The notes beneath the pieces were generated by a model, which saw only the letters and a program-made list of their open reading frames with translations, was not told the origin of the DNA and did not search any database. From NCBI GenBank assembly GCA_964016885.1, contig OZ024741.1, positions 15,872,001-15,936,000 of the forward strand: a stretch of DNA of 64,000 nt. Reading direction: 5' to 3'. This document shows, in pieces, positions 1 through 64,000 of this stretch (the stretch's first letter is position 1; each line of letters starts with the position of its first letter). Origin of the DNA: Eledone cirrhosa (lineage: Eukaryota). A program made the position numbers and the translations under genes.

Positions 1-161
1 ACGTTTCCACGAACCAAAGTATCGTCTTCCTGTCTTCCTCCGGTTGTAACGTTTTTTGAAATATCCAGTTCTGCGTTTACAGATTGACTTTGTTAGTTTC
101 AGAAGATCCCGTTAAGGGTGAAAGCAGCGATTCTTTGCTTAAACTTTAATCTGTTATTTTA

Positions 162-205
<44 letters not shown>

Positions 206-561
206 CGATCGTATGGGGAGTGAGATTTTCAATATGTCTCATATAAAATAATACACCCAATTATCCACACAATACAATATAGTTAGCACCCCAAACGTTT
301 AATTGGGAATATACTCCGGTAATTCCTAAAGTTTGTTGAGTGAGTTGGAAAATGGTCGGAGTATCGCTATTAGCTCTCTCCGTTTATGTATTTATGTATT
401 TATGTATTTATGTTATATATATATATATATAGCGGTCCTTTTCAGTTTTAACGTTATCCTCATTAGCATATAGATTTGGAAAAATGATATTCACTATCTT
501 CAATGAACTTATAACATGAAGTTCACATGAAGATATGTCACTATCTTTACACCAATTATTG

Positions 562-622
562 TATTTTATCTGACGAAAGCGTACTAAAATATTAGTACCC
601 TTGAAATACGTATAATAAAATA
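562..622 (+). ncRNA. Minimal type I hammerhead ribozyme motif (PLE-terminal type)
   Basis: TATTTTAT-CTGACGA-[AAGCGTACTAA..TTAGTACCCTT]-GAAA-TACGTA-TA-ATAAAATA. Both core boxes are present, stems I and II pair, and stem III is palindromic. Flanks resemble 35830-36020. Confidence 0.8.
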
Positions 623-882
623 AATATGGTTTTATAAAGATATTTTCCATTTATTAATATTATTTATATATATATATATCTTTCTTGTTATTTCAAGCGT
701 AAAACTAATATATTTCTCCAATGAAGTGTCGTTTGCTTTGTTATTTCTGTTTACTTTTTACACCCATCTCCATATATATATATATATATATATATAATTG
801 TATTAATATAAAGTATATATATATATATATAATTGTATTAATATAAAGTATATATATATATATATAATTGTATTAATATAAA

Positions 883-964
<82 letters not shown>

Positions 965-1587
965 GAACAAATATGGTTTTGGGATGAAAGAAATTAAATG
1001 TTTGCATTAATACACTTGTATACATTTGCTCCTCCTCCTTTATAATATTCCTCCTCACTGATATCTTCTCCTCTTCAAACCTTTATATATTATATAATTT
1101 AGTTATACCTTTTTTGGTAAAAACAAACTGGTAATTACATACTGTCGTTTTAATTCTCTACTTCCCTTTGAGAATTGAGAATTACTCAAAACACTCTACT
1201 ATGGTATTGCATACTTATTCTTGCCTTCGTCAAAACTAAACATGTATAATTCGACCGCTGCAGTTTGATGATATATGTCAGCACTATAGTAATTATTAGT
1301 GCAGGCTGCTAGTTGTATTTGTTCCATGAAGGTCGGGGTATGGTTTTGAAGGACGTAGTTTATTTTTACTTTTTCGTCTACGTAATTGTATAATGATTGG
1401 GGTTAAATGCAGGTTTATGGGTTTCATTTCCGTTTAAACAACGGCATTGGCGGTCTTAGCTATATATTCTCTGGAAATGGTCCGTAAACTATAAGTCGTC
1501 TGTGATTTGAGAAAGTCGATTAAGCAGGGACACCGGAATCACCATCAGAAAGAAACAAACGTTTTTTTTTATTTGAGTTAAAAACGG

Positions 1588-1715
1588 TTTCTAATTTAAA
1601 CACAAGGCCAGCAATTTGGAGGGAGGGGATAGTGAATTTAACAGACCCCAGTACTTGAATGGTACTTTTTTATTGATGAAAGGCAAATTTGACAGTGGAG
1701 GGATTTATACCCAGA
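1588..1715 (-). mobile_element. Degenerate tRNA-derived SINE (family A)
   Basis: cacaaggccagcaat...cccagtact..ggtactt..gatgaaaggcaaa matches the reverse complement of the SINE at 35186-35369. Confidence 0.6.
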
Positions 1716-1819
1716 AGTAAATAAGAGTGTATTGATAATGAAACTAAAGTTGAATCCCTCTGTCAACAACTGAGAAGAATGGAGCAAAGTTGTGGCTGGA
1801 TGTAAATCATTTTCAAAGA

Positions 1820-2060
1820 TAACTGCTCCAGTTGACTCAATCAGTGGAACTGGCTTCTCGTGAAATTAGCTTGTAAGTGGCTCAGCATTCTACAGGCACA
1901 TGCGCACTTAACGTGGTTCTCAAGGAGTTTCAGGGCGACCAAGGAATGACAATGCTAGCCCTTTAAATTACAGATAAAACTCATTTTTGTTAGCTGGGTT
2001 GACTGGAGCAACGTTATCAAACTGTCTTGGATTCGAACTCATGAACACCCTAACTATTAA
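1820..2060 (-). mobile_element. Degenerate SINE (family B-like)
   Basis: ctcattttt..agctgggttgactggagcaacg is shared with 3990-4135 and 52005-52125. Confidence 0.5.
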
Positions 2061-2429
2061 GACTTTTACTTTCGTTAATTAGTTAATTAAATGCTACCAA
2101 TCTGCGCATGTCACACACCGCATCACCACAACAAACCTGTGTAGACAATAGCTAAGTTCTATGTTCATTTTCAGTTCATAAAAGATATTTTAAAGCAAAA
2201 TGTTTTAAAATAAAAAATAAGAAATTAAATGTTCTTTTTAAATTATTATTTTGCGTATTTTTTGGTAATTATTGCGCGAATACCAAATTGAAGACACCGA
2301 GTTTTGATTTTACACCTACCTCCCTTTTTCTGATTAATGAATGCTGAAGTTGTCGCATTAATGCACCAGCTCCCGCAATTCTTGCACTTATTATAATTCA
2401 GCCTCCTGCCTTCCATCACACGTGACAAC

Positions 2430-3230
2430 ACAGCCTCAAGAAATTTGAACTTCTCCACCTGCTTCAGTGGAACTCCTTTGCATAGGTTTTCTTAAGAGGT
2501 TGAGTATCTCAGTTTTCACAGCATTGATCTTCAATCCTGCCTTGTAGCACTCGGCATCAAACCTATCTAGTGCAAGTCGGAGATCACTTTCTGTCGCGTT
2601 AAGTAACACCATCTCGTCTCCAAATTCCAGCCGACTGGTTTTACACCTGCTAGTCATGATACAACTTTCAACCCGGCTGCTGATCACAATCTTACTCATG
2701 AAGATTAGGAACAGGAGAGTTGAGAGTATGCACCCTTGGCGGACTCCGTCTCAGACATTGGATGCTTTTGGTTTAGCACCATTCATCAGAACACAAATAC
2801 TAGCACATTGGTATAGATGCAATAGGGCAACAAGAAGCTGTCCAAGGACCTCCTACTCCTGCAGAAATATTCCCGTGGAATGTGGTCATATGCGTTTTCC
2901 AGGTCTGCGAAACCAGCACACACCTCCTGGAAATTCTTCCGCGTTTTCTCAAAGACTTGCTGCAATATAAATATTTGGCAGGCTGTTTTGCATCCGGGGA
3001 GAAAACCAAATTGTTTGTCAGCTAGCTTGGACACGAGAATGGCCCTACATCTCATTGCGAGACACTGAGCAGAGACTTTACATGGGAGACTTAACAAGGC
3101 TATCCCTGGATAATTTGAGCAATATTTCTTGTTTCTCTTTTTCAAAATTGGGATTATCACCCCCGATTCCGATTGCTTATGTGCATTTTCAGAGACACAG
3201 GCCAACAGGAAGGCACGAGGTAACGAGATA
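2430..3230 (-). mobile_element. Decayed RTE-clade LINE, RT region
   Basis: Frames encode VIIPILKK..NYPGIALLSLPCKV..QFGFLPG..QIFILQQV..FADLENAYD and, further on, GLKINAVKTE..EKFKFL. Frameshifted. Confidence 0.85.
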
Positions 3231-3384
3231 ATACCTATAGTCATGCATCTTGGGTAGTGACCAAAGGAATACAAGCGGCCGAAATGGTGAACCCCCGAAG
3301 GGTCTTGGGAGTAAAGTTACTCGAGAGAATGAGTAGCTCAGAGACCAGAGAGTCACTCCAGGTATAGAGGTTACTTCTCCTAAT

Positions 3385-3535
3385 TGAGAGATCACAGCTC
3401 CTATATTACGGATATGTGGTTAGAATGTCTCAGGAAAGAATCACTGGATAGATTTTATGGGCAAAAGCAATCGACAGGAGACCCAGGGGTAGAGTCGGGG
3501 TGATTTGGTTTAATAACATCAATCGTTGTGGCTGA
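3385..3535 (+). mobile_element. RTE-clade LINE C-terminal fragment, opposite orientation to 2430-3230
   Basis: Translates ERSQLLYYGYVVRMSQERITG*ILWAK..RRPRGR. Same family as 13085-13500. Confidence 0.7.
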
Positions 3536-3596
3536 AAACAACACGTTAAAATCTGTTTCCAAATAATTCGTATATACCATATGTTAATACGATATA

Positions 3597-3785
3597 ATTG
3601 TTTCTACGTTAGGCACAAGACCAGCAATTACCCAGTGTATTACTGGTACTTTATTTTATCGACCCCGTAAGGATGAAAGGCAAAGTTAACCTCGGCGGGA
3701 TTTGAACTCAAAATGGCAAGGGCCGTAACTCTATGCGTCAAAGCATGGCGTCCGACCCTCTCGCAATACTGCCAATCCACCGCAT
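3597..3785 (-). mobile_element. tRNA-derived SINE (family A)
   Basis: Reverse complement has the ggcggtggattggcag head, B-box-like gagttcaaatccc and core actttgcctttcatccttacggggtcgataaaataaagtaccag. Confidence 0.85.
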
Positions 3786-3984
3786 ATGTTAATACGATAT
3801 AATATTCTACAATATGTACATACATACAATCACATACACACACACACACTAACACATGTATGTATGTATGTATGCATGTAGGTATATGTGTGTGACAGCT
3901 CACACCTATGCAGGTTTAGCTGGCCTCCTCCAAGGTATATCTCGTTGGAGGTGTCTTGGGTGATTTAATGATAGGGACCCCAGT

Positions 3985-4133
3985 CCTATCATCTCATTTC
4001 TACAGCTGAGTGAACTGGAGTAACGTGAAATAAAGTGTCTTGCTCAAGGAAACAACCCATCACCCGGTCCGAGAATTGAACTCACAACCTTTCGATTGCA
4101 AGGCCAATGCTCTAACCACTAAGCCATGCGCCA
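3985..4133 (-). mobile_element. tRNA-derived SINE (family B)
   Basis: Reverse complement ggcgcatggcttagtggttagagc...gagttcaattc has Pol III A/B boxes. Body matches 63158-63275. Confidence 0.8.
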
Positions 4134-4398
4134 TCATGTATGTATGTATGAGTGTATGTATGTATGTATGTATGTATGTATGTATGTATGTATGTATTTA
4201 TGTCTGCATGCATGTATGTTTGTAAGTATCTATGTATGTGTGTGCATTAATGTACATATATTGTATGTAGACGTATGTAGACACGCGTAATCTGTATGTA
4301 GGCATGTGTGTGTATGTATGTATATAAGTATATATACTGGAATACATGTGTTTTAAAAGTAACATATATATTAAGAATTATCGCAGACAATCAAAATA

Positions 4399-9620
<5,222 letters not shown>

Positions 9621-10211
9621 TTTATATAGAAATGGCTTCAATCTTACTTCCACTGTTTCATTCGAAAGAATTGATCATTTCTTCGAATGAAATTATTCTA
9701 GTCCTCTAGAAGCTATTTCTATATTAAATGTTGTATATGCTCTACTAATGTATTGAGTGCCTTACTTACTGGGATTACCCTCGATTGACCCCGGGACTCA
9801 TATATATATATATAAGCCATACTCTGCAATTTGTTTTCTCGGGCTGTGCTAATACTTCGCTATGTAATGTTAGGTGTTTGCTTATATTTTAATCTTAAAC
9901 AACCACATCTGGCTGTAAAAGATGTGTTAAACCACATAGTTCTTATGTCATATAGTCCAGGAAAACAACTACTGATGCTGACTTTTCACTACTTATACAC
10001 ATTCTACATCGGTAATCTACAGATATTCTTTTATTCTTTTATTCTTTTACATTTTCACTGTTTTCAATCATTATTGCTTGTAATCAATTAGTCGATTATA
10101 TCGATCACATAAATGATTTTATCGATATCTTCTGATCGAACCGAGATATTCTACGACGTAAACGCAAGCACACACATACATGCCTCCTTCACTGTATTTG
10201 TCACCAAAACT

Positions 10212-11351
10212 ATGTCGCAAATTCACCATCCGATATCTTTTTCGCCTTAACTCTCCTGTTCCGAGCCGGTGTTACAGTAAAGCCAGAGTCCTGGTGTTTC
10301 TCCAGCGCAAGACGCATACAATAGTCCACTACGATGATAAAAAGGTAGGGAGCCACTGTATCTCCCTGGAGCACTCCAGCCAGTATCTCAAAGAACTCTG
10401 TCATCCCATCAGGTGTAATGACTTGGGCTTCAGTGTTGGTGTAGTGCAGTGATATCAGGTCCACTAGCTTCTTGGGGATTCCATAAGCCTGTAAGATCTT
10501 CATCAGGCAGTGAAGGAGGCAGAGGATTTGATGCAGAAGGTGGAGACTGTGTCGATGTGTGTGGGGCTGAGAATGAATGAGATTAAGACAAAATATCTGG
10601 TAGAGAATATTAACAAGCCAGAGAAGATTACTAATGTAGCCGGAAAGCCTCTAGAATTGGTTGAGGACTTCCTGTATTTGGGAGCAAAGATTGGGAATAC
10701 GGAAGATGATGTGGTCGAGAGGAAGAGCAAAGCCTGGGCGGCGTGCCACAGCTTGAGATCGGTGTGGAAGTCGGACCTTCGTAAAGACCTGAAGATCCGT
10801 CTCTTCGTTGCTGTAGTGGAGTCTGTGCTACTGTACGGGTCTGAGACTTGGACACTGACCAAGAAACTCACTCAGGTGGTGGATGGGTGCTACACGAGAA
10901 TGCTGAGGATGGCTCTGAACATTAATCAGTATACACTGAGGATGAAGAACTCAGAACTGTACGGGAGCCTCCCAAAAGTCAGCTCAAAAGTGACACAGAG
11001 GAGACTGAGGTTAGCTGGACATCCAGAGTTGACACTGCACTCAGTGCTCCTGTGGGAACCCCTACATGGACACACTAGAAGAGGAAGACCGAGGTTGGCT
11101 GGACATGCTCACCGACATCCAGAGTTGACACTGCACTCAGTGCTCCTGTTGGAACCCCTACATGGACACACTAGAAGAGGAAGACCGAGGTTGGCTGGAC
11201 ATGCTCACCGACATCCAGAGTTGACACTGCACTCGGTGCTCCTGTGGGAGCCCCTGCATGGACACACTAGAAGAGGAAGACAGAAGTTAACATATGTTGA
11301 TGCCCTACTGGAGAGAACTCGTCCATGGATCTCGGGAATTTTACCCGCCCT
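10212..11351 (+). mobile_element. RTE-type LINE, 5'-truncated, with inverted 5' segment (10212-10508 on minus)
   Basis: Minus: KILQAYGIP..GVLQGDTVAPYLFII..EFA. Plus: GLRMNEIKTK..FLYLG..LLYGSETWTL..RLRLAGH. Highly similar to 15370-16712 with the same 3' end. Confidence 0.92.
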
Positions 11352-11925
11352 ATATATATATATATGTGTGTGTGTGTATGTGTGTGTGTGTATGTGTGTG
11401 TGTTTGTGTGTATGTATTGCTCTGATATGCAATAAAAAGATGATACACTGAAGTATTCTTTGTTTACCCACACGAAGTCGTCTTCCTCACCGTTTAACGT
11501 ATGTATACACTCTAATCAGTTGAGTTCGAATTCTAATAATTCCTAACTTAATTAAATTATTTAGTGAGTGAGGAAATGACAGAAGATGTGGCAATTCTAT
11601 TTGATAAACTTCGTTCTATATTACAAAATTAAATTAAGGGAGTCATGTCCGAGACATGCGCCATATCCACTGTAGAATAAGCTCAAAGATTCCAACGAAT
11701 AGGTCCGAGCATTTTATATCAACTAGAAATTGATTGACATATATATATATCTAAAATAAATACATGAATTAAAAGGGGATTAAAAGGTATCTATATTTGA
11801 ATTTCTAGTTAAACCTTAATTAGTTACCTACCTAGCTGTGTATGCTTTCACACTTTACAAATTATCCCCTGTGATTGTTTCATGTGTTTATTTTAGATAT
11901 ATATACATGTCAATCAATTTCTAGT

Positions 11926-12019
<94 letters not shown>

Positions 12020-12720
12020 TCTGAATTCTGACACCCCAGCGAACTAACCATAATCACTGAACCAGAACAATTCTCCCATCCCTTTCTCTTGACCATTATC
12101 TTTTTATCAACAAATTCTCTAAAAAGGCTAGAGAATGGATTTCCAAATAAGGGCACAAAAATTTAATGAAAATTTGTTCACGTGACAGCCATAATTTCAT
12201 TTATAACCAACCAAAAAAAAGCCTTCGTGAGCCTCCTTTTTTCAAGTAAAAAGAAATTCAAACACTCATATATGAAAAAACAACCTGTGAGAACCCCCCC
12301 CCCCTCTTATTTGAAGAACTATTGTAACGCGAACTGGCGCGAAATTTATTATAATTATTGACAAACCAATCAAATTACTTCTCGAAAAACCTGGCATTTC
12401 GAGCCACTTTTTCCATATAAAACAAGTAACATTCAGAGACCAACCAGATGTGAGAAAAACCATAGACCCTCCATCTCAACTCACCTTTTGAAAAGCAGAA
12501 GAACTGCGAAACCGGTAAAGGAACCAAATAAATATATATATTTTTTAAAAAAATAAGACTCCAGTTGCATTTTCGATTTCATCTCTTTTTCTTTATACTT
12601 TCACTCGTGTAGGACACCTCGGTTATTTCTCATTTTGTAAAAAAAACCTCACTTTCTAATATATATATATATATATTAATTCAAAATATTAACAAAATAG
12701 ATATTCTTGTGATCAATTAT

Positions 12721-12785
12721 ATTTTATTATACATATTTCAGAGGTACTGAGTTAAGTTTAACAGTACGTCCTCATCAGATAAAAT
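12721..12785 (-). ncRNA. Type I hammerhead ribozyme motif
   Basis: Reverse complement ATTTTAT-CTGATGA-[GGACGTACTG..CAGTACCTCT]-GAAA-TATGTA-TA-ATAAAAT. Confidence 0.8.
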
Positions 12786-12923
12786 AGGATGATGCATGTA
12801 TATTCATTGAACCTTGTTTAACTTTTAAATATATATATATTGCACGTTAATTTCCTGAGTATGTTGTTCCGTTGATAGATTCACCTGGATGGAACACTCG
12901 TTGTTGAACCCGACTGAGATGCA

Positions 12924-12924
<1 letters not shown>

Positions 12925-12954
<30 letters not shown>

Positions 12955-13500
12955 CTTCTTCTTCTTCTTCTTCTTCTTCTTCTTCTTCTTCTTCTTCTTC
13001 TTCTTCTTCTTCTTCTTCTTCTTCTTCTTCTTCTTCTTCTTCTTCTTCTTCTTCTTCTTCTTCTTCTTCTTCTTCTTCTTCTTCACCCACTTATTCCTGA
13101 GCGGTTCGTCGGGGCAGTGAATCCTGTCAGAAGCAACTGTCTCTAATTGATCTGCCTGGATACCCATGTGAGACCAGTCAAGCTAATGGATGTTATCCAA
13201 CCATCTTGCTCGGGATCTACCCTTGGGTCTCCTGCCAGTTGAATTTGTTGGTAAATATCTGTCCAGTGATTCCTTCCTGAGACATTCTAACCACATGCCC
13301 GTTATGTCGAAGCTGTGATCTCTCAATTCGGAGAAATAGCCGCTCTACCTGGAGCGACACTCCGATCTCAGAGCTACACACTCTATCGAGAAACGTTAAT
13401 CCAAAATCCCTTCGGAGGAACCCCATTTCTGCCACTTGTATTCACGATTGTATTCATTACCCAAGATTCATGACAATAGTTAAGGATTGAAGAAAGCGAG
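12925..13500 (-). mobile_element. RTE LINE 3' fragment with long (GAA)n tail (12925-13084)
   Basis: AEMGFLRR..GLTFLDRV..ERSQLRHNGHVVRM, with a 3' end ggaataagtgggt followed by (gaa)n. Confidence 0.85.
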
Positions 13501-13834
13501 TTTGACTTTTACACCTACCCACTTCTCCTGACCCAGTAACTAAACAACACCATAGCCTCCACCAACCCAATGGTAGACATGTATATCGCTGACCACAGTT
13601 CTCCAACATAAATACTCTACATATAACTATGATCTATAACGCTGCTAACTTAACACCTATGATACTCTCGAAACCGACGCTGTTTTTACAATTCAAACAT
13701 ATCTGAAAATATTTATATTTCTCTGAAAAATGTCCTCGGAATTTTATGGAAGAAACTTTGTTAAGTTATGTTCCAATCTCCAACTAGTACTGAGAAATGT
13801 AGTTAGATTAGTAAATCTTCATTATTCTTAATTA

Positions 13835-13965
13835 TTACGGCCCTTTATGGTCTGAGTTCAAATCCCGCCGAGGTTAACTTTTCCTTTCATCCTTACGGGT
13901 CGATTAAATAAGTACCAGTAATACACTTGGATAATTGCTGGCCTTGTGCCAAAAGTAGAAACAAT
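13835..13965 (+). mobile_element. tRNA-derived SINE (family A), partial
   Basis: tctgagttcaaatcccgccgaggttaacttttcctttcatcc..gtaccag..gtagaaac. Confidence 0.8.
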
Positions 13966-14013
13966 TATTCTTGGTTATTTCCAAAATGATTTGAAACTTA
14001 TAACCAATGTCTT

Positions 14014-14213
14014 NNNNNNNNNNNNNNNNNNNNNNNNNNNNNNNNNNNNNNNNNNNNNNNNNNNNNNNNNNNNNNNNNNNNNNNNNNNNNNNNNNNNNNN
14101 NNNNNNNNNNNNNNNNNNNNNNNNNNNNNNNNNNNNNNNNNNNNNNNNNNNNNNNNNNNNNNNNNNNNNNNNNNNNNNNNNNNNNNNNNNNNNNNNNNNN
14201 NNNNNNNNNNNNN
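14014..14213. other. Assembly gap (200 N)
   Basis: Run of N. Confidence 1.
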
Positions 14214-14392
14214 TGTATACCCTCTCGTTTTTCTTTCATAATCTTCATTTCTCTCTTTACTACACAGTAAATACAGATCGATGTTTTTATATAAACATAT
14301 ATATATGAATGTGTGTATGTGTATGTGTGTATGTATGTATGTATGTATGCATGTATGTATGTATATATATATATGTAGATATATATATATGT

Positions 14393-14465
<73 letters not shown>

Positions 14466-15104
14466 CACACATACATACATTCATACACACATACACACAT
14501 ACACAATTAACTATACACACACACATATAATATTGATATATCTTTTTTCATTATTTTTGTATCATACATTTTTTCAATCCGGGATTGAAAACTTTCGACC
14601 CCCACCCCGCCTCTCACAACCCCCAACCCGCTCTCCCAACCACCCACCCCACCTCGCCAACGTCTCCTCCACCCAACCCTCATTCTTTCATCTATTCTTC
14701 CCTCTATATCTAAGTTTTGTTCTCATTCTTCTGGGGGATGGGTGACGGCTCCAAGTTCTTTGGTTGTGGTTCAATGAAATAATTTCATTTTAAGCAATTG
14801 GGGATATTTCTTAGCAAAATATGGACGACATGACGTCATACAAGAACGAACGAAAACGAGGCAACCGGTTAAGAATATCGGCTGTTGTCGTTGTTGTTGT
14901 AGTTGTTGTTGTAGTTGTTGTTGCCGATGTTACTGAAGAAGAAATTGTTCTGTAGTTGTGTTTGGCAAGAATGCTGTTACGGAAGAGTGCAGTTGATATA
15001 TATATATATTTTACGCACACACAGATATATATATATATATATATATGAGTGTGTGTTTATACATATATATATTATACTATATTATAAATATATATCTATA
15101 TGTC

Positions 15105-15175
<71 letters not shown>

Positions 15176-15198
15176 GTGTGTGTGTGTGTATATTTATA

Positions 15199-15250
<52 letters not shown>

Positions 15251-15369
15251 TATAAATATACACACACACACATACACACACACACATATATATATATATA
15301 TCTTTTTGGCTCTCTGAAGCACCTCTGGTGATTATGATGATAACATCCTGGAGTTCTGTAACCGGGCAC

Positions 15370-16712
15370 TGGAGAAAAATAGTTTCCCCGAATCAGTGGA
15401 GGATCAGTAACATCGTCCCAGTGCCAAAGAAGGGAGATCTCTCTAACACCAACAACTACAGAGGGATCTCACTGACGTCACTTGTGGCAAAGACCCTCAA
15501 CAGGATGATTCTTAACAGGATCCAGCCCGAGATGGAGAAAAAGCTCAGGGACAACCAGAACGGCTTCAGAGAGGGAAGGTCAACCACCAGTCACATCCTG
15601 ATGCTGAGGAGGATATTAGAGGGAGCTAGAGCAAAGTTCCTTCCTGCGGTCATGGTTTTCATTGACTTTAGGAAGGCCTTTGATTCTGTGGACCGTCACT
15701 GCCTGATGACGATCTTACAGGCTTATGGAATCCCTAGGGAGATAGTGGACCTGATATCACTGCTCTACACCAACACCAAACCCCAAGTCATTACACCTGA
15801 TGGGATAACAGAGTTCTTTGAGATACTGGCTGGAGTGCTCCAGGGAGATACATTGGCTGCCTACCTTTTTATCATCATAGTGGACTATTGTATGCGCCTT
15901 GCACTGGAGAAACACCAGGACTCTGGCTTTACTGTAACAGCGGCTCAGAGCAGGAGAGTTGAGGCGAAAAAGATATCGGATGCTGAATTTGCCGACGACA
16001 TAGGATTTGATGCAGGGGTTGGAGACTGTGTCGATGAGTGTGGGGCTGAGAATGAATGAGATTAAGACGAAATATCTGGTAAAGAATATTAAGAAGCCAG
16101 AGAAGATTACTAATGTAGGCGGGAAACCGCTAGAATTGGTGGAGGACTTCCTGTATTTGGGATCAAAGATTGGGAATGCGGAAGATGATGTGGTCGAGAG
16201 GAAGAGCAAAGCCTGGGCGGCGTGCCACAGCTTGAGATCGGTGTGGAAGTCGGACTTTCGTAAAGACCTGAAGATCCGCCTCTTCGTTGCTGTAGTGGAG
16301 TCTGTGCTGCTGTATGGGTCTGAGACTTGGGCACTGGCCAAGAAACTCACTCAGGTGGTGAATGGGTGCTACACGAGAATGCTGAAGATGGCTCTGAACA
16401 TTAATCAGTATACACTGAGGATGAAGAACTCAGAGCTGTACGGGAGCCTCCCAAAAGTCACCTCAAAAGTGACACAGAGGAGACTGAGGTTAGCTGGACA
16501 TGCACACCGACATCCAGAGTTGACACTGGACTCAGTGCTCTTGTGAGAGCCCTGCATGGATAAACTGGAAGAGGAAGACCGAGGTTAACATTTTCTGATG
16601 CCCTAAGGACAGACACTGGTCTGTTGGAGACGCAGGACATGGCAGCGATAATGAGGGACAGAGACCGCTGGAGAGAACTCGTCCATGGATCTCGGGAATT
16701 TTACCCGCCCTA
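15370..16712 (+). mobile_element. RTE-type LINE, 5'-truncated, RT pseudogene
   Basis: IVPVPKKGDL..NYRGISL..QNGFREGRST..FIDFRKAFDSV..GVLQGD..EFADDI. A short deletion causes a frameshift at ~16003 and there is a stop at 16546. Ends in (TA)n. Confidence 0.93.
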
Positions 16713-16713
16713 G

Positions 16714-16785
<72 letters not shown>

Positions 16786-16799
16786 ATATATTATATTAT

Positions 16800-16968
16800 T
16801 CGGTAGAGGGTCGGACAACATGCTTTGCAGCACAGAGTTACGCCCCTTTCTGATCTGAGTTCAAATCCTGCCGAGGTTAACTTTGCCTTTCATCCTTACG
16901 GGGTCGATAAAATAAAGTACCAGTAATGTACTGGGATAATTGCTGGCCTTGTGCCAAAAGTAGAAACA
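16800..16968 (+). mobile_element. tRNA-derived SINE (family A)
   Basis: Matches 35186-35369. Confidence 0.85.
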
Positions 16969-16989
16969 GCTATATTATATATAATTGTT

Positions 16990-17322
16990 TTCTTCTTCGT
17001 CCACTTATTCCTGGGAGTGACGTCGGGAAGAGTCTTCATACACGCCATCTAGCGAGACCTGTCAGAAACAACCATTTATAATTGAACTCGCTGGATCCCC
17101 AAGTGAAACCACCGAGTTGATGGGTGTTATCTAACCTTGGGTCTTCTGTCGGGGTCCTGCCGTTTGTTTTGCTTGTAAAATCTGTCCAGCGATTCTTTCC
17201 TGAGACATTCTGACCACATGTCCATAATACCGGATCTGTGATCTCTCAAATCGGAGAAATAACTGCTCTACCTGCAGTGACTCTTGATCCCAGAACTCTG
17301 TGCTCTATCGAGTAAGGTTACT
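16990..17322 (-). mobile_element. RTE LINE 3' fragment
   Basis: Homologous to 13085-13400 (ccacttattcctg, ctgagacattct, ctgtgatctctc), with a short GAA tail. Confidence 0.8.
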
Positions 17323-17382
17323 AAATATCTAGCTTGCTAGCTATATATCTATCTATTTAGCTGGCTATCTATCTACCTATCT

Positions 17383-17476
17383 TTTTTTTATTAATAGTTT
17401 TATTTTCATATACCTGTATGTAAACTCCCCATTTGTATTTGTCCCCTTTTGAGCCCTTGTGGCTAATAAAGAAATG
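17383..17476 (+). mobile_element. 3' terminal fragment of the Tx1/L1 family, between (ATCT)n tracts
   Basis: gtaaactcccc.tttgta.ttgtccc.ttttga.gccct.gtggc.aataaagaaat matches the reverse complement of 46700-46760. Confidence 0.75.
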
Positions 17477-17551
17477 TATCTATCTATCTACCTATCTATC
17501 TATCTATCTATATATTTATCTATTGCTCATTGGTATTATTTGTCATCATTA

Positions 17552-17648
17552 TACAAGAGTCTGATGAGCTATTAATTCTAGAGTCGAACCCGATCGGTAC
17601 AGATTAAACCTTGAGCTGATTAATCGCGAAACGCGCGTCACACCTGAA
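17552..17648 (+). ncRNA. Hammerhead ribozyme motif with long stem II, stem I partly decayed
   Basis: CTGATGA-GC(TATTAAT..ATTAATC)GC-GAAA-CGCGCG-TC, giving a GUC cleavage triplet. Confidence 0.65.
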
Positions 17649-17689
17649 TATGATACTCTGACACCTCGTTCCCACTTATTATTATTATT

Positions 17690-17865
17690 TTGGCAGTATC
17701 GGTAGAGGGTTGGGCGCCATACTTTCTAGCATAGTTACGTCCCTTTACGGTCTGAGTTCAAATCCCGTCGAGGTTAACTTTGCCTTTCATCCTTACGGGG
17801 TCGATAAAATAAAGTACCAGTAATGTACTGGGATAATTGTTGGCCTTGCGCCAAAAGTAGAAATA
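17690..17865 (+). mobile_element. tRNA-derived SINE (family A)
   Basis: Matches 35186-35369. Confidence 0.85.
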
Positions 17866-17915
17866 ATAATAATAATTATTATTATTATCATTATATATAT
17901 ATATATATATAAATA

Positions 17916-17972
<57 letters not shown>

Positions 17973-18191
17973 TCTCATTTTAATTTATATTTTTAATTAT
18001 TGTGTGTCTACCCAGCCTTCCATAGGTTATAGATTCCATACACTGGTGGTTTTCCCTGTTTTATTGATGGCACACTATCTCTCTCTAGTGTGTTACCCTT
18101 TCAACATATTGTATTTTATATATATATATACATATAGGATCTAGCTGTCGAAACGACCGGAGCTTTGCCGTCGGGGTCTTGATTCTTTTCC

Positions 18192-18280
<89 letters not shown>

Positions 18281-18500
18281 ATACATATGAAGAGAGAGAG
18301 ACAAAGAGTGGGGGTGTATGTACAAGTATGTGAGAGATAAAGAAAAAGAGAGAGACGCAATTGGTAGAATAGAAGAAAATTATAAAATTGGTGAGAGACC
18401 AGGGGTGGGTACGATAGATAAGAGAGAGAAAGAAGGAGCAAGGGATACATATATATATATAAATTGAGTCCAGATACATCACTGATTTTTCGTTTTATAT

Positions 18501-18558
<58 letters not shown>

Positions 18559-18908
18559 CGAAAGAGCGAGAGAGAACGAAAGAGAGAAAGAGAAAGAGAG
18601 AGAGAGATAAGGAGCAAGGGAGACCACCGCAACTTCGATTTTACTAACTTCCACTTAATATATAAAATATATATATATATGTATAGAGAGAGGGGGGAGA
18701 GAGGGAGTGTGAGCGGGGGAGAGGTGGAAGAGAGGGGGAGGGGGAGTGAGAGAGAGGGAGAAAGGGAGATAGTATTGGTAGTAAAATAAAAATAGGTGTC
18801 ATATTTTAATGAGTATCAAAAGTGTTTGACAATAAGATGAGTGTTCCATAATAGTGATAGTCACCAATGTGACAGCTGTGGATGTCGTAACAGCTTACTG
18901 TACCTTAC

Positions 18909-19155
18909 ATAGGAGGAAACATGATAATAATACCACTGATGATGTTGCAGATGTGCAACGAAAGAACTTTGATAGACTATATATGTTGATATCTGAATTG
19001 TTGACCGTTGGTCAATCAATGATAAATATTGATTGCCAAATAAATTAACTATGGAGTATAAAAGATGCAGAAGCGAAAACCAACCAAACAGTGAGTGTGT
19101 TCTGTTATTATTTCTGGCAATATTACAACAATATTACCCTCCCCAAGTATAACAA
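18909..19155 (+). repeat. Dispersed repeat (second copy at 38221-38474) containing an HHR-like core at 18931-18975
   Basis: TACCA-CTGATGA-T-GTTGCA(GATG)TGCAAC-GAAA-GAAC-TT-TGATA in both copies. Confidence 0.7.
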
Positions 19156-19938
19156 TATATATATATATATATATACCCTTTCGTTAATTATATAGGTTGT
19201 GCATGGAACCAGAAAATTGGAAGCAGGCTTACATATTCAACTACGTAAGATCCTCGATCCCAGGTGGATGTAAAGGTCAATATATCAGAGAAATAGCAGC
19301 AAACTGGAACATCCACTAAATATAGGTAACTGTTCTATTAATTTTAATAGTTCCCTAACGTGACCACACTTCATTGCTTACAATCAGTAAATGTATGAAA
19401 TATATCTTAACTATAATAAAGTAAGGAGTGCGGGACTGCGTACGGCTTATAATTTTTATCCCATTAGTAAAATAAGTTGGATTACGTTGAATAAATAATG
19501 AATGAATATTACATAATTTATCTACTAAATTTCGTAGCTGTTGGTTAAATATATTTTATTCCTTATTTAAAGATTCATTTCTTTAAAATATTCAAATGTC
19601 AACACTTCCGGTTAGCGATTGCTTAAATAAACATTCATATATTTCCGTCAATAATTTTCTCCTAATGCAGTTTATATATAATATCGTCTTTTTTTAATGT
19701 ATCATGGATTACGTTACTGATTACATAAGAGAGTGTAACGCAGTCTTCGTTCAATTTCTGTGTATATTGTCAATTACGATGTTATTTGAGGTATTATATC
19801 TACGAAGGGTGGTTTTTCTGCTAGCATGTGTAGTGTGCATATTGATATTATACGCAAGTATCGAGCTGGTCGCCAGAGAAACGATTGTAATATGTCCAAT
19901 AAATTCCATTCGTCGCAACACTGATTCTCTTTTTTTCT

Positions 19939-19990
<52 letters not shown>

Positions 19991-20695
19991 AAATATTAAA
20001 ACAATCAAATCTTTGTTTAATACATTTATTTGCTGACAATTGTTTCTTTCATAGGGATGTCTGGATCATCGGAGCATAGGAAATGCTTAAACAGGTGATT
20101 AAAATCCTAGTCTTCAGAACATTTAGGTAGATACATAACTGTTGTCAGTGTCATAGACATCATATAGAAAATCGGGACTTAAAAAAGAATGTTATGCTTC
20201 AGAAAACACAATTACAAGTAGCAATGGTGAAAATTGAAAAATAAGCATATTATGTATAAAAGGTATTGTTTAAGATAATACATGTGCAAAAGGTACAAGC
20301 AAAAGACGGTACAAGCAAAAAAAGGTAAGATAGGATAGATAGAGGATATCATAGCGTTGGAAATCAGGTAATGTTAAGGGTATATAATGCAAGAGTCAAT
20401 ACAATCAATAAGGCATTATGTAGTAAGAGTTATATTACAGCTGAAACAAGCATATTTCATGTAGAATGTAAAAGCATGTTACAAGTGTTAGAAATTTTTT
20501 TTTAAATGTTAAATGCCGTGCTATATGGTGGAGAGATGTGGTGATAAAATGGATATATGTTATGTAAGATGAGATGCAAAGCACGTGATTGAGTTAGATA
20601 GGTAATTTTCATTCAAGAATTTTTATATTGGAGTTCGTATATAGATGTATATGTTGGGTGTAACTCTCGAGTTGTTGAATAAATACTCTACCCTT

Positions 20696-20796
<101 letters not shown>

Positions 20797-20800
20797 ATAT

Positions 20801-21232
20801 TATTCAAAATATTAATAAATGAATACGTTCACATAATCAAAATATATGTTTTATTATATATATTTCGGAGGTACTGTGTTGTTTTTTCACTACGCCCTCA
20901 TCAGATAAATATATTAATTGATGTATGACATACCTCAACTATCTTGATGATTCTATTCTAGTATTGGTAGTCAATACTGGAATTGAACCATCAAGACAGT
21001 TGAGGTATGTCATACATCAATTCATATATTTTATCTGATGAAGGCGTACTGAAAAACAGTACAGTACCTCCGAAATATATATAATAAAACATATATTTTG
21101 ATTATGTGAACGTATTCATTTATTAATATTTTGAATAAAATTACTAACTCCAGAAAACTTCCTTGTAGAGTGCTTTTAATCTATTGTAAAACTATATTCA
21201 TTGAGTAATCAATGAATCATATTAATCTTTGG

Positions 21233-21234
<2 letters not shown>
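20801..21234 (+). mobile_element. Palindromic PLE-terminus insert (arms 20801-21137) with HHR on both strands and a 3' tail
   Basis: Plus HHR 21029-21089: TTTTAT-CTGATGA-AGGCGTACTG..CAGTACCTC-C-GAAA-TATATA-TA-ATAAAA. Mirror copy at ~20849-20909. Flanked by TA/TG repeats. Confidence 0.85.
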
Positions 21235-21281
<47 letters not shown>

Positions 21282-21360
21282 TATATATATAAGAAGCGTA
21301 GAGTATTTATTCAACAACTTATAAAAAGAAAAAATATATATATATATATGTAAAAAGAAA

Positions 21361-21561
21361 AAAATAGATTTCAATTTATCGTGGAACACCATTCTACAAA
21401 GAACTCCATATCTTGGGAACAGGAGGGAATGCAGATTATGTTCAGGGGAGATCTTGGAAATTACTAAATCTAAGGACGATTTATTAAATAAAAGGCAGGA
21501 ACTGATCATAGTTTGTAATCACTGTATACGAAGAACATTTAAATACTATAAACCTAATTAA
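21361..21561 (+). pseudogene. C-terminal remnant of a PLE GIY-YIG endonuclease (not in ORF track)
   Basis: Hand translation KIDFNLSWNTILQRTPYLGNRRECRLCSGEILEITKSKDDLLNKRQELIIVCNHC parallels the W..CxLC..LNxR..CRH tail at 34690-34870. Confidence 0.75.
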
Positions 21562-21957
21562 ATATTCTAAATAGCAACTCACTATAATGCTATATAGAGT
21601 AACATTTATTAGTACCCCTTTTCCCCTAATTATATGCATTCATGCTTATTTTTTACCTTTTAATGTTTTAGCTTCCTTAGGTTAATGCGTTAATGACTAA
21701 AGGCAACAAGGTACACAACCACCCGTAATTGCATGAGTAAATATATATCTATGTATGATATGGAAATATATTTATGTGTGTGTATATATATATTTATGTA
21801 TATGTATATATGTGTATATATATGTATATGTATGTATGTGTGTGTATGTGTGTATATATGTGTTTGTATGTGTATATATGTGAGTATATGTATATGAGTG
21901 TTTATATATGAGTGTGTGTACATGTATGAGGAGTGTACATACACACACATATATATG

Positions 21958-21988
<31 letters not shown>

Positions 21989-22935
21989 GTATATATATAT
22001 ATATGTATATATATATGTATATATGTGGGTATAGGTGTGTACGTGTAGATATTGATATGTATGGATATGTGTGTATATGATTATGTGCATGTGTATTATG
22101 TAAATGTGTATTTAGGTTTGCATCTATTTGTGCGTATGTATATTTTTGGCTGGATATCAATATAACTGTACCTCTCTATATATAGTGTGGATATATGCCC
22201 TTTATAATCTATGAAATTTATGTATTTTAACTATGCCAACATGTATTTATCTGAGTTTGATTATTTATACATAAACATACTTGATAGTATTTTAGAGCGT
22301 ATCATATGCTATATTATACTAAGTGCAATTTACCACACCGTACTATATTGTGTTGGTTATTTTGTATATTATCGCATTACTGTATTTCATTATCTTATTA
22401 TAATTTTCATCTTTTAATATACTATCTTTCCTAGCCATAACTTTAATTTATATTCACCTAAAAACTCAATACAACACTAATCACCATTTATTTTGACATT
22501 CCTTTCAAACTTTACTATACCAGATACATTCAACTATCAGTTTGACAATCCTTTCCTCCTAATAGATTTTTATGCCAATTCTACTATTAACACCATTCAA
22601 CCATTCCTTTCAAAGGGTCATGACCTCAACTAAAGTGTATTACTTTTCATCTTAACACCATATGAAAAAAACAATTTGATTGGTTAGTTCTTCAACTACC
22701 TGCAAATAACGACATAATAGTAACATACTACTAATTCTGAATAAAATTATTATTGCTTTTGAAAACAGCTGGTGATATGCATGTAAGTAAATATTCTCTT
22801 TATCTGATATTTTGTAACTAACCTTACATAGATCAATAACGGAGTATAGCTACAATGTATTATCATCATCTAGAAACGATCGTAGAACAGTGAAGTATAT
22901 CTCTAATGACTTGATTTTATTTCATTGTTTTAACT

Positions 22936-23000
<65 letters not shown>

Positions 23001-23005
23001 ATATG

Positions 23006-23115
<110 letters not shown>

Positions 23116-23124
23116 CAAATGTAG

Positions 23125-23575
23125 AGGTATGGGTGTGTAGTTAAAGAATTTGCTTAAGACATGGTTTCTGGTTCAGAGCAACAGAGCGGCCTATTGGGCC
23201 AATGTATTGACGTTCAATACATTGAAATTTGGTAGACGGAGAGTCTGCTCAATGCCCTAATATATGTGTGTATCTGGTTATATCTGGTTATATCTTGTAA
23301 TCCATCTCTTCTACAAAATGTGATTGATAAAATATGTACAATCCTTCATGGCTGTGCCCTAGCATGGCCCTAGCATGGCCCCAGCATGACTCCAGCATGG
23401 CCCCAGTATGGTCCCAGCATGGCCCTAGCATGGCGCCAGCAAGGCGCCAGCATGACCCTAGCATGGCCCCAGCATGGCTCCACCCTGGCCCTAGTATGGC
23501 CTTAGCATGGCCCGAGTATGGCCCTAGCATGGCCCCAGCATGGCCCTATCATGGCCCCAGCATGGCCGCAGTCTA
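23125..23575 (+). repeat. Decayed SINE-like head followed by an ~11-bp tandem array (CCCCAGCATGG)
   Basis: About 20 units at 23350-23570 ending in ccccagcatggccgcagtc. The same motif occurs at 45052-45068. Confidence 0.7.
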
Positions 23576-23691
23576 CACACACATTTCGAATTGTGCTAGC
23601 CTTCTTAAACATATCATTTTCTATAGAATATACTTTACACAATCCTTGAAGCAAGCTGCAATATTCTAGTATATATGTGTGGTGTGGTGTG

Positions 23692-23742
<51 letters not shown>

Positions 23743-24439
23743 GTGTATGTTGTGTGTGTGTGAGATAGAGTGTGTGTGAGAGAGAGAGAGAGTGTGTGGG
23801 GGTATGTTGTGTGTGTGTGTGAGAGAGAGAGAGTGCTTGTGTATGTGTGGGTGGGGTGTATGTTGTGGCGGGATTGTTGTATTATTACTTACTATTCATT
23901 ACATAGTATAATCGAATTGTTTGTATAGAACTATTAAAACCGTAAAGAATATAGGGTGTAACAGAAAAAGTAACATATGTAATCGATTAATTCGAATAAA
24001 AGTATTCGGCAGTAAAAAAAGACATTTAATTGTTAAAGAGTTAGTTGTGAGTATATCGGCTAACAGAGAATTGGAGAAACATGAAGCAATATGCAGAGGA
24101 TGTCTACTTAATGTGTGGTTACTGGTGGGGTTCACACGAGGATTATCGTTGGTTGGAGCTGAAATTATAGGATACAAAGACTGTTGGAGAAAAACTGACT
24201 ATATTTGTTCATGAATCTGGTGTGACGTTCCTCAATAGAGTGCGTACCTCGGAGATCAGAGAGATCTAGTAATATAACTAACTTTTTTCAATATTCTTCG
24301 TCTTGAGTCATCCCTTCATCGAACATTTTCCTAATGGCTACAATAAACGTGACCCACCACGTCTGTATATATTAAGTTGGTGTTTCTTGCATGAAATTAT
24401 GGTGGAAGTCTGTTTGATAAGCGCCACATGTGCCTTTAA

Positions 24440-24570
24440 ATTTGCAGTACACGTCAGGAAATCCCCACATACGACTCAGCGACCGTATCTCTATCAATGA
24501 GCAACTCAACATTACCAACTTTAACCCAATCAGATCTGTTATCAAGTCAAGAGTACTTAAACTGCTCTTA
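24440..24570 (+). mobile_element. Possible ancient LINE C-terminal remnant
   Basis: HIRLSDRISINEQLNITNFNPIRSVIKSRVLK resembles the IxWxDRISNxE..IxxRxLxW region of RTE/CR1-type ORF2. Confidence 0.35.
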
Positions 24571-24744
24571 TCAAAAGAAAGACACGTTATCCTCAAGTCA
24601 GTGACTTTGTCCAAATGCTTGTAACAGAGTGGATTCAATTAAAGATACCCAACCGAGTAAGAGATGGTGGTGCTAAACCGGATGGTGGTTTAACACTTTC
24701 GTTAATCCGAGGGGGTGCTGAAGAGTTCCTGGTTTTAAGGGGGT

Positions 24745-27700
24745 ATCGTGAAAGGGTAGAGTTGTTACCTTTACAGGGGAGGTAGGACTGTGAAAGTGTA
24801 GAGTTGTTACTATTACAGGAGAGGTAGGACTGTAAAAGGGTAGAGGGGTTGCCATTATAGGGGAGGTAGGACTGTGAAAGAGTAGAGCTATTACCTTTAC
24901 AGGAATAGTAGGACTGTGAAAGAGTAGAGCTGTTACCTTTACAGGGGAGGTAGGACTGTTAAAGAGTAGAGCTGTTACCTTTACAGGGGAGGTAGGACTG
25001 TGAAAGGGCAGAGATGTAACCTTTACAGGGAAGATAGGACTGTGAAAGAGTAGAGATGTTACCTTTACAGGGGAGGTAGGACTGTGAAATGGTAGAGATG
25101 TTACCTTTTCAAGGGAGGTAGGACTGTGAAGGGGTAGAGGTGTTACCTTTATAGGGGAGGTAGGACTGTGAAAGGGTAGAGATGTTACCTTTACAGGAGA
25201 GGTAAGAATGTGAAATGGTAGAGCTGTTACCTTTACTGGGCAGGTAGGACTGTGAGAGGGTAGAGATGTTACCTTTACAGTGGAGGTAGGACTGTGAAAT
25301 GGTAGAGATGTTACCTTTTCAAGGGAGGTAGGACTGTGAAAGGGTAGAGATGTTACCTTTACAGGGGAGGTAGGACTGTGAAATGGTAGAGATGTTACCT
25401 TTTCAAGGGAGGTAGGACTGTGAAGGGGTAGAGGTGTTAACTTTACTGGGCAGGTAGAACTGTGAAAGGGTAGAGATATTACCTTTACAGGGGAGGTAGG
25501 ACTGTGAAAGGGTAGAGATGTTACCTTTACAGGGGAGGTAGGACTGTGGATGGGTAGAGATGTTACCTTTACAAGGGAGGTAGGGCTGTTTAAGGGTAGA
25601 GATGTTACCTTTATAGGGGAGGTAGGACTGTGAAATGGTAGAGCTGTTACCTTTACGGGGGAGGTAGGACTGTGAAAGGGTAGAGCTGTAACTTTTACAT
25701 GGAAGGTAGGACTGTGAAAGGGTAGAGCTGTTACCTTTACAGGGGAGGTAGGACTGTGAAAGGGTGGAGATGTTACCTTTACAGGGGACTAGGACTGTGA
25801 AGGGGTAGAGATGTTAACTTTATAGGGGAGGTAGGACTGTGAAAAGGGTAGAGATGTTACCTTTATAGGGGAGGTAGGACTGTGAAAGGGTGGAGATGTT
25901 ACCTTTACAGGGGAGGTAGGACTGTGAAGGGGTAGAGATGTTCCATTTACAGGGGAGGTAGGACTGTGAAAGGGTATAGATGTTACATTTACAGGGGAGG
26001 TAGGACTGTGAAAGGGTAGAGATGTTACCTTTACAGGGGAGGTGAAATTGTGAAAGGGTAGAGATGTTACCTTTACAGGGGAGGTAGGAATGTGAAAGGG
26101 TATAGATGTTACATTTACAGGGGTGGTAGGACTGTGAAAGGGTAGAGATGTTACCTTTACAGGGGAGGTGAAATTGTGAAAGGGTAGAGATGTTACCTTT
26201 ACAGGGGAGGTAGGAATGTGAAAGGGTAGAGATGTTACCTTTATAGGGGAGGTAGGACTGTGAAAAGGGTAGAGATGTTACCTTTACAGGGGAGGTAGGA
26301 CTGTGAAATGGTAGAGATGTTACCTTTATAGGGGAGGTAGGACTGTGAAAAGGGTAGAGATGTTACATTTACAGGGAAGGTAGGACTGTGAAATGGTAGA
26401 GATGTTACCTTTATAGGGGAGGTAGGACTGTGAAAGGGTAGAGATGTTACCTTTACAGGGGAGGTAGGACTGTGAAAGAGTAGAGATGTTACCTTTATAA
26501 GGGAGGTAGGAGTGTGAAAGGGTAGAGCTATTACTTTTACAGGGGAGGTAGGACTGTGAAAAGGTAGAGATGTTACTTTTATAGGGAGGTAGGACTGTGA
26601 AAGGGTAGAGCTGTTACCTTTACAGGGGAGGTAGGACTGTGAAAGGGTAGAGATGTTACATTTACAGGGGAGGTAGGACTGTGAAAGGGTAGAGATGTTA
26701 CCTTTACAGGGGAGGTAGGACTGTGAAAGGGTAGAGATGTTACCTTTACAGGGGAGGTTGGACTGTGAAAGGGTAGAGATGTTACCTTTATAGGGGAGGT
26801 AGGAATGTGAAAGGGTAGAGATGTTACGTTTACAGGGGAGGTAGGACTGTGAAATGGTAGAGATGTTACCCCTTTCACAGTCCTACCTCCCCTTTGCAGG
26901 GGAGGTAGGACTGTGAAAGTGTAGAGATGTTACCTTTATAAGGGAGGTAGGAGTGTGAAAGGGTAGAGCTGTTACTTTTACAGGGGAGGTAGGACTGTGA
27001 AAGGGTAGAGATGTTACCTTTGCAGGGGAGGTAGGACTGTTAAAGGGTAGAGATGTTACCTTTACAGGGGAGGTAGGACTGTTAAAGGGTAGAGACGTTA
27101 CCTTTACAGGGGAGGTACGAATGTGAAAGGGTAGAGATGTTACCTTTAAAGGGGAGGTAGGACTGTGAAAGGGTAGAGATGTTAACTTTATAGGGGAGGT
27201 AGGACTGTGAAAGGGAAGAGATGTTACCTTTATAGGGGAGGTAGGACTGTGAAGGGGTAGAGATGTTACCTTTACAGGGGAGGTAGGACTGTGAAAGGGT
27301 AGAGATGTTACCTTTACTGGGGAGGTAGGAGTGTGAAATGGTAGAGTTGTTACCTTTATAGGAGAGGTAGGACTGTGAAAGGGTAGAGATGTTACCTTTA
27401 TAGGGGAGGTAGAACTGTGAAAAGGTAGAGATGTTACCTTTATAAGGAGGTAGGACTGTAAAGGGTAGAGATGTTACCTTTAAAGGGGAGGTAGGACTGT
27501 GAAAAGGTAGAGATGTTACCTTTATAGGGAGGTAGGACTGTGATAGGGTAGAGCTGTTATCTTTACAGGGGAGGTAGGACTGTGAATGGGTAGAGATGTT
27601 ACCTTTGCAGGAGAGGTAGGACTGTGAAAGGGTAGAGATGTTACCTTTATAGGGGAGGTAGGACTGTGAAAGGGTAGAGATGTTAACTTTATAGGGGAGG

Positions 27701-29879
27701 TAGGACTGTGAAAGGGAAGAGATGTTACCTTTATAGGGGAGGTAGGACTGTCAAACGGTAGAGATGTTACCTTTACAGGGGAGGTAGGACTGTTAAAGGG
27801 TAGAGATGTTACCTTTACAGGGGAGGTAGGACTGTGAAAGGGTAGAGATGTTACCTTTACTGGGGAGGTAGGACTGTGAAATGGTAGAGTTGTTACCTTT
27901 ATAGGAGAGGTAGGACTGTGAAAGGGTAGATATGTTACCTTTATAGGGGAGGTATAACTGTGAAAGGGTAGAGATGTTACCTTTACAGGGAAGGTAGGAC
28001 TGTGAAAGTGTAGAGATGTTACCTTTACAGGAGAGGTAGGAGTGTGAAAGGGTACAGATGTTACCTTTACAGGGGAGGTAGGACTGTGAAAGAGTTGAGA
28101 TGTTACCTTTATAAGGGAGGTAGGAGCGTGAAAGGGTAGAGATGTTACTTTTACAGAGGAGGTAGGACTGTGGAAGGGTAGAGATGTTACCTTTACAGGG
28201 GAGGTAGGCCTGATATGGTACAGATGTTACCTTTCTAAGGGAGGTAGGAGTGTGAAAGGGTAGAGATGTTACCTTTACAGGGGAGGTAGGACTGTGAAGG
28301 GGTAGAGATGTTACCTTTACAGGGGAGGTAGGACTGTGAAAAGGTAGAGATGTTACCTTTATAGGGGAAGTAAGATTGTGAAAGGGTAGAGATGTTACCT
28401 TTACAGGGGAGGTAGGACTGTGAAAGGGTAGAGATGTTACCTTTACAGGGGAGGTAGGACTGTGAAAAGGTAGAGATGTTACCTTTATAGGGGAAGTAAG
28501 ATTGTGAAAGGGTAGAGATGTTACCTTTACATGGGAGGTAAGACTGTGAACGGGTAGAGATGTTACCTTTACAGGAGAGGTAGGACTGTGAAAGGGTAGA
28601 GATGTTATCTTTATAGGGAGGTAGGACTGTGAAAGGGTAGAGATGTTACCTTTATAGGGGAGGTAGGACTGTGGAAGGGTAGAGATGTTACCTTTACAGG
28701 GGAGGTAGGACTGTGAAAGGGTAGAGATGTTACCTTTATAGGGAGGTAGGACTGTGAAAGGGTAGAGATGTTACCTTTATAAGGGAGGTAGGACTGTTGA
28801 AGGGTAGAGATGTTACCTTTACAGGGGAGGTAGGATGTTTAGGGTAGAGATGTTACCTTTACAGGGGAGGTAAGACTGTGAAAGGGTAGAGCTGTTACTT
28901 TTACAGGAGAGGTAGGACTGTGAAAGGGTAGAGATGTTACCTTTTTAAGGGAGGTAGGAGTGTGAAAGGGTAGAGATGTTACCTTTACAGGGGAGGTAGG
29001 ACTGAAATGGTACAGCTGTTACCTTTCTAAGGGAGGTAGGAGTGTGAAAGGGTAGAGATGTTACCTTTACAGGGGAGGTAGGACTGTGAAAGTGTAGAGA
29101 TGTTACCTTTATAGGGGAGGTAGGACTGTGGAAGGGTAGAGATGTTACCTTTACAGGGGAGGTAGGACTGTGAAAGGGTAGAGATGTTACCTTTATAGGG
29201 AGGTAGGACTGTGAAAGGGTAGAGATGTTACCTTTATAGGGGAGGTAGGACTGTTGAAGGGTAGAGATGTTACCTTTACAGGGGAGGTAGGATGTTTAGG
29301 GTAGAGATGTTACCTTTACAGGGGAGGTAAGACTGTGAAAGGGTAGAGCTGTTACTTTTACAGGAGAGGTAGGACTGTGAAAGGGTAGAGATGTTACCTT
29401 TCTAAGGGAGGTAGGAGTGTGAAAGGGTAGAGATGTTACCTTTACAGGGGAGGTAGGACTGAAATGGTACAGCTGTTACCTTTCTAAGGGAGGTAGGAGT
29501 GTGAAAGGGTAGAGATGTTACCTTTACAGGGGAGGTAGGACTGTGAAAGGATAGAGATGTTACCTTTATAGGGAGGTAGGACTGTGAAAGCGTAGAGATG
29601 TTACCTTTATAGGGGAGGTAGGACTGTGGAAGGGTAGAGATGTTACCTTTACAGGGGAAGTAGGTCTGTTTAAGGGTAGAGATGTTACCTTTACAGGGGA
29701 GGTAGGACCGTGAAAGGGTAGAACTGTTACCTTTATAGGGGAGGTAGGACTGTGAAAAGGTAGAGATGTTACCTTTACAGGGGAGGTAGGACTGTGAAAA
29801 GGTAGAGATGTTACCTTTACAGGCGAGGTAGGACTGTGAAAGGGTAGAGATGTTACCTTTAGAAGGGAGGTAGGACTGC
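24745..29879. repeat. 42-bp G-rich minisatellite/satellite, ~120 units
   Basis: Consensus GGGGAGGTAGGACTGTGAAAGGGTAGAGATGTTACCTTTACA with substitutions and 1-2 bp indels. Confidence 0.97.
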
Positions 29880-30272
29880 TGCAATAAGTGTGAGAATCTT
29901 AGAGGGGAATATGTTGAATAAAATCTTAACTGATCCTCCTGTCTTTTGTTTTACACACAGCCAGGAACGTCTCGGCAGCCCCTCGTATATTACTGGTAAA
30001 ATACAATAGAATTTTCAAATAATTTTACAAAAATTAGGGGTTTGAAAATATTTAGTAAAATAACTAAATTAAGCTGGCGTTTGGAGCATAAATTATAAAA
30101 GATTCTTGCATAAAATTATGATGGGAGGTTTTTAGATCATGTATGTATGTATGTATGTATGTATGTATGTTTGTATGCATACTTGTCTATCTGTCTGTCT
30201 GTATGTATTTATGTTTGTGTATGTATGTCTGCATGCATACATGCATGTATATATGTTTGTATGTATATATTT

Positions 30273-30322
<50 letters not shown>

Positions 30323-30669
30323 TTGTGTGTATGTATATATATATATGTATATATGTATATATGTATGTATGTATATATATACGTTGACTGTTTAATTTAG
30401 TTACTAAGAAATGTTCGACTGGTGTGGATGATGGGGGGTGAGGGTGTTGGTTGTGGTGGGGAATGTGGGAGGTGATGTCGGATCGTGTGGGAGGGTGTTG
30501 GATGTGGGGGGGGAGTATTGGATGGTGTGGGGGAGTGTTCGGGTGCGGGGGGGTATTGGATGGGGGGGAGTGTTCGGGTGGAGAAATATGTAATGAACAG
30601 TTATTGATAGTCAGCGATCTGTAACATCACATCTTACTCACTATTGCCTGGATTACACGTCCTCCACAG

Positions 30670-31010
30670 CCCCCTACTACCACCAACACTAATACCCTCC
30701 CCTCTACTACCACCACCACTACTACTACCACCACCACTACCACCACCTCCACCACCGCCACTACTACCATCATCTCTACTACCACCACCACCACTACTAC
30801 CACCACCTCCACCACGCCACTACTACCACCACCACCACCACTACTACCACCACCACTACCACCACTATCACCATCAACACCACCACTATCACCACCACCA
30901 ACACCACCACCAACACCACCACCATCACCACCACCACTACTACCACCACCACCAACACAACTACCACCATAATAGCACCATCACTACTACCACTACCACA
31001 CTCGCTACTA
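30670..31010. repeat. (CAC/TAC)n trinucleotide low-complexity tract
   Basis: Directly visible. Source of the poly-P/H ORF. Confidence 0.9.
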
Positions 31011-31059
31011 CAACTTCAGTGATATATTCATCATATTATATTTCTAATATATTTATATA

Positions 31060-31750
31060 TAATATAATATAATATAACATAATATAATATAACATAATAT
31101 AATTGTTTCTATTTTAGGCACAAGGCCAGCAATTAACCAGTACATTACTGGTACTTTATTTTATCGAATCCGTAAGGATGAAAGGCAAAATTAACCTTGG
31201 CAGGATTTGAACTCAGACTGTAAAGGGACGTAACTATGCTAGAAAGCATGGCGTCCAACCCTCTACCGATACTGCCAATCCACCATAATATAATATAATA
31301 TAATATAATATAATATAATATAATATATTATAATATAATATAATATAATTGTTTCTACTTTTTGGCACAAGGCCAGCAATTACCCAGTATATTACTGGTA
31401 CTTTATTTTATCGACCTCGTAAGGATGAAAGGCAAAGTTAACCTCGGCGGGATTTGAACTCAGATCGTAAAGGGACGTAACTATGCTAGAAAGCATGTCT
31501 GACCCTCTACCGATACTGCCAATTCACCTATAATATAATATAATATAATATAATATAATATAATATAATATAATATAATATAATATAATATAATATAATA
31601 TAATATAATATAATATAATATAATATAATATAATATAATATAATATAATATAATATAATATAATATAATATAATATAATATAATATAATATAATATAATA
31701 TAATATAATATAATATAATGTGATATAATATAATATGATATATAATATAA
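31060..31750 (-). mobile_element. Two family A SINEs in tandem (31102-31285, 31349-31529) within an (ATATA)n tract
   Basis: Both match the reverse complement of 35186-35369 and are separated and flanked by taata repeats. Confidence 0.85.
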
Positions 31751-32854
31751 CCTGACGAAATAGAAGAGTCGTTAGAGCACCCAACAAAATGCCTTGTGGT
31801 GTTTACGAGTGTCGGTTGTAAAATGAAGGAGATATAAAGAAGAAACCTGTGAAATCTTGCATGACATTAATTTCAACTCTTCTTATTAATAACTGCATTG
31901 TTTTTTTCTATGTTGAAAAATAAACCTCATTTGGTCATTCCATGAGAGTATCTTGGTCAGCCTATGAACTTTCAGCCGATACTCGCATTCCGGCTCTCTG
32001 CATTCTAGATTCAAATCTTGCCGAGGTCAACTTCGCCTTTCATCCTTTCGAAAATAATTACTGGTTAATTAGTGGAATTATTAGAGGGTCGGACAGGATG
32101 CCTTGTGGTATCTGTTTCGACTCTTTAAGTTCCGACTTCAAATTCCACCTCTTATAACCGGCCTCTTCATGGAGGGAAAATGCATCTTTTGGGACCGGTG
32201 TAGGTGTTAACAATTTTCACCCTAATTTCATCTGTAGTTTCCTCTCACGCCATTTCTGACTCCTCTTCCCACAACTTCATTCCAGTTTTCCTCCACCTGG
32301 AGTTCTGGTCAAAACCAGACAAAAAACTGCATCATTAGATATTGTACCTTGCAACATTATAACCTAAATTCTTTACCGTTTAGTCAGAGAAGGAAGCTCA
32401 GCACTCGTAAGCCTTTAATTTTGTAGTTCCTCTATTTCCAGTAGGAGGAAGTGAAGAAATTATTCTCAAACCTGCGATCTTGTCCAAATGGTTGTAACGG
32501 AGAGTATTTTGCCAAAGACACCCATCTAATTCAGAGCTTTGCTTCCAATATTTCTAATGAAAAACAGTACCTATGGTTTTCAAATAATTTTGAAAATAAT
32601 CAAGATTTATATAACTTTCTAATTGCTGTTATTGTCTTTTTGGCAGTACATATACTAAATTTGGAACCATACAGGGAAGATGTGACATTTCAAGACGTTG
32701 CTTCAATATATATATATATATATGCAAAAGTTCTATTTAAAATTGTTGGGATACAACAAGTAAATATTTTTATAACTGATATAAAGCACTCGACAAGTAT
32801 TTGGAGTAGATATACGATATTAATAAATGGAAACTATATTTATTAAACCATATT

Positions 32855-32919
32855 TATTTCATTATACATATTTCAGGGATACCAAATTAAATTATGGTAT
32901 GCCTTCATCAGACAAAATA
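32855..32919 (-). ncRNA. Type I hammerhead ribozyme in the PLE 3' terminus (sense strand)
   Basis: Reverse complement TATTTTGT-CTGATGA-AGGCATACCA..TGGTATCCCT-GAAA-TATGTA-TA-ATGAAATA. Confidence 0.82.
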
Positions 32920-33529
32920 CAATATATAACAGTTTTACAAATAAGCTTTGACGTACCCTTTTAAAATGCTACCATTATTTTTGGAAGCCATCTGGATAGT
33001 GAATTGTTTATATTATTTTAATAAGTCTTAGTGTTAAGGACAATTAGAAAAAGAGGGAGAGAAAGAAAAAAAGACGGAGAGAGAGAAAAAAGAAAAAGAA
33101 AAAAGCGTGGAGAAATATCGGAGAGAGAGAAATGCATGGAGAAAAAAGGAAGAGATAAATAAAGACAGGAGGAAAGAAAGAAAAAAGAAAAAAGGAAGAA
33201 ATAAGAAAAACAGAGGAAAGCAACAGAGATATATCAGACAGATAGAAAGACTCAAGAGAGAGAAATAATATATAGAGAGAGGGGGAGATAATGAAAACTT
33301 TACGTCATGTCATATTAAGTTGAGTTAACAATTTATATGAAATGAATAATAAAAATATAAATATTAATATTCATGAATGGGACATAAATATATAATATGA
33401 GAAATTTAACAGTGTTTAATAATGATTATATGTTTAGTTTAAAAATTGAGATCAATATACTAAAATTTGAGTTTAAGCATCCAAAATGTACACATTGCTA
33501 GAGAAACCACTATCTTACGGCAAAGATAC

Positions 33530-33562
<33 letters not shown>

Positions 33563-34684
33563 CGCACATCCCGAAAACAGAAATTATATCTACTCAAGCC
33601 TACAATATAGACATACAAAACATAAGTGATTTCTCTTAATCACTGCTATACATTCCTTGTGTTATAAAAATCCACAGTATATATACATAAATATATACGA
33701 TTAACATTCATGCCTTCATATATACGATTACCATTCATGCATTTAACATTCTGTTAAAATTATGCATATCTGCAATCAAAACTGGGTGGGTAGGTATGCA
33801 CACACATAACTCTCACCCACACATATACATATACATATATATATATATACACATACACATATGTATAAATAAATATCTGCGTGCGTCTTCACCAATTGTT
33901 AGACCCGCTTCACTCATGTACACATACAGACAGATATACAATCATAAAAACACCTATAACACTTTTATATGCATGTTAATACACACACATACATATTTGT
34001 ATAGAGATAATCAAATATCAATATATTACTAAAGGATTATACTTTGGAAATATAATTATAACAATATAAATTTAAAATACCAAAGGATTATATTTTGGAA
34101 ATACAATTATATCAGTATAGTCTAAAGGACAAACGAATTATAGAAATATCAAAACGTTAAATATCTTTAAAACACTATAGAGTACCTTAAGTTAAAATAA
34201 TGTTTCATATATTTAGTATAGAAATTTATCCTACGTATATTTCAATCAAGATATTGAAAGGGTAGACTTATGAAAATTATGAGAAGCTATCAGAATCAAA
34301 ACAAACCTAATAAAAATAAATAAAAATAAAAATAAAATAAAAATAATAATAAAAATAAAAATTAAAATTAAAATTAAAATTAAAATTAAAATTAAAATAA
34401 AAATAAAAGTTAAATAAATATTATATCAATATAATTTAAAAATTTAAAAATTTAAGAAGTTTAAAAAGTTTAAAAATTTCTACAGATATCCTTATATTTA
34501 GTATAGAAATTTATCTTACGTATATTTTATTTAAGACATTGGAAGTATATACATTTTAGAGTAGTTTATTATATCTATGTTTATATTTAGGAAGAAAATT
34601 TAAAAAGAAAAAGGTGAAGGAATCTAATGATTTATCGACAGGTTTCATATATTAACTAAATTACTTAATTAATTATACTACATT

Positions 34685-35600
34685 TTAAATTTATATTTAT
34701 ATTTAAACGTTGAGTTCAATCTATGTCTGCAGCAACTGAATAAATTATTCCTTAAATTAAGGGAATTTTTGGACTTTAATATAAAGAATATTTCTTCAAT
34801 ACAAAGATCACAATTTTCTGAAGAGGAATTAAAAGGAGTAGCTTATGAAATAATATTCCAAGTCATCGAATATTTAACATTATCTCGTTTTAGGTCCCAT
34901 AGTAGGCTAGATAGCGAAGTGGAAGATTTTTTGTTTGGATCTGTGAAAGAATTTTTATGATTATTGAAGCGAAATTTAAATTCTGTAGAGGTAGAACCGA
35001 CATAGTTAAATGAATTTAAATTAGTTTTAACATTACAATTGTACACTACATTTTTAGCTAAGCAGTTGTTATTTAACGGACAGTTAGATTTATTTCTACA
35101 GTTACAGTTATTCAATTGAATATTGCTTGGGTTATTATTGGTATTTTGGTTAGGTTTTAAGTTTCTATTATTAATTCTATTAATAGGGCGGTGGATTGGC
35201 AGTATCGGTAGAGGGTCGGACGCCATGCTTTCCAGCATAGTTACGTCCCTTTACCATCTGAGTTCAAATCCCGCCGAGGTTGACTTTGCCTTTCATCCTT
35301 ACGGGGTCGATAAAATAAAGTACCAGTAATGCACTGGTAATTGCTGGCCTTGTGCCTAAAGTAGAAACAATTATTAATTCTATTAATATTTTGTGTTAAA
35401 TTGTTGGTGGACGAGTAAGTTAATTTTATAGTATGTCTATTAAAAATTGAGTAATATTTATGTATTCTAGGGAAGCGTTTGTCAAGAGCTTTAAAGAATA
35501 GTTTAGCAATAGGGGTTTTAATATTTAGTGAGAAAGGGGGAGCAAACCATAATATATTTCTAGTTCTATTTCTTTTTCGGCTTTTGGAATTATTGTAATG
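34685..35600 (-). pseudogene. PLE linker plus GIY-YIG endonuclease, SINE-interrupted, one in-frame stop
   Basis: RTRNILWFAPPFSLNIKT..FPRIHKYYSIFNRHTIKLTYS | SINE | CNCRNKSNCPLNNNC..VVY..YVGST..FKFRFNNH..LWDLK..W..*..CDLCIEE..LNLR..CCRH. Confidence 0.9.
35186..35369 (+). mobile_element. Full-length family A SINE with 19-bp target-site duplication
   Basis: TSD ATTATTAATTCTATTAATA at 35167-35185 and 35370-35388. A/B-box-like head. Confidence 0.92.
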
Positions 35601-35915
35601 TTTTCTATTATAGTTGTTAAAGTTGTTACCATAATTAAAATTGTTATTATTTTGGTTAGTTTGCTTATTATTATTATTATCGATGTATTTAATTTTATTT
35701 CTATATCCAACTCTACCTAACGCTTCGTTGTAATACTGCGCTTTTTCATCAAATATATATTCTTTTTTTCTCTCCGTCTTTTTCTAATTGTCCTTAACAC
35801 TAAGACTTATTAAAATAATATAAACAATTCACTATCCAGATGGCTTCCAAAAATAATAGTCGCATTTTAAAAGGGTACGTCAAACAAAGCTTATTTGTAA
35901 AACTGTTATATATTG

Positions 35916-35980
35916 TATTTTGTCTGATGAAGGCATACCATAATTTAATTTGGTATCCCTGAAATATGTATAATGAAATA
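35916..35980 (+). ncRNA. Hammerhead ribozyme in the inverted PLE terminal copy
   Basis: Mirror of 32855-32919. Confidence 0.82.
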
Positions 35981-36019
35981 AATATGGTTTTATAAATATA
36001 GTTTCCATTTATTAATATC

Positions 36020-36072
<53 letters not shown>

Positions 36073-36078
<6 letters not shown>

Positions 36079-36386
36079 TGTAATAAACAACATAAGGCAA
36101 TTATTACATTTACCAGTGGTTTCTTAAAAGCAAACAAATTTTGCTTTCAATCATCAGAATGAAAAAATCCTGGTGTATTTATTGACATAGGTTTTTAAAA
36201 ACCTATGTCAATAAATACACCAGGATTTTTTCATTCTGACGATTGAAAGCAAACTTTGTTTTCTTTTAAGAAACCACTGGTAAATGAAATAATTGCCTTA
36301 TGTTGTTTATTACATAACTATTAAGCTCTGTTACCTGCATAGAGCACTCTTTTTTCCTGGACCTTTCCGATAGAATTACTTCATTT
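36073..36386 (+). mobile_element. Palindromic insert (arms 36073-36320, no spacer) with HHR on both strands and a tail
   Basis: HHR 36229-36289: TTTCATT-CTGACGA-TTGAAAG..CTTTTAA-GAAA-CCACTGG-TA-AATGAAA. (TA)n flanks. Confidence 0.85.
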
Positions 36387-36526
<140 letters not shown>

Positions 36527-36589
36527 ATATATATATTTATTAAAATAACATATATATATATATATATATGAACGTATATATATATAGAA

Positions 36590-36772
36590 TCATTAGAACA
36601 TCTGACTGATAAAATGTCAGTCAATCATATTGGTGGCCTCCCCACAGCCCCGGCGGACAGAATGGCGAAGGCGTTTCCCCGAGGACGGTAAGGGCGACGC
36701 ACTGGAAAAGCCATTCCAGCTCGCGAGGCTCACACCTGAGGCTGGCCAGCTCACCGCCTATGGTGGTGAGTA
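36590..36772 (-). mobile_element. 3' fragment of an RLE non-LTR element, CRE-like
   Basis: Reverse-complement homologue of 62871-63055. ELEWLFQ..VLG region. Confidence 0.55.
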
Positions 36773-37184
36773 GGGAATATAACTTCCTTGTTATTAAGCT
36801 TTCTGACATAAAATGATGGAAAGTTTGTAGGTGAATATAAGCAATTTAACCTTTCCATTAATATATTTCTGAGATACGCTGGCTATAATTTTCAAATATT
36901 TTTTTAGAAAATCACGAATTTCAAGAGATTTAGTAAAATAACTAAATTAAACTGGCTTTGACGCATAACTTAACAAGGTCCTTGCATAAAATGATGGAAG
37001 ATTTTCAGATAATTATGATTTAAGTAAGCTAATCTGAGATTTTTATATATATGTACTTTTTGCTTCACTATATTGATATAATTATTGTATTACATGTTCC
37101 GGTCGACAGGCTGAGGCCATATTGGGGCACCGCCATTGTTGTCTATATTTATTTCTTCTTTATATCTCCTTCATCTAAGGATGG

Positions 37185-37346
37185 TGGGTTTTCAGAATCG
37201 GTAGAGCCCCAGATAAACTACCATTATGGTATTTTTCTGGCATTATACATTCTGAGTTCAAATCTCACCAAGGTTAACTCTGCCTTTCATCTTTATGATG
37301 TCAATAAAATAAAGTACCAGTAATGTACTGGGGTTGATTTAATCGA
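37185..37346 (+). mobile_element. Older family A-like SINE
   Basis: ctgagttcaaatc..aggttaactctgcctttcatc..aaataaagtaccag. Confidence 0.75.
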
Positions 37347-38043
37347 CATTATGTATTAAATATATCAAGAAAAACGCCCACCTAACAATTAATACGCATT
37401 TTACATGCTTACTTAATAGGTTTTCTTACAAAACTAGAAAAATAACAATTGATTTCGTTCAAGCCACGTCCATGTGTGTGTAAGTATATATATAGATGTG
37501 TGTATACGGGGGGGGGGGTTGTGAACGTCTGAATGTATTTTTAAGATGAGTTGGAGTGACAGCTTGTAACAGACAACCGGGTTTTTTTAAATAATAAGGG
37601 TGTCGGCTGTCATTTTCTTTATAAATAGTAGCTATTGTGTGTATTTTGTTGAAAACACCGTTAATGTTATTTTATAGCTCTGAGAATAAATATAAATAAC
37701 TATATATATATATGTGTGTGTTTGTGCGTAATTTAAACGAAATCTTATATATTTTCAGATATTTTAGTTGGATTTTAGCTTTAATATAGCCATCAAATAT
37801 GAGAAATTTGACCACAATAGTAATCGATGAAGATGCTATATCAATATTCAATATATTGATTTTTATTATTTTCTGTGTTTAATATAGACCATAGGACAAA
37901 AGCAGAGTGAAAGAAATAACTTATTCAGTCATGTACCACTAAAACACTAAAATACGTACACAGAAATAATTTCTAGAATAATTGTAAACTTTCATCTTAG
38001 TTGAAGAAATAAAACAAAAGCCGAGCGAGTAAAAGGGGCGATA

Positions 38044-38132
<89 letters not shown>

Positions 38133-38487
38133 TTGCAAGGTTTTTCATATGAAATGGTGTGTCGAAACAAATATTGTTATAATAAAATAAAAATGGCGTA
38201 AACAATACAATACAACACAATAGGAGGAAACATGATAATAGTACCACTGATGATGTTGCAGATGTGCAACGAAAGAACTTTGATAGACTATATATATATG
38301 TTGATATCTGTATTTTTAACCGTTGGTCAATCAATGATAAACATTGATTGCCAAATAAATTAACTATGGAGATATAAAAAATACAGAAGCGGAAACCAAC
38401 CAAACAGTGAGTGTGTTCTGTTATTATTTCTGGCAATATTATTACAACAATATGACTCTCCCCAAGTATAACAATATATATATATAT

Positions 38488-38597
38488 AAAAGAGTCGGGG
38501 CCCGACGGCTGAGCTCTTGCCGTTTACACCACTAGTTCTTACAGGAACTGGTTGTTGAAACGGCAAGACCTCAGCCGTCGGGCCCTGACTCTTTATA
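38488..38597. repeat. Palindrome containing an HHR 3' half
   Basis: GAAA-CGGC(aagacctca)GCCG-TC-GGGCCC, mirrored. Confidence 0.75.
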
Positions 38598-38764
38598 ATA
38601 TGACCATACTCTACTGTCCCAAGTATCTAGTACTCTGTTGAGTAATGGTCTAACTAGTTTTAAACTGGTTCTATTTTGATATATGTGTGTGGGGGGTGCT
38701 TGTGACTGTGAGCAGGTGTGTTTCGAAAAGCACGTGTATGTGCCTGAGTATTCCATGGTCATGT

Positions 38765-38843
<79 letters not shown>

Positions 38844-38929
38844 TGTATTATAGTTAAAACAGAAAACAAAAACAAAGCGAAGAGTGCAGTACAAAGTGTT
38901 AGTATTAGGTTCATGCTTCAGAGTGGGGT

Positions 38930-38970
38930 GGGGGACGACGTTTCGGGCATAAGCCCTTCATCAGAAGAAA
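38930..38970 (-). ncRNA. Compact PLE-type hammerhead core, stem I not pairing
   Basis: Reverse complement CTGATGA-A-GGGC(TTAT)GCCC-GAAA-CGTCG-TC. Confidence 0.65.
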
Positions 38971-39496
38971 AGTGGGAATGAAAAGATTTCCGAGGGTGTG
39001 AGGGGGAGTGGTGGAAATACATTAAAAGGGAGGAGGAAAGGGATAAAAAAATTAAAATGAAACAAGTGGTAAAAGGGTGTGATGCGTGTGGGGTGGGGTG
39101 GGTGGAGGGAGGGAGAGAGGGGAGAGGGAGGAAGGTGGTATGTGTGTATGTGTGTAGATGTACGTGTGTGTGTGTGTGTGTGTGTATGTGTGGATGTGAG
39201 TGTGAGAGTTTGGAGAAGAACGAAGTTCCATGTTCGGGTAATAGGAAAACCAGTGTGTACATAAGGCGGGGTGTGAGTCGGTGTGTGGAAGGAAAGGGGT
39301 GGGAGAGAGGGGTGGAGGAGAGGGGGATAGAGTGTGGGAGTGAGGGGTGGGGTAGAGGTGGCGTGTGGAGTCTGGAGGACGAGTGTTGGTATGTGAGGAT
39401 ACGCACGTGTGTGTGTGTGATTTTGTGTGGTGTGGATGTATGGTTGCGTGCGTGCGAAAATAGTGTAAGTGTTTCTGTGTGTGTGTGTGTTCCTGG

Positions 39497-39528
<32 letters not shown>

Positions 39529-39688
39529 AAATACATATATTGATGTATGTATATATCAGTATAAATGCTATATGTCTGTGAGATTGTGTTTGAAAAGAGA
39601 GGGGGGGGGGGACAGAAAGAAAGATTTTAAGAAAAAAATATTTCATTAGTTGAAATATGTGCAGAAAATATATTGAATATCTATACAA

Positions 39689-40107
39689 TACATATATGTC
39701 TATATAGTATATATTACTACATATATGTCTATATAGTATATATTACTACATATATGTCTATATAGTATATATTACTACATATATGTCTATATAGTATATA
39801 TTACTACATATATGTCTATATATTATATATTACTACATATATGTCTATATATTATATATTACTACATATATGTCTATATATTATATATTACTACATATAT
39901 GTCTATATAGTATATATTACTACATATATGTCTATATATTATATATTACTACATATATGTCTATATATTATATATTACTACATATATGTCTATATAGTAT
40001 ATATTACTACATATATGTCTATATATTATATATTACTACATATATGTCTATATATTATATATTACTACATATATGTCTATATATTATATATTACTACATA
40101 TATGTCT
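39689..40107. repeat. 29-bp minisatellite, ~14 copies
   Basis: TACTACATATATGTCTATATA(G/T)TATATAT. Confidence 0.95.
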
Positions 40108-40145
40108 GTGAAGGTGTAGCGAGTGAGTCAATATATAGATATGTT

Positions 40146-40220
<75 letters not shown>

Positions 40221-40308
40221 ATATATATACATTTATATAATCATATACATATATATAATTTATATACATATAAACATATATATATATAGGCATATAATAT
40301 ATATATAT

Positions 40309-40371
<63 letters not shown>

Positions 40372-40433
40372 CATTATATACTTATATATATATATAATAT
40401 TACATTACAAAGGGGATCATGTGATTGGTGTTT

Positions 40434-40464
<31 letters not shown>

Positions 40465-40869
40465 GGAGAGGGCTGTTACTTTAATATGGCAAAGTGTTCC
40501 ATTCTGAACAGTGTTTATTACAGCAGAGCTAACCTTTTGTCCACCTATACCAATAGAAAAGTTGACCCCATCCCTAAAGAACTTGCATCGTCTCTATGGT
40601 CAAATGTATTGTTTTATAGCTGAGAGGACAAGCTACATACTTGTAATAATATCGATAGTAATAACTGTGTATATATTTATGTTTATATTTATGTATATAT
40701 ATGTGTATATATTGGTATATTTGTGTATACGGGGAGATATGTATATATTATTGCAGTGTAAAAAATATTTACCACTCATACATATACGTATGAAAATAAG
40801 TATGAAATGATATATATATACATATATATTTCTAAACACACACATATATATATATGTGTGTGTTTATAA

Positions 40870-40907
<38 letters not shown>

Positions 40908-40913
40908 TTATAA

Positions 40914-40983
<70 letters not shown>

Positions 40984-41081
40984 TTGTGTTTATAAATATG
41001 TATATATATATACATATTTATAAACACACACATATATATATATGTATATATGTATGTGTGTATATATGATATATTTATATA

Positions 41082-41134
<53 letters not shown>

Positions 41135-41170
41135 GTAAATATTTATTTATCCATATACATATATACACAT

Positions 41171-41288
<118 letters not shown>

Positions 41289-41839
41289 GTAAATATTTAT
41301 TTATCCATATACATATATACACATACATGTATATATATATATATACATATTAAACATATAAAATATTTTACATATAAGCACACACACACAACACACACAC
41401 ACAAGGACATACACACACATAGCTGACCGTTCACCTCTCCACCTTCCAGTTACAAATCATTACATTTGTCTCCCCTTGTTCCACCAATCACGATCATTCC
41501 ACCAGTCGGCCATATAAGCTGTCAACGTTATTTTACAAGAGATCATCTTATTTAGCAACACTATATCCTATTATTACATGTTATTTCATGCGCTATCTAA
41601 TAACTCACCATCCCCTCTCTCTTTCCCTACATGTGAGGACCTATACATAACTCACCATCCCCTCTCTCTTTCCCTACATGTGAGGACCTATACATAACTG
41701 GACTACTATTGTATATATATATATACGTGTGTGTATCAGTGTGTATAGTATGTATATATATGTATATCTGGATGTATGTGGGTATGTACGTATATAAATA
41801 TATAAGTGTATATATGAATATATACATATATATATATAT

Positions 41840-42001
41840 GAAAAAATATGACCCCGACGGCAGAGCTCAAGCCGTTTCGTCGAAACGGCTTGAGCTCTGC
41901 CGTCGGGGTTATACTTTTTCCTATTTCCCACTCTACTACCCTAAGTATTGAGTACTCTGGTGCGTTATGCTCCATCTGGTTCCTTACCACACTTCCTTTG
42001 T

Positions 42002-42002
<1 letters not shown>
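41840..42002 (+). mobile_element. Perfect hairpin (41851-41909) with HHR 3' half plus a conserved tail
   Basis: GAAA-CGGC(ttgagctct)GCCG-TC-GGGG. The tail gagtactctggtgcgttatg..ctggttccttaccac recurs at ~9015-9085, 45220-45260, 53500-53555, 53998-54075 and 63895-63975. Confidence 0.8.
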
Positions 42003-42099
<97 letters not shown>

Positions 42100-42193
42100 C
42101 GTTATTCCGGGTTGAATCGGAGGTAACCACAGTAAGTAAGGTACTCAATACATAGCAGAGTATAACAGTTTTAATATATATATATATATTCTT

Positions 42194-42285
<92 letters not shown>

Positions 42286-42308
42286 TTATACATATATATA
42301 TATATATA

Positions 42309-42349
<41 letters not shown>

Positions 42350-42375
42350 TTATATACAAACATATATATATACAT

Positions 42376-42497
<122 letters not shown>

Positions 42498-42560
42498 GTA
42501 TATATATGTATATACATATATATATATGTGTATATCTGTGTATATATGTGTATATGTATA

Positions 42561-42592
<32 letters not shown>

Positions 42593-42630
42593 AATATATA
42601 TATGCATATATATTTGTGTGTATAAATAAA

Positions 42631-42667
<37 letters not shown>

Positions 42668-42764
42668 TTATTAAAATAACAGATTAAAGTTTAAGCAAAG
42701 AATCGCTGCTTTCACCCTTATCGAGCCCTCTTTGGATTTTAGTCTTCAATTTTATTATTATTAC

Positions 42765-42799
<35 letters not shown>

Positions 42800-42804
<5 letters not shown>

Positions 42805-42994
42805 TTATTTTATAGAAGGAGCTTCTACAGGACTAGTACTGTTTCATTCAGATGAAAGCTTCCTGAAGATTTCATCTGAATGAAACAGTACTAGTCCTGT
42901 AGAAGCTCCTTCTATAAAATAAAAAAATTTTACTCTGCCATGTATTGAGTACCTTACTTACTGTGGTTATCCCCGACTCAACCCGGGACCTACG
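42800..42994 (+). mobile_element. Palindromic insert (arms 42800-42927) with HHR-like core and tail
   Basis: CTGAAGA(42863)-TTTCATCTGAAT-GAAA-CAGTACTAG-TC. The tail gtattgagtaccttacttactgtggtta recurs at ~9750, 42100-42170 (minus) and 45655-45715. Confidence 0.75.
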
Positions 42995-43019
42995 TATATA
43001 TATATATATATATATATAT

Positions 43020-43439
43020 AAATGTAGGAGGTGAGTTTTATTGTAGTACAATAAAGCAATGCAGATATCGGATAAGAAGCACTCTACAGTTTGTGGGACT
43101 GGAGTATGCATAATATAAGATCAAAAGATGGTTAAAGGAGTTCAATATATTTTATTATGCGCATTTCAAAAACAAACATCATCAAACAATAATATTTGTG
43201 TTTTCATCAGATAAAACAGGAGAACATGATATGAAGGCTAAAAAAACACTTGTTGATAGTGCAGTTTTAAATCAACATATGTTGATTTAAAACTGCACTA
43301 TCAACAAGTGTTTTTTTAGCCTTCATATCATGCTCTCCTGTTTTATCTGATGAAAACACAAATATTATTGTTTGATGATGTTTGTTTTTGAAATGCGCAT
43401 AATAAAATATATTGAACTCCTTTAACCATCTTTTGATCT

Positions 43440-43446
<7 letters not shown>
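43020..43446 (-). mobile_element. 336-bp near-perfect palindrome (43111-43446) with HHR on both strands
   Basis: HHR 43341-43407: TTTTAT-CTGATGA-AAACA..TGTTTTT-GAAA-TGCGCA-TA-ATAAAA, mirrored at 43150-43216. Confidence 0.87.
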
Positions 43447-43513
<67 letters not shown>

Positions 43514-43516
43514 AAG

Positions 43517-43587
<71 letters not shown>

Positions 43588-43619
43588 AAGTATATATATA
43601 TATATATATATATGTATAA

Positions 43620-43667
<48 letters not shown>

Positions 43668-43693
43668 AAGTATATATATATATATATGTATAA

Positions 43694-43797
<104 letters not shown>

Positions 43798-43941
43798 GTA
43801 TAAGAATATATATATAATCTGAGTTTTTCGAATATTGATAATAATATTCGATTCGTTTGCAATTATGCAAACAACCCTCATTTTTAATGCCCTATCAGTA
43901 GAATGAGCCCCTTATTCTTGCTCTTGTGTTGGCATGTATTT

Positions 43942-44685
<744 letters not shown>

Positions 44686-44688
<3 letters not shown>

Positions 44689-44900
44689 TATACAATGATA
44701 TTAAATAAATGGAAACTATATTTATAAAACCATATTTATTTTATATATTTATTTTAAATATGGTTTTATAAATATAGTTTCCATTTATTTAATATCATTG
44801 AATATTTACTCCAGTAAACTGTTGAGTGCTCTAAATCAGTTATAAACATTTATGTTTGTTGGACTTCCAACAAATTAAATACAACTTCTACTTATATTAC
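44686..44900 (+). mobile_element. Very short palindromic remnant of the 32723-36022 PLE family plus tail
   Basis: aaatatggttttataaatatagtttccatttat and the tail match the reverse complement of 32723-32860. Confidence 0.8.
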
Positions 44901-44910
44901 ATATATATAT

Positions 44911-45031
44911 GATTACGGCCATATCACGCTGAAATCACCGGTTCTCGTCCGATCACCGAAGTTAAGCAACGTAGAGCCTAGTTCGTACTTAGATGGGTGA
45001 CCGCTTGGGGAACCCTAGGTGCTGTAAGCGT
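44911..45031 (+). rRNA. 5S rRNA copy, probably a retro-pseudogene or SINE head
   Basis: GATTACGGCCATATCACGCTGAAA..CTCGTCCGATCACCGAAGTTAAGC..GTACTTAGATGGGTGACCGCTTGGG..GGTGCTGTAAGC, ~120 nt, with terminal helix pairing. Solitary copy. Confidence 0.92.
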
Positions 45032-45131
45032 TTACTTTTTCAAGTGGGGTACCCCAGCATGGCCTCAGCCAGATGACTGGAACAGGTAAAAGAGTAAAAG
45101 AGGATATATGTGTGCGTGTTTGTGTGTGTAT

Positions 45132-45165
<34 letters not shown>

Positions 45166-45264
45166 AGTGTGTGTGTGAGAGTATTATATATGTGTAGGTG
45201 TATATAGGAAAAAGTAAAAAAGTATGGTCCATCTGGTTCCTTACCACAATCCTTTGTGTAGGTG

Positions 45265-45297
<33 letters not shown>

Positions 45298-45587
45298 GTA
45301 TATATTTCTTCTTTTCCAACAGCTCATGTAATTTTATATCGATTCCTTCCTTTTTCTCCCATTTTCTCCCATTTTCTGAGAGATTCCATCTCACCTACAC
45401 AAAAGAGTGTGATATACACATGTATGTATATTTAGTTTTATATTTAGTTTTATGTATATATATATGTCTGTACGTGTAGCCTGCATCCTCACATGAGTAC
45501 ATCCATTCTCTACTCTCTCTCTCTCTTTCTTTTGTTAGACACACACATAAACCCATACTTATATATGTACATTCATATATATCTATG

Positions 45588-45656
<69 letters not shown>

Positions 45657-45712
45657 TCTGCTGTATTGAGTACCTTACCTACTGTGGTTACCCCCGTTTG
45701 AACCCGTGATAC

Positions 45713-45785
<73 letters not shown>

Positions 45786-46124
45786 TATATATATATAATA
45801 CATATATATATGTATATATAATATATTATAGTTTTCATGAAATAGTCTTTAAGACTATACAGAGCATTTGTAGTTGTTCCAAATTGAAGGATGAGTATTT
45901 TAGACTTTGTTTTATCATGAGTTAAGACTCTATTGATTCTTCCCTGGATTTCACCAAATTCTGTGGATAAATCTATATCCTGATTCTTTTTGAGATGAGT
46001 TTGAATTATTTTTCCCACATCTTACGTTAACTATTTTTCCATTTTGACGCTATAGTCACTTATATATTATGGAATACTGTTGGCTTTTCGCTGCAGTGTT
46101 TTCTATACCTTTCATTTATATATA

Positions 46125-46217
<93 letters not shown>

Positions 46218-46365
46218 CGAGGTAGATATAGATGTATATATATACATCATATATATATACTCATGTATATATATACAACATTTTTATATATATATATATA
46301 TGTGTGTGTGCGTGTGTGTGTGTATGTGTGTATGTATGTGCGTGTGTGTGTGTATGTGTGTGTGT

Positions 46366-46411
<46 letters not shown>

Positions 46412-46560
46412 CCTGAAATGTAGTTACTTTTAAATTGTAATATAGGATTTAAACTAATATTGTAAATCCTGAGCCGTCAAATACACACACATATATTTGT
46501 GTGTGTGTACTCAACTAGCAACACACACACATAGATACATGTATATATATACATAAATAT

Positions 46561-46596
<36 letters not shown>

Positions 46597-46668
46597 CCAA
46601 TTTTCGTGGATTCACTCTTTACGGGTGCTCTAGGGACGTAATCCCCGCGAATACCGGGTGACAACTGT

Positions 46669-46699
<31 letters not shown>

Positions 46700-46962
46700 T
46701 ATTTCTTTTATTTGCCACTAGGGCATCAAAAGTGGGACAAGTACAAAGGGGGAGTTTACACAAAAAGGCGTCCTCAATAAGGAGAAGGCAATAACAAAAT
46801 ATAAAAATAAAATAAGATATAACAAAAAATAAAATTTTTAACAAAATCCTCAATAGGGAGGAGGCGCCTTGGGGGGTCGCACACACCCCCGAAAAAAGTG
46901 TGCAACCCTTCTCCTCAGGAGCACAGAGAAGGGGTGCTCCCTTGGTCTTTCATCTTCCTCAC

Positions 46963-49900
46963 CTATAGTCTGATGTAGAGTGAAGGCCCATTCACACGGG
47001 CCATTCTCGCCACTTTCACCCATCTTTCATAGAAACGGCTGGGGTGCAGCACCTCTCTCTCCATCCTGATCCTTCTTCCGAAATGATATCGGAAGAAACG
47101 GACCAGTTGTTGGCCAGAGAGAAAGGTGCCCGACCTCAGTCCTTTCAGACGCGTCCACCATACAACCTCTTTCGCCATGGCTATTACGCACAGAAACACC
47201 GCCTCTGCTTCATCTTTGAAGGGGGGAGGCGGCTTGATCATTACAATAGACTCGGTGGTCAACCGGATCGGTCCCACCCTTGACAGCAGTTGTTCGACAT
47301 AGCCCCACAGATCGGCTACGCCCGAGCAGTGTACTAATGCGTGTGCAACGGTTTCCTCGTCGCACACGCATCTGGGACAGATCTTTTTGGCGGGGTCCCT
47401 ACCCGGGCGCCCGTGTCTGTAGAGCCTTTCTCGAACGGGTAAAGCCCCTCGGTAGCACTGCCAGGCCAGGGACTTCTGGAAGTTGTCCATAGGTCCCGGG
47501 CTGAATGTCCTACCGAACAGGCTGGCCAGTTCGTCCTCCTCCATGTCTAGGGCTTCTCCGAGGGCGTCGTCGCACCTGCTGCGTACCAGCCCTCTATAGA
47601 ATGTTGCGGTGGAGTCTCCACTGATAACCGGATCCGCCTGCCAGAGGGCGGTGAGCGCCTGGGCACACTCAGTGTGCCAGGAGCCCAGTTTTCTCGGTCT
47701 TTGCTTGACCCAGGATTGCAGCTCGGTGAGTGAGACGAGTCTGGGAAAGGTTCGTCTCACAAACGAGGCCCACACCGGTTGTCCGGTGAGGAATACGTAG
47801 AGGTGCCCTAGCCTTAATGCGTGTTTACGCATCATTAGCCACGGCATCCCAGCCCTCCTTTCGAAGGGTGTTGACAGCAGATGGATCTCCTCACCATAGG
47901 AGCCCGCCTCTTCCAAAGGAATTGGAAGAGCGCGCGCTCCATCTTGGTGAGGGTTTCCCTTGGGCAGGGCACTACGGTCAGGCGGTAGTAGATGACGGAC
48001 GCTATGTAGGTGTTCGCCACCTCCGCCCGACCTTTCAGGGATAGTTTGCAACTGGCCCACTTCTGGGTCAGTGCAAACACCCTGTTCGTAACCTCCGCCC
48101 AGTTTTTCTCCACCTGGAGGTCCGGTCCGAACCAGACCCCGAGCAACTTCACCGGGCCCTCCGTCCAGCGTCCGACGACGCTATCGGAGGGCATCGGTCT
48201 GCCCCTCCACGTGCCGAGTTGCAAACCGATCGACTTGTCCCGGTTCAGCTTAGCCCCTGTGAACTTTTCGTACTCCTCCAGTAAGGTGCCGACCGCCTCG
48301 ATTTCGGAGGCCGTCGACACCATTACTGTCACGTCATCGGCCTAGGCCGACACCGCTTTCCGCAATCCCGGTTCCAAAGGGATGCCCTGCAACAACTCCA
48401 ACTTCCGCAGTAGAGGCTCGAGAGTCAACACATACAGAAGGGAGGAGAGAGGGCACCCTTGTCGGATGGACCGCGCGATTTTGAACGGCTCCGAGAGGTA
48501 GCCGTTCACCTTGACCCTAGAGCAGATGCGGCCGCTGTGCATAGCAGTGATCCAGCCCCTGAAAACGGGTCCGAAGCCTGCCGCCGCTAGCACCGCATCC
48601 AGGTAACCATGGTCGACCCTATCGAATGCCTTAGATTGATCCAAGTTGATCAGAGCCCCACCAAAGCCGGGTTCGTTCCCAACCCTCTCTATGATGTATC
48701 GCATGAGGTGGAGGTTGTCATGGATGGACCTGGACGGGATAGCACATGTCTGCGCATCTCCCACCAGGTTGCCCACGACAAGCGCCAACCTCTTTGCTAG
48801 CACCTTCGCCAAAATCTGTAACTCTGTATTTAGCAGAGTTATGGGCCTGAAGCTACTTATTTCGTCCCCCTTGTTCTCGTCCTTCCTCACTAGCGTGACT
48901 ACGCCCTTGGTCACAGCACAGGGAATTCTCCCGTTCTGTTGCCAGTTGAAGTAGACCACCTCGAGGAGATCGGGGAACAAGTCCGGCATCGCTAGATATA
49001 ATTCGTAAGGAAGACCATCGAGACCCGGGGATTTGCGTTTGCCGCATTGGCTCAGCACGTCCTCTATCTCAGCGGCTGAAATCGGCTCCTCGCAGGACTT
49101 CGCCTCCCTGTCCGAGAGACGCGGCAGACCGTCGAGGTATGGACCGAAGTCCACATCCCCAACCGGCTCCCCGCCCCTTCCGAACAGTCGGGCAAAGTGC
49201 CTTTGAAAGGCCTCACACATCTGCTTAGGCTCAAGGATCGCCCGTCCATCCTGGTCTCGCAAAGACCGGATGGTGGATTTAGTTCCACTCTTGGCCTCTG
49301 TCACGCGGGCCCAGCTAACAGCTTTGGTCCCCTCGTTCCCTAGAGCACGTATTTTACTTCGGACAACGCAGCCTTCGTGCTTCGCGTCGAAAAACTGGCT
49401 CAAAGCCGTTCTCGATGCTAGCACTCGGGCCACGTCGCCGCTTCTAATTGCCTCTTCTACTCTATCTATTAGCTCCCTTTCCTTCCTATTCCTATCCGCA
49501 GCTAGAACCTTACTAAATTCTATCGAGACTACTCTAATCTCTCTCTTTAGAGATACCCACCACCTGCTGTTGACGATCGCTCCAGTCAACCGCTCCTTAA
49601 CTAACGTACTAATCCGGTCCCTGTAAGCTTTACTTGCCGGCAAGGACAAGTTGAGCTTCCAGTAACCGGGGCCCTGTCTATGCGTTCTATCAAGGTTGAC
49701 CATGCAGGTCACCAACTTGTGGTCTGAATAGCCAACCATGAGCATTTCTGGACAACTTAAAATGTCCCTGTCCTTATTTCTAACTAAAAATCTATCTAGG
49801 TACGATCTAGATTGACCGCTACGATTTGACCAAGACCAGGTTGGCACCGTCGGAAAATCTAGTCGAAATCTATCGGCCAGGTCAAATCGGCCGAGTAACC

Positions 49901-50398
49901 CCTTGAGGCTGTTGCACCCCACTCTATCGGGACATGCCCCTGCATAGTCCCAACGTGCATCCAGGATACCATTCCAGTCCCCCACTAAAAGCAGGGAACG
50001 GGACGTCCCTAGAAAAGACTCCAGACGCTGGAAAAAGTCGGGCCGCTCTGTCCCAAAAGGGGCATATGCGGCTACCAGCCTAAAGGCTCCACCTTCACCA
50101 CTGCCAAGGTCCAGCACCACCAGTCGACCCCCGGGTCCAAGTGAACTATCTGTGTGGCGAGACCCAGATGTTTTTGCAGCAGAACGACAACCCCACCCCC
50201 ACCTCCGGGCTGACAGAGAGATGCGTGCATCTCAAAGTTATCAAATGTGGGGGCTAGCTGTCGCATGCTGCTGATCCGGGCCTCGCAGATAACCATCAGA
50301 TTTATAGATCGTGCCCTGAGGTCATTTAGAAGCATTGCTTGCTTCCAAGATGAGCCCAGGCCACGCGCATTTAGACACCCTACTCTTAGCACAGCCAT
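46963..50398 (-). pseudogene. ORF2: APE endonuclease, reverse transcriptase and C-terminal Cys/His finger; two frameshifts (~50125, ~47850) and one stop (48342)
   Basis: LNARGL, GDWN, SYLDRF, SDHK, PGLDGLPYE, RPITLLN, DQSKAFDRVDH, IRQGCPLS, A*ADD, CPRC..ETVAHALVHC. Confidence 0.95.
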
Positions 50399-50422
50399 GT
50401 TGATGGCAAGGAGAAAAGGCAC

Positions 50423-51598
50423 TTACCTCTCTGCGTCCCGGGGAGCGGGCCACTCAATTTCCATGAGGGTTGGGGATGGTGGTGGTGTTGTTGGTTTTTG
50501 TTGTTGTTGTTGTGGTTGTTTTTGTTGTTGTTGTTGGGGTGGTGTTGGTGTTGGTTGTTGGGGTGTTGGTAGCAGTGTTTTTTTCGGTGTGAGCTGGGGA
50601 CAGGCAGCCCTCAGGTGACCTCTATTTCCACAGAGGTAACAGGAGGGACGCCTACCCTCCACAATAATGTTGAGGTGGGTACGGTCATCCAGCATGATGC
50701 GCTCAGGGATTTGGGCGATACGTTCTGGCCTTATTTGGGTCAGAACTTCGATACTCGTTCCACTGAACGCGTCACCGGATGCCTTCCCTATTGATATGAG
50801 GTTGTCCTCGTCTAAATTGAGGAAACCGGTTAGTAACCACCAGTAGTTTATGTTTGGGGTGATGGTGGTTATCCATATTCTTTGGGGTTTTTTACCCATG
50901 TAGGTGGGGAAGAAGGTGTAGTGTGTGGAACGAATTGGCGACACAGAGTATTTTTTCGCCGCCAATTCGTCTTTCATCAATATGGATAAACTCCCATAGA
51001 GTTTATCCTTTTGTATGAAAATAATGTCTTTCATAGCTTCTTTCAGTACTAACTGAATTTCAGCTTGAGATGGTTGTGCTGGTTTTTTTGTTATGTTTGA
51101 AATTGTACGGAATACGACAGTTCGTAATTCCGTCTGTTTTTTTAGTTCTGGAGTCGAATTTATAGAAAAAGAACCATTTTCGCCAAAAGATACATATTTT
51201 TTGACTTTTTCAAGCATTTCTTTGGCATTTGAAATATCCTCAAGCACATATGTGACTGATATTTTAGCCGTTTGTGCAAAAGATATTTTGTTTTCATTGT
51301 TGGTGTTTGAATTGTTTTGTTTCTCGTAATTTGAATTGTTTTCATTTTTGTTGTTGTTGTCTTTCTCGTTTGGTGTGTTGGTTTTGTCATTGTTTGTGTT
51401 GTAATAAATTGGGTTTGCACCCGTGTTTAATTGTTTATCTGGCATATCGCCTTTTTCTAAGTCTTTTACAACGTTGGCGCGAGAAAGCAAAACGCTTTGT
51501 ACCGCTTGTTTCTTTCTTTCTTCTTGCATAGTGAGCGTGGCGTTATCATCAACACGTGCTGCAAGCATGGCGTCAATTTTTACCATGTGAGTCAGCAA
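50423..51598 (-). CDS. Tx1/L1 ORF1 with CCHC zinc knuckle
   Basis: Open 391-aa frame directly upstream of ORF2 with CYLCGNRGHLRAAC. Confidence 0.85.
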   Translation of the reverse strand: MLTHMVKIDAMLAARVDDNATLTMQEERKKQAVQSVLLSRANVVKDLEKGDMPDKQLNTGANPIYYNTNNDKTNTPNEKDNNNKNENNSNYEKQNNSNTNNENKISFAQTAKISVTYVLEDISNAKEMLEKVKKYVSFGENGSFSINSTPELKKQTELRTVVFRTISNITKKPAQPSQAEIQLVLKEAMKDIIFIQKDKLYGSLSILMKDELAAKKYSVSPIRSTHYTFFPTYMGKKPQRIWITTITPNINYWWLLTGFLNLDEDNLISIGKASGDAFSGTSIEVLTQIRPERIAQIPERIMLDDRTHLNIIVEGRRPSCYLCGNRGHLRAACPQLTPKKTLLPTPQQPTPTPPQQQQQKQPQQQQQKPTTPPPSPTLMEIEWPAPRDAER

Positions 51599-51800
51599 AA
51601 ATTTTTTGGAGTAGTTTTTACCCCCAAATGGGGTAAAAATACGATGACCACCCGTCTACAGACCTAGCCGGGTGGTTAAAAGGCACGAAGACAACACAAT
51701 AAAGATACAAACACTTACTGTCAATGAGTAAAATTTCAAAAAGGCAGGAGTAAAATTTCAAAAAGGCAGGAGCCGATGTTATACACGTCTATACTATACG

Positions 51801-51862
<62 letters not shown>

Positions 51863-51864
51863 AA

Positions 51865-52128
51865 AGTCTAAAGTCTGTCTTAAACCAGAAAGCTCATTTG
51901 GCCAGTGCTTATCCCGGTTTCATGGGGTGAAGCGACTGAGGGTACAAGACTTCTCCCTGGACAGACGACAGTCCATCGCAGGGTTAAACCCTCAGCTATT
52001 GCTGGTACTCATTTTCAGCTGAGTATACTGTAGCAACGTGAAATGAAGTGCCTTTGTTCAAGAACACAACACGCAACCCAGGAATCGTAAGTCCAACACA
52101 CTTACCACTAGGCCACGTGCTGCCTCCA
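51865..52128 (-). mobile_element. SINE/retroposon (family B-related)
   Basis: ctcattttcagctgagtatactgtagcaacgtgaaatgaagtg..caagaacacaac..accactaggccacg is shared with 3990-4133. Confidence 0.7.
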
Positions 52129-52205
52129 CAGATAGATAGATTGGAAGATTAAAACAAAAAAAAACGGACTAAAACATTTTTTCATTAGAATTTTAATTCC
52201 GTGAA

Positions 52206-52280
52206 AACACTATAGATATTTCTACGGCCTAGCTTTATCATCCGATTATGATGCAAGCCTAGGCGATTTCATCAGGTGTT
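52206..52280 (-). ncRNA. Type I hammerhead ribozyme motif
   Basis: Reverse complement AACAC-CTGATGA-[..GCCTAG..CTAGGC..]-GAAA-TATCTA-TA-GTGTT. Confidence 0.65.
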
Positions 52281-53311
52281 ATATGCAAATTATTTAACAG
52301 TATTACGTTGAACCTAAACATAGAATAGAAGTTAGAAAATAGAAAATAGTGGACCGATTCGATTTGGGGATGGCCTGTTAATTTGGTGTTATATCGATAG
52401 CAGACTGTCCTCGAATGTCGCTTGATGACAGCTTTGTGGGGGACTGGTAGGTGGGGTGGATTTCTCTTCAGATGGTTTTTTTCTGTATGGTATAAGAAAA
52501 TACAAAATATATACACCTATTAATAGAAGTGTATTCATTCTTCATTGAACCCACGTGGTGTAAGAATCAATCATACACGCATGAGAAGATCTATCGACAA
52601 GGTAAATAATTGTATATGCTGACAAAATGACGTCTCCAAATTCTTCTTCTTCTTCTTCTTCTTCTTCTTCTTCTTCTTCTTCTTCTTCTTCTTCTTCTTC
52701 TTCTTCTTCTTCTTCTTCTTCTTCTTCTTCTTCGGCCGAGTTTACACTAGAAACAACAGTCAATATAGACCACCTATCAACTCACCATATAGGGAGCAGC
52801 TGCATGGTATAAGAAAATAAATATATATATACCCGTTAGTAAAAGTGTATTCATTCTTCATTGTATAATTTGCTGCTCCCTATAATGTGAACAGGATATG
52901 AAACAGAAACTATCGTAACAAAATACTGCAATATCTTTCATCCAACGCACAAAGGATTCTCTCAATCCCAATCTACCGCCCTAATGCAATCAAGTAAGGA
53001 ATCTTTTTTATTGCGCAGAACAGACTACGTGAAGGCGATTTACAAAAATTATTTACATTCAATTCGTGTAGCAGCCATTACGCTCACACAACAAAATAGG
53101 GTCGATGCCTACATATATATACTTTCTCAGCCCACATACCACAACAAAAATATATCTTTTGTCGCATCACAAGTCTGGCGAGGATATCGATAGTGGAGTC
53201 GGATCCATAATTCCTATGAGTTACCATGATCCAATCATCTGCGAAACGCGCGTAACAGGTCGATACACAATAAATATTTGTTATATGTAAACGAAACTTC
53301 CTCGTTTTCTC

Positions 53312-53351
<40 letters not shown>

Positions 53352-53602
53352 CAAGAAAGAAGAGTGACATGGTTTGCTATACTGGACTACATCTAAGTGG
53401 ACTACTTATAACAATAATTTGTTATCCCGTATATATATATATATATATATGAAACATTTCAGGACCCCGACAGCTGAGCTCCGACGGCTTCATATTACCC
53501 ATTCTACTAACCCGAATATCGAGTACTCTGGTGAGTAATGATCTAACTGGTTTTTACCGCCTCCATTCTGGAAAAAGTGTGAAATCTTTGGTACAGTTAG
53601 GT

Positions 53603-53911
53603 ATATTTAAAAAAAAGGAAAATAATGACTTCACTTGTAGTTCTTATTTAATTTTATAATATTATGATTTTACAATTTGGTTTGGTAGATCTAGTAAGTT
53701 CTTTATTAAGTTCATCAGTTTCACAATCGTTACCGACGAATGCGAGAAAGTTCTCCAGGAAAGTTAACCAAAAATCTTTAAAAACTCTCCCCACCGAGGT
53801 TAACAAAGAACTTAGATCAACAAAACCAAATTGTAAAATTATAATATTATAAGATTAATTAAAAGGTTTAGAACTACAAATGAAGTCATTCTTTTCCTAT
53901 TTTTTAAATAT
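53603..53911. repeat. Older imperfect inverted repeat with ~90-bp spacer
   Basis: aatgacttcacttgtagttct..ttttacaatttggttt mirrors aaaccaaattgtaaaa..agaactacaaatgaagtcatt. Confidence 0.75.
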
Positions 53912-53961
53912 GTATATATATATAAAAACAATGAGTTAAAGACTTCATTGATATGACTTAT

Positions 53962-53997
<36 letters not shown>

Positions 53998-53999
<2 letters not shown>

Positions 54000-54195
54000 C
54001 GAAGGAAATGTGGTAAGGAACCAGGTGGACCATAACGCACCAAAGTACTCAATGCTTAGGGTAGTGGAGTGGGTAATAGGAACGAGTATGACCCCACGGT
54101 TGAGCTCAAGCCGTTTCGACGGCTAATTCTGGACTTTTTAGTCCAGAATTAGCCGTCGAAACTGCTTGAGCTCAGCCGTCGGGGTCCTACTCGTT

Positions 54196-54200
<5 letters not shown>
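53998..54200 (-). mobile_element. Palindromic insert (arms 54076-54200) of the 41840-42002 family
   Basis: GAAAC(G/T)GCTTGAGCTCA(G/A)CCGT..GGGGTC mirrored around gact-tttt-agtc. Confidence 0.8.
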
Positions 54201-54255
<55 letters not shown>

Positions 54256-54490
54256 AAAAAATGGGGAGAAGAATACTGCTGGTTGCACATGGATAACATG
54301 TAATAAAATAAGTCCCTCATCAGTGATTTGCCGACGATCATAGATATTTCATTGCATTAAAAATCATATACCTCACGTCGGTGCAATAATAACTAAATTA
54401 AGTTATTAGGACAATTAAAACGCGTAAAGCGAGTGAAACAAGATAACAACAAAGAGGATAGCTAACCGTAGAAGGAAGGGAACAAGCTTC

Positions 54491-54589
<99 letters not shown>

Positions 54590-54679
54590 TATGTGACAGA
54601 TGGTACATTTTATTCAATTTATAAAAATTGCAGAAATGAATTTCTATAAAACCAGCCATGTATATCCATACATACATAC

Positions 54680-55090
54680 ATGATGGCCGCCCCCTCGTTA
54701 TCGAGTATGGCCATTACACGAGAAAAAAAATATATATATATATACATATATACATACATATACATACACATACATATACATTAATAACAATAATAATAAT
54801 AATAATAACAACAATAATAATAACGACAACAACAACAATAATAATATACATATATATATACACACATACGCACACACACATAAACATATCTATACACACA
54901 CACACGATAGTAACTAACAGCGCTGCGATGGAATGTGGCTTTTTAGCCCAGCCAATGATCTAAAATGTCTTGCACAGAGTCGGCAACCAAAACATTCACT
55001 GGGAATAGTCGGCTGTGGTTGGAGTTCATGTACTTTTGCATGTCGCTTGAGCCCTCCTGCTGATTTACATTCTCTACCACATGCTTGGCA
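54680..55090 (-). mobile_element. 3' end of a zinc-finger RTE element (near-identical to 60545-60913)
   Basis: CQACGRECKSAGGLKRHAKVH and CRLCARHFRSLAGLKSH, with (CATA)n on both sides. Confidence 0.85.
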
Positions 55091-55164
55091 TACATACATA
55101 CATACATACATACATACATACATACATACATACATACATACATACATACATACATACATACATA

Positions 55165-58100
55165 AATGGCGACCGTTGTGGTCAGTGTCCGATAATCGGA
55201 CGTGTTTAATTACGGCTTACATGAAGGCAACATACCATATATTGGAAAAAGTTGAGCTACATTATGCGGTAAGATTACATACAATAATTCTGCATAAGTG
55301 TTTGAACTGTAAGTGTGTTGTAAAACACCTATTTATATGAACGATACATACACTTATGATTTATGAACAATACATACACTTTTAACATATAAATGCAACG
55401 TTGTTATATTACATATGTAAAGAAATATGCAAGTAACGTTTTCGATTCAGAAACAAAAATATAAGTGTTTGAACTGTGAATATGTTGTGAATAGGTTGTA
55501 GAACACCTATTTATATGAATGATACATAAACTTTAACATATAAATACAGTGTTGTTATATTATATTACATTCATAAAGGAATATACTAAGTAACGGTTCT
55601 TTTTGTTCTCGATTCAAACGATTCAAGAACAACGTTTAAAACACAGTTGTAGAATTAAAAACTAACTGAAAAGAAATATTACCCAAGCTGTGAATAACTT
55701 TAAATTTGATTCTGCAGAACTTTGTCGTAACTTTTAAAGAAGATCATCGTCTATTTTGAAAAATAAATACAAAATATTAGTGAATAGACGAACTCATCAT
55801 GGCAAAAAGTACAAGTCTCCTTCGACCAAATCGCAACTACAACCGTTGTACACAGTGGAGCTACGAGCTTAACAAAGTATTATATGAAGCATACAAACAA
55901 TCTGAACCCCAAAAGTTCGGTTTTATGCAAAGGCTAAAAACTTTATGGAACTCCAAACACCCAGAATTAGACTTTTCTCCAAAGCATCTAAATGAACAGG
56001 CAAAACGTATCATTAGATGTAAATTGATACATCTAACGGAATTGAGTGATACTACAAATACAGCCCTTGTAGACAACCACCCCACCTCCACTGACAGACA
56101 AAGAGAATGGCCAGCTAAATCTAACAGTGAACAGCTCACCAATAATTTTGCTGAAATCCATCCCACTTCCACTGAAGAACAGCGAGAAAGGTCAGCTGAC
56201 TCTAGTAGTAATTGTCACCACATCAGCAACGAGGCTGAAATTCATGACTCTACTGAACAAACAGAGCACCAAAAACTTGTGGGCACCCTACAAGTGATAT
56301 GGAACGATATGTTTCAAGAGATACACAGCCTTAATGTGAGTGACAGACCATACAACACTAGAGTCAGTAAAGAACCCACTAAATTGGAATTGGAAGCGGT
56401 GAACGAAATAGCTGGCAATTATCTGAAGACTATACGATCTAAAGGTGTAGAAACGACATTTGAAACGCTTAATGTTTTGTTATATGTTTCAGCTGTCACA
56501 TTGCTATCATATAACACACATCTAAAACCACGCAATCAAGATACAAACAGAAAGCCTGAACCAGCGTGGATGCGAAATTTAAAAACCAAAATTTTTTCCC
56601 TGAGACGAAGTATCTCACACATCGCAGTCGTTATGAAATGCAACATAGAGAGCAACTTCACACGACACCAGGAAGACCTAAAGAAAAAGTTAGAGAGACG
56701 ATTTGGAGATACAAAATTTAAAACTTTGAACTCCAAATTACACCAGTTGAAACAGCAACTCACAGCTACAACAGAAAGACTAAAATATAAGTCAACAGCA
56801 CATAAACGACAAGTGCTAAATAGATTGTTTGCCAGAGATCCTAAATCAGTTTATCGCAGCTTAGGTGGCAAAAGCTGAATCCCTGTAAACGACACCCCTT
56901 CAAAAGAACAGGTTGAGAGCTACTGGAGATCTGTATGGGAAACGGATGACGGATTCAACAGACAAACTAATTGGCTAAAAGAACTGGAACAGGACTACTG
57001 CCAATATGTCCAGACAAAACAATATGACATAGATGGGTCAATACTGGAAACAGCTCTACAGAAAATGTCGAATAGGAAATCGCCAGGCCCAGACCTCATT
57101 ACAGGATACTGGTTGAAGAATTTCACTTTCTATCGGCAACATCTCATACGGCTGTTTACAGAAACCATTAAAGGCACACAAGAACTGCCCAGATGGTTAT
57201 CAACTGACACTACTCTCCTCATTCCCCAAAATAGCCAAACCACCCTTGCTAAAAATTACCGCCCAATTGCCTGCCAAAACATCATGTATAAATTATATAC
57301 TGGGTGTCTTAACCTATTCTTACAGGATCACTGTGCTACCAACAACATCATAACACCTGAGCAAGCTGGTGGAAAGAGGGAGGTGTGGGGTTGCATAGAT
57401 CACCTACTAACTAACAAAATGATTCAGGAAAAAACAACAAAGAATCGCAGAAACATGACTGTCGTGTGGCTGGACTATCAAAAAGCATTTGATAGTGTAC
57501 CTCATGGGTGGATTATTAAGGCTTTACAGTTAGCTAAAGTCCCACAACCATTGGTAGCTGCTGTTGATCCTTAGAGGTGACAATTTGATCCTTAGAGGTG
57601 AGAAGGAGCAGGTTAAGACTGATAAGATACATTACCAGAAGGGCATCTTTCAGGGTGATAGCTTGTCAGTGCTACTCTTCGTTCTCTCACTGAATCCACT
57701 ATCTTACCTACTCAGGAAACAAGGTGGACAAAGAAGTGGGCCCAGAAGTATCTCCCATCTTTTCTTTGTTGATGACCTGAAGTTGTATGGGCCAAATATC
57801 AATAACATCAAGAAACAATTGGACCTCATTACACAATTTTCAACCGACATCAAAATGAAATTTGGTGAGTCCAAGTGTGCATATTTGGCAGTAAAACGTG
57901 GAAGAGCTGTGCCCTCCTCTAGAAATCTAGAGATGAACGGCCTGACAATACAACCTCTGCAGTCAGGTGACAACTACAGATATCTTGGACAGGATGAGAA
58001 TGTCAGATATGATGGACCCATAAATAAGGAGAGAACCAGAACTGAATACCTCAGAAGAGTAAAGAAAATATGGTCATCAGAACTGTCAGCATACAACAAA

Positions 58101-59374
58101 TACATTGCCCACAATACTTATGCTGTGCCAATTCTAACGCCAACATTTGGCCTACTGAACTGGTCATTGCAAGAACTAAGTGAGATGGATGTTAGAACTC
58201 GAAAACTTCTCAGTGTTACTGGGAACTTTAACATCAATGGTGATGTGGATAGGCTATACTTCTCACGCAAGGAAGGTGGCCGGGGTCTAAAATCAATATT
58301 AACAACATATGAGACCCGGATAGTAACACTGAAGCAACACCTTCAACAGAGGAAAAAGGTTGGCAACCATCTTGCCCAGGTTTATGAGCATGAAAAAAGA
58401 AATATCATTAGAATAGCGACTGATCGGGAGGAGAGATATGGAATAAAGCCTGATATAAATCTCTCACCCAGAGAAATCGGAAGATCCTATTCAATGTTCA
58501 AACAAGATTAAAAAATTGACCAATTTACAGAAAAAGTTGTGCATGAATACTTGAGGCGTAAAACACAGACCATAGAGGGGATAAACCACTCAAAAAGCCT
58601 GGCATGGAGTTCCGACAAGTTTATGACATCACACCTTGAGGGATATCTCTATGCAATACAGGAACAAGAACTCCCTACCAAATATCTGCTGCACAAAAGA
58701 GGAGGGTCAGCAGCTGACAATAAATGTAGGCTATGTAAAACAGAGATCGAGGATGTAAGCCATATTGTTGCCAGCTGCGAAAGAATGTCATCTCGCTACT
58801 ACCTCCCCATGAGACACGATGGGATAGCTAGAACCATCTGGAACGCACTTCGGAAAACAAAATTAACAACAAACGAGGAAGAATATATTGAGACAGATGG
58901 CACTAAGGAATACTGGTGGAACCTGAAAATAAAAACTGCCACCAAATTAAAGCACAACCGGCCTGATATTGTAGTTTGGGACCACACATTGAAAACGTGT
59001 TCTGTTGTGGAGATCAGCTGTCCACTTTATGTAAACGTTGTCAGAAAAATACAGAAGGAGGACATCTACGGACCATTGATGAGGAGTTTACAAATCCAGT
59101 ATCCAAGATACACCTTTAGCTTCATACCCATCATTATTGGTGCTACGGGTTATATACCAACCCGCTTGGACCAAAGTATGACTGAACTTGGATTTGCGGA
59201 CAAAAAGCGCAGTTCCCTAATTCATAGTCTACAAATGGCTGCGATAGCTGGCACCTTCAAAATTTGCAAAACATTCTTGCGATTCAAGGGATGACAATTT
59301 CTTTTCTTTTACAACCTTGCCACCAGGAAGGTGGCCGGTCAAAAAAATATACTCGAAATTAAGAGAAAGAGAAA
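55165..59374 (+). mobile_element. R4/Dong-like non-LTR retrotransposon (RT plus restriction-like endonuclease), disrupted, in (CATA)n
   Basis: ORF pieces 55799-59294: KSPGPD, NYRPIAC, WLDYQKAFDSVPH, GIFQGDSLS, HLFFVDDLK, YRYLG, CRLC..HIVASC, RHD, NRPDIVV..VEISCP. The 5' boundary is inferred from the repeat edge. Confidence 0.9.
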
Positions 59375-59478
59375 ACATACAAACATACATACATACATAC
59401 ATACATACATACATACATACATACATACATACATACATACATACATACATACATACATACATACATACATACATACAT

Positions 59479-60260
59479 AATGGCTGCAAACTCGTATTCG
59501 AGCATTGCCATCGCCTGATAAAATGCTCAAAAATGTGAGGCACGAATGTGGCTCTTTAAACCAAACAAAGACTTGCACCCTCTGGCACACACATGGCAAC
59601 TGTAGGCTCCCCTGAGACCTTCCATTGCTTTGTTCTGGCTGTGGGTTCTCGTGTGTCTTTTAAGACCTCCCATGCTTGTACATTCCTTGCCACATTCCTT
59701 ACATCTCAGATCATAATCTACATGAGGTCCACTGATATGACTTTGTTCGTGTCTAATCAAACCAGCTTTACTCAGCCAGACTCGACCACAGTGCTGGCAA
59801 ACCAGATGATGTTCAACAGCAGACAGTTCAGAACAGTCTCTTTTCCTCACCTTCCTTTTCAGTGTTAGGTATTCTCTTCGACGAGTTTCAAAGTGTTCAC
59901 CACCTGACTTGTTCAAACGTCTCCACTTCACAGGCTCGTCAGCCATTTTCTCCCATTCGTCAGATGAAATTCCAGCACAAGCCAAGGTGCCTCTGATACA
60001 GTCCCGGTACCGCCTTTTTGGTTTATGTGGTGGTCGCCTTCCTTCACACAGTTCTCCATAGAGTCGTTGCTTTGGAATACGATCATCAGACATCCGGACC
60101 ACGTGACTGCACCACCTCAACCGATACCAAAAGATCATGCTCAGTATAGTCACGCACCTGCTCCGTTCTAGAACTTCCAAATCACTGGCGAACATTTTCC
60201 ATTGCACCCCATGTAACTTATGAAGAGATTGTTGGTGAAACCTCTCCAGTTCCTTGAGGT
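59479..60260 (-). mobile_element. RTE (BovB-like) 3' part with three C2H2 fingers
   Basis: RLRWCSHVVRMSDDRIPKQRLYGEL..KPKRRYRD followed by three CxxC..H..H repeats. Confidence 0.9.
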
Positions 60261-60542
60261 ACATACATGATGATGATGACTGCCCCCTCGTTATCGAGTA
60301 TGGCCATTGGACAATAAAATAAAAAAATAAACACCCACGCACATACACATATACATATATATACAAATGTAACCTGAGTTTTTCGAATATCAATAACAAT
60401 ATTAGATTCGTTTGCAATGATGCAAACAGCCTCCTTTATAAGCCATGTCAGTAGAATGAGCCCCTCATTCTCGCTCTTGTGTTGGCATGCAAACAAAACA
60501 CACACATATATACGCACATATATATATACATACATACATACA

Positions 60543-62035
60543 TGATGATGGCTGCCCCCGCGTTATCGAGTATGGCCATTGCACGAGAAAAAAAACATAA
60601 TAATAACAATAATAATAATAATAACAACAATAATAATAACGACAACAACAACAATAATAATATACATATACATATATATACACACACACACGCACACACA
60701 TAAACATATCTATACACACACACACACACGATAGCAATTAACAGCGCTGCGATCGAATGTGGCTTTTTAGCCCAGCCAATGATCTAAAATGTCTTGCACA
60801 GAGTCGGCAACCAAAACATTCACTGGGAATAGTCGGCTGTGGTTGGAGTTCATGTACTTTTGCATGTCGCTTGAGCCCTCCTGCTGATTTACATTCTCTA
60901 CCACATGTTTGGCAACCATGATGAGTAGCATCTCCAACAGCAGCCTAGTAGTCAACCACTGGTCTTACTTTATGACTGCGAAGATGACTTTCGAGTCCAG
61001 CTTTGCTTAGGCAGAGTCTCGCACATACGCTGCATGTCAGCACCATAGGAGGACCCTCGCCGTCTGGAAGTGCAACAGCAATGCCCTTCCTCACATCCCG
61101 CTTTACTTTCTCGTATGCGATTCGAGATGCCTCAAAGGCAACTTTTCCCTCATATACAGTCTTTCTCCACTTATTACGACCAGCAGCAATATTTTCCCAT
61201 GTATCAGCAGAGATGTTAGCGTCTTTCAGAGAGGCTTTCAAGGAATCCTTATACCTCTTTTTTGGTTTATGTGGCGGTCGTTTTCCTTTAACCAACTCTC
61301 TATAAAGAGTTGTTTTGGTATTCTAGAATCCTTCATCCTGGCAAGGTGACCACTCCAACGGAGTCGTTGCTTAAGCACAAGAGCTTCTATACTGTCACAC
61401 ATAGAGCTTTCCAAAATCTCTACATCACTGATGTGGTCCCTCCAGTGAACGCCATGGATCCGTCTGAGACACATCTGATGGAAACGCTCCAATTGCTTAA
61501 GGTGGTGTCGATATGTGACCCAGGTCTCGCAGGCATAAAGAAGAGAAGAGAGCACACATGCCTTGTACACCTTTACCTTTGTTTTCTTGCATATGTCTCG
61601 TCGCCTTTCTAGCTTTCCGAAAGCATCACTTGCTTTCCTAATCCTGGGTGGGATTTCATTATCAAGGTTGCTGTATCGATTGACAGTGCTTCCCAGGTAG
61701 ACAAACTGATCAACCACTCCAAGTCGTTTGCCATACACATAGATGTTTGGTTCAGTGTACTGCTTACCAGTGGCAGGTTGGTACATGACGACGGTTTTCT
61801 TGAGACTGACAGTCAATCCTAGGGCAGTGCAAGCGTCAGAAAATGCATTCAAAATGTGCTGCATATCACACTCTGTGTGCGCTACAAGATGGCAATCATC
61901 TGCATACAAGAGGTCTCTTACGATTGATGTAAATACTTTTGTTTTTGCAACAAAGCGCCTGATGTTAAATATGCTGCCTGAGGTTCGATATCGGATGTAA
62001 ACACCATGCTCGCAATTCCTGAATGCAATATAGAA
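60543..62035 (-). mobile_element. RTE (BovB-like) 5'-truncated element with RT C-half and three C2H2 fingers
   Basis: GVYIRYRTSGSIFN, LLYADD, GLTVSLKKT, FVYLGS, LLYACETW, LRWSGHLARM. A frameshift at ~61300 and a stop at 60945. Confidence 0.92.
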
Positions 62036-62041
62036 AATACA

Positions 62042-62075
<34 letters not shown>

Positions 62076-62129
62076 CATACATACATACATACATACATAC
62101 ATACATACATACATACATACATACATACA

Positions 62130-62350
62130 CGATGGCTGCAACTCGATTTCGAGTTATGCCATCACTTGATTCTTAAGCATGAGCATCACGGTCGTGGCTT
62201 TTCAGTCTTGCTGTGGACTTGCCTATGGCCAGCAATGCCATGCATCACAAAAAATGTCACATATCAAGCGATGTCTGTGCTTGAAGCTTTTGTAAGTTAG
62301 GAAAGACTTTGCACGGGGCCAATCCCTCTCTCTGAACATCGAATGCATTT
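62130..62350 (-). mobile_element. Decayed 3' end of a third zinc-finger RTE subfamily
   Basis: Same terminal GATGGC..CTCG..CGAG..GCCATC hairpin before (TATG)n, and a KSTARLKSH remnant. Confidence 0.6.
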
Positions 62351-62870
62351 GCCTAAAAAGAAGAACTTTGTTTACGACTGGAACTCTTCACGAACTATGA
62401 ACATTTTTTCATAAAGTAACAGTTTTTCTTTAAATTTGTCCTTTCGCCTGACGAGAGAGGCCAGTATTCTAATGGCTTCTCTACTATACAGTGATGGCCA
62501 TAACTGGACCCCGAGATCTAAGGTCAAGCATACATGAATAACATTTTTTATTTTTTCTTAGTTGTATCGATCTAAATCTGTATTATAATTTTCTCCCGAT
62601 AATTTGGTTTGATCGGTTGACTTGCTTTGGTTAGCGAGGTGTTTCTATTTATAGCACACACCACACCCCCACCCCTACCCCCGCCAAACTACCCTAATAG
62701 CCAGTCTTGTCCGTCTTGCTGTAAAATCGTTAGTTGTTCCTCTAGCCGAACACGAAGACATAGCCAGCCTGCCTTTGCCTCTCTCTCCCTCTAGTGATGA
62801 CATGTCGGCTATACTTAGGACGGCCTGCTGATGGAACCCTCAGTCCTAATTTGATGATTATCAATTTCAA

Positions 62871-63055
62871 TCACCACCATATGCGCTGAGCTGGCCAACC
62901 GCAGGTGTGAGCCTCACGAACTGGAATGGCTTTTCCAGCGCATCTCCCCTGCCGTCCTCCTGGGAAACGCCTTCTCCATTCTGTCCACCGGGGCTGTGGG
63001 GAGGCCACCAATATGATTGACTAATTTGTCATTTTATCAGTCAGATGTTTTTAGA
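62871..63055 (+). mobile_element. 3' fragment of an RLE non-LTR element, CRE-like
   Basis: Hand translation ELEWLFQRISPAVLLGNAFSIL resembles the FQRxSxAxxRGNA C-terminal motif of CRE-clade elements. Confidence 0.6.
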
Positions 63056-63157
63056 CATCACCCAGTTAAATATGATTCATTCTAGCTGACCAAGAATAGA
63101 TAACAGTTAAAAATCATAGTTTGTTGTTATTTTACATACAGTTATTTCTTAATGTGA

Positions 63158-63275
63158 AGGCGTGTGGCTGAGTGGTTAGAGAATTGGATTCGCAATCTTG
63201 AGGTTGTCAGTTGGATTCCTGGACCGGGCTATGCGTTATGTCCTGGAGCAATACACTTTATTTCACGTTGCTCCT
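63158..63275 (+). mobile_element. tRNA-derived SINE (family B)
   Basis: ggcgtgtggctgagtggttagag..gttggattcctggaccggg..cactttatttcacgttgctcc. Confidence 0.8.
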
Positions 63276-63812
63276 TCTACCTGGAGTTGCGACCGATAGA
63301 TAGTACTAGCAACTGGAAAGACTAACGGAAACTTTGTTTCCTAGGTCCGATTTGACGAAAGTCGATCGATTTCTTAATGTTACTGGCAAAGTTGTTCTTC
63401 GTCTTCTCTTATCTGATTTAAATATATATAAAAAAAAGTTATTTAGTCCAAAGAAGTATTTAAGTGTTAATAAAATTTGTAATTAGCAAGTTTTTCACGA
63501 GTCGAAACCGTTATGATCCAGGCGCTGAAATATAAGTTTTTTAACTTTATCTTTGTTAAAATGTTAAACATCTTAGATTTCTTTGGTGATTATCTTAACA
63601 TGTTCTATTCGGGTATTGTTGATCCATAGCTTTATCGTTTATGAGTATGTTCTGATACAGGTATGTTTCACACCTGTTATCACCGAGCAGTTCTGTAACA
63701 AGATAGAAATAAAAATGAAACCTAAAATTCTACTTCGGTATTCAGTACTCCTTTCTCTCAGCTGTCAACCACATATATATATATATATATATGTGTGTGT
63801 GGGAGGGGGGTG

Positions 63813-63862
<50 letters not shown>

Positions 63863-64000
63863 ACATATTTACATATTATATAATATATATATAACAAAGA
63901 AGGCGTGGTAAGATACCAGGTGGACCAAAACGCACCAGAGTACTCAATACCTAGGATAGTAGAGTGGGTAATAGTAAAAGAATCAGGACCCCGACGGCTG

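Follow-up and report, generated by a model that had tools for sequence, protein, structure and literature searches.

The 64,000-nt stretch of Eledone cirrhosa DNA analyzed in this work (the window) carries a dead, 5'-truncated Penelope-like element (PLE) of the Hydra clade; PLEs are the sister group of telomerase RTs. Insertions of its family end at two fixed sites ~90 nt apart, each of which is followed, in a tandem template, by a short TA run and, 6-10 nt past the end site, by a bulged hairpin (RCUC-N3-loop-N3-2nt-GAGY) that is present twice in the tandem RNA, and both arms of an insertion come from the same source sequence. The head-to-head, one-tailed layout of these insertions is probably, with some reservation, the product of two RT-endonucleases bound to the two hairpins of one RNA and priming from opposite (TA)n strands. 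We lean, if only slightly, towards the wider statement that Hydra elements carry duplicated hairpins 55-93 nt apart that load two RT-endonucleases on one RNA and fix two priming sites, so that a single reaction gives rise to the tail as well as the inverted repeat, and to palindromes by the thousand across the genome. The origin of the tandem and inverted ends of PLEs and of their tails is described as unresolved in Craig et al. 2021 (PMC8557442).

Anatomy of the window element

The element spans positions 32724-36020 (~3.3 kb) and is set in a (TA)n tract, of which the left part lies at 32706-32723 and the right part at 36021-36074. The outer ends of both arms adjoin (TA)n, and the left arm extends ~85-90 nt past the point where the right arm meets it; this tail (32724-32814, minus strand) is found on the left arm only. 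Hairpin 1 (ACTC CAA atac TTG tc GAGT GC; 32786-32807, minus strand) is located in the tail, 7 nt past the tailless end site. In tandem copies, the tail is followed by ATATATTCT, hairpin 2, a 47-nt leader and the ATG. A type I hammerhead ribozyme motif was found with a strict descriptor at 32855-32919 (minus strand), exactly where it had been placed by the original prediction, with cleavage predicted after 32863, and a second was found in the inverted arm at 35916-35980 (plus strand). The putative ribozyme of each arm is laid out as CTGATGA, a 9-pair helix II, GAAA, TATGTA and TA, with an 8-pair helix I; helix III of the window hammerhead is short and near-palindromic, and PLE hammerheads typically have a short palindromic helix III (PMC4209133). 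The descriptor gave 9 matches in the window versus 0 in each of 10 block shuffles.

On the minus strand, a long, simple-repeat-rich 3' UTR of ~1.9 kb (32815-34677) is preceded by the remnant of the linker and C-terminal GIY-YIG endonuclease (34678-35185), in which the CxCX5C linker motif (CNCRNKSNC, 35080-35106), the GIY-YIG motifs VVY (35041-35052), YVG (34993-35004), CDLC (34801-34812) and CRH (34720-34731), and an in-frame TAA (34843-34845) were located. The RT thumb region with WFAPPF lies at 35389-35758 and ends at the 5' truncation point, 35758. Between the two, a SINE-like repeat (35186-35369) was later inserted into the ORF; the insert measures 203 nt and is accompanied by a 19-bp target duplication at 35167-35185 and 35370-35388. 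Further copies of this SINE-like repeat are present in the window. Over the ORF remnant (34678-35758, minus strand), 910 of 926 aligned bases are identical to the intact copy at locus L064.

The 8 nt at the head-to-head junction (35759-35766) have no exact assignment to either arm, and beyond the truncation point lies an inverted, tailless copy of the 3' end with the second hammerhead (35760-36020, plus strand). The inverted arms, 32807-33071 (minus strand) and 35760-36028 (plus strand), match at 258 of 265 bases and differ by one additional 4-nt insertion; in this copy the tailed arm is the one reaching further 5'. Thus, a minus-strand GIY-YIG PLE remnant with a long 3' UTR, a hammerhead, a tail and a tailless inverted copy of ~260 bp, all of which had been predicted, is what the window contains, the remnant described as endonuclease also taking in the RT thumb region.

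Related ends and palindromes in the window

Homology of the element's terminus to two other sites, predicted at 430-660 and 44686-44900, exceeded that of shuffled sequence at 430-668 (score 174, versus 87 as the best of 200 shuffles) and at 44686-44900 (171, versus 92 as the best of 200); these sites represent diverged sister subfamilies and not cuts of the same family. The site at 430-668 (plus strand, ~0.24 kb) is a 3' end with a putative hammerhead at 570-614 and a tailless right side and is not a clean palindrome, and that at 44686-44900 (plus strand, ~0.21 kb) is a mini-palindrome with a one-sided tail and hairpin 1 at 44808-44827. Two palindromes of related families carry hammerhead motifs, one at 20797-21234 (plus strand) with a one-sided tail and a hairpin at 21147-21171, and one at 43020-43439 (minus strand) with a left-side tail and a hairpin at 43081-43105. 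A palindrome of another family at 36075-36392 (plus strand; hammerhead motifs, one-sided tail, hairpin at 36325-36345) is a separate insertion adjoining the 3.3-kb element, and a fixed-center palindrome of a different family lies at 44233-44622. Most short palindromes in the window are thereby explained as PLE ends, and could otherwise be filed as MITEs. Rfam identified only 5S rRNA in the window and nothing in four hairpin-bearing loci.

The prediction had joined these insertions into one truncation series. One geometry is indeed common to the short palindromes and the 3.3-kb insertion, but the palindromes in the window belong to several families. Within the family of the window element the series is real, since total insertion sizes are continuous from 100 to 7,940 bp, and the inversion point, which the prediction had proposed to follow against length, differs from copy to copy; spacer length equals the difference between the two truncation points.

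Clade assignment and abundance of the family

The family is assigned to the Hydra clade on its motifs (a C-terminal GIY-YIG without CCHH; CxCX5C, RWR and DKT; a hammerhead). In Craig et al. 2021 (PMC8557442), the clade is described by a C-terminal GIY-YIG without CCHH, RW[KR], DKT in place of DKG, a CxCX5C linker, a hammerhead, a (TA)n target and pLTR tandems. Intact frames of 738-816 aa at five loci (L061-L065) encode an RT followed by a C-terminal GIY-YIG in a single ORF. IRWRAF and SDKT were found in family copies, this region being truncated away in the window copy. The family endonuclease lacks CCHH, reading VVYNCNVKTNLNSFNYVG without the cysteine pair, and its E and N are flanked by CxxC and CxH (CDLCIEE...RNNL...CRH). 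A canonical hammerhead motif near the 3' end and insertion into (TA)n are both present in the family. The Pfam GIY-YIG match to the window remnant was weak (E 0.024), no RT family was found by Pfam on full-length ORFs, and a PDB sequence search with the family alignment gave no match. The unit at L064 is 4,149 nt long, exceeding the size of 'generally <3 kb' given for Hydra elements, because its 3' UTR is expanded by repeats; a size under 3 kb is a descriptive rather than a defining trait of the clade.

Among the matches listed, 94 of 120 homologs were longer than 640 aa, and of these 79 contained RW[KR], 78 CxCX5C, 87 CxxC-E and 85 CxH; one homolog, P0069, is a cephalopod protein wrongly labeled as a GATA protein. 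A quick 27-row tree separated five CCHH-type PLE ORFs of the same genome from the family and 20 homologs with an SH-aLRT of 100. The rows of this tree include no named Hydra and no Naiad, and the family's neighbors are homologs with Hydra motifs and without names, the tie to named Hydra elements being a motif comparison with the printed supplement. The suggestion that the element was Naiad-like was contradicted by the order of its domains, its motifs and its hammerhead. What defines Naiads is an endonuclease at the N-terminus and the lack of a canonical hammerhead (PMC8557442); here the endonuclease is C-terminal, a hammerhead motif is present, CCHH, CX2-5CxxC and DKA are all missing, and all five protein features are those of Hydra. 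A Naiad outgroup was sought in the genome with a short degenerate motif, which gave 2 matches and no readable ORF. Neptune, Nematis and Penelope-Poseidon were rejected on the lack of CCHH and DKG, both of which were found in comparison ORFs (L339, L340 and L342).

Besides the window's own copy, a protein search recovered 150 scored copies at 89-96% identity, and a 23-mer near the 3' end gave 4,474 exact matches in the 3.0 Gb assembly versus 0 for a control. Relatives with an intact ORF exist in the genome; L064 consists of an upstream pLTR, the tail, the 47-nt leader, the ATG, the ORF, a 3' UTR ending tailless and an inverted arm ending tailed. These copies constitute a new family within the known Hydra clade.

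One tail and two arms per insertion

A positional sample was made up of the first 100 matches of the 23-mer along one contig (C1), which formed 69 clusters. Automatic pairing of ends at 67 loci gave 45 mixed pairs, 1 tail/tail pair and 1 tailless/tailless pair. Pairs were then curated by correcting two that had been mis-paired (L075, L157) and three that had been missed (L109, L128, L145), and by leaving out two loci with eroded ends (L143, L150) and one sister-subfamily pair in L129. Exactly one tail was present in 50 of the 51 curated two-ended insertions (p 1e-14 versus free site choice), and in 52 of 53 after addition of L359 and L360; the exception, L116, is tailless at both ends. Approximately 17 anchored ends were without a partner end and some insertions had no inverted arm (L114), indicating that twin priming is not obligatory.

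Divergence between arms was 1.4% within an insertion and 3.5% between insertions (45 of 48 pairs usable), and none of 1000 permutations was as low. Common variants were present in both arms 36 times and in one arm 5 times, and rare variants were shared in 28 cases and unshared in 72. Shared variants fit one RNA molecule, two sibling RNAs or later gene conversion between the arms alike, with the 72 unshared rare variants arguing against strong arm-to-arm conversion.

Arm lengths were correlated (rho 0.60, n=50). The arm reaching further 5' was tailless in 38 of 50 insertions (permutation mean 29.6), tailed in 8 and equal in 4; the arms did not overlap in 8/50, and in 8/50 the tailed arm was shorter than the tail. 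Whichever arm is taken as the original, the other cannot in every case be its fold-back copy, and two priming events are needed, since one folded-back cDNA cannot give a tailless arm that reaches further. No (TA)n was found at junctions. Microhomology of at least 3 nt was present at 10 of 50 junctions versus 32 of 360 simulated (p 0.02), a weak excess with 15 junctions unresolved, and ~3 of 100 arm ends, judged by eye, fall at the predicted hammerhead cut site, a number not counted as evidence.

A duplicated hairpin beside the end sites

The hairpin motif was derived by comparing the tails of the window palindromes. It gave 11 matches in the window (shuffle mean 1.3, maximum 5), mostly at the start of a tail, a count that is circular because the motif came from the same palindromes. 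In the window element's family, the tail and the leader each contain a hairpin copy, at a spacing of 93 nt. An out-of-sample test was carried out on 78 metagenome contigs encoding Hydra-type relatives at 32-38% identity. In these contigs, from other animals, the strict motif was found in 15 of 61 3' UTRs (0.3 expected) and 17 of 46 leaders (0.05 expected); when pairing was not required, leaders of relatives often contained two copies 55-74 nt apart. After the 78 loci were collapsed to 58 families, two hairpins were present in 25, one in 14 and none in 19.

The inner pairs of the hairpin form in 59/64, 39/59 and 25/37 cases, values reached by 0, 0 and 2 of 5000 shuffles, which model kinship incompletely, and they comprise several pair types across the 58 families. 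The hairpin thus covaries across Hydra families of other animals. When the bulge was shifted to 1 or 3, the signal was mostly lost (one shifted pair was reached by 14/5000 shuffles). Folding of the whole 3' region (318 nt) was no better than that of shuffles (z 0.11), and the structure claim therefore rests on covariation.

The number of hairpins kept before a (TA)n end was 0 in 5/12, 1 in 7/12 and never 2. Ends lie 7 and 9 nt before hairpins 1 and 2 in the window element's family, and 6, 8 and 10 nt before the hairpin in three contigs of other animals with both an end and read-through; among 80 hairpins, a TA peak was found at -8 to -6, and in some families no more than 2-3 nt of TA homology are present at the end site. 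The pattern occurred 105 times in sense and 8 times in antisense orientation, and was missing downstream of all 14 CCHH-type PLE ORFs searched. Two hairpin copies precede the ATG in the published consensus of Hydra-1_Ajap and one lies at the 3' end of that of Hydra-2_Amil, and a hairpin is not clearly visible in the printed ends of Hydra-1_Obim.

Hairpins or stem-loops are not mentioned in the text and supplement of Craig et al. 2021 (PMC8557442) or in the accessible part of a 2026 retrozyme preprint, and the portion available of a 2026 Octopus vulgaris repeat paper (PMC13282606) mentions neither Hydra, Naiad nor palindromes. Inverted copies and tails on one side only have been described for PLEs before. 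Apparently unreported in the literature searched are the duplication of the hairpin, the near-strict count of one tail per insertion and the shared-source test; older Penelope work, Repbase reports and the Frangieh supplement could hold the motif.

Proposed mechanism and alternatives

In the mechanism that we propose, the template would be a tandem or hammerhead-circularized RNA in the order 3' UTR, hammerhead, site N, hairpin 1, site T, hairpin 2, leader and ORF, and each hairpin would load one protein. The endonucleases would nick (TA)n, which is self-complementary, on both strands, and the two 3'-OH ends would each pair with the UA run preceding the respective hairpin. RT from T would trail RT from N, and would for this reason usually stop at or before it; it may sometimes be blocked inside the tail and sometimes overtake by displacement, as would have occurred in the window copy. 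The two cDNA ends would become linked head to head, in many cases at a short stretch complementary to itself, with host repair filling in.

That two copies simply inserted back to back in (TA)n hot spots is a negligible prospect, even though the family is abundant and its insertions cluster in (TA)n: junctions without (TA)n, the tail rule and the shared variants refute it. The inverted arm is accordingly not an independent insertion, the reading that the original prediction had set against its own. A single cDNA that snaps back and is copied on itself would account for shared variants, for the near-palindromic site, 178-196 nt in, at which 17 of 100 arm ends fall, and for the perfect hairpins formed by 4 of 50 insertions (1.2 expected). 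However, the first cDNA must carry the tail, so that the tailless arm could never reach further, as it does in 38/50, and arms without overlap (8/50) do not fit; as a general mechanism fold-back is refuted, and although possible for a minority of copies, it is highly improbable as the explanation of the layout.

The two remaining alternatives are less remote. The subunits of an asymmetric dimer might each use a separate RNA, both RNAs coming from one active donor, with one subunit confined to site N and its partner to site T, which is unlikely but deserves to be taken seriously. Sibling RNAs of one donor would share variants too, arms could overlap without strand displacement, and total cDNA lengths are evenly split (23 versus 25); yet the dimer requires an unexplained asymmetry to give mixed ends in 52/53, and predicts neither correlated arm lengths, nor the excess of tailless arms reaching further, nor tailed arms that stop inside the tail. 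Less probable still is a single cDNA start followed by endonuclease resolution, in which the GIY-YIG would cut the DNA of the element at the TA run next to hairpin 1, resolving an intermediate and leaving the tailless end. The hairpin could in that case act as DNA, an endonuclease recognition site, rather than as RNA. Tails from EN-mediated resolution are proposed by Craig et al. (PMC8557442), the Penelope tail is reported to be needed for EN recognition (cited in PMC11167929), and the internal TA run resembles the target. Against this, G-U pairs, together with a one-sided bulge at a fixed place, are in keeping with single-stranded RNA, and an arm reaching further 5' than the first (38/50) still needs a second priming.

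If two RT-endonucleases do prime from twin hairpins on one RNA, the twin hairpin would be the first cis signal to be defined for the integration of PLEs, and would provide a portable tag for insertions targeted to (TA)n. It is a short, mutable sequence, for which the proposal predicts starts 6-10 nt upstream, a tail length set by hairpin spacing and one tail per insertion, and the near-intact ORFs of this genome supply protein for testing. The hairpin also serves as a DNA-level marker for Hydra elements missed by Pfam and Rfam.

Comparison with known systems

With Hydra elements such as Hydra-1_Obim, Hydra-1_Ajap and Hydra-2_Amil (PMC8557442), the window family has in common the single ORF, the motifs, CxxC and CxH around E and N, the hammerhead, (TA)n and pLTR tandems; judged by eye against the printed part of the Hydra-1_Obim protein, it is a different family from Hydra-1_Obim. 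Its unit is ~4.2 kb with a 1.9-kb 3' UTR, whereas Hydra elements are 'generally <3 kb', and its tail is ~85-90 nt, versus 30-40 bp given for PLEs (PMC8557442).

Work in vitro on the Poseidon element PAc of Anolis (Frangieh et al. 2024, PMC11167929) showed cleavage and extension of both strands, with RT starting at two internal sites that bound the tail, and a dimer was predicted by the authors; initiation was reported to be non-homologous to the target, and the hammerhead to be dispensable in vitro. Tail-bounding start sites and a nearby hammerhead are common to PAc and the window family. PAc belongs to another clade, and has a tail of 30-40 nt and starts in an AC-rich stem-loop (PMC11167929), whereas each putative start of the window family has a short TA match and a separate copy of the repeated hairpin.

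(TA)n targeting, inverted 5'-truncated copies and a one-sided tail are found in the Naiad clade as well; Naiads have an N-terminal CCHH endonuclease, DKA and no canonical hammerhead, and the window element's family is the opposite in these respects. In L1 twin priming, two primers from opposite target strands act on one RNA to give a head-to-head inversion, the second primer annealing at variable internal sites and the arms not overlapping. The head-to-head inversion is alike in the window family, but its sites are fixed and its arms usually overlap.

Tandem and rearranged copies of the element

Tandem copies of the studied Hydra-clade Penelope-like element (PLE; window 32724-36020), in which the tail continues into the leader and then the ATG, were found at genomic loci L064, L065, L066, L067, L069, L073, L136 and L008. 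The upstream copy (pLTR) varied in length among these loci, reaching a maximum of ~1.65 kb, as would be expected if a circular or multimeric template were copied over more than one round. At a further locus (L074:6628-6710), the 3' UTR is skipped and the ORF jumps straight to the tail with orientation unchanged. Copies of the studied PLE frequently carry an insert (L003, L023, L029) of an abundant SINE-like family, which is present in the window at 35186-35369, 3581-3783, 13837-13969, 16800-16985, 17690-17861, 31104-31528 and 37246-37332.

Palindromes and other repeats in the window

Short palindromes or ends with a one-sided tail are located at 9619-9729, 38489-38594, 41840-41920, 42812-42915, 54079-54197 and 63894-64000. 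Most of these six contain the hammerhead or its 3' half together with the same tail hairpin; no exact hairpin match was found at 38489-38594. A degenerate palindrome (72%) at 11720-11927 adjoins (TA)n and gave neither a hammerhead nor a hairpin match.

A separate palindrome family of 390 bp is present at 44233-44622 and at loci L173-L190 and, at 99% identity, is very young. Its centre is almost fixed and its tail is 39 nt long. Among the 18 loci, 15 have one tail, one has two and one has none, and at the remaining locus (L177) the upstream part is non-palindromic; the window copy is without a tail. A search for a hammerhead core found none, and the sole hairpin-like match is the centre of the palindrome itself. 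The family may represent a non-autonomous PLE from a different clade.

A lone 5S rRNA-like sequence (44911-45030; Rfam, 98.6 bits) directly follows a PLE mini-palindrome and short TA tract, and a 5 kb minisatellite array of a 42-bp unit (24748-29878) is inverted internally near 26870.

Related PLEs

P0069, a homologous protein of Argonauta hians that carries the annotation 'GATA zinc finger domain-containing protein 14-like', is the RT of a Hydra-type PLE. The genome from which the window comes also contains CCHH-type PLEs, Neptune-like and Penelope-like, with ORFs that are long or intact (L339-L354). Two of these loci (L344 and L354) have the ORF duplicated head-to-head, and the inverted layout is therefore shared between PLE clades.
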